Of a stretch of 64,000 nucleotides of DNA, positions 1-64,000 are shown in pieces (within the stretch, counting starts at the first letter, position 1; each line of letters opens with the position of its first letter). Location of the stretch: positions 4,787-68,786 of the forward strand of contig CAMJJD010000002.1 of NCBI GenBank assembly GCA_946406015.1, given 5' to 3'. The stretch is from an uncultured Bacteroidales bacterium. GTDB taxonomy: Bacteria; Bacteroidota; Bacteroidia; Bacteroidales; P3. The translations under genes were made by a program, and so were the position numbers. The notes beneath the pieces are model-generated. The model saw only the letters and a list, made by a program, of their open reading frames with translations, ran no database searches and was not told the origin of the DNA.

Positions 1-43
1 CGAGGGCGATGTTGCGGATGTCCTGAGTCTGATAAATTTTCAT
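1..43 (-). CDS. 5' end (first 14 codons) of a gene that runs off the window; N-terminus MKIYQTQDIRNIAL resembles EF-G-like translational GTPase N-termini
   Basis: The reverse complement of 1-43 reads ATG AAA ATT TAT CAG ACT CAG GAC ATC CGC AAC ATC GCC CTC. This is too short for a firm family call. Confidence 0.35.
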   Translation of the reverse strand, partial: MKIYQTQDIRNIAL

Positions 44-323
44 TGTTATCGTTATTATTTATTTTTATTTCTATAGACCTGACTACTAGTGCACTAAACG
101 CCGTCGTCAGGGCTGACGGCGGTGTTCAATGAGACGGCAAAATTACAAAAAATATTTAATATGAGAGGAAAAAGTTTTATTTCATCCACCGCTTTGGGCT
201 CGTCTGCATACTCGGTGGAAGAGAGGGCTTCTTTCCGCCATCTTTCTGCCTTCGGCACATTATCCGAGATATTCCCTAACGCATGTATTTCTGCCAGACG
301 GACGGTAAATCGAAAAATATTCG

Positions 324-331
324 TATCTTTG
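324..331 (+). promoter_or_regulatory. Bacteroides-type -7 promoter box (TATCTTTG = TAnnTTTG)
   Basis: Exact match to the TAnnTTTG consensus, 23 nt upstream of the ATG at 355. Confidence 0.55.
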
Positions 332-354
332 CATCCGATTTATGCTGAAAAAGG

Positions 355-1380
355 ATGGAGAAGACAATCATAGCGGGTCCCTGCAGTGTGGAGGGTCGAG
401 AGCAGCTGCGCGAGGTGACGGAGGCGTTGGCGGCGATGCCGTCAGTTACGATGATTCGCGCCGGCGTGTGGAAACCACGCACGCGGCCCGGTGCCTTCGA
501 AGGGCTAGGCGAACCGGCTCTACGGTGGATGCAGGAACTCGCGGAGGAATATGGCGTGAAATATTGCTGCGAAGTGGCTCGTCCCGAACACGTGTCCCTA
601 TGCCGCCAGTACGGCATCAGCACCGTATGGTTGGGAGCGCGTACCACGGGCAACCCCTTCATGGTGGAAGAACTCTGTCAGTCACTGAAGGGCAGCGGCA
701 TGGCCGTCCTGGTGAAGAACCCCACTTCGCCGGACGCACGTCTATGGATTGGTGCCATCGAACGGCTGCAGGCTGCGGGCATCGCCGACATCAAGGCCGT
801 ACACCGTGGGTTCGCCATGTACAACAACCGTGGCTACCGCAACGCCCCGCTGTGGGAGGTAGCCCTCGAGTTGCGGCGCGAACTGCCTGAAGTGCCCATC
901 CTCTGCGACCCAAGCCATATCGGGGGCCATCGCGAGTTGGTCGTCCCTTTGGCCATGGAGGCCCGTCAGCTTGACTACGACGGACTCATGGTCGAGGTGC
1001 ATCCTCATCCCGACAGCGCCTTGACCGACAGCGCCCAACAGATGACGCCAGACGGCCTTTCCCAGCTGCTTGACGCCTACCTGGCCCCGACGGCCCCCAG
1101 CGACAGCAATGCCGACCCCCGGCTCACGCCCCTCCGGCAGCAGATTGACGACGTGGACCACGAGATACTCTCGCTCCTCGCCCGCCGCATGGAACTCTCC
1201 CGCAGTATTGCCACCATCAAGCACGACCGCGGCATGGCAGTATACCAACCCAAACGGTGGGAGTCCGTCATCACCAACCGCCTGCAGTTGGCCACCTCGC
1301 TGGGCCTCGACACCGAATTCGTCAAGGAGATGCTCGAGAAAATCCATGCCGAGAGCGTCCGCGTACAGCTCAAACTGTAG
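355..1380 (+). CDS. bifunctional DAHP (3-deoxy-7-phosphoheptulonate) synthase / chorismate mutase
   Basis: 341-aa ORF. The N-terminal part is a class I-beta DAHP/KDO8P-synthase-like barrel (IAGPCSVE, CDPSH). The C-terminal ~90 aa look like an AroQ chorismate mutase (LRQQIDDVDHEILSLLARRMELSRSIATIK). Confidence 0.88.
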   Translation: MEKTIIAGPCSVEGREQLREVTEALAAMPSVTMIRAGVWKPRTRPGAFEGLGEPALRWMQELAEEYGVKYCCEVARPEHVSLCRQYGISTVWLGARTTGNPFMVEELCQSLKGSGMAVLVKNPTSPDARLWIGAIERLQAAGIADIKAVHRGFAMYNNRGYRNAPLWEVALELRRELPEVPILCDPSHIGGHRELVVPLAMEARQLDYDGLMVEVHPHPDSALTDSAQQMTPDGLSQLLDAYLAPTAPSDSNADPRLTPLRQQIDDVDHEILSLLARRMELSRSIATIKHDRGMAVYQPKRWESVITNRLQLATSLGLDTEFVKEMLEKIHAESVRVQLKL

Positions 1381-1394
1381 GGCGTCCGGGTCGC

Positions 1395-3221
1395 TTACGA
1401 CTGCATGGTGAAGGCGATTTTGTCGGCGTTCATGCTGCGCGCCGAAGCATCGAAAATATCTTTATAAAGACCACCCTGACGGTACACCTCGTCGGGGCTG
1501 CCTTGTTGCACCACATGTCCCGTGTCGAGCACATAGAGGGCGTCGCTGTCGATAATCTGTCCTATGTTGTGGCTGATGACAATCACCGTACGGCCCTGCT
1601 TGATGGCATCGATGGAGTTCTTGATTTGCTCGGTGGCGATGGCATCGAGACTGGCCGTGGGCTCGTCGAGGAAGATGATGGGCGGGTCCTTGAGGAACAT
1701 GCGGGCGATGGCGATGCGCTGTTGCTGGCCGCCGCTGAGTTGCTGCGCGTTGGTATTGAAGCCGTCGGGCAGAGCCATCACCTGATCGTATATGTAGGCA
1801 CGACGGGCCGCCTCCATCACCTCGTCGTGGGTGGCTCCGGGGCGGCCGTAGAGGATATTCTCCTCGACGGTGCCGCTGAAGATATGGTTTTTCTGCAGCA
1901 CCAGACCTATGCTGTCGCGCAGCACGCGTGTATCCCATTCGGCCAGCGGCACCCCGTCGAGGGTGATGGTGCCGCTGTCGGGATTGTAGAACTTGTCCAA
2001 CAGGTTCACGATGGTGCTCTTCCCTGCCCCGCTGAGGCCTACAAGGGCCGTGGTGCAGCCTGGTTCAATGGTCATCGTGAGGTCACGGATGGCATGCGTG
2101 CCGTTGGGATAGGTAAACTCGACGTTCTTAAGTTCGAACCTGCCTTGCACCCTCTGTCCACTTTCCACTCTCCACTTTCCACTCTTCTCCACCTCCTCGT
2201 CGGCATCGAGGATACCGAAGAAACTCTCGGCATACACCAGCGCGTCGTTCAGGTCGTCATATATGCGGTGCAGCTGACGAATCGGAGCGCTGACATTGCT
2301 GAATAGCAGCACGTGGTACATGATCTTACCTATCGACATACCAGGATAGTCGGACAACACCAGATAAGCCGTCAGGATGATAATCAGCACGGTGCCAATC
2401 TGCTCCACGAAGGTCTTCAATCCCTCGTAGAGGAACGAGATGCGGCGCGTCTGTAGTTGCTGGTCGGTACTCTGCTCCTGCAGGGCGGCCTGCTTGGCGG
2501 CCTCCACGCGCTCGCGGTTGAACGACTTGATGACACCCATGCTCTCGATGATGTTCAGGATGCCGTGGCTCAGCTGCTGGTGGGTGCCGAACACGCGGTG
2601 GCGCCAGCCCTTCATGCGGCGACCCTGCACGGCGGTAATCCAGAAGTAAACCGGGATGATGGCTGTGGCCACGAGACCCACGTAGACATTGGCGGCATAC
2701 ATCAGCACCAGGGCCAGCACGGCACTGGTGAAGAGGGGCAGGATGTCGATGAAGAAATTCTTCACCGTGTTGCTGAGGCTCATGATGCCGCGGTCGATGC
2801 GGGTCTGCAGCTTACCAGGCTCGTTGCCATCGGCGCTGAAGAAAGCCATGCGGAACTGCAGTATACGGTCGACGATGCGGAGCGACAGGTCGCGGCTCAC
2901 GTTGATGCGTATCTTCTCGCCGAAGATACGCTGCCCGAAGGTGATGAGGGCCGCCAGCACCTCCTTGCCGAGTAGAATGATGCTTATCGTAATCAGAATG
3001 CGAGCCGCCGCGCTCCACTGGAAGCCGCCGTCGAGGTGCAGCAAGGCGTTGATACGGTCCACCGCCCGGTCGAGCACCACGGCGTTCACCTGCGCCATGA
3101 GCGAGCCCACGAAGGTCAGCGCCAGCGTAGCAACCAGCAGCCAGCGGTAGGGCAGCACGAACGGCAGCAGCCTGCGCAGCAAGCCACCGATGCCCATCTT
3201 GCTCTCATTGTTCTGTTCCAT
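1395..3221 (-). CDS. ABC transporter permease/ATP-binding protein (MsbA-like lipid exporter type)
   Basis: 608 aa with an N-terminal multi-TM domain, Walker A GLSGAGKST, signature LSGGQQQR and Walker B IIFLDEPTASLD. An alternative start is M9 at 3197. Confidence 0.9.
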   Translation of the reverse strand: MEQNNESKMGIGGLLRRLLPFVLPYRWLLVATLALTFVGSLMAQVNAVVLDRAVDRINALLHLDGGFQWSAAARILITISIILLGKEVLAALITFGQRIFGEKIRINVSRDLSLRIVDRILQFRMAFFSADGNEPGKLQTRIDRGIMSLSNTVKNFFIDILPLFTSAVLALVLMYAANVYVGLVATAIIPVYFWITAVQGRRMKGWRHRVFGTHQQLSHGILNIIESMGVIKSFNRERVEAAKQAALQEQSTDQQLQTRRISFLYEGLKTFVEQIGTVLIIILTAYLVLSDYPGMSIGKIMYHVLLFSNVSAPIRQLHRIYDDLNDALVYAESFFGILDADEEVEKSGKWRVESGQRVQGRFELKNVEFTYPNGTHAIRDLTMTIEPGCTTALVGLSGAGKSTIVNLLDKFYNPDSGTITLDGVPLAEWDTRVLRDSIGLVLQKNHIFSGTVEENILYGRPGATHDEVMEAARRAYIYDQVMALPDGFNTNAQQLSGGQQQRIAIARMFLKDPPIIFLDEPTASLDAIATEQIKNSIDAIKQGRTVIVISHNIGQIIDSDALYVLDTGHVVQQGSPDEVYRQGGLYKDIFDASARSMNADKIAFTMQS

Positions 3222-3229
3222 TGCGGATG

Positions 3230-3237
3230 CAAAGATA
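3230..3237 (-). promoter_or_regulatory. -7 promoter box (TATCTTTG on the minus strand) for the ABC exporter gene
   Basis: The reverse complement of caaagata matches TAnnTTTG. It lies only 8 nt from the ATG at 3221. Confidence 0.5.
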
Positions 3238-3270
3238 CATCTTTTTTACGACATACCGACTTTTTTTTCG

Positions 3271-3278
3271 TACCTTTG
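3271..3278 (+). promoter_or_regulatory. -7 promoter box (TACCTTTG) for the 3287 gene
   Basis: Exact TAnnTTTG, 8 nt upstream of the ATG at 3287. Confidence 0.5.
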
Positions 3279-3286
3279 CACCCGCT

Positions 3287-3859
3287 ATGAAGAGGACGCT
3301 ATTATTGTTCATCCTGTTGCTGGGCGGTTGTTTATACGCCCAAGAAAGGCACTTGCAGCCCGGCGATCTACTGTTCTATTCCGATGCCGGCGGCATGGGC
3401 GATGCCATCAAAGAAAGTACAGGATGCTACACCCATGTGGCATTGGTAGTCGAGGTTGGCGATACTGCGTGGATAATCGACGCCACCCAGCGCTATGGCG
3501 TCAGCCGGCGCCCTTTCCTGCGTCGGCAGGAAAGCAGCATGAAGCCATACCCCGATATCTACCGCCTTGCCGTGCCCTTCGATACCGCAGCGGTCATCGC
3601 ACGAGCAACGGCACTCATCGGTAAACCCTATGACGACGCCTTCCTGCCCGGCAACGACGCCTACTACTGCTCAGAATTGATTCAAGTAGCTTTTTGCAAC
3701 TTCTTCCCATCGCAACCCATGAACTGGCGCGACAAGGACGGCAAACTCCCTCCCTACTGGATAGAACATTTCAAGAAACTCGGCGTACCTGTTCCTGAAG
3801 GAGTGCCCGGCACCAACCCCACCGACCTCTCACGGTCGCCGCTGCTGCACAAACTCTAA
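3287..3859 (+). CDS. YiiX / permuted papain-fold (NlpC/P60-related) lipoprotein
   Basis: I chose the in-frame start at MKRTLLLFILLLGGC (lipobox LGGC). Motifs GCYTHVALV and YYCSELIQ are typical of YiiX-like permuted cysteine peptidase/amidase folds. The longer ORF begins at 3221. Confidence 0.6.
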   Translation: MKRTLLLFILLLGGCLYAQERHLQPGDLLFYSDAGGMGDAIKESTGCYTHVALVVEVGDTAWIIDATQRYGVSRRPFLRRQESSMKPYPDIYRLAVPFDTAAVIARATALIGKPYDDAFLPGNDAYYCSELIQVAFCNFFPSQPMNWRDKDGKLPPYWIEHFKKLGVPVPEGVPGTNPTDLSRSPLLHKL

Positions 3860-3863
3860 ATTA

Positions 3864-4736
3864 TCACTGGAAATCTCTCTTCCTGAAAAGAATCATCCAT
3901 CCTTGCCAAAGAGAGGTATACTCGCCATTGAGGTACCACACCCGCCATGGCCGTATGCTCATCAAGTATTGTTTGAACTCCCTGACCAACGCATCGGTCA
4001 ACTCCGGCATAGGATTGCTCTTATAATTGCTATACATAACCTCCACCTTAACGTCGGTCATATTGCCGAGTGAGTCGACGACCTCCCTGCTTACATATAT
4101 GCCTATAACACTCAATGTGTCGAACACATGATATTTTTCAATCACCGGAAGGAAGCCTTTCCTGAATTCATACCATTTTTCCCGGGGAGCATCCTCGTCA
4201 AAGTAGAAACCGTCAACGACCATACGGTTGCGGTATAGTGTCCGTCCGACAACACGCCCTTCATTCACCTCAAGCATCATCTCTGTCTCGTAGTGCCGGT
4301 TCCAACCCGTGTGCTCATAGAATATCCTCTTTCCTCGCGTCAGTCGTATCGTGTCGGTGAGCCATGTGGCCACAATCTTGCCGTCGCGGTAATAGTTGCC
4401 GAACACCTCGCGCATCGTTTCCGTCGACAGAGACATCTCATAGTCTTTCATGTATGTGGAGTCTTCATAGACCGTACACACGATGCTGTCGAGCACCAGC
4501 CACTCGCCGTCGAGGCTCCAGCAGCCAACAAAGCGATCCCAGTTGCCGGTCGACTCCTGTACAAGCTCCGGCAATCGAGCCTGCAGGTTGACATAAAGTA
4601 TTGAATCTGCCCCCACAGGGCGCCCCATCAGCCACCATCGCTGACCGTCAATGTAAACAATGTCGCTCGCCTGCCCCGTGGCGAACACCATCATCGGGGC
4701 CAACGCCATTGACAAAAGCAGAAGCAACCGTTTCAT
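3864..4736 (-). CDS. hypothetical secreted protein
   Basis: 290-aa ORF with an N-terminal signal peptide (MKRLLLLLSMALAPMMVFA). It is visibly more AT-rich than its neighbours. I recognise no family. Confidence 0.6.
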   Translation of the reverse strand: MKRLLLLLSMALAPMMVFATGQASDIVYIDGQRWWLMGRPVGADSILYVNLQARLPELVQESTGNWDRFVGCWSLDGEWLVLDSIVCTVYEDSTYMKDYEMSLSTETMREVFGNYYRDGKIVATWLTDTIRLTRGKRIFYEHTGWNRHYETEMMLEVNEGRVVGRTLYRNRMVVDGFYFDEDAPREKWYEFRKGFLPVIEKYHVFDTLSVIGIYVSREVVDSLGNMTDVKVEVMYSNYKSNPMPELTDALVREFKQYLMSIRPWRVWYLNGEYTSLWQGWMILFRKRDFQ

Positions 4737-4739
4737 ATC

Positions 4740-5207
4740 TCAGTAATTGTCGTGCGGCATATTCCGGTAGTCGTCGAAGAGCTGCAGGCAGGCCTCACGG
4801 TCCACCTCGGTGAGGTAGTCGCCCAGGCGGTCGCGCCCTTGGAAGAGGTCGTTGAATTTGCCGTCGCGGAAGCCGATAAGGGCGTTGTCGGCGATGGTGC
4901 ATCCGTAATACACCCTGCGGATATTGGCCCACATGCAGGCGCAGAGGCACATGTGGCACGGCTCGCCGGTGGTGTAGATGTCGCAGCCCGAAAGGTCGTA
5001 TGTCCCCAGCCGACGGCAGGCATCGCGTATTGCCTCCACCTCACCATGGGCGGTGGGGTCGTTCTTGCCGAGCACGCGGTTGTGGCCGAAGCCTACGGCC
5101 TTGCCGTCCTTCACCACCACCGACCCGAAGGGGCCGCCGTCGCGGTGCTCGATGCCCGTCCTGGCCTCGTCGATGGCCAGCTGCATGAATCTGTCCTTCG
5201 CAGCCAT
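4740..5207 (-). CDS. CDA-fold nucleoside/guanine deaminase (GuaD-like)
   Basis: 155 aa with zinc motifs H(G)EVEAI and PCHMCLCA. It aligns by eye along its whole length with B. subtilis-type guanine deaminase. Confidence 0.78.
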   Translation of the reverse strand: MAAKDRFMQLAIDEARTGIEHRDGGPFGSVVVKDGKAVGFGHNRVLGKNDPTAHGEVEAIRDACRRLGTYDLSGCDIYTTGEPCHMCLCACMWANIRRVYYGCTIADNALIGFRDGKFNDLFQGRDRLGDYLTEVDREACLQLFDDYRNMPHDNY

Positions 5208-5210
5208 GGC

Positions 5211-6239
5211 TTACTGGTTGGCGTACTGCTGCACCTCGTCGTGGAAGAACTCCAGCTGGATACCCGCCTGGCGGAACAGTTCCTCGCTCTCGGCACCGGC
5301 GTGGTACTTGCGCTCGCAGACCACCCGCTTGATGCCACAGTTGATAATCAGCATGGCGCAGGTGCGGCAGGGCGTCATACGGCAGTAGAGCGTGGCACCG
5401 TCGAGGGCGATGCCGCGGCGGGCCGCCTGGCAGATGGCATTCTGCTCGGCATGCACGGTGCGCACACAGTGGGTCGAGATATGGCCGTCGGCGTCGATGG
5501 TCTGGCGGAAAAGGTGCCCCACCTCGTCGCAGTGCGGCAAGCCGGCGGGCGAGCCGACATAGCCGGTCACCAGCAACTGACGGTCCTTGACGATGACGCA
5601 GCCCGAGCGGCCACGGTCGCAGGTGGCGCGGCGGGCGGCGGCGTTGGCCAATTCCATGAAGTATTCGTCCCACGACGGACGGCGGTAGGTAATCTGCTGC
5701 AGCACCTCCTCCACCTGCCGGTTGAGGTCGTCGATGGTGCCCCCGTTGTCAAAGCGGAAGTCGGCCTGCTCGATGCAGTACTTCAGATTCTGCTTGTTGG
5801 GGTCGGTATTGTCCATCTCGCGCTGTTCGTTGGCGATGAAGGTGTCGTAGTCGATGTGGTCGGTCTCCGAGCCGCGCAGCACGGCGCGCTCATAGCGTAC
5901 CCGCGGGTCGGCGTCGACGGCAAAGAGGTAGAAGCTTTGCTTGCCGCGCAGGGCCTGCACTTCGCCAGGGGTGCGCACACTCTCGATGATACAGTTGCAG
6001 CCCGAAGCGGAAGCCTTCTCGTACAGCTGCTCCACAATCCACGACGGCGAATGCTGTGCCCGCAGGTCGTTACCTACGGCAGTCATCGTGTCGCGGTTCA
6101 CCTCCAGCCCGCGGCGCTTGATTTCCTCGGTGAGGAAGGCCCGCACCGAATAGTGCACAAAACCACGGTTCTTGACAAGATAGTCGACGATGGTGCCCTT
6201 GCCGGCACCGAGCGTCCCAGTGATTCCGATTGTGATCAT
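5211..6239 (-). CDS. fusion protein: N-terminal P-loop nucleotide kinase-like domain + C-terminal dCMP deaminase domain
   Basis: Start chosen at MITIGITGTLGAGKGT (Walker A at the extreme N-terminus). The C-terminal half has HAEQNAI and PCRTCAMLI dCMP-deaminase zinc motifs. The longer ORF starts at 6302. Confidence 0.85.
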   Translation of the reverse strand: MITIGITGTLGAGKGTIVDYLVKNRGFVHYSVRAFLTEEIKRRGLEVNRDTMTAVGNDLRAQHSPSWIVEQLYEKASASGCNCIIESVRTPGEVQALRGKQSFYLFAVDADPRVRYERAVLRGSETDHIDYDTFIANEQREMDNTDPNKQNLKYCIEQADFRFDNGGTIDDLNRQVEEVLQQITYRRPSWDEYFMELANAAARRATCDRGRSGCVIVKDRQLLVTGYVGSPAGLPHCDEVGHLFRQTIDADGHISTHCVRTVHAEQNAICQAARRGIALDGATLYCRMTPCRTCAMLIINCGIKRVVCERKYHAGAESEELFRQAGIQLEFFHDEVQQYANQ

Positions 6240-6316
6240 TGTCGTCTTAGTTTCAAAAGGTAACGTCGATCCAGCGTTATTATTGTGCGCCTCGGCCTCC
6301 AAAACGTCCTTTTCGG

Positions 6317-6324
6317 CAAAAATA
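6317..6324 (-). promoter_or_regulatory. -7 promoter box (TATTTTTG on the minus strand) upstream of the kinase-deaminase operon
   Basis: The reverse complement of caaaaata matches TAnnTTTG. Confidence 0.45.
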
Positions 6325-6371
6325 TCTGTATTATATACAATAAAGAGTGGTTTTCCCGCGTTTTAACGCGC

Positions 6372-7610
6372 ATGAGAGTACTGCTGATCGTGGTTGCCGT
6401 GCTGTTGTTGACGGCGGTCGTGGGCGTGATCTGGCTCACCGGCAAGCCGCACGTCACCCCCCTGCTGCCCCCCGACGAGGAGCAGGCGCTGGACGCCCTG
6501 CTGCCTCCCGGCGTGGAACGGGGCAACCACATCACGACCTACGCCAGCCTTGGCGCCATGTACGACACCCTGCTCGCCGACATCGCGGGCGCCCGACAGC
6601 ACATACACCTTCAATTCTTCAAGTTCGAGGACGACGCCACCGCCCACGAGGTGGGCGACGCGCTGGCGGCCAAGGCCGCCGAAGGGGTCGAGGCGCGCCT
6701 GATGTACGACGACTTCGGGTGCCAGCCGTGGAAAGGCTACTACCGCCAGCTGGAGACGCGCGGCGTGGCCACGGCCGGCTTCGGTCGCGTGCGCTGGGCC
6801 TGGGTGCGCAAGACCGACTACTACCGCAACCACCGCAAGTGCGTGGTCGTCGACGGACGCATCGCCTACCTAGGCGGCATCAACATCGCCGACCGGTACC
6901 TGCACGGCCTGCCGTGGGGCTGCTGGCGCGACACGATAATCCGCATCGAAGGCCCGGCTGCCCTGGCGGTGCAGCGGGCTTTTGCCGCCGACTGGCGCCA
7001 TGCGGGCCGGGGGCTGCTGGCCGACCGGGCCTACTTCCCGGCCGTGGCGCCGGCGGGCACCCTGCCACTGCACCTGATCACCTCGGGGCCCATCGGCCAA
7101 GGGCCCACCATCATGCACCACACCATCGGCATGCTCGACGCGGCGCAACGCTACGTCTGGTTCGAGTCGCCCTACTTCATACCGCCCGCTCCCCTGCGCG
7201 AGGCCCTGCTGCGGACCGCGCGCCGCAGCGTCGACGTGCGGGTGCTGCTGCCCCCGCGGGGCGACCGCGGCGAGGTCACCCAGTGGGCATCGAAGAGCTA
7301 CCTGGCCGAGATGATGGACGCCGGTGTACACTTCGGCTTCTACCAGCCGGGCTTCCTGCACTCCAAGCTGGTGGTCAGCGACGACCGCGAAGCCATGGTG
7401 GGCTCGTGCAACATCGACCCCCGCAGCTATCTCCTCTGCCAGGAGGTGGCCGCCGTGGTGGACGATGCCGCCTACGCCGCCGAGTTGCGCGACCTCTTCC
7501 TGGCCGACGAGGCGCAGTCGATCCCCGTCGACCCCGCCCGCTGGGCACAGCGCCCCCTCGGCGAGAAAGCCATGGAGCAGCTGGCACGCCTGGCGGCCTC
7601 CCAGTTATAA
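6372..7610 (+). CDS. cls: cardiolipin synthase (phospholipase D family)
   Basis: It has an N-terminal TM segment and two HKD motifs (HRKCVVVDG...GGINI and HSKLVVSDD...GSCNID). Start moved to MRVLLIVVAVLLL at 6372. Confidence 0.85.
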   Translation: MRVLLIVVAVLLLTAVVGVIWLTGKPHVTPLLPPDEEQALDALLPPGVERGNHITTYASLGAMYDTLLADIAGARQHIHLQFFKFEDDATAHEVGDALAAKAAEGVEARLMYDDFGCQPWKGYYRQLETRGVATAGFGRVRWAWVRKTDYYRNHRKCVVVDGRIAYLGGINIADRYLHGLPWGCWRDTIIRIEGPAALAVQRAFAADWRHAGRGLLADRAYFPAVAPAGTLPLHLITSGPIGQGPTIMHHTIGMLDAAQRYVWFESPYFIPPAPLREALLRTARRSVDVRVLLPPRGDRGEVTQWASKSYLAEMMDAGVHFGFYQPGFLHSKLVVSDDREAMVGSCNIDPRSYLLCQEVAAVVDDAAYAAELRDLFLADEAQSIPVDPARWAQRPLGEKAMEQLARLAASQL

Positions 7611-7631
7611 ACGAACGAAAATAAACATCCT

Positions 7632-8339
7632 ATGGAACACCAATCGAAACAAGCCCAACGCATCCAGACCTCGTTCATCAACGGAGTGGAACGCAAAGCC
7701 CTCGTGTGGCTGGCCGAACGACAACCCCGCTGGGTGACGTCGGACTTCTTGACCCTCGTCGGCACCTTCGGCGCCCTGCTCGTCGGCGCCGGCTTCGTAC
7801 TGACCTTCTACAGCATCAACTGGCTCTGGCTCAGCATCGCCGGCCTGGCCATCAACTGGTACGGCGACTCGCTCGACGGCACCCTGGCCCGCGTGCGCAA
7901 CAGCCAGCGCCCCATCTACGGCTACTACATCGACCACACGATCGACTGCATCAACGAGGCCCTGATGTTCATCGGCGCGGGCCTCTCGCCGCTGATGAAC
8001 CTCCACCTGGCCCTTGCGCTCTTCATCCTCTACCTCTTCCTGACCATCAACGTCAGCATGAACGCCCACCTCAAGAGCGAGTTCCGCCTGACCTACGCCA
8101 AACTGGGCCCCACCGAGTTCCGCATATTGATCGCCCTGAGCTGTCTGGTGCTGATAGCCTTCCCCACGTGCGACGTCTTCACCCTCAGCGTCCGCCTGCT
8201 GGGCCACACCACCGTCCTCTCCACCCTCGACCTGCTGGCCCTCTTCCTGGTGGTGCTCCTCACGGGGATCTACCTCTGCACCATCGTCAGCGACGCACGC
8301 AAGTACGCCAAGATCGACCCGCCGAAGCCGCGCCGCTGA
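7632..8339 (+). CDS. CDP-alcohol phosphatidyltransferase family protein
   Basis: 235-aa polytopic membrane protein with the motif DSLDGTLAR...G...D...D. Confidence 0.8.
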   Translation: MEHQSKQAQRIQTSFINGVERKALVWLAERQPRWVTSDFLTLVGTFGALLVGAGFVLTFYSINWLWLSIAGLAINWYGDSLDGTLARVRNSQRPIYGYYIDHTIDCINEALMFIGAGLSPLMNLHLALALFILYLFLTINVSMNAHLKSEFRLTYAKLGPTEFRILIALSCLVLIAFPTCDVFTLSVRLLGHTTVLSTLDLLALFLVVLLTGIYLCTIVSDARKYAKIDPPKPRR

Positions 8340-8357
8340 CGACAGTCGGCAGCGGCG

Positions 8358-8864
8358 TCAGCACTTGTAGTGGTACTGCAGCTGGGCCAGCTCCTCGTTG
8401 GCCTTGACAATCTTTTTCTTCAGACCAGCCTTATAGGCGGTGAGCTTCTGCATCAGGGCGTCGTCGCCGAGGGCCATCATCTGCATGGCCAGGATGGCGG
8501 CATTCTGGGCGCCGTTGATGGCCACGGTAGCCACGGGGATTCCCGGAGGCATCTGCATGATGGCGAAGGTGGCATCCAAACCCTCGAGGCAGGAGCCTTT
8601 GATGGGCACGCCGATGACGGGCAGCGGCGTTTCGGCGGCGATGACACCCGGCAAGGCGGCGGCCATGCCGGCACCGGCGATGATGACCTTGATGCCGCGT
8701 CCCTGTGCATTGCGGGCGAACTCGCTCACCTCGGCAGGTGTGCGGTGGGCCGAGAGGGCGTTGACCTCGAAGGGAATCTCCATCTCCTCAAAGAACTGGC
8801 AGGCTTTCTCCATGACCGGCAGGTCGGAGGTCGAGCCCATGATGATGCTGACGACTGGTTTCAT
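8358..8864 (-). CDS. purE: 5-(carboxyamino)imidazole ribonucleotide mutase
   Basis: 168 aa. The N-terminus VSIIMGSTSDLPVM and the G-rich loops are typical of PurE. Confidence 0.92.
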   Translation of the reverse strand: MKPVVSIIMGSTSDLPVMEKACQFFEEMEIPFEVNALSAHRTPAEVSEFARNAQGRGIKVIIAGAGMAAALPGVIAAETPLPVIGVPIKGSCLEGLDATFAIMQMPPGIPVATVAINGAQNAAILAMQMMALGDDALMQKLTAYKAGLKKKIVKANEELAQLQYHYKC

Positions 8865-8976
8865 ATTGCGGTTTCTTATTTATGAATTCTAATTTCTAAG
8901 TGTTTATACAACGGATGAGCGGATCTATTATTGTATGGCATGCAATATTTTCGACGGACTTCCCGTTATTTCGATT

Positions 8977-9864
8977 ATGAAACGATGGTTCGTATGGATA
9001 CTTATAGGCTGTGCGGCCGCGTCAGCGGCCGCACAGCAGAGCTCCCTGCTGCTGAGCGAGTTGCTCTTCCAACCCCGCAGCGGCGAGGCAGAATACATCG
9101 AGCTCTACAACCCCGGCGACACCCCGCTGCAACTGGCCGACTACCACATCGTGCGGGTGCTGCACGACAGTCTCGCCACCCACTATCCCCTGCCGACACA
9201 TACCGTCTCGCCACATACCTACGTGGCTCTGAGCAAAGACATCGCCTCGGTGCAAGCCTGCTACCACATCCAGCCCGGCGCAGTCCTGATTGAATGCAAC
9301 CTGCCGCCCTACCCCAACGACGGCGGCAGCGTCGTCGTCAGCACCGTCGACAGCACCGTCGTGGACCGGCTGGACTACAGCCCATCGATGCACAGCCGCC
9401 TGCTGCGCAACAAGGCGGGTGTCAGCCTGGAACGCCGCAGTTTCGACCGCCCCACCAACGAACCGTCCAACTGGTTCTCCGCCAGTTCGACCGCTGGCTA
9501 CGGCACCCCCGGATATACCAACTCACAGAGCACCGAATGGCTTGTAGAGGAGAATGCTTTTGAGTTCAGCTCCACCCTCGTCTCACCCGACGGCGACGGC
9601 TACCAGGACGAGTTGGAAATCACCTATCGTCTGGACGACGGCGATTTGGCCGCCCGCATCGAAGTCTACGATGTCCGCGGCCAACTGGTGCGACGCCTGC
9701 TGAACAATGCCTTGCTAGGCATCCACGGCACCCTTATCTGGGACGGCTGTGGCGAGAACGGACAACGGCTACCCGAGGGACAATACATCGTCCAAATCAT
9801 CGTCTATGACACCTCCGGCACCCGCCAAACCATCCGTCGTGCCGTCGCGATGGTGCTCCATTAA
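8977..9864 (+). CDS. secreted lamin-tail-domain (LTD) protein with C-terminal FlgD-Ig-like domain
   Basis: Signal peptide at MKRWFVWILIGCAAASAAAQ. The LTD signature is LSELLFQPRSGEAEYIELYNPG. The C-terminal region SPDGDGYQDE...WDGCGENGQRLPEGQY resembles a FlgD Ig-like domain. Confidence 0.7.
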   Translation: MKRWFVWILIGCAAASAAAQQSSLLLSELLFQPRSGEAEYIELYNPGDTPLQLADYHIVRVLHDSLATHYPLPTHTVSPHTYVALSKDIASVQACYHIQPGAVLIECNLPPYPNDGGSVVVSTVDSTVVDRLDYSPSMHSRLLRNKAGVSLERRSFDRPTNEPSNWFSASSTAGYGTPGYTNSQSTEWLVEENAFEFSSTLVSPDGDGYQDELEITYRLDDGDLAARIEVYDVRGQLVRRLLNNALLGIHGTLIWDGCGENGQRLPEGQYIVQIIVYDTSGTRQTIRRAVAMVLH

Positions 9865-9892
9865 CGACCGCTGATAGCCAATCAATTAATTA

Positions 9893-9942
9893 CAGTTCTT
9901 TAGGTGTTCTTTACAAAATCGTAAAGAACACCTAAAGAACTG
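9893..9942. terminator. perfect 22-bp-stem hairpin between convergent genes (bidirectional terminator candidate)
   Basis: cagttctttaggtgttctttac / aaaatc / gtaaagaacacctaaagaactg: perfect complementarity with a 6-nt loop. Confidence 0.75.
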
Positions 9943-9986
9943 CAAAACAACAGTAGCAGTAAAGAGGAGATACCTACTTTCCCAAC

Positions 9987-11942
9987 TTACTGATTCGAAG
10001 CAGGCTGGGCTGAGGTGTTAGGAGCATCCAACTGGCAGTAGACCGAGTTGTTGGAGCGGAACTCGGGCACGATGCTCTTCATCTTGGCGACAATCTTCAT
10101 ATCATCCATCGTCTCCAAGATGTCCCAAAGCTCACTATATTCGCGGTTCACCTCGTCGACAGGATAGCGCCGCACCTGGGCGTGCATAATCTTGGGATGG
10201 TAGGTGGGGATGGTGTTCTCCTTGGTGGCCAGCAGTTCCTCGTAGAGCTTCTCACCCGGCCGGAGGCCAATCTCCTTGATTTCAATACCCGAACGACCGG
10301 AGAGCTGTATCATCTTGCGGGCCATGTCGTAAATCTTGACCGGCTTGCCCATGTCGAAGACGAAGATGTCGCCGCCTTCACCCATGGCACCCGCCTCGAG
10401 CACCAGATTGCAGGCCTCGGGGATGGTCATGAAGAAACGGATGATATCTTTGTGCGTGACCGTCAGCGGGCCGCCGGCGGCAAGCTGCTTTTTGAAGAGC
10501 GGTATCACCGAGCCGTTGCTTCCCAGCACGTTGCCGAAGCGGGTGGTGACGAAGCGGGTCTGCTCGGTCGAGCGGCTCTGGATGTAAATCTCCGCCATGC
10601 GCTTGGTGGCACCCATGACGTTGGTGGGGTTGACGGCCTTGTCGGTCGAAATCATGACGAACTTCTGCACACCGTATTGGATGGAGAGGTCGGCCAGGTT
10701 GCGCGTGCCGAACACGTTGATATAGACCGCCTCGTAGGGGTTCTCCTCCATGAAGGGCACATGCTTGTAGGCAGCAGCATGGTAGACCAGCTGTGGATGG
10801 TATTCCTCGAAGACCTCTTCCATGCGGGCACGATCCTTGACATTGGCGATGACGAAGGCCATGCGGTCGAGCTGGCTGTTGTAGGTGTTGCGCATCTCAA
10901 ACTGCAGGTCGTACATCGGGCTTTCGGCCTGGTCGAGCATAACCACCTTGGCCGGCTGGTAGCGCATCAGCTGGCGGCATATCTCGCTGCCAATCGAGCC
11001 GGCGGCACCGGTGACCAGCACCACCTTGTCGACCACCTCGCGCACAATATTGACGTTGTCCATCTTGATGGGCTCGCGCTCGAGGAGGTCCTCAATCTTG
11101 ATGTCTTCAATCTGGTTGGCCGAGAAAGAGCCGTTGAGCCACATGCTGACATGGGGCGTGGCCTTGACGGTGAGTCCCAGGTCGAGGGCGCGGTTGGTGA
11201 TGGCCTGTTTGTGCATCGTGCGGATGGTCGGGATGGCTATAATCAGCTGGCTGACATTCTTCTGTTTGACAAACTTCGGCTCCAGCACATTGCGCACGCG
11301 CATCACCGGCACGCCGTTGAGGGCTTGGTTCACCTTCGACATGTCGTCGTCGATATAAGCCACCACGCGATACTCAGTGTGGACATCCTGCTGGAGGGCG
11401 TTGTAGGCGATGATACCGGCCGCACCGGCGCCGTAGATGACCACGTTCACCTCGGGACGGCGACGGCGGAAGTAGTCGTTATAGATGCGCTGCAAAGTCA
11501 ATCGCTCGAGAATCATCAACACCGCCAAAAGCGAATAGACCATGAATATCTCGCGGTAGGCAAGAAGCCACTGTGCGGGGACTGTCTGCGGCTCGAACTG
11601 GTTGTTCAAGAAGTTGACTATGATATAAAACACCGCCACACCGATACATGCGAGCAACACTCTCCAGATGTCGCTCATGCCTGCATGACGGATAATGCCC
11701 CGGTAGGAACCGGACAGCAGGAAGGCCAGCAGCGTAAGTATCAGCGCCAGCACAAACTTAATCATCAACGCATTGATGGTAATATCATCACCACGGTTGG
11801 CCACATAGTGGAACAGCACCGTCACCGTGAAGGCGATGAGGAACAGCAGTACGTCGAATAGGAATATCACCCATTGCGACACCGTCGAGTGACGGTATTT
11901 CTTCACCAAGTTAAACGTATAACGCTTGATAGGATTTTCCAT
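9987..11942 (-). CDS. membrane-bound polysaccharide biosynthesis protein, CapD/WbpM-type nucleotide-sugar 4,6-dehydratase
   Basis: 651 aa with N-terminal TM helices and two Rossmann regions (YGAGAAG and VTGAAGSIG). Typical CapD/PglF/WbpM architecture. Confidence 0.88.
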   Translation of the reverse strand: MENPIKRYTFNLVKKYRHSTVSQWVIFLFDVLLFLIAFTVTVLFHYVANRGDDITINALMIKFVLALILTLLAFLLSGSYRGIIRHAGMSDIWRVLLACIGVAVFYIIVNFLNNQFEPQTVPAQWLLAYREIFMVYSLLAVLMILERLTLQRIYNDYFRRRRPEVNVVIYGAGAAGIIAYNALQQDVHTEYRVVAYIDDDMSKVNQALNGVPVMRVRNVLEPKFVKQKNVSQLIIAIPTIRTMHKQAITNRALDLGLTVKATPHVSMWLNGSFSANQIEDIKIEDLLEREPIKMDNVNIVREVVDKVVLVTGAAGSIGSEICRQLMRYQPAKVVMLDQAESPMYDLQFEMRNTYNSQLDRMAFVIANVKDRARMEEVFEEYHPQLVYHAAAYKHVPFMEENPYEAVYINVFGTRNLADLSIQYGVQKFVMISTDKAVNPTNVMGATKRMAEIYIQSRSTEQTRFVTTRFGNVLGSNGSVIPLFKKQLAAGGPLTVTHKDIIRFFMTIPEACNLVLEAGAMGEGGDIFVFDMGKPVKIYDMARKMIQLSGRSGIEIKEIGLRPGEKLYEELLATKENTIPTYHPKIMHAQVRRYPVDEVNREYSELWDILETMDDMKIVAKMKSIVPEFRSNNSVYCQLDAPNTSAQPASNQ

Positions 11943-11954
11943 ATCTGTTGATTT

Positions 11955-13217
11955 TTATAGTCTTGCATCAATGATTTCACGAGGCAGGATGCCTTTGACG
12001 TCGTAGATGACGCCGGGTTGCGGCACCATTGCCCTGAGGTCGAGCGCGCGGAACTGGTCGTGCGCTACAGCGAGGATGGCGGCATCGAACGGCCCTTCCG
12101 GACAGCAGTCGCTGACCATCGGCCACCGGCCGCTCTTCACCCAGGGGTCATATACGGTAATGTCGGAGGTGTACTCCCGCAGGGTGTGGTAGATGTCTAT
12201 CACCTTGGTATTGCGGGTGTCGGGACAGTTCTCCTTGAAGGTGAAGCCCAGAATGAGGATGCGGCTGTCCTTGACCGGCACCCCCTTGAGGTTCATCTGG
12301 CGGATGGTTTGATTGGCTACATAGGTACCCATCGAGTTGTTCAGACGACGGGCGTTGCTCATCACGCGCGGCAGCACGCCGTAGAGCTGCGAGCGCTCGA
12401 TGAGGTAGTAGGGGTCGACCGAGATGCAATGGCCGCCCACCAGGCCGGGCTGCATCGGGATGAAGTTCCACTTGCTGGCGGCAGCCTCCAACACGTCGCG
12501 CGTGTCGATGCCCATGGCGTTGAATATCTTGGCCAGCTCGTTGACGAAGGCGATATTGACGTCGCGCTGCGAGTTCTCGATGATTTTCGAGGCCTCGGCC
12601 ACCTTGATGCTCGGGGCGCGGTGGGTGCCGTTCAGCAGAACGCTGTTGTAGAGCCGGTCGATGAGGTCGGCCGCCTCGGGCGTGGAACCCGATGTGACTT
12701 TCTTGATATGTTCCACGGTGTGCTTCTTGTCGCCCGGGTTGATACGCTCGGGCGAGTAGCCGCCGTAGAAGTCTTTGTTCAACGTGAGGCCGCTGACCTT
12801 TTCCACCACCGGCAGGCAGGACTCCTCGGTGACGCCGGGGTAGACGGTGCTCTCGTAAACCACGATACCGCCCCGTCGTATGGCTCGTCCCACCACCTTG
12901 GAAGCGCCCACGAGCGGACGCAGGTCAGGACGGTTGTTGTCGTCGACCGGCGTAGGCACGGCCACGATATAGACGTTACAGTCCTTTATCTCCGCCTCGT
13001 CGGCGGTGCAGCGGAAACCATGTTTGTCTATGGCCTCATGCAGCAAGGCGTCGTCCACCTCGAAGGTGTCGTCGTGTCCCTGCATCAAACGCGCCACGCG
13101 GTCGGCCTTGAGGTCGAAACCCACAGTGGGATACTTGGTGGAGAAGAGACGCGCCAGCGGCAGGCCCACATAGCCGAGGCCCACCACGCAGATACGTATA
13201 TCACTCAGGTTCATCAT
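11955..13217 (-). CDS. UDP-N-acetyl-hexosamine (nucleotide-sugar) 6-dehydrogenase, TviB/WbpO/CapL-like
   Basis: N-terminal ICVVGLGYVGLPLA Rossmann motif and the GGHCI catalytic Cys motif. The start ATGATG at 13217/13214 overlaps the rfbD stop (ATGATGA). Confidence 0.85.
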   Translation of the reverse strand: MMNLSDIRICVVGLGYVGLPLARLFSTKYPTVGFDLKADRVARLMQGHDDTFEVDDALLHEAIDKHGFRCTADEAEIKDCNVYIVAVPTPVDDNNRPDLRPLVGASKVVGRAIRRGGIVVYESTVYPGVTEESCLPVVEKVSGLTLNKDFYGGYSPERINPGDKKHTVEHIKKVTSGSTPEAADLIDRLYNSVLLNGTHRAPSIKVAEASKIIENSQRDVNIAFVNELAKIFNAMGIDTRDVLEAAASKWNFIPMQPGLVGGHCISVDPYYLIERSQLYGVLPRVMSNARRLNNSMGTYVANQTIRQMNLKGVPVKDSRILILGFTFKENCPDTRNTKVIDIYHTLREYTSDITVYDPWVKSGRWPMVSDCCPEGPFDAAILAVAHDQFRALDLRAMVPQPGVIYDVKGILPREIIDARL

Positions 13218-14071
13218 ACAGCAAGATTGTTTAAGCACCGTCGCACACCGTCGGTCCAATAGGGTATTTCTTGGTGGAAAGTCTGCTTGAAGAGCGTCTT
13301 GTCGAGCACCGAATAGGCCGGGCGTTTGACCGGCGAGGGGTATTCGTCGCTATGGCACGGAAGTATGCGGCAGGCGGTATGCCCGCTCTGACGGGCTATC
13401 TCGTGGGTGAAGTCGTACCAGCTGCAGACACCCTCGTTGGCGAAATGGTAGACGCCCTCGTGCTCCGCATAGTCGCCGCTCTCGATAATCTTGAACACCG
13501 CCTGCGCCAGGTCGCCGGCATAGGTGGGCGTGCCCACCTGGTCGAAGACCACCCGCAGCTCCGGCTTCTCGGCCGTGAGGCGCAGCATGGTGAGCAGGAA
13601 ATTCTTTCCATACTCGCTGTAGAGCCACGAGGTGCGGAATATCAGATGACGGCAACGGCAGGCGGCCTGTTCGCCGGCCAGCTTGGTGCGCCCATAGGCG
13701 CCGGTGGGATTGGCAGGCTCCTGCTCGGTGCAGGGGGTGTTGTTGCGGTTGCCGCCGAAGACATAGTCGGTGGAGAAGTGTATCAGCGTGCCCCCCACCC
13801 TGTGCATGGCGTCGGCCATGATGCCCACGGCATCGGCGTTGATGCGGAGCGCTGTGGCCTCGTCGCTCTCGGCGCGGTCCACATTGGTGTAGGCGGCACA
13901 GTTGACGATGAGCCGCACGGCGTGGCTGTCGACAAACGAGTTCACGGCGCCGGCGTCGGTGATGTCCAGTTCCTCCACATCGGTGAAGCACCAGTCGTGC
14001 CGCGACTGCGGGGAGAGCAACCGGAAGTGTGTGCCCAGCTGGCCATTGGCGCCTGTGACAAGTATATTCAT
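13214..14071 (-). CDS. rfbD: dTDP-4-dehydrorhamnose reductase
   Basis: 285 aa with [13 protein letters not shown], the YRTSWLY region, and full-length RmlD similarity. Confidence 0.9.
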   Translation of the reverse strand: MNILVTGANGQLGTHFRLLSPQSRHDWCFTDVEELDITDAGAVNSFVDSHAVRLIVNCAAYTNVDRAESDEATALRINADAVGIMADAMHRVGGTLIHFSTDYVFGGNRNNTPCTEQEPANPTGAYGRTKLAGEQAACRCRHLIFRTSWLYSEYGKNFLLTMLRLTAEKPELRVVFDQVGTPTYAGDLAQAVFKIIESGDYAEHEGVYHFANEGVCSWYDFTHEIARQSGHTACRILPCHSDEYPSPVKRPAYSVLDKTLFKQTFHQEIPYWTDGVRRCLNNLAV

Positions 14072-14625
14072 TCGAAGGGGGTGATAAAGTCTTTAAACAA
14101 TGGGGGATGGCGGTCCTTGTCGGAGAGGATGACCTTGTCGGCGGGCACCTGCCAGTCGATGGCCAGCGTGGGGTCGTCCCACGCGATGGCGCCTTCGCTC
14201 TCGGGATGGTAGAGGTTGTCGCACTTGTATTGGAACACAGCCGACTCGCTCAATACGGCAAAGCCGTGGGCCATGCCCTGCGGCAGGTAGAACTGGCGAT
14301 GATTGTCGGCGCTGAGCTCGGTGGCCACATAGCGGCCATAGGTGGGGCTGCCCTTGCGGATGTCGACCGCCACGTCGAGCACACGTCCTTCCACCACACG
14401 CACCAGCTTGGATTGCGCATAGGGAGGACGCTGGAAATGCAAGCCGCGCACCACGCCGTAGCACGAGCGCGACTCGTTGTCCTGCACGAAAGTGACGTCG
14501 GCCACCTCGCCGAAGTCGCGGGCGTTGTAACTCTCGAAGAAATAGCCGCGTGCATCGCCGAACACCCGTGGCTCGATGATGACAACGCCCTCAATATCTG
14601 TCTTGATTACGTTCATCTCAGTCAA
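14068..14625 (-). CDS. rfbC: dTDP-4-dehydrorhamnose 3,5-epimerase
   Basis: 185-aa cupin with [10 protein letters not shown] and RGLHFQ motifs. Confidence 0.92.
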
Positions 14626-15490
14626 TCAGCTTCATCAGGTACTGCCCATATTGGTTCTTGATCATAGGTTGGGCCACCCGGCGGATGTCGTCGTCCGAGA
14701 GCCAGCCGTTCTCGTAGCCGATGCTCTCGAGGCAGGCCACCTTCAGCCCTTGGCGCTTCTCGATGACCTCGATGAAAGTGGAGGCCTCGGCCAGCGAGTC
14801 GTGCGTGCCGGTGTCGAGCCAGGCAAAGCCGCGACCCATCAGCTGGACACTCAACTCGCCATCCTGCAGAAACACCTGGTTGACAGAGGTAATCTCCAGC
14901 TCGCCACGTGCCGACGGCTTGATGCTCTTGGCCACCTGCACCACCTTGTTGGGGTAGAAATAGAGGCCCACGACGGCATAGTTCGACTTGGGTTCCTTCG
15001 GTTTCTCCTCGATGCTGAGCACCCGGCCCTCAGCGTCGAACTCGGCCACACCGTAGCGCTCGGGGTCGGCCACCCAATAGCCGAAGACGGTGGCGCGACG
15101 GTCAACCTCGACATTGTACACCGCCTGGCGCAGCATACGTCCCAGGCCGTTGCCATGGAAGATGTTGTCGCCCAGCACCAAACAGACGTCATCGTCGCCA
15201 ATGAACTCCTCGCCGATGATGAAAGCCTGCGCCAACCCGTCAGGGCTCGGCTGCTCGGCATAAGAGAAGCGCACGCCGAAGTCCGACCCATCGCCCAGCA
15301 GACGACGGAAGCCGGGCAAGTCGTGCGGCGTGGAGATAATCAAAATGTCACGGATGCCAGCCAGCATCAAGACACTGATGGGATAATACACCATCGGTTT
15401 GTCGTAGATGGGCAAAAGCTGTTTGCTCACCCCCTTGGTGATGGGGTAAAGACGGGTGCCGGAACCGCCGGCCAATACAATGCCTTTCAT
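14618..15490 (-). CDS. rfbA: glucose-1-phosphate thymidylyltransferase
   Basis: 290 aa with [18 protein letters not shown] and strong RmlA similarity throughout. Confidence 0.95.
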
Positions 15491-15568
15491 CGATAGTCAA
15501 TAATTATTTCTCCCGTTCTATCTCATACACAAATACTTAACTAAAATACCTCTCACAAACGGGTTTTG

Positions 15569-15576
15569 CAAAGATA
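15569..15576 (-). promoter_or_regulatory. -7 promoter box (TATCTTTG on the minus strand) for the rfbA operon
   Basis: The reverse complement of caaagata matches TAnnTTTG, about 80 nt upstream of the rfbA ATG. Confidence 0.5.
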
Positions 15577-15730
15577 CAATTTTAAAACAAAATAACAAAA
15601 TAAAAAGCGGATTTCCTTCAAAAAGGAGCCTCGCTGCCACAAGACATACGAGTCCGAAATACGAAATTAAATCGTGCACGACCTATCGAAGGCTCACCAC
15701 CCAAGAACCACCATAGCAACACCGGCTCGA

Positions 15731-15803
15731 CTCCGTAGTTTGTCCGTGCGCAGTCGGACCATCCTCGGAGTTGTTACGGAGATACTACGGAGAAACTACG
15801 GAG
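15731..15803. repeat. seven 11-bp-phased CGGAG-type half-sites (2 inverted + 5 direct)
   Basis: ctccgt 15731 and gtccgt 15742 are in inverted orientation. tcggac 15754, tcggag 15765 and acggag 15776, 15787, 15798 are in direct orientation. Confidence 0.8.
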
Positions 15804-15933
15804 ACGCTGCATTCAGAACACTGATTATCATTCGTTTACAGATAAGCAAATCACTATAAATGCTCTTTTTCAGGACTTTAATCCCACAAACGTCCTATTG
15901 CTTCCTTGCGACAAATGACATCGAGAGGGGTGT

Positions 15934-15962
15934 TTTGAGCATGTTCGAAGGACTTAATTTTG
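15934..15962 (+). promoter_or_regulatory. Bacteroides-type promoter inside cassette A (TTTG -33 element plus TAATTTTG -7 box) facing wza
   Basis: TTTG at 15934-15937, a 17-nt spacer, then TAATTTTG at 15955-15962, which ends 10 nt before the right repeat. Confidence 0.5.
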
Positions 15963-16227
15963 GTTAATTACATCGTGCACGATTTATTTACAACCAGTCG
16001 GAAGCCAGACGGTTTTCCCGCCGACTTGCCGACGAAACGGTTTTTGACGACGGAGACGACAGAGGGGACATTTTGCCTTCCGGGCGTCTGCCGGCGCTCT
16101 TTTTTGCAACAGAAAAGCGCTATCGGCATGCGAAAAGAGGTCGCCACAACGCACGGAATATCAATGATATTATGATATACGCGTGCGGAATATTGCTTTT
16201 TTTCATTGCCGATTAGGAAAATAGTCG

Positions 16228-16235
16228 TATCTTTG
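16228..16235 (+). promoter_or_regulatory. -7 promoter box (TATCTTTG) proximal to wza
   Basis: Exact TAnnTTTG, 27 nt upstream of the ATG at 16263. Confidence 0.55.
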
Positions 16236-16262
16236 CAGTTCAAAATACTAAAGTAAACCGAC

Positions 16263-19200
16263 ATGATGAAGAAATCGTTATTACTGGCTCTGATGTTCTT
16301 TGCGCTGCTGCCGCTTTCGCTGATGGCACAGGCGCCCAACATGATGGCCATGGCCCAAGCCGAACTACAGAAACGTGGACTCAACGAAGCCGAGGTGCGT
16401 AGCCGCCTGCTGTCGGAGGGTATCGATGTGGACAACATCCCGCCCACCGAGTATGCCAACTACCAGTCGCGCGTCACCGACATCCTGAATAAGATGCAGG
16501 CCGAGAAAGCAGCCCAGAAGGCCGCCACCGCCGAGGCCAATCCTGCGGCTCCGGCCGTGAACACCTCGTCGCTCGACGCCTCCACGCCGACTTCGAGCGG
16601 GACGAACATCATCGCCACCGCAGCCAGCGAGGCACAGACGCCCAACGAATTTCCGCAAACCACTGCAGGTGAGGCCGCTGCCGAGGAAGCCCTCGAGGAG
16701 ACGCTGAAAGAGAACAATGTCTCCACCACCGCCGGCGACGATATCTACGGCCACGCCCTCTTCACCGGCACCTCGATGGATGTGTTCCGCACCACCGACG
16801 GCGCCCAAGCCCCCGACACCTATGTGCTGGGTGAAGGCGACGAGGTGCACATCTCCATCTTCGGCTCGTCGCAGACCGAGATACATCAACGCATAGCCCC
16901 TGACGGCAGCATCCAGCCTGCCGGCGCAGCCAAGATATTCCTCAAGGGCATGACGCTGGCCCAAGGCCGTCAGGCCATCCAGAACAAGCTGAGCCAGCAC
17001 TACGCTTTCCGTCCCGACCAGATTGCCGTCACCCTCACCACGGCGCGCACCATCAACGTGAGCATCTACGGCGAGGTGGGCGTGCAGGGCGGCTTCACCC
17101 TCTCGGCCCTCAACACGGCCTTCAACGCCCTGGCGGCCGCCGGCGGCCCCACGGCCATCGGTTCCATCCGTAACATCCAGCGTTCGCGCGGCGGCAAGAC
17201 CGACCGACTGGACCTCTACCAGTTTATGACGGGCAACACCAAGAACGTGATGTTCGACCTGCAGAACGGCGACGTGCTCTTCGTCCCGGTGGCCAACAAC
17301 ATCGTGCGCATCGAAGGTGCCGTGCGCCGTCCCATGCGCTACGAAATGATTGAAGGCGAGACCCTCAAGGAGCTCATCGAGTATGCCGGCGGCCTCACCT
17401 ATGACGTCTATCCCGACTTCATCCAGATTGAGCGCCGTCAGAACGACGAGCTGAAATACCTGGAGTTCAACCTCGACGAGGTGATGTCGGGCAAGTCGAA
17501 GGTGCACCTCGAGGGCGGCGACGTGGTCCGCATCAAGACCTCGAACCGTCCGATGGAGAACTACGTCTCCATCCGCGGCGATGTCTACTATGGCGGCAAC
17601 TTCGACCTGGAGAAGAACAGCAGCCTCAAGACCCTCATCGACAAGGCTCAGCTGAAATACACGGCCCGCAAGGACTATGTCATCGTGGAGCGCACTAGCC
17701 CCGATGAGACGGTCGAGTTCCTCACCATCCCCTTCCCCGGCGAGAACGGCAACCCCGACTTCAAGCTGCAGGCCCGCGATGTCATCACGGTGCTCGCACA
17801 GGACAGCTACCTTGAGAAATGGACCGTCTCGGTCGACGGCGAAGTGCGCAACCCCTTCAGCCGCACCTTCGGTCTCAACGACCAGATGACCTTGGGCCAG
17901 GCCCTCGAATATGCCGGTGGACCCAGCCATTCGGCCCGTACCGACTATGTCTATGTGGAGCGCACCCGTCCCGACCTGACGGTCGAGGTGCTCACGCTCC
18001 CCTTCCCCACGCCTGAAAGCGAGTCGTTCAACTTCAAGTTGCAGGCCAGAGACAAGGTCCGCGTGCTCAGCCTCGCGTCGTTCCGCGATGTGGACGAGAT
18101 TTCCGTCCAAGGCCAGGTCCGCGCCCCCTTCACCCGCACCTTCAGCCTGAACGACCGCATGACAGTGAGTCAGGCCATCGAATACGCCCACGGCCTCAAG
18201 CAGAGCGTCTTCCCCGTGGCCTACATCGTCCGCCGCGACCTGACGAACCCCGTCAAACGCCAGTACATCCGTGTGGACCTTGACAAGGACGGCGAGACCT
18301 TGCTGCAGCCGGGCGACCGTCTGAACATCTACGACAACACCACCTACACCAACGTGGGTGAGGTGCGTGTGAGCGGCGCCGTGAAGAACCCCGTGGGAAC
18401 CACCTTCGACCCCTCGCTCACCGTGCACGACCTGCTGCTTATGGCCGGCGGCTTTGAAGTAGGCGCTGCCTATGACCGCGTGGAAGTGTTCCGCGTAAAC
18501 ATCGACAAGAAAGAAGAGGTGAAACTGGAGCAGATTACCCTGCATGTGGACGACAACTACAACCTCATCGAGGACAAGAAGGGTCCCAAGGACTTCCAGC
18601 TGCAGCCCTACGACCACATCGTGGTGCGTATGACCCCCAACTACACCAAAGGCCGCACGGTCGAGGTGAACGGCCGCGTCCGCTATCCTGGCGTCTACGT
18701 GCTCGAAGACAACAAGACCCAGCTGTGGGAAGTCATCAAGATGGCCGGCGGCCTGCTCGACGATGCCGACCCCTATTGCCGTCTGATGCGTACCCAGGGC
18801 CGCAATATCGGCAATATTGGTTTGAATCTCAAGAATGTGAAAAAACATCGTGGGCAGCTCAAACATGACCCCATCCTAATGGACGGCGACGTCATCAATA
18901 TCGTACGCCGTGAGAATACCGTCAAGATTCGCGAAACCGGCACGCTGATGGCTCAGTATGTACCGGAGGAATACTCCTCGACAGAGAAAGTGCTGGTATA
19001 CCAAGGCCGTCACACCGCCGCTTGGTATGTGAAACATTTCGCCGGCGGATTCGACAAGTATGCCAACCGCAAGAGTGTCACAGTAACCTATCCCAACAAC
19101 CAGTCGGATGGTACCAAATACTTCCTCTTCTTCCGCCACACTCCCAGAGTGGAGCCCGGTGGCGTGATTACCATGCAGATGAATACCCAGAAGAAGATTG

Positions 19201-19322
19201 ACGACTCGAAGCCGAAGGAGAAATTCGACTGGGGCAAAGAGGCGAGCAACATGATGAGCGCCCTCACCTCCATCATGTCCATCGTCATCCTCGTCAACAC
19301 CATGAAGAATCTGAACAACTAG
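16263..19322 (+). CDS. wza: large outer-membrane polysaccharide export protein (Wza/BexD family, multiple SLBB domains)
   Basis: 1019 aa with a signal peptide (MMKKSLLLALMFFALLPLSLMAQ), a Poly_export-like region (GDEVHISIFG) and several internally repeated SLBB-like modules (e.g. aa ~480-560 vs ~560-640). Confidence 0.88.
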   Translation: MMKKSLLLALMFFALLPLSLMAQAPNMMAMAQAELQKRGLNEAEVRSRLLSEGIDVDNIPPTEYANYQSRVTDILNKMQAEKAAQKAATAEANPAAPAVNTSSLDASTPTSSGTNIIATAASEAQTPNEFPQTTAGEAAAEEALEETLKENNVSTTAGDDIYGHALFTGTSMDVFRTTDGAQAPDTYVLGEGDEVHISIFGSSQTEIHQRIAPDGSIQPAGAAKIFLKGMTLAQGRQAIQNKLSQHYAFRPDQIAVTLTTARTINVSIYGEVGVQGGFTLSALNTAFNALAAAGGPTAIGSIRNIQRSRGGKTDRLDLYQFMTGNTKNVMFDLQNGDVLFVPVANNIVRIEGAVRRPMRYEMIEGETLKELIEYAGGLTYDVYPDFIQIERRQNDELKYLEFNLDEVMSGKSKVHLEGGDVVRIKTSNRPMENYVSIRGDVYYGGNFDLEKNSSLKTLIDKAQLKYTARKDYVIVERTSPDETVEFLTIPFPGENGNPDFKLQARDVITVLAQDSYLEKWTVSVDGEVRNPFSRTFGLNDQMTLGQALEYAGGPSHSARTDYVYVERTRPDLTVEVLTLPFPTPESESFNFKLQARDKVRVLSLASFRDVDEISVQGQVRAPFTRTFSLNDRMTVSQAIEYAHGLKQSVFPVAYIVRRDLTNPVKRQYIRVDLDKDGETLLQPGDRLNIYDNTTYTNVGEVRVSGAVKNPVGTTFDPSLTVHDLLLMAGGFEVGAAYDRVEVFRVNIDKKEEVKLEQITLHVDDNYNLIEDKKGPKDFQLQPYDHIVVRMTPNYTKGRTVEVNGRVRYPGVYVLEDNKTQLWEVIKMAGGLLDDADPYCRLMRTQGRNIGNIGLNLKNVKKHRGQLKHDPILMDGDVINIVRRENTVKIRETGTLMAQYVPEEYSSTEKVLVYQGRHTAAWYVKHFAGGFDKYANRKSVTVTYPNNQSDGTKYFLFFRHTPRVEPGGVITMQMNTQKKIDDSKPKEKFDWGKEASNMMSALTSIMSIVILVNTMKNLNN

Positions 19323-19326
19323 TCCT

Positions 19327-20466
19327 ATGGAAGAAAATAGAAACAACACCACAGCCACGGCCGAGGAAGAAGGCGGCATCGACATCATGGCTCTGCTGCG
19401 TGGCCTGTGGGACGGTCGTAAAACCATCTTTATCTGCTTAGGTATTTTCATCGTGCTCGGCCTGGTGGCCGCCTTATCGATGAAACGCACCTACTCCGTC
19501 ACCACCGTGATGGTGCCCCAGATGGGCGACGCCAAATCGGGATTGGGCGGCCTGGCCGCACTGGCCGGCTTCGACATGGGAGCTGCATCCAACAACGGAG
19601 AGCTCTCACCTCTTATCTATCCGCAGATAGTGAGCAGCGTCCCCTTCCGCCTCGAGATGATGCACACCCCGCTGCATTACCAGAAGTGCGACACGCTGAT
19701 CAGCATGTTCGACTATGCAAAAGCCAAATACGAAAAGCCCTCTGTATTCTCCTATGTGATGAAATACACTATCGGTCTGCCGGGTGTAATTCTCGGTTCG
19801 CTCAGCAGCAAATCGAAAGAGGTGACCCTTCCCGGAGGGAATGGCACCGACGACGGCACTCCCAAACCTGTAGTGGTCAGCATGGATGAATACAAGATGC
19901 TGCAAGGCATGGGGCAGGTCATCTCCCTTGATGTCGACAAGAAAGAAGGCTATATCACCATGCATGTCAACGGCAGCGAACCTATACAGACAGCCGAATT
20001 GGCGCTGAAGGCCCAGCAGTTGCTACAGGACGAGGTGACCCGTTTCCGCACCGAGAAGTCGCAGAGCGAGTTGGAATATATCCAGGCCCGCTACGACGAG
20101 GCCAAGGCGGAAGCCGAACGCTACCAAATGGCATTGGCCGGTTCCAGAGACCGCATGCAGAATGTGGTCACCACTTCTTCCACCGTCGGAAAGGAGCGCC
20201 TGCAGTCGAAGTTCAACGTGGCCAACACCGTCTACCTCGAGATGGCCAAGCAACTGGAGCAGGCCAAGATGAAGGTGAAGAAAGACACCCCTGCTTTCTC
20301 CATCATTGAGCCTGTCACCCTCCCGATGAAGCCCTCCAACAGCCGAGCCAAGACCCTCATCATCTGGGTTTTCCTCGGAGTCGTCGTGGGCTGCGGCATC
20401 GTATTGGTCAAAGGCTACTGGCCCAAGCTGAAAGAGAAGTTCCAGAAACCCGAGACAGAGGAGTAA
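19327..20466 (+). CDS. wzz: chain-length determinant protein (Wzz / PCP family)
   Basis: 379 aa with an N-terminal TM (IFICLGIFIVLGLVAAL), a coiled-coil periplasmic region and a C-terminal TM (LIIWVFLGVVVGCGIVLV). Confidence 0.85.
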   Translation: MEENRNNTTATAEEEGGIDIMALLRGLWDGRKTIFICLGIFIVLGLVAALSMKRTYSVTTVMVPQMGDAKSGLGGLAALAGFDMGAASNNGELSPLIYPQIVSSVPFRLEMMHTPLHYQKCDTLISMFDYAKAKYEKPSVFSYVMKYTIGLPGVILGSLSSKSKEVTLPGGNGTDDGTPKPVVVSMDEYKMLQGMGQVISLDVDKKEGYITMHVNGSEPIQTAELALKAQQLLQDEVTRFRTEKSQSELEYIQARYDEAKAEAERYQMALAGSRDRMQNVVTTSSTVGKERLQSKFNVANTVYLEMAKQLEQAKMKVKKDTPAFSIIEPVTLPMKPSNSRAKTLIIWVFLGVVVGCGIVLVKGYWPKLKEKFQKPETEE

Positions 20467-20472
20467 TGACTC

Positions 20473-21480
20473 GTGCCCTTTGTCCGCGACATACTACGGC
20501 ACCGCAGCCTCTCCATCGTAGGGATGGAAAAGAATACCGGCAAAACGGTATGTCTTAACTATATATTACGTCGGCTGAACGAGCTGGGGGCGCATGTCGG
20601 CGTCACCTCCATCGGGGTCGACGGCGAACAGGTCGACTCGGTGTTTGCCACGGCGAAGCCCGAGGTGACTCTGTACGAGGGCACCCACTTCATCACTTCT
20701 GAACAGCACTATATGAAACGGCAGACGGTCTCGGTACTCGAGGCCGTCGACAGCCATCGTACCGCCCTGGGACCGCTGGTCACGGCCCGCGTCCTTGTCC
20801 GCGGCAAGGCGCTCCTCTCCGGAGCGGCCACCACCGGAATTCTGCGCCGACATATCGAGCAGCTCAGCTCGAGGGGTGTCGACATCGCCATCGTCGACGG
20901 TGCACTCTCGCGACTCAGCCTTGCCTCGCCCACCGTCACCGACGCCATGATACTGGCCACCGGCGCCGCCGTGTCGGCCAACATAAAACAGCTGGTGAGC
21001 AAGACCAAGTTTCTATACAACCTCATCCTCCTTGACGAGACTACCCCGGCGTTGCGCGACCGGCTGAGCGGCATCCCCTCCGGACTCTGGGCTGTCGACA
21101 GCGACGGCGAACCTCATGACCTCGGCATCGCCTCGGTGTTCCTCATCGACCGCGCAGAGAAAGACATCCTGCGCTTCGGCAAGACCCTCTTCGCCTCGGG
21201 GGCGGTGAGCGACCGCCTGCTGCGAGTGCTGGCCGCCAAAGGCAGGGATATCACACTGATTACGCGCGACTTCACCAAGCTATTCATCACTCCTGAAGCC
21301 TACATGGAGTTCACCCGGCGCGGCGGACGGCTGATGGTGCTGCAACGCTCACGACTGATCGCCATCACCCTCAACCCCACCTCCCCCCAAGGATTCCTGC
21401 TCGACTCCAAGAGCACATGCGACGCATTGAGCGACGCATTGCAGACTCCAGTCTATGACGTGAAGAAGATTACACAATGA
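20473..21480 (+). CDS. uncharacterised SIMIBI-class (BioD/CobQ-like) P-loop protein
   Basis: 335-aa ORF with a GTG start. It has a deviant Walker A IVGMEKNTGKT (G-x5-GKT, as in dethiobiotin synthase/CobQ). Its stop overlaps the next gene's start (ATGA at 21477-21480). Confidence 0.6.
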   Translation: MPFVRDILRHRSLSIVGMEKNTGKTVCLNYILRRLNELGAHVGVTSIGVDGEQVDSVFATAKPEVTLYEGTHFITSEQHYMKRQTVSVLEAVDSHRTALGPLVTARVLVRGKALLSGAATTGILRRHIEQLSSRGVDIAIVDGALSRLSLASPTVTDAMILATGAAVSANIKQLVSKTKFLYNLILLDETTPALRDRLSGIPSGLWAVDSDGEPHDLGIASVFLIDRAEKDILRFGKTLFASGAVSDRLLRVLAAKGRDITLITRDFTKLFITPEAYMEFTRRGGRLMVLQRSRLIAITLNPTSPQGFLLDSKSTCDALSDALQTPVYDVKKITQ

Positions 21481-22868
21481 AGATTAAAGAGCTCATAAAA
21501 CAAGACCCCGGATTCCAGTATGTCATCGACAACATGGAGTTCATGTCGTCGGCCGGCCGGCGCAAGACGCTCAATACCGAGTTCTGCACCGATGCTTCCG
21601 TCTTACAGGCGGAGTGGGACCGGCTCGAGAAGGCCATACAAGCCATCCGGGAATACAAATACAAAAAGCCATACATAGAGTTGCGTCATTGCCTGATGCA
21701 ACTGCATGACCTGCAAGGCACGCTGGCCAACCTGGCCAACCACGCCACGCTGAACGAAGTAGACCTGTTCGAGCTCAAGAGCCTCTCCCTACTGGCACAA
21801 ACGGCTACCGGAGCCATCGCCGGCCTGGAATTGAGCCGGATGCTCCCCCTGCCCAATACCAGCGAGGTGTTTTCCTTGCTCGACCCCGACCATACCGGCA
21901 TAGCGAACTTCTACATCTACGACAGCTACGACGACCGTCTGACGCCTCTGCGGCGTGAGCTGAGCGCACTCCAGACCTCCGAGGGCGACCCCATCCGCAT
22001 CAGCGAACTGCTCGCCCAGCAGAACGAGATTCAGAACGAAGTATGCTCCCGCCTCTCCGACCAACTCATCCCATGGACCGACACCTTGGTAACAGCCATG
22101 GAACAACTGGCTTACACCGACCTGCTGCTGGCCAAGGCCGAGTTGGCTATCGCATGGGAACTGACGCGGCCTGAAATTGGCGACCACATTGAATACACGT
22201 CGCTGGTCAATCCCCGCCTGAAGGAACGTAACGAGAAGGCGCACCTGCGCTACCAACCGGTCGACATTGCCGTACGCTCCGGCGTATGCCTGATTACCGG
22301 TGCCAATATGGCTGGCAAGACAGTGTTGCTCAAGAGTATCGGGACCGCACAAACGATGGCTCAATGCGGCATGTATGTGCCTGCATCCAAAGCTGTTGTC
22401 AAACTGGTCGACGGCATTGTCACCTCCATCGGCGACGAGCAGGACGAAATGAACGGACTCTCCTCCTATGCCGCCGAAATCATCAAGATAAGCAATATCC
22501 TCGACACTTGCCGCAGCCACGACATGCTCGTGCTCATCGACGAGCCAGCCCGCACCACCAACCCCATCGAAGGCAAGGCCTTGGTGCAAGCCATCGTCAC
22601 GATACTCAACACGATGAACTCCATCACCCTCGTCACCACCCACTACAGCGGGCTGGGGAGCGTGGCCACCCGTCGCCTTCGCGTGAAAGGATTCGTCGAG
22701 GGCATGTCCGACGTACCCCTCACCCCACAGAATATCAACCGTTTCATCGACTACTCGCTCACCGAAGACACCAGCGACGACGTGCCCCACGAGGCCTTGC
22801 GCATCGCTTCCATCCTCGGCTGCGACCAGGAGATGATTTCCCTCGCAAAAGATAATATAAACCATTAA
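21477..22868 (+). CDS. MutS-domain-V family ATPase (MutS2-like core, no mismatch-binding or Smr domain)
   Basis: 463 aa with Walker A ITGANMAGKTVLLKSIG, Walker B MLVLIDEPARTTNPIEG and the TTHY motif. The N-terminal half is helical (MutS domain III/IV-like). Confidence 0.8.
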   Translation: MKIKELIKQDPGFQYVIDNMEFMSSAGRRKTLNTEFCTDASVLQAEWDRLEKAIQAIREYKYKKPYIELRHCLMQLHDLQGTLANLANHATLNEVDLFELKSLSLLAQTATGAIAGLELSRMLPLPNTSEVFSLLDPDHTGIANFYIYDSYDDRLTPLRRELSALQTSEGDPIRISELLAQQNEIQNEVCSRLSDQLIPWTDTLVTAMEQLAYTDLLLAKAELAIAWELTRPEIGDHIEYTSLVNPRLKERNEKAHLRYQPVDIAVRSGVCLITGANMAGKTVLLKSIGTAQTMAQCGMYVPASKAVVKLVDGIVTSIGDEQDEMNGLSSYAAEIIKISNILDTCRSHDMLVLIDEPARTTNPIEGKALVQAIVTILNTMNSITLVTTHYSGLGSVATRRLRVKGFVEGMSDVPLTPQNINRFIDYSLTEDTSDDVPHEALRIASILGCDQEMISLAKDNINH

Positions 22869-22879
22869 ATAACATCATC

Positions 22880-24388
22880 ATGAGCAGTCTTATCCTCACC
22901 CTCGTCATCGTGGCAGTCGTCGTACTGTTTATCGTACTGGTCTCCTACATCAAAGCCCCGCCTTCGGTGGCCTACATCGTCTCCGGTCTCAACCGCAAGC
23001 CACGTATATACATAGGTAAAGGTGGTCTGCGCGTTCCCTTGCTCGAACGCCTGGACAAAGTGTTCCTCGGTCAGGTGACAGCCGACATCAAGACAAGCCG
23101 CAGCGTACCCACCAACGACTTCATCAACGTCAACGTCGACGCCGTGGCCAAGATACAGGTCATCCCCGACATCGACGGTGTGCGACTGGCCGCCAAGAAC
23201 TTCCTCAACATGAGCGGTGCCGACATCTCGAAGCAGGTCCAAGACAGCCTCGAGGGCAACATGCGTGAGGTCATCGGTTCCCTTTCCTTGCGCGATATCA
23301 ATATCAACCGCGACAAGTTCTCGGACGAAATCATGACAAAGGCACAGAAAGACATGGAAGCTCTCGGCCTGCTCATCATCAGTTGCAATATCCAGAATGT
23401 CACCGACGAGAAGAATCTCATCGAAGACCTCGGTGCCGACAACACCTGGACTATCCGCAAGCAGGCCAAAATCAACAAAGCCAATGCCGAGCGCGACATC
23501 GCCATGGCCGAGGCACAGGCCCAGAAGGAGGCCAATGACGCGCAGGTCGACAGCCAGACCCAGATTGCCATCCGACAGAACGAGCTGTCGGTCAAGAAGA
23601 GCGAGCTCACCATCATCTCGCAGACCAAGCAGGCCGACGCCGACGCCGCCTATGAAATCCAGCGCCAAGAGCAGCAGAAGACCATCAACTCCAAGACCGT
23701 AGACGCCCAAATCGAGCAGACCATGCGTGAGCAGGTGCTCACCGCCGAGCGGGTGAAGATACGCGAGAACGAACTCCAGGCCGAGGTGATGAAGAAGTCG
23801 GACGCCGACAAATACCAGATTGAGCTCAAAGCCGCCGCCGACCTGGAGCAGAGCAAACGTGAAGCCGAGGCCGAAGCCTACCGCGCCCAACAGGAGGCCC
23901 GTGCCCAGATTGCCCTGGCCGAAGCCAAGAAGCAGGCCATGGTGCTCGAGGCCGAGGGTATCAAGGCCAACGGCGACGCCGAGGCCTACAAGATACAGCG
24001 CGCCGGCGAAGCCGAAGCCATCGCCATCCAGAAGAAAGGGCTTGCCGAGGCTGAAGCCATGCAGAAGAAAGCCGAAGCCTACGAGCGTTACGGCCAGGCC
24101 GCTATCCTCGACATGATGGTGAAGATCATTCCCGAGGTGGCACAGCATGTCTCAGAACCCATCGCCGCTATCAAGAATATGAACGTCTACGGCACCAGCG
24201 GCGCCGACGCCGCCGGCATCAGCGGCGCTGTCCCGACAGTCATCAAACAAAGCTTCGACGTCATCGAAAGCGCTACAGGTGTCAACATGACCGACATCGT
24301 CCGCGCCAACACCATCGAAGCCAAGGTGACCCGCAACGTCAACCTTGATAGTGACAACCAGGTGGAACTAAAGAACAAGAATAAGTAA
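22880..24388 (+). CDS. flotillin (SPFH/band-7 family) protein
   Basis: 502 aa with an N-terminal TM, an SPFH domain, and a long Ala/Glu/Lys/Gln-rich coiled coil (flotillin repeats). Confidence 0.9.
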   Translation: MSSLILTLVIVAVVVLFIVLVSYIKAPPSVAYIVSGLNRKPRIYIGKGGLRVPLLERLDKVFLGQVTADIKTSRSVPTNDFINVNVDAVAKIQVIPDIDGVRLAAKNFLNMSGADISKQVQDSLEGNMREVIGSLSLRDININRDKFSDEIMTKAQKDMEALGLLIISCNIQNVTDEKNLIEDLGADNTWTIRKQAKINKANAERDIAMAEAQAQKEANDAQVDSQTQIAIRQNELSVKKSELTIISQTKQADADAAYEIQRQEQQKTINSKTVDAQIEQTMREQVLTAERVKIRENELQAEVMKKSDADKYQIELKAAADLEQSKREAEAEAYRAQQEARAQIALAEAKKQAMVLEAEGIKANGDAEAYKIQRAGEAEAIAIQKKGLAEAEAMQKKAEAYERYGQAAILDMMVKIIPEVAQHVSEPIAAIKNMNVYGTSGADAAGISGAVPTVIKQSFDVIESATGVNMTDIVRANTIEAKVTRNVNLDSDNQVELKNKNK

Positions 24389-24405
24389 TACCAAGACCGT
24401 CCGCA

Positions 24406-25296
24406 ATGTACAGCTATCTCGAAGTAGCCGATGGTGTCTACATCCCCCGCAATCCGGACGAATACCCCACTGACAACGCACAGCAACACCTCGTCGAGGT
24501 GAAGAAAGCCAAGCCCGGCAGCCGCCAGTTTGCCTTCGACGAGACCTATCCCTATATCGACCAGTCGTTCTCCTACTGGCTGAACCGCAACATCATAGGA
24601 CCGCCGTTCCTATGGATAGTCATCTACACCGTCAACCGCCTTAAATACGGCTTGCGTATCAAAGGGCGCCGCAACTTGCGCGCCTACCGCCAAGCCCTCA
24701 AAGGCGGCGCTGTGGCTGTATGCAACCATGTTTACCAGTTCGACGCCGTGTGCGTCAAACAGGCTCTCAGCCCCTGGCGTAACTTCTGGATACCCATGTA
24801 TGCCAAGCATTTCAACGGTAGCCAGTATTGGTTTGTACGCTACGTGGGCGGCATCCCCGTGCCCGAGACGCGTGGCGGCATGCGCAAATTCGACGAAGCC
24901 TTCGACGAGTACCACCGCCGTGGCGACCTCATCCTTGTCTTCCCCGAAGAGGTGCGCTGGGATTTCTACACACCGATACGCCCTTTCCGGAAAGGTGCCT
25001 TCACCATGGCCTACAAGTACAACGCCCCCGTCATCCCCTGCGCCATCCGCTTCCGCCAACGCACCGGAATCTACCGCCTCTTCGGTCCCAAAGACTTGCC
25101 CTTGATGACCATCCACGTCGGCGAACCCCTCATGCCCGACACTTCCAAGTCGCGCAAGGAGGAGACCGAGCGTCTGCGCCGCGAAGCACACGCTGCCATG
25201 ATACACCTGGCCGGTATCACCCACAACCCATGGGATGCCGTGCCCGACGACGAACAACGCCCATCACAAACCAACCCGATTACAAACAACACCTAA
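24406..25296 (+). CDS. PlsC-type lysophospholipid acyltransferase family protein
   Basis: 296 aa with an HX4D motif (NHVYQFD) and a FPEEVRW block. Confidence 0.78.
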   Translation: MYSYLEVADGVYIPRNPDEYPTDNAQQHLVEVKKAKPGSRQFAFDETYPYIDQSFSYWLNRNIIGPPFLWIVIYTVNRLKYGLRIKGRRNLRAYRQALKGGAVAVCNHVYQFDAVCVKQALSPWRNFWIPMYAKHFNGSQYWFVRYVGGIPVPETRGGMRKFDEAFDEYHRRGDLILVFPEEVRWDFYTPIRPFRKGAFTMAYKYNAPVIPCAIRFRQRTGIYRLFGPKDLPLMTIHVGEPLMPDTSKSRKEETERLRREAHAAMIHLAGITHNPWDAVPDDEQRPSQTNPITNNT

Positions 25297-25305
25297 CACA
25301 TACAA

Positions 25306-26997
25306 ATGAAAACGATCAACATGATCATCCCCAACTTCTTGTTGGGCACTGCAGGCGGTATCCAGTACCACGCATTGATAAAAGCGTCCAAAGACCCACA
25401 AAAAGCCAGCGAGAAGACCCTTCGCGACATACTCACCTTCGCCAAAGACACCGTCTACGGCCGCGAACACAAGTTCGACTACATCCTTCAGGCTACCGAC
25501 GCGCAAGAGCTCTACAAGCGCTATCAGGAAAATGTAAAGCCCAATGAATACGAGGACCTTCGTCCCTATGTCGAGCGTCACAAACACGGAGAAGCCGACA
25601 TCCTTTTCCCCGGCAAGCCCGTTCTCTATGCCACCACCTCCGGCTCCACGGCCGAGCCCAAATGGATTCCCATCACCGAACGCTACCTCAAGACCATCTA
25701 CGGCAAAATGACCAAGGTGTGGCTCTACAACTTCATCCAGAATCGCCACAAAGTCTTCGCCGGCAAGATTCTCTCCATCGTGGGCAAGGTAGTCGAAGGC
25801 TACGCTCCCGACGGCACTGTCTACGGTTCCGTCTCCGGTGTCACCCAGCGCGACTGCCCGGGCTTCGTCAAAAGGCTCTACAGCAACCCCCAGTGCGTCT
25901 ACTCTATCACCGATTACACCTCGCGCTACTATGTCCTCATGCGCATGGGCATCGAGCAAGACATCACACTCATCGTAACCGCCAACCCCTCAACCATCGT
26001 CGAGTTGCAGAACAACGTGAACCGCTACTACGACGACTATGTCAACGACATCGAGCACGGCACCCTCAAGGCCGAACTCGACATTCCTGCCGAGATACGC
26101 GCCGAACTCGAAGCCTGCCTCAAACCCAACCCCAAGCGCGCCGCCGAACTGCGCGCCCTACGCAAGAAGTACGGCAACGTACTGCCCAAGCACTACTGGC
26201 CCAACCTCCAGATTCTCAACACTTGGAAATGCGGCAACACCAAAGTCTACCTCGACAAGTTCAAAGACTCCTTCCCTGCCGGCATGCTGCACCAGGAGTT
26301 TGGCTACTTCGCCTCCGAATGCCGCTTCGGACTCGTCATGGACGACACCCTCAACAGCGTCATGTTCCCCCATTTCCACTTCTATGAGTTTGTCCGCGAA
26401 GAGGATATGGACAAACCCGACGCTCGCTTCTACCAGCTGCACGAGCTCGTCGAAGGACAGCGCTATTGCCCCTACGTAACCACCTTCGCAGGCCTCTATC
26501 GCTACAACATGAACGACCTCCTCGAAGTGGGTCCCAACTTCCAGAACACCCCCACCGTGCACATGATCCAGAAGACACACGGCATCGTCACCATGACCGG
26601 GGAGAAACTCTACGAGCGCCAGTTTATCGAAGCCGTGCACCAAGCCGAGAAACAGACAGGCCTCGCCACGCGTTTCTTCATCGGCTTCGCCGAACTGGCC
26701 GAGAGCCGCTACAACTTCTACTACGAGTTCGCCGACCAGTCCACCACTCAGGAGCAGGCCGAGGCATTCACCCGCGCCGTCGACGCCAACCTCATGGAAA
26801 TCAACATGGAATACAAGACCAAGCGCGAGTCGCTCCGCCTCAAGGATGCCAAGACCTTCCTCCTGGTGAAAGAGTCGTTCGAACAGTTCAAAGAGCGCTG
26901 CATCAAGGAAGGTGCCCGCGACGGCCAGTTCAAACTCAACCTGCTGCTGCAGGACGAAGTGCGTCACGCCAAATTTAACGACCTCGTCAAGAAATGA
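25306..26997 (+). CDS. GH3 (auxin-responsive promoter) family adenylate-forming enzyme
   Basis: 563 aa. It has the ATTSGSTAEPKWIP motif and overall GH3 layout, as in the Bacteroidota family annotated 'GH3 auxin-responsive promoter'. Confidence 0.82.
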   Translation: MKTINMIIPNFLLGTAGGIQYHALIKASKDPQKASEKTLRDILTFAKDTVYGREHKFDYILQATDAQELYKRYQENVKPNEYEDLRPYVERHKHGEADILFPGKPVLYATTSGSTAEPKWIPITERYLKTIYGKMTKVWLYNFIQNRHKVFAGKILSIVGKVVEGYAPDGTVYGSVSGVTQRDCPGFVKRLYSNPQCVYSITDYTSRYYVLMRMGIEQDITLIVTANPSTIVELQNNVNRYYDDYVNDIEHGTLKAELDIPAEIRAELEACLKPNPKRAAELRALRKKYGNVLPKHYWPNLQILNTWKCGNTKVYLDKFKDSFPAGMLHQEFGYFASECRFGLVMDDTLNSVMFPHFHFYEFVREEDMDKPDARFYQLHELVEGQRYCPYVTTFAGLYRYNMNDLLEVGPNFQNTPTVHMIQKTHGIVTMTGEKLYERQFIEAVHQAEKQTGLATRFFIGFAELAESRYNFYYEFADQSTTQEQAEAFTRAVDANLMEINMEYKTKRESLRLKDAKTFLLVKESFEQFKERCIKEGARDGQFKLNLLLQDEVRHAKFNDLVKK

Positions 26998-27608
26998 GCC
27001 TGCAGCTCGACACCAATGGCATCCGCGCGGTCATCTTCGACCTCGACGGCACTCTCTACAACAAAAAAGGTCTCCCCCTGAGACTAATTGCGGCAGACCC
27101 GCTCCACATGTTTATCCTTGGCAACGAGCGCAAGGTACGCGCCAACCTCAAGGGACGGTGGTTCGGCAACGAGGAGGCCTACTACAAAGCCCTCTTCGCC
27201 AGCGTGGCAGCCATGAGCCACACCACGCCGCAACACGTACAGCAGTGGTACACGCAGCGATACATGCCCACCATGGTACGCATCCTGCAACGCCATTACG
27301 CCGTAGAACCCTGGGTCGGACAATTGATGGCCGACCTGCGGCAACAAGGCATACGCACCGCCGTCTACTCCGACTATGGGCACCTCCGTGAACGCCTCGA
27401 AGCACTGCAGTTCAACCCCCAATGGGTCGACATCATTGCCAGCGCACCGGCACTCGGCGGACTGAAACCCTGCCGCCAGTCGACCCTTGCACTCTGCCTG
27501 CAACTCGGCGTGCCTCCCGATGCAACGCTCATGGTTGGCGACCGCGACGACACCGATGGCGAATCGGCACGCCAATGCGGGATGCGCTTCCACCACGTAG
27601 CACTGTAA
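26994..27608 (+). CDS. HAD-superfamily hydrolase
   Basis: 204 aa with motif I IFDLDGTLY and motif IV VGDRDDTDG. Its start overlaps the GH3 stop (ATGA). Confidence 0.8.
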   Translation: MSLQLDTNGIRAVIFDLDGTLYNKKGLPLRLIAADPLHMFILGNERKVRANLKGRWFGNEEAYYKALFASVAAMSHTTPQHVQQWYTQRYMPTMVRILQRHYAVEPWVGQLMADLRQQGIRTAVYSDYGHLRERLEALQFNPQWVDIIASAPALGGLKPCRQSTLALCLQLGVPPDATLMVGDRDDTDGESARQCGMRFHHVAL

Positions 27609-27615
27609 CACACAG

Positions 27616-27657
27616 AAAGACAAAATGCTGCCCTTCATTGGACAGCATTTTGTCTTT
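27616..27657. terminator. 15-bp-stem hairpin between the HAD gene (+) and tRNA-Ser (-)
   Basis: aaagacaaaatgctg / 12-nt loop / cagcattttgtcttt, followed by T-rich sequence. Confidence 0.75.
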
Positions 27658-27661
27658 TCAG

Positions 27662-27749
27662 CGGAAAGAAGGGGATTCGAACCCCTGAAGCGCTTTTAAC
27701 GCTTACTCGCTTTCCAGGCGGGCCTCTTCAACCACTCGAGCATCTTTCC
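27662..27749 (-). tRNA. tRNA-Ser (anticodon GGA), class II with long variable arm
   Basis: The 88-nt reverse complement folds as acceptor GGAAAGA/TCTTTCC, anticodon loop CTGGAAA, variable arm AAGCG/CGCTT and T-arm AGGGG-TTCGAAT-CCCCT. No CCA is encoded. Confidence 0.82.
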
Positions 27750-27929
27750 GAAAACGGGTGCAAAAGTAATACTTTTTTCCAATATGGCAAAACAAAAGAT
27801 GCACAATAACACACACATCGCTGATAATCAATATTATAAATACATAACTATATAACAGAATACACCTCTGAATCATACTCATTGCAGGTGCAATCGAACA
27901 TTAATTTGAGCCATTTGACGTTTTTTTCG

Positions 27930-27937
27930 TATTTTTG
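27930..27937 (+). promoter_or_regulatory. -7 promoter box (TATTTTTG) for the C25 peptidase gene
   Basis: Exact TAnnTTTG, 50 nt upstream of the ATG at 27988. Confidence 0.55.
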
Positions 27938-27987
27938 CATTTTAGTTTATTATAATAGACAACCCTATAAACAACAAACACAGAGAC

Positions 27988-30900
27988 ATGACTAATAAAC
28001 ACAGCTTGTTTCTTTCCGGTTTAATCGTTCTTGCGCTGACTTTCGTGCCGACAGCCAAAGCGCAGAAGGTGACTGTCGACAACTACCAAAACATGCAGGT
28101 GGAGTTTGCCACCGGACAGCTGAAAGCTACCGAGGCGACACTTAATGGGCAAATATTCAGCTTGCTGTCCATCGATGACTACCTACCCTCTTCCGAAGTA
28201 GGCCAACCCTGTCTGCCCACCTACTCCACTCTCGTCGAGACTCCCTTGTGCAAAGGGTATGAAGTCACCGTCAGCGATGCCGAATACGACACCCTCGATG
28301 CCGCCACCCTCGGACTGCGCCACCCGCTGATGCCCCTGCAGCCTTCCCGCAGCAAAAGCGACACACTGCAGCATCCTACAATCGTGGGAAGCGCCTATAC
28401 AACCAACGCCTTCTATCAAGTGGCGCTAGCTTCTGTGGAGCCCGTCGGTATAGCCCGCGACCGCAACCTGGCACGTCTCCAGTTCTCACCCGTGAGCTAC
28501 AACCCCGTCAGCGGCCAAGTGGTCGTCTGCCGCCGTGCCACAGTCAACGTGCATTACGTAGGTGCCGACCGTGAAGCCACCCTGAGCCTGTTCGACCGTT
28601 ACCACACCCCTGCTTTCGGCACCGGCATACCTGTGCTCAACAACCTGTACCCCAAGGCCGTGAGCACCACAGCACCCATCCGTTACCTCATCGTATCGCA
28701 CAGCATGTTCCGCGGACAACTCGACAGTTTCGTGCAGTGGAAACGCCGCAAAGGCTTCCTGGTTGACATCGCCTATACCGACTCGGCAGCCGTGGGCACC
28801 ACCTCCACCTCGATCCAGAACTTCATCAAAAGCCAGTACACCAATGCCACTCCCGCCAAACCCGCGCCCACTTTCCTGCTGCTGGTGGGCGACCACGAGC
28901 AGATCCCTGCCTTCACCGGCACTACCGATGACGACCACATCACCGACCTCTACTACACCACCTGGACCACGGGCGACAACATCCCCGACTGCTACCATGG
29001 ACGCTTCTCGGCACAATCCATCAGTCAGCTGACACCGCAGATACAGAAGACCTTGATGTACGAACAATATACCTTTGCCGACCCGTCGTTCCTCGACCGC
29101 GCCGTGATGGTGGCTGGCGTCGACGGCGGCAGCAGCGGCGACTATGGCTACACCCACGCCGACCCCGCCATGGACTATGCCATACTGCATTATATCAATG
29201 GAGCCCAAGGCTTCAGCCAGGTTCGCTATTTCAAGAACAACACCTCGGTGGTACCCACAGGAAGCAACATCACCGTGGCCGGAAACAGCTCCTCCATGTC
29301 GGCCACCGTCCGCAACTACTACAACCAAGGCGCCGGCTGGATCAACTACTCAGCCCACGGCAGCGCCACCAGTTGGGGCACGCCCAACTTCACCACCTCG
29401 CATGCAGCCGCCATGACCAACAGTCAGAAGTTTGGCCTGATGATTGGCAACTGCTGCCTGACCAACAAATTCGAGACCAGCACCTGCCTCGGCGAATCCG
29501 TACTCCGCGTGGGCAACTACTGTGGCGCCGTCGGCTATATCGGAGGCAGCAACAGCACCTACTGGAACGAGGACTTCTACTGGGCTGTGGGCCTGCGCAA
29601 CGGCATCAGCGCCACCATGTCGCTCAACTACAACGCCAACAACCTCGGTGTCTACGACCGTCTCTGCCATACCCACGGCGAGACCTATAACAAGTGGGTC
29701 CTCACCCAGGGCGATCTGATGTTCCAAGGCAACATGGCCGTGCAGAGCTCCACGTCAAGCCGCAAACTCTACTATTGGGAGATATACCATCTGATGGGAG
29801 ACCCCTCGCTGATGCCCTACCTGACCCAAGCCGACTCGATGACGGTGTCGGTAGCGGCCACCGTCACCGTCGGCACCTCCTCGCTCCCCGTAACGGCAGT
29901 GCCCCACGCCTATGTGGCGTTGGTCGACGCCACAAACAACCAACTGGTTGCCTCCGCCTTCGCCGACGAGAACGGCATTGCCGTGCTGTCACTCCCCAGC
30001 AGCCTGATGGCCGGCAACTACCGGATTGCCGCCTCCGCTCAGCAGTACCGCACCACCTTCGTCGACATCATGGTGATTCAACCCGACGGTCCCTATGCCA
30101 TCGTCAGTTCCGTCAACGCGACGCCCCTCAACGCCGGCGAGACGGTGGCATTGACTCTCCACTTCGAGAATATCGGCAACTTCACCGCCCACAATATTGT
30201 GGCTCAGATGAGCTCCAACAACCCATACCTCACCCTCTCGGTGGCTGCCGTGGTTCTCGACAGCCTGGCCGCCGGTGCCTCCTTCGACCTCACCGGAGCC
30301 GTCAGCGCCTCGGTGGCTGCCGACGCACCCGACAACAGCACCGCCAGCCTGAGCTTCACCACCTCATGGACTGGCAACACCATTACAAGCAACACCCTCA
30401 TAAACATGCAGCTGTATGCACCAGTGCCCTCCATCTCCTTCTCGAATCCCGAGATGAGCATCCTGGCTGGCAACACCGCCACCCTGACAGCGACCTTGCG
30501 CAACAGCGGCCACGCTCCCGTACAGAGCCCGCTGACCTTCACCTCCCCCACCGCCCTCCTCACCGTCACACCCGCAGCCACCACTCCCTTCTCGCTTGCA
30601 CCCGGCAGCGACACCGCATTCACCCTGACGCTCCATGCCGACAGCCAACTCCCGCAACACATCACCATCCCCTTGCTTTACCAATACGCCACCCTCAGCC
30701 ACGAGCTGCCGGTGTATGTCGGACAGAGCTACTCCGAGACCTTCGAAGGCGGCAGCATGAACCTCGCAGGCGTGACCAACAACAGCAACCATCCTTGGAT
30801 CATCATCGACACGCTGGCCTACGAGGGCACCCACAGCATGCGTTCGGCCGCCAACTTGTCCAACTACGACTCCTCCGTGATGCGCATCACCGTCAACGTC

Positions 30901-31836
30901 ACCGTGCCCGACAGCATCAGCTTCTACTACAAAGTCTCGTCGGAGCAGAGCTACGACAAGCTCTTCTTCCTCATCGATGGCGTGGAGAAATTCAACGCAT
31001 CGGGCGAGACCGACTGGACACGGGCCGGATATCCCCTCACCGTCGGCAGCCACACGCTCACCTTCCGCTACAAAAAAGATGTCAGCGTGAGCCGTGGCAG
31101 CGACTGCGCATGGATTGACAACATCAAGCTGCCCCACCAGGAACAGACCGTCGCATTCCGCAACGACACCCTATGCGAAGGCAGTGCCTACGCACCTTTC
31201 GGTGAGACCATCAACACCGACACACCCGGCAACGGGACAGCCCAAGGCACAATCAACGGACAGCTGACCCTCATCGACTACCTGGTGCTCTCGCCCGCCG
31301 TCTCCACCGACAGCGTCGTCGCCTGCGACTCCTACCTCTGGAACGGACAAGAATACACCGCCGACGGCTCCTACACCCAGGCCTACGTGAACAACTACGG
31401 CTGCTACGACTCCATCACCCTCCTACTCACCTTGCACCACTCGGTGGCCGTAACCGTGGCCGACACCACCGGGTCGGCACAATATGTGTGGAACGGGCAC
31501 GTCTATACCGCTTCGGGCGAATACCAGCAGGTGCTCACCACCGTCGACGGATGCGACAGCACCGTCACCCTCCAGCTGACCCTCCTCGGCTCCGAAGGCA
31601 TCGACGACCTCCAGACCTCCGGTTCCGAACTCCGCATCTACCCCAACCCCACCACCGGCCACATGCAGCTCAGCCAGCCGGCCGACGAGGTGCGCATCTA
31701 CGACATGACAGGCCGTCAGATAGCCCTGCTGCACAACGTGCAACAGCTCGACCTCGGCACCCTGCCACAAGGAGTCTACACCCTCCACATCGCCACCCCG
31801 CACGGCAGCACCATCCTGCGCGCCGTCAAGCAGTAA
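27988..31836 (+). CDS. C25 (gingipain-family) cysteine peptidase with T9SS C-terminal sorting domain
   Basis: 1282 aa with a signal peptide, a catalytic His context YSAHGSATSWG and a Cys context GNCCLTNKF. Ig-like/adhesin-like regions follow. The C-terminal ~70 aa (LRIYPNPTTG...GVYTLHI) is a type A T9SS CTD. Confidence 0.85.
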   Translation: MTNKHSLFLSGLIVLALTFVPTAKAQKVTVDNYQNMQVEFATGQLKATEATLNGQIFSLLSIDDYLPSSEVGQPCLPTYSTLVETPLCKGYEVTVSDAEYDTLDAATLGLRHPLMPLQPSRSKSDTLQHPTIVGSAYTTNAFYQVALASVEPVGIARDRNLARLQFSPVSYNPVSGQVVVCRRATVNVHYVGADREATLSLFDRYHTPAFGTGIPVLNNLYPKAVSTTAPIRYLIVSHSMFRGQLDSFVQWKRRKGFLVDIAYTDSAAVGTTSTSIQNFIKSQYTNATPAKPAPTFLLLVGDHEQIPAFTGTTDDDHITDLYYTTWTTGDNIPDCYHGRFSAQSISQLTPQIQKTLMYEQYTFADPSFLDRAVMVAGVDGGSSGDYGYTHADPAMDYAILHYINGAQGFSQVRYFKNNTSVVPTGSNITVAGNSSSMSATVRNYYNQGAGWINYSAHGSATSWGTPNFTTSHAAAMTNSQKFGLMIGNCCLTNKFETSTCLGESVLRVGNYCGAVGYIGGSNSTYWNEDFYWAVGLRNGISATMSLNYNANNLGVYDRLCHTHGETYNKWVLTQGDLMFQGNMAVQSSTSSRKLYYWEIYHLMGDPSLMPYLTQADSMTVSVAATVTVGTSSLPVTAVPHAYVALVDATNNQLVASAFADENGIAVLSLPSSLMAGNYRIAASAQQYRTTFVDIMVIQPDGPYAIVSSVNATPLNAGETVALTLHFENIGNFTAHNIVAQMSSNNPYLTLSVAAVVLDSLAAGASFDLTGAVSASVAADAPDNSTASLSFTTSWTGNTITSNTLINMQLYAPVPSISFSNPEMSILAGNTATLTATLRNSGHAPVQSPLTFTSPTALLTVTPAATTPFSLAPGSDTAFTLTLHADSQLPQHITIPLLYQYATLSHELPVYVGQSYSETFEGGSMNLAGVTNNSNHPWIIIDTLAYEGTHSMRSAANLSNYDSSVMRITVNVTVPDSISFYYKVSSEQSYDKLFFLIDGVEKFNASGETDWTRAGYPLTVGSHTLTFRYKKDVSVSRGSDCAWIDNIKLPHQEQTVAFRNDTLCEGSAYAPFGETINTDTPGNGTAQGTINGQLTLIDYLVLSPAVSTDSVVACDSYLWNGQEYTADGSYTQAYVNNYGCYDSITLLLTLHHSVAVTVADTTGSAQYVWNGHVYTASGEYQQVLTTVDGCDSTVTLQLTLLGSEGIDDLQTSGSELRIYPNPTTGHMQLSQPADEVRIYDMTGRQIALLHNVQQLDLGTLPQGVYTLHIATPHGSTILRAVKQ

Positions 31837-31875
31837 ACAAGAAAGAACAAATACAAACACAATACCCATACAACA

Positions 31876-33513
31876 ATGAAAAAAACAATCGTCATCGCTA
31901 TGGCAGCAACAATGCTTATGGCTGTGGGTTGCAAAGGCAAGAAAGCCGTCGAGAGCGACCCCGAAATCCAACAGAAAGTGAACGAGTATGCCGAGTTCGA
32001 ACTCAAGTCGGACCTCATCCAGAACCTCTCGGCCAACGAGAAAGAGCTGGTCAAAATCTTCATCGAGATCGGACAGGTCATGGACGACATCTACTGGGAT
32101 GAGTACTTTGGCTATGCCAACCGTGCCAGCCTCGACACACTGAAAGATCCCGCCATGCGCGCCTTCGCCAACATACAGTACGGCGCCTGGGACCGCCTCG
32201 ACAGCGAGCGCCCCTTCCTCCCCGGCTATGGCGAGCGCCCCGCGGGTTGCAACTTCTACCCTGTCGACATGACCAAGGAAGAGTTCGACGCCCTCGAAGA
32301 CCCGCTGAAAAACGACCAGTACAGCGTCATCCGTCGCGACGAGAACGGCAAACTCTACGTCCTCCCCTACCATGAGGCCTACAAAGAGGAACTCGCCAAA
32401 GTCGACGCACTCCTCGAGAAGGCCATCGCACTGGCCGAGAACGCCGGCCTGAAGAAGTACCTCGAGGCTCGCCGCGAGGCCTTCCGCACCGACGACTACT
32501 TCGAGTCCGACATGGTGTGGATGGATATGAAAGACAGCAAGCTCGACTTCGTCGTCGGTCCCATCGAGAACTACGACGATGGCATCAACGGCCTGAAGTG
32601 CAGCCACGAAGCCTTCGTGCTCGTCAAAGACGAGGAGTGGAGCAACGACCTCAGCAAGTTCGCCGCCCTCCTGCCCGAGATGCAGAAACTCCTCCCCTGC
32701 GACCCCAAATATAAGAAAGAGGTGCCCGGCACCGACTGCGACATCAACGTCTACGACGTGGTCTACTACGCCGGCGACTGCAACGCGGGCTCCAAAACCA
32801 TCGCCATCAACCTGCCCAACGACGAGCGCGTGCAGCTGGCCAAAGGCAGCCGCCGCCTGCAGCTGAAGAACGCCATGAAGGCCAAGTTCGACAACATCAT
32901 GGTGCCCATCGCCCAGCTGATGGTCTGTCCCGAGCAGGTCGACAGCGTCACCTTCAACGCCTTCTTCGGCAACACCTGCTACCACGAGGTGGCCCACGGC
33001 CTCGGCATCAAGAACACCGTCACCGGCCGCGGTCCCTGCCGCCAGGCCCTCGGCGCCCAGTACAGCGCTTGGGAGGAAGCCAAAGCCGACGTCTGCGGCC
33101 TCTTCCTCACCGAGCAGCTCATCGAGCGAGGCGAAATCACCAACACCACCGTCGCCCAGAACTACATCACCTTCATCGCCGGCATCCTCCGCAGCGTCCG
33201 CTTCGGTGCCACCGAGGCCCACGGCGTGGCCAACATCATGTGCTACAACTACTTCCTCGAGCACGGCGCCTTCAGCCGCAATGCCGACGGCAAGTATGTC
33301 ATCGACGTGGAGAAAGCCCGCGAGGCTGCCCGCGGCTGGGCCGCCATCATCATCGCCATGGAAGGCGAGGGCGATGCCGCTGCCGCCAAAGCCTATAGCG
33401 ACAAGAACGGCAAGATCAGCAACGACCTGCAGCGTGACCTCGACGCCATCCGCGACGCCAACATCCCGCGCGACATCATCTACAAGCAGGGTGCCCAGGT
33501 GCTCGGTCTCTAA
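31876..33513 (+). CDS. M49 (DPP III)-like zinc metallopeptidase-family lipoprotein
   Basis: 545 aa with lipobox MAVGC, the HEVAH zinc motif and a downstream EEAKAD motif. The family assignment is by motif recall only. Confidence 0.55.
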   Translation: MKKTIVIAMAATMLMAVGCKGKKAVESDPEIQQKVNEYAEFELKSDLIQNLSANEKELVKIFIEIGQVMDDIYWDEYFGYANRASLDTLKDPAMRAFANIQYGAWDRLDSERPFLPGYGERPAGCNFYPVDMTKEEFDALEDPLKNDQYSVIRRDENGKLYVLPYHEAYKEELAKVDALLEKAIALAENAGLKKYLEARREAFRTDDYFESDMVWMDMKDSKLDFVVGPIENYDDGINGLKCSHEAFVLVKDEEWSNDLSKFAALLPEMQKLLPCDPKYKKEVPGTDCDINVYDVVYYAGDCNAGSKTIAINLPNDERVQLAKGSRRLQLKNAMKAKFDNIMVPIAQLMVCPEQVDSVTFNAFFGNTCYHEVAHGLGIKNTVTGRGPCRQALGAQYSAWEEAKADVCGLFLTEQLIERGEITNTTVAQNYITFIAGILRSVRFGATEAHGVANIMCYNYFLEHGAFSRNADGKYVIDVEKAREAARGWAAIIIAMEGEGDAAAAKAYSDKNGKISNDLQRDLDAIRDANIPRDIIYKQGAQVLGL

Positions 33514-33538
33514 CCGACCCGCCACACCCCCACTGCCA

Positions 33539-33568
33539 GGCCGGCAAGCAGCGCGCTGCTTGCCGGCC
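33539..33568 (+). terminator. GC-rich hairpin terminator after the metallopeptidase gene
   Basis: ggccggcaagcagc / gctgcttgccggcc, followed by ttcttgtt. Confidence 0.75.
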
Positions 33569-33575
33569 TTCTTGT

Positions 33576-33912
33576 TAAATACATCGCGCACGACCAATTC
33601 CTCACCAGGGAAAATTTACCCCCACAACACCACCGCGTCCCCTCCGACCGAACTCCGACTACAGTCGGAGTAGTATCGGAGTAACCTCGGAGTAGCATCG
33701 GAGATGTATCGGAGATGATGCTATCTACCAGCGACTTACATTCTATTTGTATACACACACATGTGATAACCAAGTAGATACATTATCCACAAGACGCCTG
33801 GGGACCATCTTCAGCCACCTGGAGCGTCAGCGACCATCCATCGGGCACGACAGCAACGGAAATAGATTTTGCCCGTTCAAAATCACTAATTAAATCGTGT
33901 ACGATTTATTTC
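33576..33912. promoter_or_regulatory. cassette B: paralogue of cassette A upstream of upxY, with more degenerate bounding repeats
   Basis: Left site taaatacatcgcgcacga (33576-33593). The reverse complement of the right site (33895-33912) is gaaataaatcgtacacga, giving 14/18 matches. The internal layout matches cassette A. A near-consensus -7 box tagattttg lies at 33863-33871. Confidence 0.45.
33642..33714. repeat. seven 11-bp-phased TCGGAG half-sites (2 inverted + 5 direct)
   Basis: ctccga at 33642 and 33653. tcggag at 33665, 33676, 33687, 33698 and 33709. The central perfect palindrome is ctccgac-taca-gtcggag (33653-33670). Confidence 0.85.
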
Positions 33913-34017
33913 CACAACCCCTTCCGACTGTCGTCACAGAAGGGGTGGTTTTCTCCCCGTTGTGGATTATTTCTCGGCAAAACGCGTTTTTTATTTGGTG
34001 GTATAAAATGTTTTTTG

Positions 34018-34025
34018 TATATTTG
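34018..34025 (+). promoter_or_regulatory. -7 promoter box (TATATTTG) for the upxY operon; implies a ~155-nt 5' leader
   Basis: Exact TAnnTTTG. The upxY ATG is at 34189. Confidence 0.55.
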
Positions 34026-34188
34026 CAATTGGAACAATAGTATATAATCACACAATATACTACTGTCTCCCAACGGGTTGCGGCTCCCCTCCTGCGATAG
34101 GAGGGCCCGAAGGTCAGAACACTCCCCGGCTGACAAACCCCGGACGGACTCCATGCACACGCCTGGAGGAGGGGAGAGTATTGGGTTT

Positions 34189-34674
34189 ATGGAAAAACAC
34201 TGGTACGCATTCAAGGTCTATTACAATCACGTGCAGCCGCTTATCTCCGATTGCCTGGAGTCAGGGCTTGAGTTCTTCGCACCGACAGATGTCATCAAGT
34301 CATTGCTTTTTCTGCACTGCAGCGAGACCGACATGGCTCATTTCGTTGTGAACCACCATAGACAAGCATGGGTATACTACAACACCGAGCGCACTCAGGC
34401 TGCCGTGATTCCCGACCGTGAGATGGAAGTGTTCCGTTTCGTGGTCACGGCTGGACGCGACGGACTGGAGGTGCTGGGTGACGACCGACCCGAATACCAT
34501 GAGGGCGACCGCGTGGTGGTCACCGGCGGCCCCTTCAAAGGTGCTGAGGGACACATCAAACGCATCAAACGCGACCGCCGCCTGGTCGTCACCATCCGCG
34601 GCGTCGTCGCCGTCGCCACCACCTACATACACCCCAGCCTGCTCCGCAGAGTCGATGAGTCTATGAGTCATTGA
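34189..34674 (+). CDS. upxY: UpxY-family transcription antiterminator (NusG paralogue)
   Basis: Start at MEKHWYAFKVYY (typical UpxY/NusG NGN start). The C-terminal KOW motif is GDRVVVTGGPFKGAEGHIKRI. This is the first gene of a polysaccharide locus. Confidence 0.85.
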   Translation: MEKHWYAFKVYYNHVQPLISDCLESGLEFFAPTDVIKSLLFLHCSETDMAHFVVNHHRQAWVYYNTERTQAAVIPDREMEVFRFVVTAGRDGLEVLGDDRPEYHEGDRVVVTGGPFKGAEGHIKRIKRDRRLVVTIRGVVAVATTYIHPSLLRRVDESMSH

Positions 34675-34719
34675 GTCTGTGAGTCTATGAGTCTGTGAGT
34701 CAATGAGTGTATAAGTATA
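34656..34719. repeat. 8-bp tandem array TGAGTCNN x8, overlapping the last 6 codons and stop of upxY
   Basis: TGAGTC (or a decayed version of it) starts at 34656, 34664, 34672, 34680, 34688, 34696, 34704 and 34712, in exact 8-bp register. Confidence 0.85.
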
Positions 34720-34740
34720 TGAAACAACACGTTAGATGGC

Positions 34741-35100
34741 ATGAAAAGGGTTTTTGAAAATCTATTTGTATGGCAAGAAGCGAGAACTTTGGTGGGTGAA
34801 GTATATTCCATGCTGGATGGTTCGAGAGATTACGGGTTTAAAGACCAAATACAACGCGCTAGCGTGAGCATCATGAATAATATTGCCGAAGGAGCTGACT
34901 GTGGTTCTGATGCCAAATTCGTCAACTACCTTAACACCGCACGAGGTAGTTGCTCCGAAGTAAAAAGCACGCTTTATTTGTGTGAGGATTTAGGCTTATG
35001 TGGCAGTGAGAAGCGCACAGAATTGCAAGGGCGAGTAAACCAAATATCTTATGGGCTCGCTAAATTAATAGAGTCAATAAAACCCACTCCAGAGCGATAA
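34741..35100 (+). CDS. four-helix-bundle protein (23S rRNA intervening-sequence protein / Avd-like family)
   Basis: 119 aa. LFVWQEARTLVGEVY...QIQRASVSIMNNIAEG...ARGSCSEV is characteristic of this family. Confidence 0.85.
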   Translation: MKRVFENLFVWQEARTLVGEVYSMLDGSRDYGFKDQIQRASVSIMNNIAEGADCGSDAKFVNYLNTARGSCSEVKSTLYLCEDLGLCGSEKRTELQGRVNQISYGLAKLIESIKPTPER

Positions 35101-35114
35101 AGGCTCTATCCTCG

Positions 35115-35153
35115 AAGACTCATAGTCTTATTGTCTTAAAGACTCATAGTCTC
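35115..35153. repeat. two copies of AAGACTCATAGTCT, the inverse complement of the upstream TGAGTC array words
   Basis: aagactcatagtct occurs at 35115 and 35139. AGACTCATAG is the reverse complement of CTATGAGTCT at 34685-34694. Confidence 0.8.
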
Positions 35154-35163
35154 AAGGTCTATC

Positions 35164-36330
35164 ATGAAAAAAGGACTGTTTAAACTACAATACGAGCTTG
35201 ACAGCCGCTACACCGAGGCCGGCAGCGACCAAGGGGCCAAGCTGGATGTGCATGAAATCGACGACGAAAACGTACGTCGGTTCCTGTCCGACACGGCACA
35301 TCTGGGCTATAAGGAGACTGTCAAGTACCTGAAACGACGACAGGAACAGTCCGACAGCAGCATCGCCATCATCCCCTTCACCACCGCCACGCCCGAAGCA
35401 CTTGCCTACCGCCTCGAGAACCTCTCGCCACGCCTCACCTTCCTCTCCCGTCCCCTGAACACTGTCGAACGGCTCGACGAGATGCTGTATGCCGCCAACT
35501 GGCGGCTGCCCCAAGGCGCCTACCTATGTGCCCACTCGATGACGGCGGCGTTGAAACGCAACCTGACGATGGCGCGCTACCCGTGGGGCATCAACTACCT
35601 GATGGTGGCATGGGACTACGTGTGGCACCGCATGTGCCCGAAGATGAAGCTGACACGCCGGCTTTACTTCGCCGTCACCGGCGGCAAGAAGCGCACCATG
35701 AGCCGTGTGGAGATACTGGGACGTTTCTACCGTGCAGGTTTCGAGGTCGTCGACGAGCAGTTCCGCGAAGGCGAATTCTTCGTCACCGTCTGCAAAGTGG
35801 CCGAGCCCATCGACGACGAAGCCCCCACAGGGTCGCCCGTCATCCACCTACGCCGCATCGGCAAGGGTGGCAAGGAGATTGTGGTGCACAAGTTCCGCAC
35901 GATGTACACCTACTCGGAGTATGTGCAGCCCTACATCTACCACTATCAGAGCCTCGAGCGAGGCGGGAAATTCAAGGAGGACTACCGCATCAACCTCTGG
36001 GGACGTCTGCTGCGACGCATCTGGCTCGACGAGCTGCCCATGTTGTGGAACATGCTGCGCGGCGACCTCAAACTGGTGGGCGTGCGCCCGCTGAGCCGCC
36101 ATTATTTCAGCCTCTACACCCCTGAGATGCAGCAGCTGCGCATACGCACCAAGCCCGGCATGCTTCCGCCGTTCTACTATGACCAACATACCCCCGAGAC
36201 CATCGAGGAAGTCCAGGAGAGCGAACGCCGCTACCTGGAGGCCTATCTCGAGCACCCCTTCGCCACCGACTGGCGCTACTTCTGGGGCATCGTAGGCAAC
36301 ATCCTGCTTCGCCGCAAGCGGTCGAAATAG
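35164..36330 (+). CDS. sugar transferase (Bac_transf / phosphoglycosyl transferase catalytic domain) with atypical soluble N-terminal domain
   Basis: The C-terminal ~170 aa carry KFRTM, LDELPMLWNMLRGDLKLVGVRPL and KPGM motifs. The ~220-aa N-terminal part has no obvious re-entrant hydrophobic helix. Confidence 0.8.
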   Translation: MKKGLFKLQYELDSRYTEAGSDQGAKLDVHEIDDENVRRFLSDTAHLGYKETVKYLKRRQEQSDSSIAIIPFTTATPEALAYRLENLSPRLTFLSRPLNTVERLDEMLYAANWRLPQGAYLCAHSMTAALKRNLTMARYPWGINYLMVAWDYVWHRMCPKMKLTRRLYFAVTGGKKRTMSRVEILGRFYRAGFEVVDEQFREGEFFVTVCKVAEPIDDEAPTGSPVIHLRRIGKGGKEIVVHKFRTMYTYSEYVQPYIYHYQSLERGGKFKEDYRINLWGRLLRRIWLDELPMLWNMLRGDLKLVGVRPLSRHYFSLYTPEMQQLRIRTKPGMLPPFYYDQHTPETIEEVQESERRYLEAYLEHPFATDWRYFWGIVGNILLRRKRSK

Positions 36331-36505
36331 GAGCCCGCAAGCGGGCGACAGTCATTAGCCGTGGGCGTCAACCCACGGAACAAGAAACAAAGACGACACA
36401 TTGAGAAGCCCTGAAAGGGCGACAGTCATTAGCCGTGGGCGTGAGCCCACGGAAACAAAACAGAAAACTCCCTTTTTAAGAGCCCCGTAGGGGCGACAGA
36501 CAACT
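36331..36505. repeat. 2.5 copies of a 74-bp unit, each made of two hairpins joined by GACAGTCATTAG
   Basis: A 26-bp identical block occurs at 36343-36368 and 36417-36442. Hairpin a lies at 36333-36346, 36408-36420 and 36482-36494. Hairpin b lies at 36359-36378 and 36433-36452. Confidence 0.85.
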
Positions 36506-37369
36506 ATGGGAAACGACAACAATCAAGATTGGACGACAATAATCAAGCCCAAGGAGCGCCTGCTGCAGGTGGACCTGAAAGAGCTCTGGCGCTACCGCGA
36601 CCTGACGAGCCTCTTCGTGCGGCGCAACATCACCACACAGTACAAGCAGACCATCCTCGGGCCGCTGTGGTATATCATACAGCCCGCCATGACGGTCATC
36701 ATGTATATGGTGGTCTTCGGCGGCATCGCCAAGATACCCACCGACGGACTGCCGCAGCCGCTCTTCTACCTCAGCGGCATCTGCCTCTGGCAATACTTCA
36801 ACGACTGCCTCACCAAGACGTCGTCGACCTTCACCGCCAACGCCGGCATCTTCGGCAAGGTCTACTTCCCACGCATGGTGGTGCCCATCTCGACCGTCAT
36901 TAGCAACCTGCTGCGCTTCGGCATCCAGTTCGGACTCTTCCTAGTGGTCTACGCCATCTACCAGCTGTTCATCATCCCCGGGCAGATACACACCAACTGG
37001 TATGCCCTGCTGCTGCCGCTGCTGGTCTTGATGCTGGCGGGTCTGGCCTTGGGCTTCGGCATCCTCTTCTCGAGTCTCACCACCAAATACCGCGACATGA
37101 CGCTGCTGCTCGACTTCTTCATCCGCTTGTGGATGTATGCCACACCGGTCATCTACCCACTGAGCACTATCACCAACGAGAAGCTGCGCTTCGTCATGAG
37201 CCTCAACCCCTTGACGGGTATTGTCGAAGCCTTCAAATACGGCTTCCTTGGCGAGGGCCAGTTCAGCTGGGGTCTGCTGGGCTATAGCTTCGCCTTCATG
37301 GTGGTACTGCTGGCCATCGGCATCGTCATCTTCAACCGCGTGCAACGCACCTTCATGGATACGGTGTGA
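36506..37369 (+). CDS. wzm: ABC-2 type polysaccharide export permease
   Basis: 287 aa with six TM segments. The N-terminal region LWRYRDLTSLFVRRNITTQYKQTILGPLWYIIQP is typical of Wzm/TagG. Confidence 0.85.
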   Translation: MGNDNNQDWTTIIKPKERLLQVDLKELWRYRDLTSLFVRRNITTQYKQTILGPLWYIIQPAMTVIMYMVVFGGIAKIPTDGLPQPLFYLSGICLWQYFNDCLTKTSSTFTANAGIFGKVYFPRMVVPISTVISNLLRFGIQFGLFLVVYAIYQLFIIPGQIHTNWYALLLPLLVLMLAGLALGFGILFSSLTTKYRDMTLLLDFFIRLWMYATPVIYPLSTITNEKLRFVMSLNPLTGIVEAFKYGFLGEGQFSWGLLGYSFAFMVVLLAIGIVIFNRVQRTFMDTV

Positions 37370-37415
37370 TTTGACAGAACCGCCCAATTCGAATATCAAA
37401 CAAAGAGTAATCATT

Positions 37416-37889
37416 ATGACCCACCTTGACGAGATAAGCCGCAAGGCCCAGATGGACGACATGCGCTCCTTCGACGAGCCGATGCCTGCCGTCGGCATCT
37501 TCTGGTATGACCCTGAAGACCACTCGCTTTTCGGTGTACGGAAAAAGGAGATAACACCACGCGAAGTGGAAGAGGCTGCCGAAAAAGGGAAGCCTTTCAT
37601 CAACTACCCGCACCTGCATCGTCAAGTATGGGCCAAGGAGTATTTCCGTGCCCAGGCCAAGCACTTGGACACCAAGTTCAAAGGAGACTACACACAGATA
37701 CCTTGCGGTCGTGTGGCGTGGACAATTGACAAGTTCATCGTCCTCGTAGGACATTGGGCCGAGCCCATCCAAGACGAATTAAGCGAACTGATTGAACAAG
37801 AGTTCGCCCTGCCCTACTTCGAGTTTGTCTACGACGAACATTGGGACCTCGGTCATGGATGGTCGGGCGATATGCCCACAAGCCGATAG
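37416..37889 (+). CDS. hypothetical protein (157 aa), no recognised family
   Basis: ORF with an ATG at 37416. The upstream part of the 37221 ORF overlaps wzm and is low-complexity. Codon usage resembles that of its neighbours. Confidence 0.55.
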   Translation: MTHLDEISRKAQMDDMRSFDEPMPAVGIFWYDPEDHSLFGVRKKEITPREVEEAAEKGKPFINYPHLHRQVWAKEYFRAQAKHLDTKFKGDYTQIPCGRVAWTIDKFIVLVGHWAEPIQDELSELIEQEFALPYFEFVYDEHWDLGHGWSGDMPTSR

Positions 37890-37937
37890 CAGCACTGGCA
37901 AGACCATCCGATTGAGACAGAAACAAACGGGGACAAG

Positions 37938-39056
37938 ATGACCGAGATGCAACTGGCATACAACATGCTGAAAGCTGCCCTGGACGGGAGCAAGCCCTGT
38001 CTAGGCATCGAACTGCCCGATACCAACCACTGGTGGAGCCTCTTCCGCCTGCTGCAACGCAACCGTGTGGCGGCACTATGCTATGAGGCGGCAGCGACTG
38101 CAGGAGCACCGCGCACAGTGTTGATGCCCTGGCTGGCCGAACATGAGAAGGCCGTCGACTGGCACCGCCACCAGCGACAGGTGCAGCAGGACATCATCGA
38201 CACCATGGCGCGTCACGGTATCGAGACGCTCGTGCTGAAGGGGACCCGCCTGGCGCAGTACTACCCGAGACCCGAGGAGCGCGAGTTCGGCGATCTGGAC
38301 CTCTACTTCTACGACCGGCACAAGGAAGCCGACCGAGTAGCACGAAATGTGTTGAAGGTAGAAGTCAGCAACGACGCCCACCACCACAGTAAATACAACT
38401 ACCGCGGCGTGACGGTGGAGAGCCACTACGACTTCGTCAACGTGCACTATCCACCCAGCAACCGCCGGTATGAAGCCTTGCTCAAAGAGTTAGTCGGTAA
38501 TAATAGCCTCACCGACTCAAAGTCTCAAAGTCTCAAAGTCTCAAGGACTCAAGGACTCAAAGACTCAACGGCTCAAGGTCAACTTTCAACTTTCGAAATT
38601 CTCTTCCTGCTCCGCCATATGGCCTGCCACTTCGCCTCGAGCCGTATCACCCTGCGCGAACTGACGGATTGGGCACTCACCTGCCAGGCGTTGCAAGGAG
38701 AGGTGGATTGGAAACGGGTACAACAGTCGGTCGACGACTACGGCATGAGGCCGTTTGCCAGCGCTCTGAACCTCATCGCAGAACGACAGCTGGGAATCGT
38801 CCTGCCATTGCAAAATGACAACAATCCGGATATTCTGGCCAACACGGCCTCTCTCGAGCGTGACATCGTCTACGGGAGCCCTGAGACCGACGACAAGAAT
38901 GCAGACGGCCTTGGCCGCCTCACATGGAAGATGCGCCGCTGGAACGCCCTCGCCTGGAAGCGCAAGATGGTCTACAGCGACAGCCCATCGAGCCTGATGC
39001 TGGCCAGCCTCACCTCCCACGCCGAGAAACCCCGCAGCATCCTGCACAAACAATAA
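37938..39056 (+). CDS. uncharacterised nucleotidyltransferase-family protein (NTP_transf_5-like) carrying an in-frame 8-bp-repeat insertion
   Basis: 372 aa. The GDLDLYF motif preceded by LVLKG is typical of the 'uncharacterised nucleotidyltransferase' family. The family call is by recall. Confidence 0.55.
   Translation: MTEMQLAYNMLKAALDGSKPCLGIELPDTNHWWSLFRLLQRNRVAALCYEAAATAGAPRTVLMPWLAEHEKAVDWHRHQRQVQQDIIDTMARHGIETLVLKGTRLAQYYPRPEEREFGDLDLYFYDRHKEADRVARNVLKVEVSNDAHHHSKYNYRGVTVESHYDFVNVHYPPSNRRYEALLKELVGNNSLTDSKSQSLKVSRTQGLKDSTAQGQLSTFEILFLLRHMACHFASSRITLRELTDWALTCQALQGEVDWKRVQQSVDDYGMRPFASALNLIAERQLGIVLPLQNDNNPDILANTASLERDIVYGSPETDDKNADGLGRLTWKMRRWNALAWKRKMVYSDSPSSLMLASLTSHAEKPRSILHKQ
38514..38585 (+). 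repeat. 8-bp tandem array (GACTCAAA/GTCTCAAA type, 8-9 units) inside the nucleotidyltransferase CDS
   Basis: Units start at 38514, 22, 30, 38, 46, 54, 62, 70 (and 78). The array encodes TDSKSQSLKVSRTQGLKDSTAQGQ. Confidence 0.85.
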
Positions 39057-39088
39057 TCTCAATCAAAACTAAAAAAACAAAAGAGCTC

Positions 39089-39199
39089 GAAATCTTGATG
39101 TCTCGACATCTCGATGTTTTTTCGACTTTTTTACTTTTCGTCTTTTAACTCAGCGACTAACACATTAACGCATTTACACATTAACACATTCATATAATG
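39089..39199 (+). repeat. ~14-unit 8-bp-periodic tract running into the wzt start codon; its last 40 bp are 38/40 identical to 62259-62298
   Basis: gaaatctt gatgtctc gacatctc gatgtttt ttcgactt ttttactt ttcgtctt (one 1-nt register slip) tttaactc agcgacta acacatta acgcattt acacatta acacattc atataATG. Confidence 0.8.
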
Positions 39200-40465
39200 G
39201 CCACTGCCATCGAATTCAATAATATCAGCAAAATCTACCGCCTGGGAATGGTCGGCACCGGCACCTTGGCGCACGACTTGAAGCGCTGGTGGACAATGAA
39301 CGTCCGCGGTAAGGAAGACCCTTACCTGACCATCGGTGAGACCAACGACCGCAGCACCAAGGGCGAGAGCGAGTACGTATGGGCCTTGAGGGATATCGAC
39401 TTCAAAGTGGAGCAGGGCGACGTGGTGGGCATCATCGGCAAGAACGGTGCCGGCAAGAGCACCCTGCTGAAGATTCTCTCCAAGGTCACTGCGCCCACCA
39501 CCGGCACCATCCGTGCCCGTGGACGTATCGGCAGTCTGTTGGAGGTCGGCACCGGCTTCCATCCCGAGATGACGGGAAGGGAGAACATCTACATGAACGG
39601 TGCCATCCTCGGCATGACCAAAGCCGAGATTACCAAAAAACTTGATGAGATTGTCGACTTCAGCGGCTGCGAGCGTTATATCGACACCCCCGTGAAGCGT
39701 TACAGCAGCGGCATGATGGTGCGCTTAGGTTTTGCCGTCGCCGCCCATCTCGACCCAGAAATATTGGTCGTCGACGAAGTCCTCGCCGTCGGCGACGCCG
39801 AATTCCAGAAGAAAGCCATCGGCAAGATGCAGGATGTGAGTAGAGGTGAAGGAAGGACGGTATTATTTGTGAGTCATAATATGGCAAGTATACGAGCTCT
39901 CTGCCACACTGGCATACTCCTGAATAATGGCCACATACAAACCATAGGCAAGATAAATGAAGTAGTAGAAACTTACATTGGAGGCAAGAAAGACAGCAAC
40001 AATTCTATTTACGAAGACATTGCCATTGCTCCAGGAAACGACAAGATCCGAATCCGCGAATTTTCCATAAACCCTATACATGGAAATATAATTGATGTAG
40101 AATCAGGCATTCATATAAATCTTGTTTTCAAAAACAACACCCCAAACATCATACTGGACACAACATTTGAATTACGTACTGCTGATGATGTAATTGTATT
40201 CCATACAGGGAAGGTGCTGAGTCCCGATGGTGATTCTCGAAAAGGGTTCTACCAAGTAAATTTTGACATCCCCGCCCACACCCTCAATACAGGAAACTAC
40301 ACATTACGAATATGGTTCGGACAGAATCAGAAATACATTCTTTGGGGAACCTATGAGCATTACTTCCATATAGAAAACACATACACTAACCAAGGTCGAA
40401 ACCTCAATAATCTTCCTGGAATAATGAAACCACAATTCGATATAAGCACTAGTTTTTTAGAGTAA
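39197..40465 (+). CDS. wzt: polysaccharide ABC exporter ATP-binding protein with C-terminal glycan-binding-type domain
   Basis: 422 aa with Walker A GKNGAGKST, signature YSSGMMVRL and Walker B LVVDEVLAVGD. The ~170-aa C-terminal extension is as in Wzt/TagH. Composition changes abruptly near 39840-39870. Confidence 0.88.
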   Translation: MATAIEFNNISKIYRLGMVGTGTLAHDLKRWWTMNVRGKEDPYLTIGETNDRSTKGESEYVWALRDIDFKVEQGDVVGIIGKNGAGKSTLLKILSKVTAPTTGTIRARGRIGSLLEVGTGFHPEMTGRENIYMNGAILGMTKAEITKKLDEIVDFSGCERYIDTPVKRYSSGMMVRLGFAVAAHLDPEILVVDEVLAVGDAEFQKKAIGKMQDVSRGEGRTVLFVSHNMASIRALCHTGILLNNGHIQTIGKINEVVETYIGGKKDSNNSIYEDIAIAPGNDKIRIREFSINPIHGNIIDVESGIHINLVFKNNTPNIILDTTFELRTADDVIVFHTGKVLSPDGDSRKGFYQVNFDIPAHTLNTGNYTLRIWFGQNQKYILWGTYEHYFHIENTYTNQGRNLNNLPGIMKPQFDISTSFLE

Positions 40466-40467
40466 CC

Positions 40468-40872
40468 ATGAAAGCGCATATTATAGAACTGCCCAAAATA
40501 CCCGACCATCGAGGCAATTTGACTTTTATTGAAGAGCAGCAGCACATTCCGTTTATAATTAAGCGTACATTTTGGATTTATGATGTCCCCGGAGGGGAGA
40601 ATCGCGGGGGACATGCTTACAAGGAAACGGAAGAATTTATTGTTGCCCTCAGCGGTAGTTTTACCGTACTATTAGACAATGGACACGAGCGGAAAGAGTT
40701 TCACCTAAACCGATCCTATTATGGGTTATATGTTCCAAAAATGATTTGGCGTGAAATGACTGATTTTTCCACCAATTCACTTGCGCTAGTATTGGCATCT
40801 ACCCACTACCTTACTGATGATTATATTCGAGATTATTCCATCTTCAAAAGAACATTAGATGACAACCATTGA
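40468..40872 (+). CDS. WxcM/FdtA-like cupin (sugar 3,4-ketoisomerase family), copy 1
   Basis: 134 aa. DHRGNLTFIE...YDVPGGENRGGHAYKE matches the FdtA/QdtA family. The His-x-Tyr variant (GGHAY) replaces the His-x-His motif. Confidence 0.78.
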   Translation: MKAHIIELPKIPDHRGNLTFIEEQQHIPFIIKRTFWIYDVPGGENRGGHAYKETEEFIVALSGSFTVLLDNGHERKEFHLNRSYYGLYVPKMIWREMTDFSTNSLALVLASTHYLTDDYIRDYSIFKRTLDDNH

Positions 40873-41278
40873 TGACTGCAAAATAATTACTCTAGACCGC
40901 CACCACAGCGACCGACAGGGGGATTTGTCCGTTGTAGAGAACAATATCAATATTCCATTTGAGTCAAAAAGAGTCTATTACCTATACGATGTTCCAGGAG
41001 GAGCGGAACGTGGCGGACATGCCCATAAGGCACTGCAACAACTGATTGTCGCAGCTAGCGGTAGTTTCACTGTATTGTTGGACGATGGCAAGACGAAACT
41101 TTCCGTCACATTAAATAGGCCTTATCAAGGACTATTCATAGTACCAGGCATATGGCGGGAGCTTGTTGATTTCTCGTCCGGGGCAATATGTTTAGTAATA
41201 GCCTCAGAGAAATATGATGAGTGTGATTATATAAGGGAATATGGTGAGTTTTTAACATTCAAGAAAAAATGGAACTAG
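40859..41278 (+). CDS. WxcM/FdtA-like cupin (sugar 3,4-ketoisomerase family), copy 2
   Basis: 139 aa with DRQGDLSVVE...YDVPGGAERGGHAHKA (canonical GGHAH). It overlaps the previous gene by 14 nt. Confidence 0.78.
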   Translation: MTTIDDCKIITLDRHHSDRQGDLSVVENNINIPFESKRVYYLYDVPGGAERGGHAHKALQQLIVAASGSFTVLLDDGKTKLSVTLNRPYQGLFIVPGIWRELVDFSSGAICLVIASEKYDECDYIREYGEFLTFKKKWN

Positions 41279-42051
41279 AAATGTTTACTGGGACAGGGGC
41301 AATAATCAGCCCATCTGCCATATTAGGAAAAAACGTCCGCATTGGCGACCGCACTATCATATACGACAGTGTGGAGATTGGAGACAACACAATTATTTGT
41401 AACGACTGCATAATTGGGGAACCTTTAAATGCATACTACAAAGAAACCGGCAATTACAATAATCCCCGAACAGTCATAGGAGCCGACTCGCTTATACGCA
41501 GCCATACCATTATCTATGCTGGGAATATAATAGGTGATCATTTTCAAACAGGGCATCGCGTTACATTGCGCGAAAATACAATACTCGGCTCACATTGCAG
41601 TTTAGGGACATTGGATGATATTCAAGGCCACTCTCGCTTTGGCAATTATTGTCGTTTACACAGCAACGTCCATATTGGCATGCATTCAGAGTTAGGGAAT
41701 TTCGTGTTTGTATATCCATATGTGGTTTTCACCAACGACCCCACTCCTCCTTCTGAGAATCTAATTGGGCCCTCCGTCGATGATTATACACAGATTGCCA
41801 CAGGCAGCATTTTACTTCCCGGCGTGAAGATTGGCAAACACTGCGTGATTGGTGCACACTCTCTTGTATCTAAAGATATTGATGATTACATGTTAGCGGT
41901 AGGCACACCTGCCAAATCTATCAAGAATGTGAGAGATATTATTGATCGATCAACAGGAAAGCCTCATTACCCATGGCCATATCATTTTGATAGAGGTATG
42001 CCATGGAATGAAACTGGATTTGAAGAATGGAAAAACATGTCAGAAAAATGA
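41269..42051 (+). CDS. left-handed beta-helix (hexapeptide-repeat) N-acetyltransferase, FdtC/QdtC-like
   Basis: 260 aa with repeated [LIV]G-x4 hexapeptides ([19 protein letters not shown]...). Confidence 0.78.
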
Positions 42052-43145
42052 TTTCTTTTCTACCATTAAAAAACATCACATTATCGTATAACGATGAAGT
42101 CGCAGAGGCGATAAAACGAGTAATAAATAGTGGCTGGTATATTCAAGGGCAAGAAAACACAACTTTTGAGCACAACTATGCCAAATATATCGGCTCCAGC
42201 CACTGCATTGGTTGCGGCAACGGATTAGATGCACTGACACTTATCTTGCGTGCATACAAGGAACTAAACATCATGCACGATGGGGATGAGATTATTGTAC
42301 CAGCAAACACATATATCGCTTCAATTCTTGCAATTACTGAGAACAATTTGATTCCCGTGCTAGTAGAACCTCGGGGCGAGACACTCGAAATTGACGACAG
42401 TCTCATTGAAAAGCATATTACCGACCGCACCAAAGCAATCATGATAGTGCATCTCTATGGCCGATGCGCCTATACAAACAACATCGGGGATTTGTGCCAA
42501 AAACACAATCTTAAACTGATTGAGGATAACGCACAAGCGCACGGCTGTCGTTTCGGCACAAAACGTACTGGCTCACTCGGTGACGCTGCCGGACATTCGT
42601 TCTATCCTGGTAAAAACCTTGGCGCCTTGGGAGATGCTGGAGCAGTTACAACAGATGACGAAGAATTGGCAACATGTGTCCGTGCATTGGCCAACTATGG
42701 GAGTTCTCAAAAGTATGTATTCGATTATTGTGGTCGTAACAGTCGACTTGACGAAATCCAAGCCGCAGTATTAAATGTAAAGCTAAGGCATCTGGATGAC
42801 GACAATTCCAAAAGGCAACAAGTGGCGAACTATTACTATAACAACATATCTCATCCAGAAATCAAACTGCCATCACAATTGCCCGATGAAAACAATGTCT
42901 ACCATCTCTTTCCCATTTTCTGCACAAAGCGTGATGAACTACAAAATTATCTTACCCAAAATGAGGTGCAAACCCTGATACACTATCCTATTCCCCCGCA
43001 CAAACAAAAATGTTATAATGGTTGGAACAACATCTCACTTCCAATTACCGAAAAGATTCACAAAGAAGAGCTATCACTACCTATAAGTCCAGTGATATCT
43101 ACAGACAATGTAAAACGGGTTGTTGAATTACTAAACGCATTCTAA
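42048..43145 (+). CDS. DegT/DnrJ/EryC1/StrS family aminotransferase (dTDP-3-keto-6-deoxyhexose 3-aminotransferase, FdtB/QdtB-like)
   Basis: The PLP-lysine context [15 protein letters not shown] is typical of DegT. The ATG at 42048 overlaps the upstream stop (ATGA). The longer ORF starts at 42027. Confidence 0.88.
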
Positions 43146-43166
43146 AGAAGGCCCCAAGAACATAAA

Positions 43167-44189
43167 GTGAAAGAACGAGATTCAAATATAGAATTACTTC
43201 GCATAGTAGCCACATTATTCATCCTGATTGTTCATTGCAACGGATGGTTCTTGCGTGATTGGGGTGAGATATCTTGGCTATCTGGTGGATACGCGGTATG
43301 CGCAGCCAGAATAACCATTCAAAATATTACATGTATCGGTGTTATTCTTTTCGTCCTTATTTCAGGATTCTATGGCATACGTCCTAAATTAAAGTCATTA
43401 GTCAACCTTTTCACACTTCTCCTGTTCTTCTATGTCGGCAGCTATCTTCTTTGCTGCCATTGTGGCCAGGACGTTTTTTCATGGAAAGGCCTTCTCAAGA
43501 ACGTTCTTGCATTCTCAAGAGAAAATTGGTTTATTAATTGCTACCTGTTTCTAATACTCCTCTCTCCAATTCTAAATGCTTTTATGGAAAGAACCACGGC
43601 CCGCAATGCGCGAATATATCTAAGCGTATTCCTTATCTGCGCTTTTTATTGGGGCTGTGTTAATCCATCAATTTATTTCTATTTTAACAGTGGTTATAGT
43701 GTAACTACCATGGTTCTGATATACCTGATTGGCAGGTATATGAGCCTGCACGTTAAAGAGCAAATCACAAAACGGAAATACAGCCACCTTATTTTTGCAT
43801 ATATTGTTTCTCTTCTAATATTGATAGGGTTCTTTTGCCTCGAGCAAAAAACGGAGAGGCCTCTTACTTGCTATTGCAGTCCATTCAGTATTGCTTCTGC
43901 TGTATGCTTCTTTTGGCTTTTTTACAGAATGCCTATTCCAACCAATCCGATTGTGAACTGGATAGGGAAATCATGTCTCGCATGTTTTATATTACATACA
44001 TGTCAACCTATCATAGGATGGTTAGCTTCAAAAGACGTCTACACTTTCATGAATTATCCATTCCTTCATTATTGCGGAAAAATGGTATTAATAATTGGGG
44101 GGATATTTATTATTTCAATCATGCTGGATAAAATCAGGGGCCTTGTCTTTTACCCAATTATTAATCTGGCTGGAAAAATCAAAAAATGA
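43167..44189 (+). CDS. acyltransferase family 3 membrane O-acyltransferase
   Basis: 340 aa, polytopic, with N-terminal NIELLRIVATLFILIVHC typical of acyltransferase_3. GTG start. AT-rich. Confidence 0.75.
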   Translation: MKERDSNIELLRIVATLFILIVHCNGWFLRDWGEISWLSGGYAVCAARITIQNITCIGVILFVLISGFYGIRPKLKSLVNLFTLLLFFYVGSYLLCCHCGQDVFSWKGLLKNVLAFSRENWFINCYLFLILLSPILNAFMERTTARNARIYLSVFLICAFYWGCVNPSIYFYFNSGYSVTTMVLIYLIGRYMSLHVKEQITKRKYSHLIFAYIVSLLILIGFFCLEQKTERPLTCYCSPFSIASAVCFFWLFYRMPIPTNPIVNWIGKSCLACFILHTCQPIIGWLASKDVYTFMNYPFLHYCGKMVLIIGGIFIISIMLDKIRGLVFYPIINLAGKIKK

Positions 44190-44208
44190 ATTAACCTTTT
44201 TCTAATTT

Positions 44209-45132
44209 ATGATGACCCCTCCAAAACCACTGGTATCAGCCTACGTGATAACCTATAATTCATCTAAAACAATAGTTGAGACTCTAGATAGTATATACCA
44301 TCAAACCTATCAGAACATAGAACTAATAATAAGTGACGATTGCTCGGCAGATAATACAGTCGATCTCTGTAAAAAATGGATAGCCGAAAACGATAGTCGC
44401 TTCACGCAAACTGAGATTATCGAATCTTCTACCAATACAGGAATTGCGGCCAATTGCAATCGTGCAGAGGATATATGCCATGCCAAATGGGTTAAACCTC
44501 TCGCTGGTGACGATATCCTATTACCTGATTGCATTGACACATATATGAATTTCGTCAAGGGCCAGGATGACTTGCCTTGTATCTTCAGCAGAGTACAATG
44601 CTTTGATGCTGATACCGGAAAAAACATTCATACCAACACTCCCTTTGATTATTCCTTCTTTTCAAAAACAAGAGAACAACAGCTTTCCCGTTTAATATAT
44701 GATGGCAATTGCATACCTGCAGCATCCGCATTTATCAACATACATCTTTTACGCAAACTCAGCATACGAAACGACGAACGGATTCCTCTACTCGAAGACT
44801 GGCCTAAATGGATAAATATTCTTAACGCCGGGTATCACCTTGACTTTCTAGATAAAATACTTGTGAAATACCGTATGAATAGTGGGACCTCAACATCAGG
44901 ACTTAATCCTGATTTTTACCACTCCATGCAGTTATTTACACTTCTTTATAAATATCCCGAATGGAAAAAACGTGACCCTGAAGATGCGTACCGCCGACTA
45001 AGACTCTGTATGGGGGACGACAAGCCTCCCCTCGGTGTCAGAGATCGCAGAAATTTACAGGTTGGGCGTTTTATTCTCAAACCCATATATTATTTTAAGG
45101 ATTATTTTCGACAAATAAAACGCCAGCGATGA
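44209..45132 (+). CDS. glycosyltransferase family 2
   Basis: VSAYVITYNSSKTIVETLDSIYHQTYQNIELIISDDCSADNT plus DD/ED motifs. Confidence 0.85.
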   Translation: MMTPPKPLVSAYVITYNSSKTIVETLDSIYHQTYQNIELIISDDCSADNTVDLCKKWIAENDSRFTQTEIIESSTNTGIAANCNRAEDICHAKWVKPLAGDDILLPDCIDTYMNFVKGQDDLPCIFSRVQCFDADTGKNIHTNTPFDYSFFSKTREQQLSRLIYDGNCIPAASAFINIHLLRKLSIRNDERIPLLEDWPKWINILNAGYHLDFLDKILVKYRMNSGTSTSGLNPDFYHSMQLFTLLYKYPEWKKRDPEDAYRRLRLCMGDDKPPLGVRDRRNLQVGRFILKPIYYFKDYFRQIKRQR

Positions 45133-46112
45133 TATCGGTTGCCCTTTGTACATATAATGGAGCTCTCTATATCCAAGAGCAATTGAATTCAATTTTAAGC
45201 CAGAGCCTCCCCGTAAACGAGATTGTTATCTGTGATGATGGAAGCACCGATGACACACTGCAGATTTTGAAAAAAATTCAAAAGGAACACCCCTCAATAA
45301 TAAGCTTACATATCAATGATGGGCACTTGGGGGTTGCAAAGAATTTCGAAAAAGCTCTATCTTTGTGTAACGGAGATATAGTTTTTTTGTCAGACCAAGA
45401 CGATATCTGGTATCCCAATAAGGTTAGTACATTAGTTGAAATCCTTAGCCATGCCCCCTCTACTTCGTTGGTTTTTTCTAATGCCGGACTTATCGATTCT
45501 GAAGGAAAGTATGTATCAGACTCCATCGATTTTTTTACACAGGCGTTCCCTTCTAAAAACCAAATAATGTTTGATGTCGGCTTAGCCATGGAAATGGCGT
45601 TATCTGAATGCTTTGTTCTCGGCTCCTCAATGGCCTTACGTCATTCCTTCTTAAAAAAAGTACTTCCTTTCAAAAATGAACTATCGGAGAGTTTCAATCA
45701 TGATGATATTCTATTGTTCTATGCTTCATTAACGAACAATATAAAATACACCAAGGAACGGCTTTTCAACTATCGAATACATGAAAAGCAGACGGCAGGG
45801 AGAATCAATCCATCTTCCACCCACCAAGGGAATAATGTATACGATAAAGAAATATGGCCTACTCCGATACTTGTCAATCAGATTGAGGATGACTTACTGA
45901 AAAAAAGAGTCAACTATATGAAGACGAGGAATCAGTTACTACATAACCCATGGTCTCCTTTTATTATCATTAGAATCAATAAATTATATCGTCAATTGTA
46001 TCCTTCTACCTATAGGCAAATAATGTTATTTGATATTAGGCGCTCCTTATACCATAGTATTTATAGATTATGTAAAAGGGTAGAAAAAAAAATAAAACGC
46101 CGTTATGTTTAA
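45129..46112 (+). CDS. glycosyltransferase family 2
   Basis: ISVALCTYNGALYIQEQLNSILSQS...VICDDGSTDDT and LSDQDDIW. The start overlaps the upstream stop. Confidence 0.85.
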   Translation: MISVALCTYNGALYIQEQLNSILSQSLPVNEIVICDDGSTDDTLQILKKIQKEHPSIISLHINDGHLGVAKNFEKALSLCNGDIVFLSDQDDIWYPNKVSTLVEILSHAPSTSLVFSNAGLIDSEGKYVSDSIDFFTQAFPSKNQIMFDVGLAMEMALSECFVLGSSMALRHSFLKKVLPFKNELSESFNHDDILLFYASLTNNIKYTKERLFNYRIHEKQTAGRINPSSTHQGNNVYDKEIWPTPILVNQIEDDLLKKRVNYMKTRNQLLHNPWSPFIIIRINKLYRQLYPSTYRQIMLFDIRRSLYHSIYRLCKRVEKKIKRRYV

Positions 46113-47016
46113 GAAAATAAAACGATACCTACATTCTCCCTACTACGAAATAGGGCAAAACATTATGAATCGATGGCCTCGCATTATGTCTGACAAGTGG
46201 TACATTAAAACCCAGTGGCTACGAGAATGTGGATACAGGCTTGATCTCGAAAATCCACGTACCTTCAATGAAAAAATACAATGGCTCAAATTATATAATC
46301 GCAATCCTCTCTATACACTCTTGGTTGACAAATACCGGGTCAAAGAATGGGTGGCACAAAAGATTGGCTCCCAATACATAGTCCCGACATTGGCAACATA
46401 TAAATCTGTCCAGGAAATAACTCCAGAATCTCTGCCATTACAATTTGTACTGAAATGCAATCACGACAGCGGAGGCGTTATCGTATGTCGTGACAAAGCG
46501 TCATTTGACTTTAAAAAAGCAATGGCGATGCTTGACAGTCATCTAAAAAACAACCACTATTACTATGCACGAGAATGGGCCTATAAGCATGTAAAGCCGA
46601 TGCTCTTTGCCGAACAATATCTCGAAGACTCTGCCTCTGAAGACGCTCTGGTTGACTACAAGTGGTTCTGTTTCAACGGAGAACCAAAGATAATGTATCT
46701 ATGCAGAGAGAGAGGAAGTCATCCTGTCACTGCTTTCTTCGACATGGAATACCGACACCTCCCTTTCACAATGGCCAATCCTATCGCGACAATATTACCC
46801 GAGAAACCAGCACAATTTGAAAAGATGAAGCAGTTAGCAGCCACACTATCGCAAGGGATTCCCCATGTCAGGGTAGATTTCTATCTTGCTAAGAATCAAA
46901 TCTACTTTGGCGAGATGACATTCTATGATTCTGCCGGTTACGGGCCATTTAATCCTCCTGTCTGGAACTATACTTTGGGAGAAATGTTAGTATTGCCATC
47001 TCGCCACAAAATGTAA
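46105..47016 (+). CDS. ATP-grasp fold amidoligase (TupA-like) family protein
   Basis: 303 aa. FNEKIQWLKLYNRNPLYTLLVDKYRVKEWV and KCNHDSGG are typical of the TupA-like ATP-grasp family. Confidence 0.72.
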   Translation: MFKKIKRYLHSPYYEIGQNIMNRWPRIMSDKWYIKTQWLRECGYRLDLENPRTFNEKIQWLKLYNRNPLYTLLVDKYRVKEWVAQKIGSQYIVPTLATYKSVQEITPESLPLQFVLKCNHDSGGVIVCRDKASFDFKKAMAMLDSHLKNNHYYYAREWAYKHVKPMLFAEQYLEDSASEDALVDYKWFCFNGEPKIMYLCRERGSHPVTAFFDMEYRHLPFTMANPIATILPEKPAQFEKMKQLAATLSQGIPHVRVDFYLAKNQIYFGEMTFYDSAGYGPFNPPVWNYTLGEMLVLPSRHKM

Positions 47017-47022
47017 CGGATC

Positions 47023-47904
47023 TTGCCTGCTCTATCCCCAACATATAGCATTATCATCCCCACCCGCAATCGCGCACAGATGGTGTGTCGCTGCATTGAC
47101 AGCGTACGAAACCAGACCTACAATCAATGGGAATGTTTGGTGGTAGATGATCACTCGACAGACAATACCTACGATGTTGTACGACGTTATTCCCAGGAAG
47201 ACTCACGTATCAAATACCTGCATAACGATCGAATGCCTGGAGCTCAGGGTGCTAGAAACACCGGTATACGACAAGCTTGCGGCCAATGGGTTTTGCTGCT
47301 CGACTCCGACAATGCAATAGAGCTCAACTATCTAGCCAAGATATCACAATACGGTATTACGCATCCAAATGTTGACGTAATAACAAACTATATCCGTGTC
47401 ATACAACCTGACGGATCTGAAACCCACACACAATGGAAGACTGATGGAAACATCCTATATGACCTCCTGTGCGGAAAAATCTATGTTGACAACAGCTCCG
47501 CTTGTGTCCGCAAGACAATATTAGACAAGATTGGGCTTCTCGACGAGCGATGCCCTTCCTATCAAGAATGGGATACTCATATCCGAATTGCACAAATTGG
47601 GGAATATGGTTGTATCGAAGAATACTTGACACAATATCACGAACACACAAAAGAACGCGTGTCGCGCCGGAACGATACCGTCTGGGCACATGGATTATAT
47701 GTGCTGCGGAAACACCGAAAACTGTGGCAGAAAACAGCAGGGAAGGACATCTATACACGGATGCTACTACAAGTCTACGAAGAGAGGAAATCTCTATCAA
47801 TGCCACGCCAATTATTGGTAACATTCATCGTTGTCTGGCTAAGTCCAAAACTAGGTAAACAGTTGGTAAAAAGAAAAAACAAATGCCTCCCATTGTTTCC
47901 ATAG
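47023..47904 (+). CDS. glycosyltransferase family 2
   Basis: YSIIIPTRNRAQMVCRCIDSVRNQTYNQWECLVVDDHSTDNT and LLDSDN. Non-ATG (TTG) start in the ORF track, so the exact start is uncertain. Confidence 0.8.
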   Translation: MPALSPTYSIIIPTRNRAQMVCRCIDSVRNQTYNQWECLVVDDHSTDNTYDVVRRYSQEDSRIKYLHNDRMPGAQGARNTGIRQACGQWVLLLDSDNAIELNYLAKISQYGITHPNVDVITNYIRVIQPDGSETHTQWKTDGNILYDLLCGKIYVDNSSACVRKTILDKIGLLDERCPSYQEWDTHIRIAQIGEYGCIEEYLTQYHEHTKERVSRRNDTVWAHGLYVLRKHRKLWQKTAGKDIYTRMLLQVYEERKSLSMPRQLLVTFIVVWLSPKLGKQLVKRKNKCLPLFP

Positions 47905-48755
47905 TTCTCCCCTGCTATAACGGAGCAACTTTTCTTGCACAATCCATAGCTAGTGTCATTGCCCAGACCTTTACCGACTGGGAGCTCATCATTGTCAACG
48001 ACTGTTCCAAAGATAACTCACTGGAGATCATGCAGCAGTATGCCGAGAAAGACAGCCGCATACGCATCATCAACAACGAGCACAACATCAAACTCCCTGG
48101 AGCGTTGAACAGAGGCTTCCGAGAAGCCAAGGGCAAATACCTCACATGGACCTCTCACGACAACCGCATGGCGCCCAACATGCTGGAGGAGTTCGTATCC
48201 TATCTGGACAACAACCCCGACAAAGGGCTCGTTACCGCATGCTATGCAGCCTTCAGCCTCAAGACTGGCGAAACGCTCTACGAGGTGCACCATCCCGACC
48301 CGCAGTTACATCTTCCCCTCTTCAACTGCGTATGCTATGCTTTCATGTACCGTCGCGAGGTGCTGGAAACCGTCGGCGATTACGACACCACGCTCTTCCT
48401 CGTGGAAGACTATGACTATTGGGTGCGCATCTGGCAAAAATATCCTGTTGGTAAGATATACAAGGTGCTCTACTATACCGGCGTTGGCGACGATACGCTG
48501 ACACTCTCCCGCAAAAAAGAGATTGCAGAAAAGCTATTGGAGATGCGCCTGCGGTATTTCTCAGACTTTGACAAAGCATTGAACGGACATCCCGACTTGC
48601 AACGCCGCCTCTATAATAGCATTGCCGATAATATGCATGGTTGGCCACGACTGAGATTCACGTTCCAAAGAGGTCTTAAATACAGCACCTTTTACTGGCT
48701 CTACTATCGGCCAAAGAAAGTCCTAAAGAAGCTAATCAAGAAACCAAGGAACTAA
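47883..48755 (+). CDS. glycosyltransferase family 2
   Basis: VSIVLPCYNGATFLAQSIASVIAQTFTDWELIIVNDCSKDNS. Confidence 0.85.
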   Translation: MPPIVSIVLPCYNGATFLAQSIASVIAQTFTDWELIIVNDCSKDNSLEIMQQYAEKDSRIRIINNEHNIKLPGALNRGFREAKGKYLTWTSHDNRMAPNMLEEFVSYLDNNPDKGLVTACYAAFSLKTGETLYEVHHPDPQLHLPLFNCVCYAFMYRREVLETVGDYDTTLFLVEDYDYWVRIWQKYPVGKIYKVLYYTGVGDDTLTLSRKKEIAEKLLEMRLRYFSDFDKALNGHPDLQRRLYNSIADNMHGWPRLRFTFQRGLKYSTFYWLYYRPKKVLKKLIKKPRN

Positions 48756-48768
48756 GTACGCTTCTTTT

Positions 48769-49256
48769 CTCAATCAGATTGTAAAAGATTATAAAAGAAA
48801 ATGTCTGACGAATGTCTGACAACTTAGCATACAACATTATTGGCTGCGTACTGAAAGTTCATTCTAAGCTCGGTCCCGGATTACTGGAGTCTGTCTATCA
48901 GAAAGCCCTGATGATTGAACTGGACAATGAATGCCTTTTGGCTGAAGAGGAAGTTCCTCTGGAAGTAATGTATGACGACCAGAATCTAGGTATTGGCTTC
49001 AGGATGGACATTCTTGTCGAAGATCAGATTGTTCTTGAGCTTAAATCTGTTTCGGCGTTAGAAAAGGTTCACTATAAACAACTACAGACATACTTATCTC
49101 TTGCAAATAAACCATTCGGTTATTTGATTAACTTCAATTCGGACGATTTCAGCATCGGTAACGGCATTCACAAAATAACAAACCTCAAATACAATCGCGA
49201 AAAAGGATCTTTCTGATAGTTCTTTTAGTTCTGATTGAATTATAAATCTGATTGAG
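48769..49256. repeat. 12-bp perfect inverted repeat pair (CTCAATCAGATT / AATCTGATTGAG) bracketing the GxxExxY ORF
   Basis: ctcaatcagatt at 48769-48780 and aatctgattgag at 49245-49256. A further tcaatcaga-type word in inverse orientation lies at 49230-49238. Confidence 0.8.
48812..49216 (+). CDS. GxxExxY protein (PD-(D/E)xK-like, PDDEXK_3 family)
   Basis: 134 aa with the GPGLLESVYQKAL signature. An AATGTCTGAC 10-mer is duplicated at 48800 and 48811 around the start codon. Confidence 0.85.
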   Translation: MSDNLAYNIIGCVLKVHSKLGPGLLESVYQKALMIELDNECLLAEEEVPLEVMYDDQNLGIGFRMDILVEDQIVLELKSVSALEKVHYKQLQTYLSLANKPFGYLINFNSDDFSIGNGIHKITNLKYNREKGSF

Positions 49257-49268
49257 CCTTAAATCTGT

Positions 49269-50282
49269 ATGGCAAGAGTTACGGTGCTGATGCCGACATA
49301 TAATGTTGCCCCATGGGTCGAAGAGGCCATCCAAAGTGTGCTGAAGCAGACCTATCATGACTTCGAGTTACTGGTGGTTGACGATGCTTCGACCGACGAC
49401 ACTCTCGACCGCATCCGTGCCATAGATGACCCACGTATACGCATCGCCGCATTTCCGGACAATGTAGGTCTCGCCGAAAACCTCAACCGTGGACTCGACT
49501 TGATTGATACAGAATTGGTAGCACGCATGGATGGCGACGACATCGCAGAGTCCGACTGGCTAGAAACCGGCATACATGTGTTAGACACCATGCCCGAAGT
49601 GGGCATCTGCAGTTTCGGGTTTCAGTTCTTTGGTGAGAAAACCTCGTTAGTTCGTTTCCCAGAACATCACGAGGACTCCAAAGCCCAGATGCTTTTCGGA
49701 TGTACTGTCATCGTGCCCGTCTTCCGTCGTGCCGTCATGGCCGACAACCATCTCCGCTACAGTACCGAGTCCTTCCCTGCCGAAGACTACATGATGTGGG
49801 CCAACGCCTATCGTGTGACACAGATCTACAACGTCCAACGCACCCTCTTTCACTATCGCACCCACCCCACCCAGATTTCCACTGCCCGCCGCGAGGCACA
49901 GATTGCGAAATCCAACGAGGTCCGGCTAAAGATGCTCCATTGGCTCAATCCCGACTTTACAGACGAAGAAAAACGGTACTTCCTTGATGTCTTCGTACCA
50001 TGCAAAATTGAATCCAAAGAATGCATTACCAAGCTCAAACGTTTTGCGCAACTTCTCATCAGCCGCAATATCTACGACAACTATTCCAATGAAGCGCTGC
50101 AACATAAGTTCAAATTCCATATCGCCTACGGAGTATTGGAATATGTAGAACACTCATACTTCCCTCATGGCTACAAACCTCTCGCCTTCATCCGACTCAT
50201 AATTAGCGGCCTCTACACCACCCTTCCTACAAGAAACCGCCATAAGATCCTTATCAAATGTCTGCTTTTTAAAGCAAAATAG
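49269..50282 (+). CDS. glycosyltransferase family 2
   Basis: VTVLMPTYNVAPWVEEAIQSVLKQTYHDFELLVVDDASTDDT and RMDGDD. Confidence 0.85.
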   Translation: MARVTVLMPTYNVAPWVEEAIQSVLKQTYHDFELLVVDDASTDDTLDRIRAIDDPRIRIAAFPDNVGLAENLNRGLDLIDTELVARMDGDDIAESDWLETGIHVLDTMPEVGICSFGFQFFGEKTSLVRFPEHHEDSKAQMLFGCTVIVPVFRRAVMADNHLRYSTESFPAEDYMMWANAYRVTQIYNVQRTLFHYRTHPTQISTARREAQIAKSNEVRLKMLHWLNPDFTDEEKRYFLDVFVPCKIESKECITKLKRFAQLLISRNIYDNYSNEALQHKFKFHIAYGVLEYVEHSYFPHGYKPLAFIRLIISGLYTTLPTRNRHKILIKCLLFKAK

Positions 50283-50287
50283 ATTAT

Positions 50288-50349
50288 CTCAACCAGAACC
50301 ATCAGAACTATCAGAATATTTTCTTTTTGTTCTTTTAGTTTTGATTGAG
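50288..50349. repeat. imperfect palindrome built from ATCAGAAC/GTTCTTTTAG words (no cargo ORF)
   Basis: ctcaaccagaaccatcagaactatcagaa ... ttctttttgttcttttagttttgattgag. About 20/29 arm positions are complementary. The right arm contains gttcttttagttttgattgag, a near copy of 49219-49238. Confidence 0.65.
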
Positions 50350-50360
50350 AAAAAATAGTT

Positions 50361-51137
50361 ATGATTGGATATCTCCACCGTAAACTCCACAACATCACGC
50401 ATCCTGTATTGGGGCGCATACTGATGTTGCATCGTGTGGTGGAGCAGCGTGGCGAGGACAACAACCGTGAGCTTGAGATTACTCCAGAATTCCTGAAACA
50501 AACCATTGAAGCCTACCGCCAACAAGGCCACCGCTTTGTTTCCATCGACGAGGCCTGTGACATTATCTCCAAAGGTCACACCAACCTCCCCTTCGTTTGC
50601 CTTACTTTCGATGACGGTTACCAGGACAACTATGATATCGCTTACCCCATTCTGAAACAGCAGGAAGTACCCTTCGCCATCTATGTCACCACAGGATTCA
50701 TTGACAATCGTCTCCCCATGTGGTGGTACCGCTGCGAAAGCCGAGAGCAGTGCCAAACTTGTTTGAGCAATGCCGAGGTGCAGCAGCGTGAGCGTAGCTA
50801 TCCAACTGAGAAATTGGGAATCGGCACAGATTCCCTGAAAACCCTGGATGCCGATCCACTCTGCACCATCGGCGCACACACCGTCAGTCATCTAAAACTC
50901 GACACCCTCTCCCCCGAGGAACAAAAAAAAGAGATAACACAATCCTGTCAGGAACTTGAGACCATCCTTGGTCATCCCATCCTTCACTTCTCATATCCCC
51001 ATGGCGCCTACAACACTGACACACTATCTATCATCAACAAACATACATTCCACAGCGCTCTCCTTGCATGGGGAGGCAACATTCGTCGTGGTGCAAACCC
51101 ATTGATGCTACCACGAATTGAACTTCGACAACCATGA
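50361..51137 (+). CDS. polysaccharide deacetylase (NodB homology) family protein
   Basis: LTFDDGYQDNYDIAYPILKQQEVPFAIYV and the later H-containing motifs (IGAHTVSH). Confidence 0.8.
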   Translation: MIGYLHRKLHNITHPVLGRILMLHRVVEQRGEDNNRELEITPEFLKQTIEAYRQQGHRFVSIDEACDIISKGHTNLPFVCLTFDDGYQDNYDIAYPILKQQEVPFAIYVTTGFIDNRLPMWWYRCESREQCQTCLSNAEVQQRERSYPTEKLGIGTDSLKTLDADPLCTIGAHTVSHLKLDTLSPEEQKKEITQSCQELETILGHPILHFSYPHGAYNTDTLSIINKHTFHSALLAWGGNIRRGANPLMLPRIELRQP

Positions 51138-51163
51138 GATACAATTAATTCATTCCATATCAA

Positions 51164-52036
51164 ATGAGTCTGAACTACGCCTACATCACAATTTCAACCA
51201 GCAAGAGCTACCTGCCAGGAATCATGGCCATGTATCTGAGTCTGAAGAAAACAGGCACCACTATCCCACTCTATGCCATGTTGCCTACCAAACTTGTTAG
51301 AAAAGAAACGGAATTGTGTGATCGAATGAAAGCAACTGGAATAAATATTCTCGAATATAGCGACTCTATTCCCATTCCCCAACAACTCGTCGAAAGCAAT
51401 GAGAATCACGGCGACAGCCGTTTTAGCCACACCTTCGACAAACTGCTGGTCTTCGAACAAACACAATTCGACAAAATAGTCTATCTCGATGCCGACATCT
51501 ATATCCTCCACAACCTTGACCATCTATTCGAGCTACCTCACATGAGTGCCATGATTGCCGGCAAGAGCTATCCCGGAAACGAGGACTGGACAGACCTCAC
51601 TTCGGGCATCATGACCATCGTTCCGAAGAAAGGCCTTTTCAAACAGTTTGAAAAAATGATTCCCGAAGTCATCAAAGCTAAAGGAATTTGTGGCGACCAA
51701 GACATTCTTCAAGCCTACTACACCGACTGGCCTCAACGCCCTGAACTAGACATGGGTGAGAAATACGGTGTCATCGCATACTACGCAAAATACTATGAAC
51801 AACACCTCGGCTATAAATACACCAACCAAGTGGATGACCCCTACTCGGTGTCTGTGATTCATTATGCCGGTGAAAAGAAACCCTGGATGCAGCATTGGTC
51901 ACCCCTTTCGGTGCTCAAACAAGAATTGCAACTGACAGCACTCCGTCTCATCAGTAAACGCAACACCGATGCCGTGTTGTTGGAATACAAACATCTGGTA
52001 CGCAAAGCCAGGAAACTGCTCTACGCCAAACCATGA
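51164..52036 (+). CDS. glycosyltransferase family 8
   Basis: YAYITISTSKSYLPGIMAMYLSL, DxD (YLDADIYIL), GDQDILQ and HYAGEKKPW motifs. Confidence 0.8.
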   Translation: MSLNYAYITISTSKSYLPGIMAMYLSLKKTGTTIPLYAMLPTKLVRKETELCDRMKATGINILEYSDSIPIPQQLVESNENHGDSRFSHTFDKLLVFEQTQFDKIVYLDADIYILHNLDHLFELPHMSAMIAGKSYPGNEDWTDLTSGIMTIVPKKGLFKQFEKMIPEVIKAKGICGDQDILQAYYTDWPQRPELDMGEKYGVIAYYAKYYEQHLGYKYTNQVDDPYSVSVIHYAGEKKPWMQHWSPLSVLKQELQLTALRLISKRNTDAVLLEYKHLVRKARKLLYAKP

Positions 52037-52956
52037 CCGTCACTATCATCATACCCGCCTACAACGCCGAAGCCTACCTGCAACGATGTCTCGACAGCAT
52101 CCTCTCGCAGGATTTCAATGGTTATGAAGTCATCGTCATCGACGACGGCAGCACCGATGGCACGGCAGCTCTGCTGGAAGGCTATCCGCAAGTGAAGGTC
52201 ATCCACCAAGAGAACCAAGGTATGGCCACGGCCCGCAACCGCGGGCTCGAGGTGGCACAAGGTGACTATATTCTTTTCGTCGACAGCGATGACAAATTAA
52301 TGCCGCATGCACTCTCCAATTTGGCACCGCAAATAAATGGTGAGGACATCATTGGTTTCGGTTCCAGTATCTACAACGAAGAAACCCAAACAATCACTCA
52401 CTATCCACTACACACTACTCACTACACACTACATACAGGCTGGGACTACTTCAACTGCCATCGGTTAGAGGCCACCCCTGTACACTTCGTATGTGTCTGG
52501 CAACGTGCCTATAGACGGGCTTTTCTTGAGGAGTGTGGTTTGCGCTTCGTTAACGGTCTGCGCCGTGCCGAGGACGACCTCTTCACCACCATGGTCATGC
52601 TCCACGCCAAAAGTGTGAAGACAATAGCTAACAGTCTGTACATATACCATGTGCGTAAAGGCAGCATCACCCGCACAAGCAACTCGAAACTTGATGCCGA
52701 CAGCTGGCTTGTGCAACAAATCCTAGCCGACACATTCATACCCATGCAGGGGATTGACAAGACCGCCATCTATCAAGTATTAGCCTCTAACTATATCAAC
52801 CATATCTCTGTGAAAGGCAACACCCTCACTCCCACCGAGTGGAAACAATTCCATCAGGTTTGTATCACTTCACGTCATCGACGTCTCTACTACATAGCCC
52901 ATATCAACCCTTCTCTCCTGCACCTCTATAACCGCCTATGCTCTTCACTTCGATAG
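52033..52956 (+). CDS. glycosyltransferase family 2
   Basis: VTIIIPAYNAEAYLQRCLDSILSQDFNGYEVIVIDDGSTDGT and VDSDD. It contains a 14-bp tandem duplication at 52406-52433. Confidence 0.85.
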   Translation: MTVTIIIPAYNAEAYLQRCLDSILSQDFNGYEVIVIDDGSTDGTAALLEGYPQVKVIHQENQGMATARNRGLEVAQGDYILFVDSDDKLMPHALSNLAPQINGEDIIGFGSSIYNEETQTITHYPLHTTHYTLHTGWDYFNCHRLEATPVHFVCVWQRAYRRAFLEECGLRFVNGLRRAEDDLFTTMVMLHAKSVKTIANSLYIYHVRKGSITRTSNSKLDADSWLVQQILADTFIPMQGIDKTAIYQVLASNYINHISVKGNTLTPTEWKQFHQVCITSRHRRLYYIAHINPSLLHLYNRLCSSLR

Positions 52957-54344
52957 AGTTCTTCATATTCCTGCCGATTGTTTTCGCACTCTATTGGCTA
53001 CTCAATCGTCACACCAAATGGCAGAATCTGTTAGTGGTAGTGGCATCGTATCTGTTTTATGGCTGGTGGGATTGGAGATTCTTACTGCTAATCGCCTTTA
53101 CTTCGGCATGCTCCTATGTCAGTGGATTGTTAATCGGTAACGGCCGGTGGCGCAAGACAGCCCTATGGGGCAACATTATTGTCAACCTGGACATTCTTGG
53201 TCTATTCAAATACTATAACTTCTTCGCTGCTGAGCTTGCCAATCTATTAGGCTGCAGCGGCGACAGCGTTATGTTGCATTTGATACTTCCAGTAGGCATA
53301 TCGTTCTATACCTTCCAGGCATTAAGCTATTCCATTGATGTGTACCGCGGCAAGATGGAGCCCACACGCGATGTGGTGGCTTTCTTCGCCTACGTCAGTT
53401 TCTTCCCCCAGCTGGTGGCGGGACCTATCGAGCGCGCTACCAACCTATTACCTCAATTTCAGCGGCAACGAAAGTTCGACTACAGCATGGCCGTCGACGG
53501 AGTACGGCAGATGCTGTGGGGATTCTTCAAAAAGGTAGTCGTGGCCGACAACTGCGCGGTCTTTGTGGACGATATCTGGGCCAATATCAGCGGACAGAGC
53601 AGTCTCAATCTGGCTATGGCTGCAGTTCTTTTCTCTATCCAGATTTATTGCGATTTCTCTGGCTATAGCGACATCGCTATTGGTTGCGCCAAACTCTTCG
53701 GCATTCGCCTGATGCGCAACTTCAAGGCACCCTACTTCAGCCGCGACATTGCCGAGTTCTGGCGACGCTGGCACATCTCGCTGACTACCTGGTTCCGCGA
53801 CTACGTCTATATCCCTCTTGGCGGCAGTCGTGTAAGCAAGGTCAAGGTGGTGCGCAACACGTTTGTCATCTTTCTAGTCAGTGGCCTCTGGCATGGGGCC
53901 AACTGGACCTTCCTGGCTTGGGGCGCATTCCATGCACTATTGTTCCTTCCGCTGATACTGCTGGGGAAGAACCGAAAATATACCGACACCATAGCCCAAG
54001 GACGATGGCTCCCAAGCCTCAAAGAGCTAGGACAGATTTTATTGACCTTCGTTTTGACTGCTCTGGGATGGATCCTCTTTCGTAGTCAGAGCATCGGTGA
54101 GGCTATTGACTTCTATACCGGTCTTGTCTCTGGTGGATGGTCGGGCTTCAATCCTCCGATGCGGACCCTGGTTTTTGTCGCTTTGTTGCTGGCTGTGGAA
54201 TGGCTGCAACGAGAACGGGAACATGGACTTGACATGAGCGGAATACGCTACAGAGCGGTGCGTTACACCTGCTACCTAGCGGTGCTGGCTGTGATATTCG
54301 TGTACGGCGTCTTCAACGAAACATTCATCTACTTCCAGTTTTGA
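52938..54344 (+). CDS. MBOAT family O-acyltransferase (AlgI/DltB-like)
   Basis: 468 aa, polytopic, with MLFTSIEFFIFLP..., FWRRWHISLTTWFRDYVYIPLGG and the conserved His in GLWHGA. Confidence 0.9.
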   Translation: MLFTSIEFFIFLPIVFALYWLLNRHTKWQNLLVVVASYLFYGWWDWRFLLLIAFTSACSYVSGLLIGNGRWRKTALWGNIIVNLDILGLFKYYNFFAAELANLLGCSGDSVMLHLILPVGISFYTFQALSYSIDVYRGKMEPTRDVVAFFAYVSFFPQLVAGPIERATNLLPQFQRQRKFDYSMAVDGVRQMLWGFFKKVVVADNCAVFVDDIWANISGQSSLNLAMAAVLFSIQIYCDFSGYSDIAIGCAKLFGIRLMRNFKAPYFSRDIAEFWRRWHISLTTWFRDYVYIPLGGSRVSKVKVVRNTFVIFLVSGLWHGANWTFLAWGAFHALLFLPLILLGKNRKYTDTIAQGRWLPSLKELGQILLTFVLTALGWILFRSQSIGEAIDFYTGLVSGGWSGFNPPMRTLVFVALLLAVEWLQREREHGLDMSGIRYRAVRYTCYLAVLAVIFVYGVFNETFIYFQF

Positions 54345-54346
54345 AC

Positions 54347-54427
54347 TCAATCAGAACAACTCTTTCATATTCTCAATCAGAACTAAAAGAACTATTAGAA
54401 TTTTTATTTCCATCAGATTGTAAAAGA
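54347..54427. repeat. intergenic word-repeat block containing dispersed 12-, 21- and 16-mers shared with other gene boundaries
   Basis: ctcaatcagaac at 54347. ctcaatcagaactaaaagaac at 54372-54392 is the reverse complement of 49219-49238 plus one base. atcagattgtaaaaga at 54412-54427 is also found at 48773, 61796 and 62117. Confidence 0.8.
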
Positions 54428-54486
54428 TTAAAAAAGAAGACTACAAGGATAACCAATAAAATGGCTATTAACGTTAAACATCTTCC

Positions 54487-55431
54487 ATGAGACGTTTTCT
54501 GTTAAAACTCGGTATTACCACGGCAGTCCTTCTTGCACTTGCATATGGACTTGATACGTTGATCACCCACAACCTCAGGCTTTCCGATGCCCGCATGTTC
54601 CATACCTACAACGCCATCTATAACGAAAACCTGCAATGCGATGCACTCATTATGGGATCGTCTCGTGGTCAGGTACAATATTCATCATCCATTATCGACA
54701 GTATCGCCGGCCTCAACTGCTACAATATCAGCGTCGACGGCCGATGCATCGATGCCGAAGTAACCATATATAACTTCTACCGCCGTCATTGCCCCAAACC
54801 TAAACTCATCATACAGAATGTCGATTGGGGCACTCTACTGATGTCTAACGGCTACGAGCGTGAGCAGTACCTACCCTATCTACGCTCTGACAAGCTGCTT
54901 TATAAAGAGATAAAAGACCGTGAGGAGTTCACCTGGGCCGACCATTACCTGCCGCTCTTGCGCTATGCCGGATACCACGAAACTATTAAGGAAGGGCTTG
55001 GACTGCCTGCCAAGATGGCTCGGGCGAAAAACATCGACAAAGGGTTTATCGCTACAGACAAAGCGTGGGACGGTGCGGCCTTCCGCCAGATTGACACCCT
55101 CGGCATCAACGTCAATCCTGAAGCAATCGAGATATTCGATCGTTATCTGGCACAATGTCAATCGGAAGACATCCAGGTAGTGATGGTATATGCTCCTTTT
55201 TACATCGGCGCCACCCGCAAGATGGGATCTGCTGTCGACACAATGTTTGCACTCTACCAGTCGTTTGCCGACCGCTATGGTTGCCAGATACTAAACTACA
55301 CATACGACAGCATTAGTTACGATACACTCAACTTCTACAATGCCAGCCACCTGAACCGCCGTGGTGCCGAACTGTTTTCCACCAAGTTGGCGCACGATTT
55401 AAAAGAACTACTAAATACAATTGAACAATAG
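54487..55431 (+). CDS. membrane-anchored DltD/SGNH-like protein, probable partner of the MBOAT acyltransferase
   Basis: 314 aa with an N-terminal TM, a MGSSRG (GDS-like) block and a C-terminal YNASHLNRRGAELFS block reminiscent of SGNH block V. The assignment is tentative. Confidence 0.5.
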   Translation: MRRFLLKLGITTAVLLALAYGLDTLITHNLRLSDARMFHTYNAIYNENLQCDALIMGSSRGQVQYSSSIIDSIAGLNCYNISVDGRCIDAEVTIYNFYRRHCPKPKLIIQNVDWGTLLMSNGYEREQYLPYLRSDKLLYKEIKDREEFTWADHYLPLLRYAGYHETIKEGLGLPAKMARAKNIDKGFIATDKAWDGAAFRQIDTLGINVNPEAIEIFDRYLAQCQSEDIQVVMVYAPFYIGATRKMGSAVDTMFALYQSFADRYGCQILNYTYDSISYDTLNFYNASHLNRRGAELFSTKLAHDLKELLNTIEQ

Positions 55432-55521
55432 CTTTTTATTATCTAGAATTAGGAGAATTTAAGAATAAAGTCATCAGCATAATTTCTATAATCCCCAAAT
55501 TCTTGACAACATAACATCTAA

Positions 55522-56628
55522 ATGAAAAAGGTTCTTGTTGTTTTCGGTACCCGCCCAGAGGCCATCAAGATGGCGCCCGTAGTGAAAGAGCTATGCAGGC
55601 GACCTGATGAGTTTGAGACCAAAGTCTGTGTGACCGGACAGCACCGCGAGATGCTCGACCAGATGCTCGAGGTGTTCGACATACAACCCGCCTACGACCT
55701 AGACATCATGCGTCCGAATCAAGACCTCTACGACGTCTCGGCCCGCATACTGCTCGGCATGCGCGATGTTCTACGGACGGAACAACCCAATCTGGTGCTG
55801 GTGCATGGCGATACCTCCACATCCACATTTGCGGCGCTGGCAGCCTTTTATCAGCACATTCCCGTGGGACATGTAGAAGCTGGCTTGCGGACAGGTAATA
55901 TCTACAGTCCATGGCCCGAGGAGATGAACCGTCAACTAAACGGACGGCTCTGTACATGGCATTTCGCCCCCACGGAGACCGCACGACAGAACCTGCTGAG
56001 GGAGCATGTCGACGATGCGCATATCGCTGTGACAGGCAATACCGTCATCGACACGCTGCATTGGGTAGTGGCGTCGGGCAAGGCGAAGGCGCCGCAGTTC
56101 GGCCGTGACGAAAGCCGCCGCATGGTGCTCATCACAGGTCACCGCCGCGAGAACTTTGGCGACGGCATGAAACATATCTGCCAGGCCATCAACGCACTGT
56201 CCGAGCAATTCAGGGATGTGGACTTCGTTTACCCCATCCACCTCAACCCCAATATCCGCCGTCCGGTACAAGAAATCATTGACGGCAGCCGGAACAACGT
56301 CTACCTTCTGGTGCCGTTGTCATATCTTGAGTTTGTAGCCATGATGCAGCAGAGCACCTTGATACTGACCGACAGCGGCGGCATCCAGGAGGAGGCACCC
56401 GCCTTCGGCAAGCCCGTCTTGGTGATGCGTGACACCACGGAGCGCCCCGAAGCCATCGAGGCTGGAACTGCACGACTGGTGGGCACCGACCGCAGCACCA
56501 TCGAACAACACGTCGCCCGTCTGCTCACCGACAACGAAGCCTACCGCGCCATGTCCCACGCCGCCAACCCCTTTGGCGACGGCTACGCCGCACACCGCAT
56601 CGCCGATTATATATCAGCAAACCTTTAG
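55522..56628 (+). CDS. wecB: UDP-N-acetylglucosamine 2-epimerase (non-hydrolysing)
   Basis: 368 aa with MKKVLVVFGTRPEAIKMAPV, HVEAGLRT and TDSGGIQEEAP. Confidence 0.92.
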   Translation: MKKVLVVFGTRPEAIKMAPVVKELCRRPDEFETKVCVTGQHREMLDQMLEVFDIQPAYDLDIMRPNQDLYDVSARILLGMRDVLRTEQPNLVLVHGDTSTSTFAALAAFYQHIPVGHVEAGLRTGNIYSPWPEEMNRQLNGRLCTWHFAPTETARQNLLREHVDDAHIAVTGNTVIDTLHWVVASGKAKAPQFGRDESRRMVLITGHRRENFGDGMKHICQAINALSEQFRDVDFVYPIHLNPNIRRPVQEIIDGSRNNVYLLVPLSYLEFVAMMQQSTLILTDSGGIQEEAPAFGKPVLVMRDTTERPEAIEAGTARLVGTDRSTIEQHVARLLTDNEAYRAMSHAANPFGDGYAAHRIADYISANL

Positions 56629-56641
56629 GCCGAATAATACT

Positions 56642-57667
56642 ATGCAAACACCGATAATATCATATATTATACCTTACTACAACGGGCAAGACACCATTGA
56701 ACGACAACTCGACTCCATTTACGCCATCCCTCTCGAAGAAAACGAATTTGAAGTAATTATAGTTGACGATTGTTCTCCTTTACCAGCGAAAGAACATCTA
56801 TCAAATTATCTTCAGATTCACCCCAACCTTCACTTGATACGCCATAGCACTAACAAAAGGCAAGGCGGAGCCAAGAATACGGGTATTCGCGCTGCAAAAG
56901 GAATATATATTGCCCTGGCAGACCAAGACGACACCATCGACCCTACCCATATCAAAGAAACCCTTATCCAAGCAATTACGCAACAACCAGACGTCATATT
57001 ATGTCAAGCCAGAAAGATATTTTCCAATGGAAAGACTCAAACACCTATGCATTCTTTGAGAAACGGAGAAATAATATCTGGTACACATTTTTGTGAAAAC
57101 TATTATAACGTTGCTTTTTCAGCAAGTCCGTGGAGTAATATCTACCGCCGAGAATATTTGATAGCGTCTCATAGGCCCATGGAAGAAAACACTCTTCTTG
57201 AAGATGTAGACTGGGTTCAGTATCATCTTTTCTATGCAAAAAAAATAATGAATTTCAACTATCCAATATACAACTGGTATGCCAACACTCAGTCAATCAC
57301 ACACACAACTTCACCAAGACTTTATGCAGCCTGCATAGCACATGGATATCGTAAAATCGAAAACAGCAAACTATTCCGCACAACATCCCCTCAATTCGCC
57401 AACATCGTTTTAGAGGATGGCCAATACAATATCTACACAAAAATCCGTAAAGCATGGAAAGTCAAACGTCCATGGCAAATATTTGACTCATCCGGATGCG
57501 GTGAAACCGATTCCGTTATTTGGGATAGTCTCTCGCAACTAACTTGGGATAATTGGACTGGATTTCTCATTCGAAATCGTACCTTGGCTGCCGTCATCAT
57601 GACATTGGCATTCCCTTTACGCTGGGCATTTTTATTCAAGCAATTCATTCTCCACATTAGTGACTAA
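56642..57667 (+). CDS. glycosyltransferase family 2
   Basis: Start moved to MQTPIISYIIPYYNGQDTIERQLDSIY...VIIVDDCSP, with ADQDD following. The upstream part of the 56429 ORF overlaps wecB and is Pro/Thr-rich. Confidence 0.8.
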   Translation: MQTPIISYIIPYYNGQDTIERQLDSIYAIPLEENEFEVIIVDDCSPLPAKEHLSNYLQIHPNLHLIRHSTNKRQGGAKNTGIRAAKGIYIALADQDDTIDPTHIKETLIQAITQQPDVILCQARKIFSNGKTQTPMHSLRNGEIISGTHFCENYYNVAFSASPWSNIYRREYLIASHRPMEENTLLEDVDWVQYHLFYAKKIMNFNYPIYNWYANTQSITHTTSPRLYAACIAHGYRKIENSKLFRTTSPQFANIVLEDGQYNIYTKIRKAWKVKRPWQIFDSSGCGETDSVIWDSLSQLTWDNWTGFLIRNRTLAAVIMTLAFPLRWAFLFKQFILHISD

Positions 57668-58020
57668 CAGTATCACCAACATAGTCTCAACTGACTTCGT
57701 GCAATGGCAACTTTATCTGTGGTATGGTGCTACTCCATCCCATCTACCTTAAGCGACCGGGGCATTGAAAGATATTCTCTACCTGTGATGGCCAGAGTTC
57801 CATCGAGAAAACCCGTCCGTAGATCTCACCAGAATTTATATCGCACACGATCTAATACATGTTTTTCTCCCATCAAATGCACATTCCCTCGCATTGCAGA
57901 ACAGCCAGGCCATCCATCTCCGCCAGCCCCCCAACAATAACACAATTGTATTGTAAACCAGCGCAATAGCATATATCAAACATATTAAATCACACAAAGT
58001 CAGCATCATGTCCGCATCAA

Positions 58021-58071
58021 CTCCGCAGATAGTCCGACCACAGTCGGACATACTGCGGTGTAAATACGGAG
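58021..58071. repeat. degenerate third copy (C) of the phased CGGAG module
   Basis: ctccgc 58021, gtccga 58032, tcggac 58044, gcggtg 58055 and acggag 58066 keep the same 11/12/11 spacing. The hairpin gtccgac-caca-gtcggac lies at 58032-58049. Confidence 0.6.
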
Positions 58072-58125
58072 TCGACACGAAATAGGTCGCGAACGACATA
58101 TATCTAATTTCATAGCCACCACACC

Positions 58126-59103
58126 ATGATACATTTTTCTATCGTCATGCCACTCTATAACAAGGCGCCCTACGTCCGCAAAGCCGTGGAGAGCGTTGTG
58201 GGACAGACTTACGACGACTGGGAGTTGATAGTGGTCGACAATGGCAGTACCGATGGAAGTGGCGAGGTGGTGGCAAGTTGTCACGACCCAAGAATCAAGA
58301 TGCTGCATCTGAAGGAGAATATCGGCCCCGGCGCTGCTCGCAACCATGGTGTGGCGGAATCGACATCGACCCATATCTGCTTCCTCGACGCCGACGACTG
58401 GTGGGAGCCCACCTTCCTCGAGGAGATGGCGGGGCTGGTGGAGCGGCATTCCGGCTCAGGCATCTATGGCACAGGGTACTATATCGTAAAAAACGGCCGG
58501 AAACGCGTGGCCCCCATCGGGGTGGAAGAAGGTTTCGCAGAGGGTGAAATCAACTACTGCCAAGTCTATGCGCGGACACTCTGCATGCCGCTGACCTCGA
58601 TAAGCGTCTGTATGCCACGCACGGTATTCGATGAGGCCGGCGGCTTTCCGACAGATGTCAGACTGGGCGAGGACTTCCTGCTGTGGTTACGTATCGCACT
58701 GACACACAAAGCGGTGCTTCTCAACCGGCCGCTGGCCAACTACAACCAGGATGTAGCCGTAGCCTTCCGCGGCACCCACCACCTGCATCCGCCCGAGCAA
58801 AACATGCTGTGGAGACTTGGAGAATACGAACCTCTGGAAAAAACAAATCCCGACTATAAGCAACTGATAGACAATTTAAGGACCTATGGTCTTCAATCGT
58901 ATCTTCTAAATTCCAAATATCGCGATGCCGCAAGGCAAGAATTGTCAAAAGTGGATTGGAGAAACCAAGATGTCAAATGGGAAAAACTTTATAATCTACC
59001 AGTTGGTGTTTTAAAAATACGATTTAAAGTGCGGAAGCTGGGGTCTTTGATGAAACGCATTTTAACGAGAATAATACGACTTATGTCAGGAGAGTTGTCA
59101 TGA
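58126..59103 (+). CDS. glycosyltransferase family 2
   Basis: FSIVMPLYNKAPYVRKAVESVVGQTYDDWELIVVDNGSTDGS and LDADD. Confidence 0.85.
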   Translation: MIHFSIVMPLYNKAPYVRKAVESVVGQTYDDWELIVVDNGSTDGSGEVVASCHDPRIKMLHLKENIGPGAARNHGVAESTSTHICFLDADDWWEPTFLEEMAGLVERHSGSGIYGTGYYIVKNGRKRVAPIGVEEGFAEGEINYCQVYARTLCMPLTSISVCMPRTVFDEAGGFPTDVRLGEDFLLWLRIALTHKAVLLNRPLANYNQDVAVAFRGTHHLHPPEQNMLWRLGEYEPLEKTNPDYKQLIDNLRTYGLQSYLLNSKYRDAARQELSKVDWRNQDVKWEKLYNLPVGVLKIRFKVRKLGSLMKRILTRIIRLMSGELS

Positions 59104-59858
59104 AGAAAGTTTCAATTAATAGAATTGTCGAAAAGTGTAAAAACCTATTGTTTTTGTCAACTCATGAACATAGTTTTCGGAGGAGATTGAAGTATCTTTG
59201 GTTTAGAGAGGGGAGCGAATCTTTATTGGTGTTGTTTCCTGGTTTCAGTAAAGATAGACCTCGTAAATACAATTATGTAAAAGGGTTGATGGGTGCAAAA
59301 AACGTTGATAGGCTTTATATTAATGATAATTTTGGCTATCAAGGATCCTACAATTTATATGAAAATGGAGAAAAAAAACCAGAAACGATAACAATAGATC
59401 TTATTGACAAAACAATAAAAAAAGGGAACTATAAGCATCTGTTTTTTGCTGGTAGCAGTAAAGGAGGTACATGTGCCATTTATTTTGGCTTGGTTTTTCA
59501 TGCAGATGAAATATTTGCTGCAGCTTGTCAGTATCACATCGGAAAGTATGTGTCAAGCGAGATGCCTGACGATAAAGTATTCTATGCCATGATGGGGAGT
59601 AATGCTGGGGAAAAAGAATCTCACATTTTAGATGATGTGATGCCTGACTTACTCCAAAAACATAAGGGTTCTAAGTCAGTTATTCATATTTTCTGTTCAA
59701 GACAAGATCCTACTTATGAGCGACATATTAAGGATCTCATCAATTCTCTTGATTATCATGGTTACCTCTATTCTGAAACGATTGAATCCTATACGACCCA
59801 CTCACAAGTAGGCGAATCATTTTTAAAACGTTTACAAAGTAGGTTTTCTCATAATTGA
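59100..59858 (+). CDS. hypothetical protein, possible alpha/beta-hydrolase fold
   Basis: 252 aa, AT-rich. There is a GxSxG-like nucleophile elbow (FAGSSKGG) after a beta-strand-like LFF. No firm family. Confidence 0.5.
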   Translation: MKKVSINRIVEKCKNLLFLSTHEHSFRRRLKYLWFREGSESLLVLFPGFSKDRPRKYNYVKGLMGAKNVDRLYINDNFGYQGSYNLYENGEKKPETITIDLIDKTIKKGNYKHLFFAGSSKGGTCAIYFGLVFHADEIFAAACQYHIGKYVSSEMPDDKVFYAMMGSNAGEKESHILDDVMPDLLQKHKGSKSVIHIFCSRQDPTYERHIKDLINSLDYHGYLYSETIESYTTHSQVGESFLKRLQSRFSHN

Positions 59859-59883
59859 CAATCCTGATTTCCATTTGATTCCC

Positions 59884-60873
59884 ATGAATAAAGTTTCATA
59901 TTCAGTTGTTATTCGCACTCTAGGAAATACGGGAGAAAAGTACCGTACAATGCTGAACGCCATTGAACGGCAAACTGTCAAACCACAAGAAGTGATTGTC
60001 GCTATTCCAGATGGTTACTCATTAGACCATACACTAGGTTACGAAAAAATTGTACGGTGCAACAAAGGAATGGTGACACAACGGGCCGCAGGTATCGAAG
60101 CCGCTCAAGGCGATTATCTACTGGTGTTGGACGATGATTTGGATTTCCCAGCTGATTTTGCGGAACAGATGTACAACCATCTACAGGCAAAACAGTTGGA
60201 TTGTACGCTGGCATTCCCCAACGGTGGTAACCACAACAATGAACCTCCACAAAAAGTTTCTAAGAAAACGCGGTTACTTGCAGAGGTCAAGAGGGCTCGG
60301 GGAGCCTTTACCGGACAGGTTTTTTATAGTCGCCGCAAAAGTGAATGGTTTGATGTCATCACCAGCACGGCCGGGCACCGCACCTATGTCAACTGCGAGG
60401 ACAAACTGTGTCAAGCAGGCTGTTTCCAATGCTTCTTCATCAAGGGATCGATGGCCAAAGATGTCAGATTTGATGAAGAGGTATGGCTGGAGCAAGGGAG
60501 TCTGTCAAAATACGCTGCTTATGACGATGCAGTGTTTTTCTATAAGTTATATTTGCATGGCGGGCGTATTGCTTACACCCCCAACACGGGATACACACAT
60601 CTGGACGCTGGTGCGGGACGTCCTGCAAAAAGCAAACTGGAGGCCAAGCGCATACGGCTCTACACCATTGCCCGCAACCGCACTCTGTTCTGGCTGTTAC
60701 ATATCTGGCCCAGCCGTCACAAAGTGCGCACCCTGCTGGGAGGAATCTATGCGTTGGTCAACTATACATTATATAACCTCATCATCAATCTACACCCCAA
60801 ATATTGGCCTGCCATCAGTGCTCTTTTTGCGGGTTATCGTGACGCATTTAAGTATTACAAAAAGGGACTATGA
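59884..60873 (+). CDS. glycosyltransferase family 2-like protein
   Basis: YSVVIRTLGNTGEKYRTMLNAIERQTVKPQEVIVAIPDG and LVLDDDLDF. An ATG at 59884 lies within an ORF that starts at 59875 (TTG). Confidence 0.7.
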   Translation: MNKVSYSVVIRTLGNTGEKYRTMLNAIERQTVKPQEVIVAIPDGYSLDHTLGYEKIVRCNKGMVTQRAAGIEAAQGDYLLVLDDDLDFPADFAEQMYNHLQAKQLDCTLAFPNGGNHNNEPPQKVSKKTRLLAEVKRARGAFTGQVFYSRRKSEWFDVITSTAGHRTYVNCEDKLCQAGCFQCFFIKGSMAKDVRFDEEVWLEQGSLSKYAAYDDAVFFYKLYLHGGRIAYTPNTGYTHLDAGAGRPAKSKLEAKRIRLYTIARNRTLFWLLHIWPSRHKVRTLLGGIYALVNYTLYNLIINLHPKYWPAISALFAGYRDAFKYYKKGL

Positions 60874-61604
60874 TACCCAAGACAATACATTACTGCTGGT
60901 TTGGTCGTGGCGAGATGCCTCAGTTGGCTCAGGACTGCATCGTATCGTGGCATAACCATATGCCTGACTGGAATTACAAGCTCTGGAATGAAGACAACTT
61001 CGATGTCGACAGCGTGCCCTATACCCAAGAAGCCTACGCTGCCAGAAAGTATGCTTTCGTCACCGACTATGTGAGGCTGTACGCCCTTAGCACCGAGGGT
61101 GGTGTGTATATGGATACCGACGTGGAAATACTAAAACCTCTGGACGACCTGCTCCACCTCAAGGCTTTCACCGGCTATGAAGGCAGTAAACACAAGCCGC
61201 CTGTCACAGGTTTGATGGCCAGCGAGGCAGGCGGACAATGGGTCGAGGAACAACTGCATGCTTACGACAATGCACACTTCCTTATGCCTGACGGCAGCTA
61301 TGATACAACAACAAACACCTGGCGCATCAGTCGCATCATGCAATCCAACGGGTTCGTATGCGACGGAAAGATGTCTCAATATAAGGACCTGACTGTATTC
61401 CCCTCGGATTACTTCTGTCCGCATCAGACCACCGGCGAGTACCTGCTCACCGAAAACACCTACTGCAATCATCACTTCATGGGCTCATGGAACAAGAAGG
61501 ACAGCAAAGGATGGAAAGGGGTCCTGCTTAAACTGATTGGCCAGAAAAATATGACCAAACTGATAAAACTCAAACGCCGCTTAGAACGGCTCAATCAGAA
61601 CTAA
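60870..61604 (+). CDS. glycosyltransferase family 32 (Gly_transf_sug / OCH1-like)
   Basis: IPKTIHYCWFG..., FVTDYVRLYALSTEGGVYMDTDVE (DxD). The last 5 codons and the stop are supplied by the CTCAATCAGAACTAA repeat. Confidence 0.75.
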   Translation: MIPKTIHYCWFGRGEMPQLAQDCIVSWHNHMPDWNYKLWNEDNFDVDSVPYTQEAYAARKYAFVTDYVRLYALSTEGGVYMDTDVEILKPLDDLLHLKAFTGYEGSKHKPPVTGLMASEAGGQWVEEQLHAYDNAHFLMPDGSYDTTTNTWRISRIMQSNGFVCDGKMSQYKDLTVFPSDYFCPHQTTGEYLLTENTYCNHHFMGSWNKKDSKGWKGVLLKLIGQKNMTKLIKLKRRLERLNQN

Positions 61605-61730
61605 AAAAAACAATCAAAAAGGATAACCGGAAGCTCCGTAAGTCGAGCGCAGTGTTATGCTAGCTTGAACAATGCCGAGATGAAGGAGCGATGACAAAGT
61701 CAATTAACCGAATTAAACCGAATACTCTTT

Positions 61731-61877
61731 GACCTTTCGACTCTTCAACTCCACAGAAACTCTATCAGAACAAAAAGAACAAACAGATTTTTTCAATCAG
61801 ATTGTAAAAGATTTTAAAAGAAACATGATGTCTCGTTGTCTTTTTGACCTTTCGACTCTTCAACTCCACAGAAACTC
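61731..61877 (+). repeat. 32-bp perfect direct repeat (period 115 bp), each copy followed by related A-rich words
   Basis: gacctttcgactcttcaactccacagaaactc occurs at 61731-61762 and 61846-61877. Confidence 0.85.
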
Positions 61878-61976
61878 AATCAAAACCAAAAGAACAGAAA
61901 AGAAATTCGTTGGATTCGTGTGATTCGTGGTCGTTTATATTTCCATCAGATTTGAAAAGATTGTAAAAGAAAACTC

Positions 61977-62107
61977 TTCGACTTTTTGACCTTTCGACTC
62001 TCCGACTTTTCGTCTCTTTGACTCTGCTACTCGTAGTCTCGTTGTCTCACAGACTCAAGGACTCACAGACTTATAGACTCAGCAACTTTTCGACTCTTCG
62101 TCTCACA
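61977..62107 (+). repeat. 8-bp-phased tract, ~16 units, core G(A/T)CT
   Basis: The core G (or a substitute base) falls at 61980, 88, 96, 62004, 12, 20, (28), 36, 44, 52, 60, 68, 76, (84), 92, 100, in exact register. Confidence 0.85.
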
Positions 62108-62138
62108 TTAATCTCAATCAGATTGTAAAAGAAAACTC

Positions 62139-62298
62139 TTCGACCTTTCGTCTTTTTGACTCTTCGACTCAAAGACTCAATGTCTCAATGTCTCATTGAC
62201 TCACAGACTCATAGTCTTTTTGACTTTTCGACTCTTTAACCTTTTGACTTTTCGACTTACACATTAACGCATTTACACATTAACGCATTCATAAAATG
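62139..62298 (+). repeat. 8-bp-phased tract, 20 units, ending on the ATG of the GT-C gene
   Basis: ttcgacct ttcgtctt tttgactc ttcgactc aaagactc aatgtctc aatgtctc attgactc acagactc atagtctt tttgactt ttcgactc tttaacct tttgactt ttcgactt acacatta acgcattt acacatta acgcattc ataaaATG. Confidence 0.9.
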
Positions 62299-63699
62299 CT
62301 TTCTTTCTTCCCAAAACAAATAGCCACCAAAGGCATCTACCTCTACCTTGGGGCTTTGACTGCCATCTCGCTAGTGTTCTTCCGTCATGCGATGGCCATT
62401 GACTTCCTGATTATGGGAGTGATGTGGGTGGTGGGATTCTTTCTGCTGAGTTCATATTGTAGTCAAAAATGGCAAGAAATACCTCAGAAGAAACTGTTAC
62501 GCAACCTGTTCCTTACAGCTTTGGGGTTGAGATGGGCATGGGCGATCTTCAGCTACTTCTACTACTCTGCAAAAACAGGAATGCCCTTCGAGTTTTCGGC
62601 TGGTGACTCCATCTGGTATTACGAAGAATCGATGGGCAATGTGCACGCTCCCATCAAGGCCATCTGGAATTACCTATTTGTCTCTACCGATTCCATCTCT
62701 GACTCAGGCTACATATTCTACCTCTCGCTACTCTCCAAGGTGACAGGCTACAGTATTTTGTTGCCACGATTGGTCAATAGCATCTTCAGTGCCGCCACTG
62801 TCTTATTGGTTTACCTACTGGCCAAACGCAACATTGGCGAGGAGGGTGGCCGGTTAGCGGCGGTTTTCACCTGTTTCATGCCCAACCTTATCTTCTATTG
62901 TGGCATGCACCTGAAAGAATCTTTCATGCTATTCCTCCTGATAGCCTTTTTGGAGCGTTCCGACTACCTGTTGCGAAGCAAGAAATACAATGTATTTACC
63001 ATCATCATTCCAGTACTGCTCGGTGTCAGCTTGTTTTCGTTTCGTACGGTGTTAGGCGGTGCGGCCGTCTTCTCGTTTGTCACGGCTTTGGTGTTCACCA
63101 ACACCGCTGTCGTGGGACGATGGAAACGGATTATGCTCATTTCATGGGGAGTACTGGCTGTAGTAACATTAACTGGCGGTGTCATCACAACCGAGGTACA
63201 AGCCACCTGGGAAGACCGCGAAAGCAACCAGGATGCCAAAAGATCAATACAGACTGCGAGAGGTAACCAATGGGCTAAGTACGCCACCGGTACCGTCATG
63301 GCACCCATGATGTTCGTCATGCCGTTCCCTACGATGGTGGATGTGGACGAGCAATACAACCAGCAGATGCTCAGCGGCGGAAACTATGTGCGAAACTTCT
63401 TCGGTGGATTTGTGCTCATTGCCGTGTTCAGTGCCATATTCATCACTAAAAACTGGCGCAATCTAAGCCTCATCGGCTCCTTCGTAATCGCCTATCTGGG
63501 TATCATCTCGTCCAGCGGCTTCGCCAACTCGGAGCGATTCCTACTGCCAGCCTTGCCCTGTCTACTTATCATTGCGGCTTACGGGGTGACGCTGCTGAAT
63601 GCAAAGAATTACAAGTTCATAAAAATATGGTACTGGGTGGTGCCAGTGATGGCCTTCGCCTGGGCGTTCTTCAAACTGGGCTCCCGCGGTTTGTTCTAG
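62296..63699 (+). CDS. polytopic GT-C-type membrane glycosyltransferase (ArnT/PMT_2-like)
   Basis: 467 aa with about 11 predicted TM segments. There is an early extracytoplasmic acidic loop (FEFSAGDSIWYYEE) and an LLVYLLAKR region, as in the GT39/GT83 families. Tentative. Confidence 0.55.
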   Translation: MLSFFPKQIATKGIYLYLGALTAISLVFFRHAMAIDFLIMGVMWVVGFFLLSSYCSQKWQEIPQKKLLRNLFLTALGLRWAWAIFSYFYYSAKTGMPFEFSAGDSIWYYEESMGNVHAPIKAIWNYLFVSTDSISDSGYIFYLSLLSKVTGYSILLPRLVNSIFSAATVLLVYLLAKRNIGEEGGRLAAVFTCFMPNLIFYCGMHLKESFMLFLLIAFLERSDYLLRSKKYNVFTIIIPVLLGVSLFSFRTVLGGAAVFSFVTALVFTNTAVVGRWKRIMLISWGVLAVVTLTGGVITTEVQATWEDRESNQDAKRSIQTARGNQWAKYATGTVMAPMMFVMPFPTMVDVDEQYNQQMLSGGNYVRNFFGGFVLIAVFSAIFITKNWRNLSLIGSFVIAYLGIISSSGFANSERFLLPALPCLLIIAAYGVTLLNAKNYKFIKIWYWVVPVMAFAWAFFKLGSRGLF

Positions 63700-63847
63700 C
63701 TAACCGAACTATCCGAAACAAGCCGAACAACTTCTTCTCTAACCGAACTATCCGAAGTAATCCGAATAACTAATTTTCTAACCGAATCACCAGAAGCAAG
63801 CCGAACAACTTCTCCTCTAACCGAATCATACGAAATAATCCTAAATC
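63700..63847 (+). repeat. 39-bp tandem repeat x3.8 (CTAACCGAA... units) between the GT-C stop and the next start codon
   Basis: Units start at 63700, 63739, 63778 and 63817. Each carries 2-3 CCGAA words. Confidence 0.88.
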
Positions 63848-64000
63848 ATGAATACTAAGAGTGATACATTGGCCTACTTGGTTATTGGATGTGCAATGGA
63901 AGTATATAAGACACTTGGTCCAGGACTATTGGAGTCAGTTTATCAAAAGGCTTTAATGAAAGAGTTGGCATATAATGAGATCCAAGCAGAAGCAGAGGTT
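63848..64000 (+). CDS. GxxExxY protein (second copy), 5' part, runs off the window
   Basis: My own translation is MNTKSDTLAYLVIGCAMEVYKTLGPGLLESVYQKALMKELAYNEIQAEAEV. This is the same signature as the 48812 ORF. It is absent from the ORF track because it is incomplete. Confidence 0.8.
   Translation, partial: MNTKSDTLAYLVIGCAMEVYKTLGPGLLESVYQKALMKELAYNEIQAEAEV

Follow-up and report, generated by a model that had tools for sequence, protein, structure and literature searches.

Two tracts of diverged 8-bp units occupy the spacer between a glycosyltransferase gene and a GT-C-like membrane glycosyltransferase gene in a polysaccharide locus of an uncultured Bacteroidales bacterium, and the second tract runs into the start codon of the GT-C-like gene. 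The question raised by this arrangement is how units that differ so much in sequence can keep their phase, and whether the spacer serves the gene that follows it. The stretch of DNA analysed here, referred to throughout as the window, is 64,000 nucleotides long (contig CAMJJD010000002.1, positions 4,787 to 68,786), and the coordinates of its relevant features are collected in Table 1.

Table 1. Features of the spacer, of its neighbouring genes and of related arrays in the window
Feature	Position	Strand	Remarks
Full Bacteroidetes-type promoter motif (TTTG..TAnnTTTG)	33994..34025	+	Upstream of UpxY gene; sole one near the locus
Purine-strand array (GAGTCNNN x9)	34649..34722	+	IVP cassette left arm; overlaps last UpxY/KOW codons
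23S_rRNA_IVP (four-helix-bundle, S23p) gene	34741..35100	+	PF05635, E 1.5e-28
Pyrimidine-strand array (NNNG(A/T)CTY x6)	35115..35160	+	IVP cassette right arm
8-bp array within NTP_transf_5 ORF	38514..38594	+	In-frame 28-aa insertion
8-bp arrays (CTCGANNT, TTTTCGAC) and tail module	39086..39199	+	Ends on ABC ATPase gene ATG
Second GxxExxY cassette	48770..49268	+	Left arm CTCAATCAGATTGTAAAAGA.., gene 48812-49216, right arm ..GTTCTTTTAGTTCTGATTGA..AATCTGATTGAG
Upstream glycosyltransferase gene	60870..61604	+	
Two copies of 57-nt module	61725..61896	+	61725-61781 and 61840-61896, 93% identical
Word 'TCAATCAGATTGTAAAAGATT..', copy 1	61791..61823	+	Repeat family D4
Word 'TCAATCAGATTGTAAAAGATT..', copy 2	61940..61972	+	Immediately before tract A
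Tract A	61977..62104	+	16 units x 8 bp, NNNG(A/T)CTY; sense strand pyrimidine-rich, G 15%
Word 'TCAATCAGATTGTAAAAGATT..', copy 3	62112..62144	+	Makes up the tract A/B linker
Tract B	62139..62258	+	15 units, tract-A-type 8-mers; G 12%
Tail module, (ACRCATTN)x4 + ATAAAATG	62259..62298	+	Terminates on start codon of GT-C-like gene
GT-C-like membrane glycosyltransferase gene	62296..63699	+	Weak Alg9-like Pfam hit; 3' of the tracts
CTAACCGAA-type array, 39-bp higher-order unit	63700..63847	+	PDDEXK_3/GxxExxY cassette left arm

Anatomy and phase of the tracts

When the DNA is cut into 8-mers from position 61977, tract A resolves into 16 units, and cutting from 62139 yields the 15 units of tract B followed by ACACATTA ACGCATTT ACACATTA ACGCATTC ATAAAATG, with the ATG at 62296-62298. 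The original prediction of 15 units that give way to four ACRCATTN units and reach the ATG in register is confirmed by this procedure, as is that of a second, upstream tract of 16 units in register. The accompanying statement that every 8-mer keeps the pattern NNNG(A/T)CT(C/T) was slightly overstated, since a strict match to NNNG[AT]CT[CT] is found in 13 of the 16 units of tract A and 13 of the 15 units of tract B, and the other five units depart from it by one or two bases. The phase itself is real: all 26 occurrences of G[AT]CT[CT] in the tracts fall in a single phase per tract (13/13 in A and 13/13 in B), and across the whole window this pentamer occurs at 0.0033 per base. Tracts A and B are mutually out of phase by two bases, since they lie 162 bp apart, and a copy of the 'CAGATTGTAAAAGA' word makes up the 34-bp linker that joins them.

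Runs of three GWCTCNNN units (with at most one mismatch) number 31 in the window against 0.03 expected from shuffled sequences, and lag-8 self-identity above 0.6 is confined to 34.6, 38.5, 39.1 and 62.0-62.3 kb. TRF assigns a period of 8 to the target tracts, which lie upstream of an ATG and whose units are diverged (71-84% matches). This ATG, at 62296, is a real start, because the alignments with all full-length homologues found begin at residue 1. Chance falls far short of accounting for the tracts, their phase and their ending on the start codon, all of which are real. A CRISPR array was ruled out, the 8-mers being contiguous and without spacers whereas CRISPR arrays have repeats of 23-50 nt and unique spacers.

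The core GACTC/GAGTC is also a restriction or methylation site, of the GANTC or the GAGTC type IIS (PleI/MlyI) kind, and the tracts had been suggested to be clusters of such sites. We consider this highly improbable. Outside the arrays the pentamers are neither avoided nor enriched (GACTC, 64 against 60.3 expected; GAGTC, 38 against 40.1 expected), half of the units carry GTCTC or other variants, and homologous arrays of the same architecture elsewhere are built on unrelated cores, such as GAGTGGCA, GGTAATT, GATTGTT and GCCCAAT. An origin of the GAGTC repeats through the action of a nickase and a polymerase was also considered and dropped, since other cassettes (described below) carry unrelated cores.

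The glycosyltransferase/GT-C junction and the make-up of the spacer

An exact search with the GT-C protein gave no hit in the index used, and the metagenome relatives, together with a single 79% DNA match to a Bacteroidales MAG, point to a rumen or gut Bacteroidales as the source. The same gene junction was compared in 36 related loci. The glycosyltransferase and GT-C genes overlap or abut in 19 of these (with gaps of -4 to +4 bp), 14 have 20-355 bp of variable short-unit repeats of several types, and two extra genes are present in the remaining three; the 691 bp of the window is the longest gap seen. At locus L121 (96% amino acid identity) the first seven units of tract A, identical to those here, run without a break in register straight into the end of tract B, and whole units have been gained or lost relative to the window. 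Locus L147 has an exact 40-bp (five-unit) insertion. Comparison of strains for unit number, which had been proposed as a check, thus shows close relatives differing by whole units, and growth by whole units, one of the two explanations offered for the unbroken phase, is borne out. The other, selection on the phase, is not needed, because arrays that change by whole units keep their phase in any case. Nor do these data support a conserved role for the spacer, since most orthologous junctions do without one. Judging from the sequence comparisons, the spacer is not a conserved regulatory region; it is fast-evolving repeat DNA that fills a normally empty junction, and for this window a false lead, that of a periodic control region conserved for the GT-C gene, is removed.

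Several of the words of which the spacer is made are found elsewhere. The word 'TCAATCAGATTGTAAAAGATT..' is the left arm of GxxExxY cassettes at loci L121, L142 and L144 and at position 48775 of the window, and the 57-nt module contains GACTC units together with the word CTCAATCAGAAC..AAAAGAAC. The tract A units GTAGTCTC, GTTGTCTC and ATAGACTC recur, exactly or with one base changed, in right arms at loci L188, L191 and L164, and the arrays of loci L172-179 also extend up to the following ATG, like those of the target. Identity to L147 is 96.6% in the spacer from 61843 to 61990, as against just 70-73% in the flanking genes. The tail module recurs at 39157-39199, before the ABC ATPase gene, and at L121, L136 and L147, in forward orientation every time and every time adjoining an ATG. 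No homologous IVP or GxxExxY ORF, or remnant of one, was detected in the target spacer; the non-repetitive 95 bp at 61618-61712 gave no gene remnant and no copy elsewhere when searched by blastx and blastn, and no purine-strand inverted partner of the tracts is present within 8 kb.

The target RNA folds no better than shuffled sequences (z -0.16), an Rfam scan of the spacer matched no family, and a motif search and scan of the spacer found no Bacteroidetes promoter motif and no sigma-70 promoter or terminator. The locus begins with a KOW/UpxY gene and a promoter motif, and the spacer is most likely transcribed within a long operon from this promoter upstream of the UpxY gene. In the transcript it would be a G-poor, essentially unstructured intercistronic leader that is tolerated, and the conserved A-rich tail (ACACATTAACGCATTCATAAA-ATG) would give the GT-C gene its start-codon context.

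One could argue that such a leader is selected rather than tolerated, with a C-rich, G-poor, unstructured stretch uncoupling the translation of the two genes and acting as a Rho-loading (rut-like) site, the GT-C and later genes being expressed only by polymerase antiterminated by the NusG-like UpxY, and the A-rich tail acting as a Shine-Dalgarno-independent start. The composition of the tracts (G 12-15%, C 26-30%) and of the tail module (43% A, 5% G) is consistent with this, as are the unstructured predicted fold, the KOW/UpxY gene and promoter motif at the start of the locus, the occurrence of the tail in forward orientation only and beside an ATG, and the finding that the pyrimidine strand is the sense strand in all four orphan arrays of the window. 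We nevertheless regard a selected leader as unlikely, since 19 of the 36 orthologous junctions work without any spacer, close relatives vary freely in length and unit content, and the 8-nt spacing of YC dimers here is tighter than the spacing of about 9-13 nt commonly given for Rho sites. A purely neutral reading would not lead one to expect either the shared pyrimidine sense of the orphan arrays or a tail that always abuts an ATG, and both hint at some RNA-level selection.

Cassettes with inverted arrays around IVP and GxxExxY genes

The G(A/T)CTC 8-mers are found at five other places in the locus, including 34649, 35115, 38514 and 39086. Two of the arrays, at 34649 and 35115, lie in inverted orientation on either side of the 23S_rRNA_IVP gene, and RNA pairing between them is predicted in both the MFE and the centroid fold (z -2.56); the second of them stops 3 nt short of the ATG of a sugar transferase gene. 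The IVP protein of the window is related to XCC0516 (PDB 2GSC, an entry with five chains). In simple-sequence contingency loci, which underlie phase variation, near-perfect repeats are positioned so that a change in unit number turns a gene on or off. The array at 38514 lies within an ORF, and since its unit is not a multiple of three it could shift the frame.

Among IVP genes chosen by protein alone, 12 of 12 (eight from Bacteroidales and four from cyanobacteria) are flanked on both sides by inverted arrays of short units, 8 bp long in Bacteroidales and 7 bp in cyanobacteria, and the number of units in these flanking arrays varies among strains. Five further IVP genes with inverted arrays were found at pattern-selected loci. 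The complementarity of the arms exceeds that of all 100 shuffles in 10 of the 12 cassettes scored (eight protein-chosen and four pattern-selected). At an orthologous UpxY-IVP-Bac_transf position, where the neighbouring proteins are 72-77% identical, the units of the two arms are GAGTGGCA|CCACTCTG, as against GAGTCTAT|ATAGACTC here; both unit types differ, and the arms have therefore changed together. Searches that start from the arrays give a lower rate of association: a weak local iterative HMM search found an IVP gene within about 8 kb at just five of 120 pattern-selected loci from other genomes, and a GxxExxY gene near none of them, so that most of the 8-bp GWCTC arrays seen across phyla are either independent of IVP genes or orphans too. 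Among 128 pattern-selected arrays, orientation with respect to ORFs showed no signal, the ORF calls being too noisy in high-GC genomes and where the repeats themselves create ORFs.

Genes for PDDEXK_3/GxxExxY proteins have inverted arms that resemble those of the IVP genes. They occupy the interval from the GT-C stop codon to the ATG that follows, and have arms such as CTAACCGAA...TTCGGTTAG. The array at 63700..63847 begins directly after the GT-C stop codon of the window and is 98.7% identical to L147, in which the right arm TTCGGTTAG runs up to the ATG that follows. Inverted tandem arrays beside IVP or GxxExxY genes are undescribed in the (incomplete) literature searched, except for the heptamers of the Coxiella IVS.

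Arrays with a conserved 5-base core, a variable 3-base spacer and a fixed 8-bp pitch could also be DNA or RNA binding sites, with one 8-nt unit per subunit. The candidate ligands are a pentameric IVP/S23p protein, encoded 27 kb upstream, and a ribbon-helix-helix (RHH) protein of the MetJ/ParG type, and the orphans would then be extra operators or decoys. Such arrays do accompany IVP genes across phyla, the five chains of the 2GSC entry are consistent with a pentamer, and an 8-bp period is also seen in MetJ boxes and ParG ACTC boxes. There is nevertheless only a slender chance that this is the explanation: the cores differ (GAGTC against GAGTGGCA) where the IVP proteins are about 60% identical, no RHH domain is present among ten Pfam-scanned proteins (mostly neighbours of arrays, including the genes flanking the tracts), the spacer is without a promoter, and arrays are tolerated within a coding region too.

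A slightly less probable proposal is that the pyrimidine arrays are antisense targets of the single purine array at the 5' end of the same operon (34649-34722), with long-range or trans pairing that makes RNase III substrates beside the sugar transferase and GT-C starts and within NTP_transf_5, and so co-ordinates the processing of a 30-kb transcript. In complementarity to the purine array, the right arm of its own cassette scores 19, whereas tract B and the in-ORF array both reach 27.5 and tract A reaches 30.5 over 63 nt. In IVS elements with a gene of the IVP family, the stems are cleaved by RNase III (PMC4990558). This complementarity is automatic, however, because five of the eight positions form a shared core, and the spacer itself is without a purine array. 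The mismatches between cassette arms show no excess of G.U over A.C (52 against 86), a weak test in view of the many pairing registers possible, and there is thus no sign of selection on pairing of the sense-strand RNA.

Orphan cassette arms and their known counterparts

The reading that we favour, at somewhat better than even odds, is that the tracts are orphan arms of small, putatively mobile, IVS-like cassettes and not a dedicated regulatory element. A complete cassette would consist of a small gene, encoding either a 23S_rRNA_IVP/S23p four-helix-bundle protein or a PDDEXK_3/GxxExxY nuclease-fold protein, between two inverted arrays of short tandem units, of which the one 5' of the gene is G-rich and the 3' one C-rich, and it would occupy exactly the interval from the stop codon of one operon gene to the ATG of the next. 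The junction before the GT-C gene would at first have been empty, its two genes overlapping or abutting, and would later have been colonised by cassette pieces, namely GxxExxY left-arm words and G(A/T)CTC 8-mers of the right-arm type, with no ORF and no purine-strand partner left in the spacer. The arrays would probably be lengthened and shortened by whole 8-bp units through slippage or unequal recombination, and it is because of growth and shrinkage in such steps that the phase would never be lost despite the divergence of the units. Since neither a gene remnant nor a purine partner is present, it is only the type of the repeats that points to descent from a complete cassette.

Alternatively, slippage at a chance proto-repeat might have built the tracts where they now lie, as an ordinary minisatellite (a long simple sequence repeat) with no tie to cassettes. 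Near-perfect 8-bp arrays with the GWCTC core are indeed common in many phyla at sites without a nearby IVP gene, arrays within ORFs seem to nucleate at a native ..GACTTTCGA.. sequence, and whole-unit indels are consistent with such an origin. We give this reading no more credence than the antisense one, since the spacer is pieced together from several types of word that form cassette arms elsewhere, some of its modules are 96.6% identical to those of a genome in which gene identity is about 70%, and the same unit variants are found in IVP arms.

The cassette reading could have a wider counterpart, which we put forward tentatively and hold to be possible rather than probable. IVP/S23p genes, and likewise GxxExxY genes, may generally be carried by foldback cassettes with inverted 7-8-nt arrays, a phylum-spanning putative mobile element that inserts between operon genes and into rRNA. 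A sizeable part of the unexplained short-unit arrays between genes, including the cyanobacterial STRR heptamers, the TAACTGA-like repeats and the 8-mers described here, would then be its arms or footprints. The units may in turn be what the small protein works on, whether it is a partner in RNA processing or a mobility factor. Apart from this wider reading, the results tie together the short-unit arrays at start codons, the very widespread, functionless-looking IVP/GxxExxY genes and the classical rRNA IVS. If the association holds genome-wide, it would define a common selfish-element architecture in Bacteroidota and Cyanobacteria, offer a handle on the role of the IVP protein, by way of unit turnover, RNase III and the repeat arms, and help to account for the frequent breaks of metagenome assemblies at IVP/GxxExxY genes.

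Among known systems, the rRNA IVS with an S23p ORF, found in Coxiella burnetii and Leptospira, are regarded as selfish; in Coxiella, the 23S IVS has an S23p ORF and a terminal stem at which RNase III cleaves, and its 5' arm contains tandem heptamers, with GACAGAT present two to three times depending on the strain (PMC4990558). Excision from the transcript by RNase III has been demonstrated for rRNA IVS only (PMC4990558). Genes for four helix bundle/S23p/IVP and GxxExxY proteins also turn up in mid-operon, in polysaccharide loci here and in cas operons elsewhere (PMC3936711). The window cassette at 34649-35160 resembles the rRNA IVS in having a PF05635 gene, complementary termini around the ORF and short tandem repeats. 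The location differs, rRNA IVS occupying helix 25 or 45 of 23S rRNA and the cassettes here the junctions of protein-coding genes in an mRNA operon. So do the arms, which here are long arrays, of up to >40 units, in place of a 28-bp stem. The target tracts, unlike an IVS, have no PF05635 ORF and no partner arm or stem, and are situated between two glycosyltransferase genes.

TAACTGA heptamer direct repeats adjoin start codons, and no link to IVP/GxxExxY genes or to inverted partner arrays is made in the paper that describes them (MacGregor 2015, PMC4679880). The arrays described here are like these repeats, the STRR heptamers and Mrazek's long simple sequence repeats in their whole-unit strain differences and occasional in-frame occurrence in ORFs, and like TAACTGA-type arrays they end a few nucleotides from a start codon that has no Shine-Dalgarno sequence. 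Being made of head-to-tail units within the range of 5-11 nt and longer than expected by chance, the target is itself a long simple sequence repeat. Its 8-nt unit, however, combines the core G(A/T)CTC with three variable spacer nucleotides, and the arrays are much longer and more diverged than those of the TAACTGA and STRR repeats.

The tracts share an 8-bp pitch, a short conserved core and a variable spacer with the operators of MetJ and ParG; the met boxes of MetJ are 8 bp long, and the ACTC boxes of ParG have 4-bp spacers. In contrast to those arrays, the tracts have no RHH gene, promoter or partition locus beside them, and the arrays are far longer and in some cases lie in coding sequence.

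BOX elements of Streptococcus pneumoniae and MITEs are modular intergenic repeats that contain an internal module in variable number, are dispersed in many copies and are located in transcribed spacers. BOX modules are 45-59 bp long, against 8 bp here, and MITEs are bounded by defined terminal inverted repeats and accompanied by target duplications; the boundaries here coincide with a stop codon and an ATG, and no transposase was seen. Foldback (FB) transposons of Drosophila and other eukaryotes have inverted termini made of tandem short repeats in variable number; in some copies the loop contains a gene, many are without an ORF, and a transposase is known for some. The analogy between them and the cassettes is one of architecture only and implies no homology, FB transposons being eukaryotic and having other unit sizes. 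The terminal inverted repeats typical of MITEs and foldback elements are missing in the target and present in the complete IVP and GxxExxY cassettes, and another trait of these elements, near-identical copies in diverged genomes, is also seen here, with identities of 96.6% and 98.7% against 70-73% for the flanking genes.

The two tracts and the arrays of the polysaccharide locus

The spacer upstream of the GT-C-like gene contains, as the original prediction held, two tracts of 8-bp units in register that end on the ATG of that gene (see table). When the tracts are cut into 8-mers, all 26 G[AT]CT[CT] pentamers fall in one phase inside their own tract, and the window has 31 runs of three GWCTCNNN units where 0.03 are expected. 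The strict form NNNG(A/T)CTY is matched by 13 units in each tract, the remaining units being off by one or two bases, and strong self-similarity at a lag of 8 is seen at only a few spots of the window. The tracts are offset in phase by 2 bases, with one copy of a 34-bp word between them and another directly before tract A. The ATG opens an ORF of 467 aa and is a genuine start, since the alignments of the full-length relatives found begin at residue 1.

From about 34 kb onwards the window is a single co-directional polysaccharide locus, whose genes include those for KOW/UpxY-like, 23S_rRNA_IVP (IVP), sugar transferase, ABC-2 transporter, ABC ATPase and NTP_transf_5 proteins, several glycosyltransferases, the GT-C-like protein and a PDDEXK_3 (GxxExxY) protein. 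Near the locus, a full Bacteroidetes-type promoter motif is found only upstream of the UpxY gene. Further arrays of the tract type occur within the locus, and none was found in the intergenic regions of the window outside it. The 40-nt tail recurs before the ABC ATPase gene, with its end on that gene's ATG (39197); this A-rich module occurs in forward orientation only, directly before start codons. The remaining spacers of the locus are composed of a small set of words in both orientations (CTCAATCAGAAC..AAAAGAAC, CAGATTGTAAAAGATT and CTAACCGAA).

Repeat features of the window
Feature	Position	Units or sequence
Tract A	61977-62104	16 units of 8 bp, NNNG(A/T)CTY
Tract B	62139-62258	15 units of 8 bp, NNNG(A/T)CTY
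Tail after tract B, with ATG	ATG at 62296	ACACATTA ACGCATTT ACACATTA ACGCATTC ATAAAATG
8-bp array of the tract type	34649-34722	opposite orientation, GAGTCNNN
8-bp array of the tract type	35115-35160	
8-bp array of the tract type	38514-38594	
8-bp array of the tract type	39086-39150	
11-bp-period array	33640-33715	TCGGAG/TACGGAG core
11-bp-period array	15775-15804	TCGGAG/TACGGAG core
11-bp-period array	~58040-58090	TCGGAG/TACGGAG core
Acido-Lenti-1 match	36332-36378	minus strand
Acido-Lenti-1 match	36407-36452	minus strand
11-bp tandem duplication	48800-48820	AATGTCTGACG

The G+C content drops from ~55-60% to ~38-48% at ~40000 and stays low over the remainder of the locus, as would fit a variable part exchanged horizontally. 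Both matches to the Rfam motif Acido-Lenti-1, one scoring 55.9 bits (above the gathering score) and the other 31.6 bits, fall in a spacer of 175 bp that separates the sugar transferase and ABC-2 genes and is made up of repeated GC-rich hairpins that terminate in GGGCGACAG. Possibly the 11-bp-period arrays represent an upstream element of polysaccharide or Sus-like loci in its own right; two of them lie upstream of promoter-like regions with a common box, AAATCGTG(T/C)ACGATTTATTT (~15.98 kb and ~33.89 kb), and two inverted CTCCGA copies precede the array at 33.65 kb.

The NTP_transf_5 protein has an insertion of 28 aa encoded by the array at 38514-38594. Orthologues of 344 aa that are 94-96% identical do not have this insertion, and a nearly identical one is present in a homologue of only 73% identity. 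Other homologues carry repeat-encoded insertions at that site and at a second site, one of which, SLEVSKSR, is the translation of three GTCTCGAA units; such arrays can therefore invade permissive protein loops. Across the NTP_transf_5 proteins compared (P0121-P0226) the in-frame insertions fall at two hot spots, and their presence or absence does not track protein similarity. Gain or loss of a single unit would shift the frame, 8 not being divisible by 3, and the array is possibly a contingency locus.

Inverted arrays around IVP and GxxExxY genes

The IVP gene of the window (34741-35100; PF05635) has a left arm of nine GAGTCNNN units and a right arm of six NNNG(A/T)CTY units, and the two arms are paired in the minimum-energy as well as the centroid RNA fold (z -2.56). 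To avoid bias from the repeat pattern, IVP genes were picked by protein alone, eight from Bacteroidales and four from cyanobacteria (Tolypothrix, Fischerella, Kamptonema and Merismopedia), and all 12 have inverted short-unit arrays on both sides, 8-mers in Bacteroidales and 7-mers in cyanobacteria. Five more cases were present among genome loci selected by the repeat pattern: two Bacteroidales MAGs, a Thermoguttaceae MAG (Planctomycetota), Dolichospermum (7-mers) and one further locus. Arm complementarity exceeded that of all 100 shuffles in 10 of the 12 cassettes scored (eight protein-chosen, four pattern-selected). The 5′ arm of the IVP gene appears to be G-rich and the 3′ arm C-rich in nearly all cases, locus L172 being the exception. 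The number of units varies by strain, a Fischerella right arm having 12 units versus more than 40 in another genome. At the orthologous position between the UpxY and sugar transferase genes, a family of loci typified by L180 has arms of GAGTGGCA and CCACTCTG, versus GAGTCTAT and ATAGACTC in the window, with flanking proteins 72-77% and IVP proteins 62% identical; both arms differ, and thus the two have changed together.

In cyanobacterial loci (L198-L203, and L028 from Dolichospermum) inverted heptamers flank genes annotated as 'S23 ribosomal protein / four helix bundle', with pairs such as GGTAATT/CCAATTA, TTGATTG/CAACAAT and GCATGGG/GCCCAAT and copy numbers that differ greatly between strains. 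Some IVP genes (L172-L179 and L202) have a complete purine-array/pyrimidine-array hairpin on each side, that is, ORF-less foldbacks rather than one arm per side. Inverted arrays are not always tied to IVP genes, since in locus L062 7-mer arrays (TGAATGT/CATTCAC; 5826-5858 and 6331-6373) bracket not a small gene but the first ~150 codons of an 816-aa minus-strand ORF. A large number of IVP proteins come solely from contigs of less than 2 kb, and for 29 of 128 pattern-selected arrays a contig end is within 150 bp, which suggests breakage of short-read assemblies inside the flanking arrays.

A comparable arrangement is found downstream of the GT-C gene. In 'simple' relatives the next glycosyltransferase gene begins 3-10 bp past the GT-C stop codon; in the window and other relatives a GxxExxY gene is placed exactly between that stop codon and the next ATG. 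The inverted arms of GxxExxY cassettes are CTAACCGAA... / ...TTCGGTTAG, CTCAATCAGAACTAAAAGAAC / GTTCTTTTAGTTCTGATTGAG and CAGATTGTAAAAGA / TCTTTTAAAATCTG. The tandem duplication at 48800-48820 includes the start codon of a GxxExxY gene, so that a second ATG, out of frame, stands 11 nt before the real one.

The GT-C junction in relatives and the identity of the tracts

A metagenome scan with the GT-C protein gave 43 loci (51-96% identity), 36 of them with both the upstream glycosyltransferase and the GT-C gene. The pair ranges from a 4-bp overlap to at most 4 bp apart in 19 of the 36, is separated by 20-355 bp of short-unit repeats of several kinds in 14, and has two extra genes between its members in three; the 691-bp gap of the window is the longest of the compared junctions. 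Relatives differ in unit number. In the closest relative, L121, tract A units 1-7 are joined in register to the last tract B units, and L147 differs by an exact insertion of five units (40 bp). This evolution by whole units accounts for the preserved phase, and the suggestion that the phase is under selection, as in a regulatory spacer, is unsupported. Between the window and L147 the GT-C and upstream genes are 72.6% and 69.9% identical in DNA, 148 bp of spacer 96.6%, and 301 bp after the GT-C stop codon (repeat arm and GxxExxY gene start) 98.7%. Judged by these identities, recent movement or recombination has affected the spacer and post-GT-C repeat sequences separately from the neighbouring genes.

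The tract units belong to the right-arm type; right arms of other loci (L188, L191 and L164) contain GTAGTCTC, GTTGTCTC and ATAGACTC unchanged or one base off, the left-arm word of GxxExxY cassettes precedes both tracts, and the arrays of L172-L179 reach the next ATG as the tracts do. No ORF remnant, promoter motif, Rfam family or predicted RNA structure (z -0.16) was found in the spacer, and no purine-strand partner of the tracts within 8 kb. Right-arm-type units and GxxExxY words, but no ORF, partner or structure, lead us to read the spacer as a mosaic of orphan cassette arms, expanded in place. The tracts are thus most likely, with moderate confidence, orphan arms that derive from IVS-like cassettes of small genes and grow by whole units. 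A proposed link of the GAGTC/GACTC core to restriction or methylation at GANTC/GAGTC sites fails on site frequency and on the diversity of array cores. The cassette architecture reached from the tracts is a more interesting result than the repeat itself.

RNA-level roles and known systems

The paired arms of complete cassettes could plausibly be RNase III substrates, by analogy with rRNA IVS that carry an IVP-family gene. In the Coxiella IVS RNase III cleaves a terminal stem of 28 bp, and the ORF is preceded by tandem heptamers whose number depends on the strain (PMC4990558). Arm mismatches show no excess of G.U (52, versus 86 A.C), and the arms may therefore stay complementary through DNA-level effects, namely concerted evolution or a shared origin, and not through selection on the sense RNA.

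In all four orphan tracts of the window the pyrimidine strand is the sense strand, which leaves room for an RNA-level role, with a Rho-loading site and an antisense target of the purine array at 34649 as less likely alternatives to the cassette reading. That array finds better complements in tracts A and B than in its own right arm, although this follows from the shared core. As RNA the tracts would be G-poor (12-15% G). This organism group does not rely on Shine-Dalgarno pairing for translation, and a G-poor, unstructured RNA with an A-rich tail is compatible with that mode of initiation.

IVP itself is described as functionally uncharacterised and as occurring inside cas operons and rRNA insertions (PMC3936711; bioRxiv 10.1101/2024.02.27.582315); in the literature searched, inverted tandem arrays were nowhere described as generally accompanying IVP or GxxExxY genes. 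The cyanobacterial IVP arrays resemble the classical STRR heptamers. The nearest described phenomena include the S23p-bearing rRNA IVS, the long simple sequence repeats of 5-11-nt units in Mrazek's survey, as summarised in PMC4679880, and the TAACTGA heptamer arrays (PMC4679880), which end beside start codons, change by whole-unit indels and have occasional copies within ORFs.
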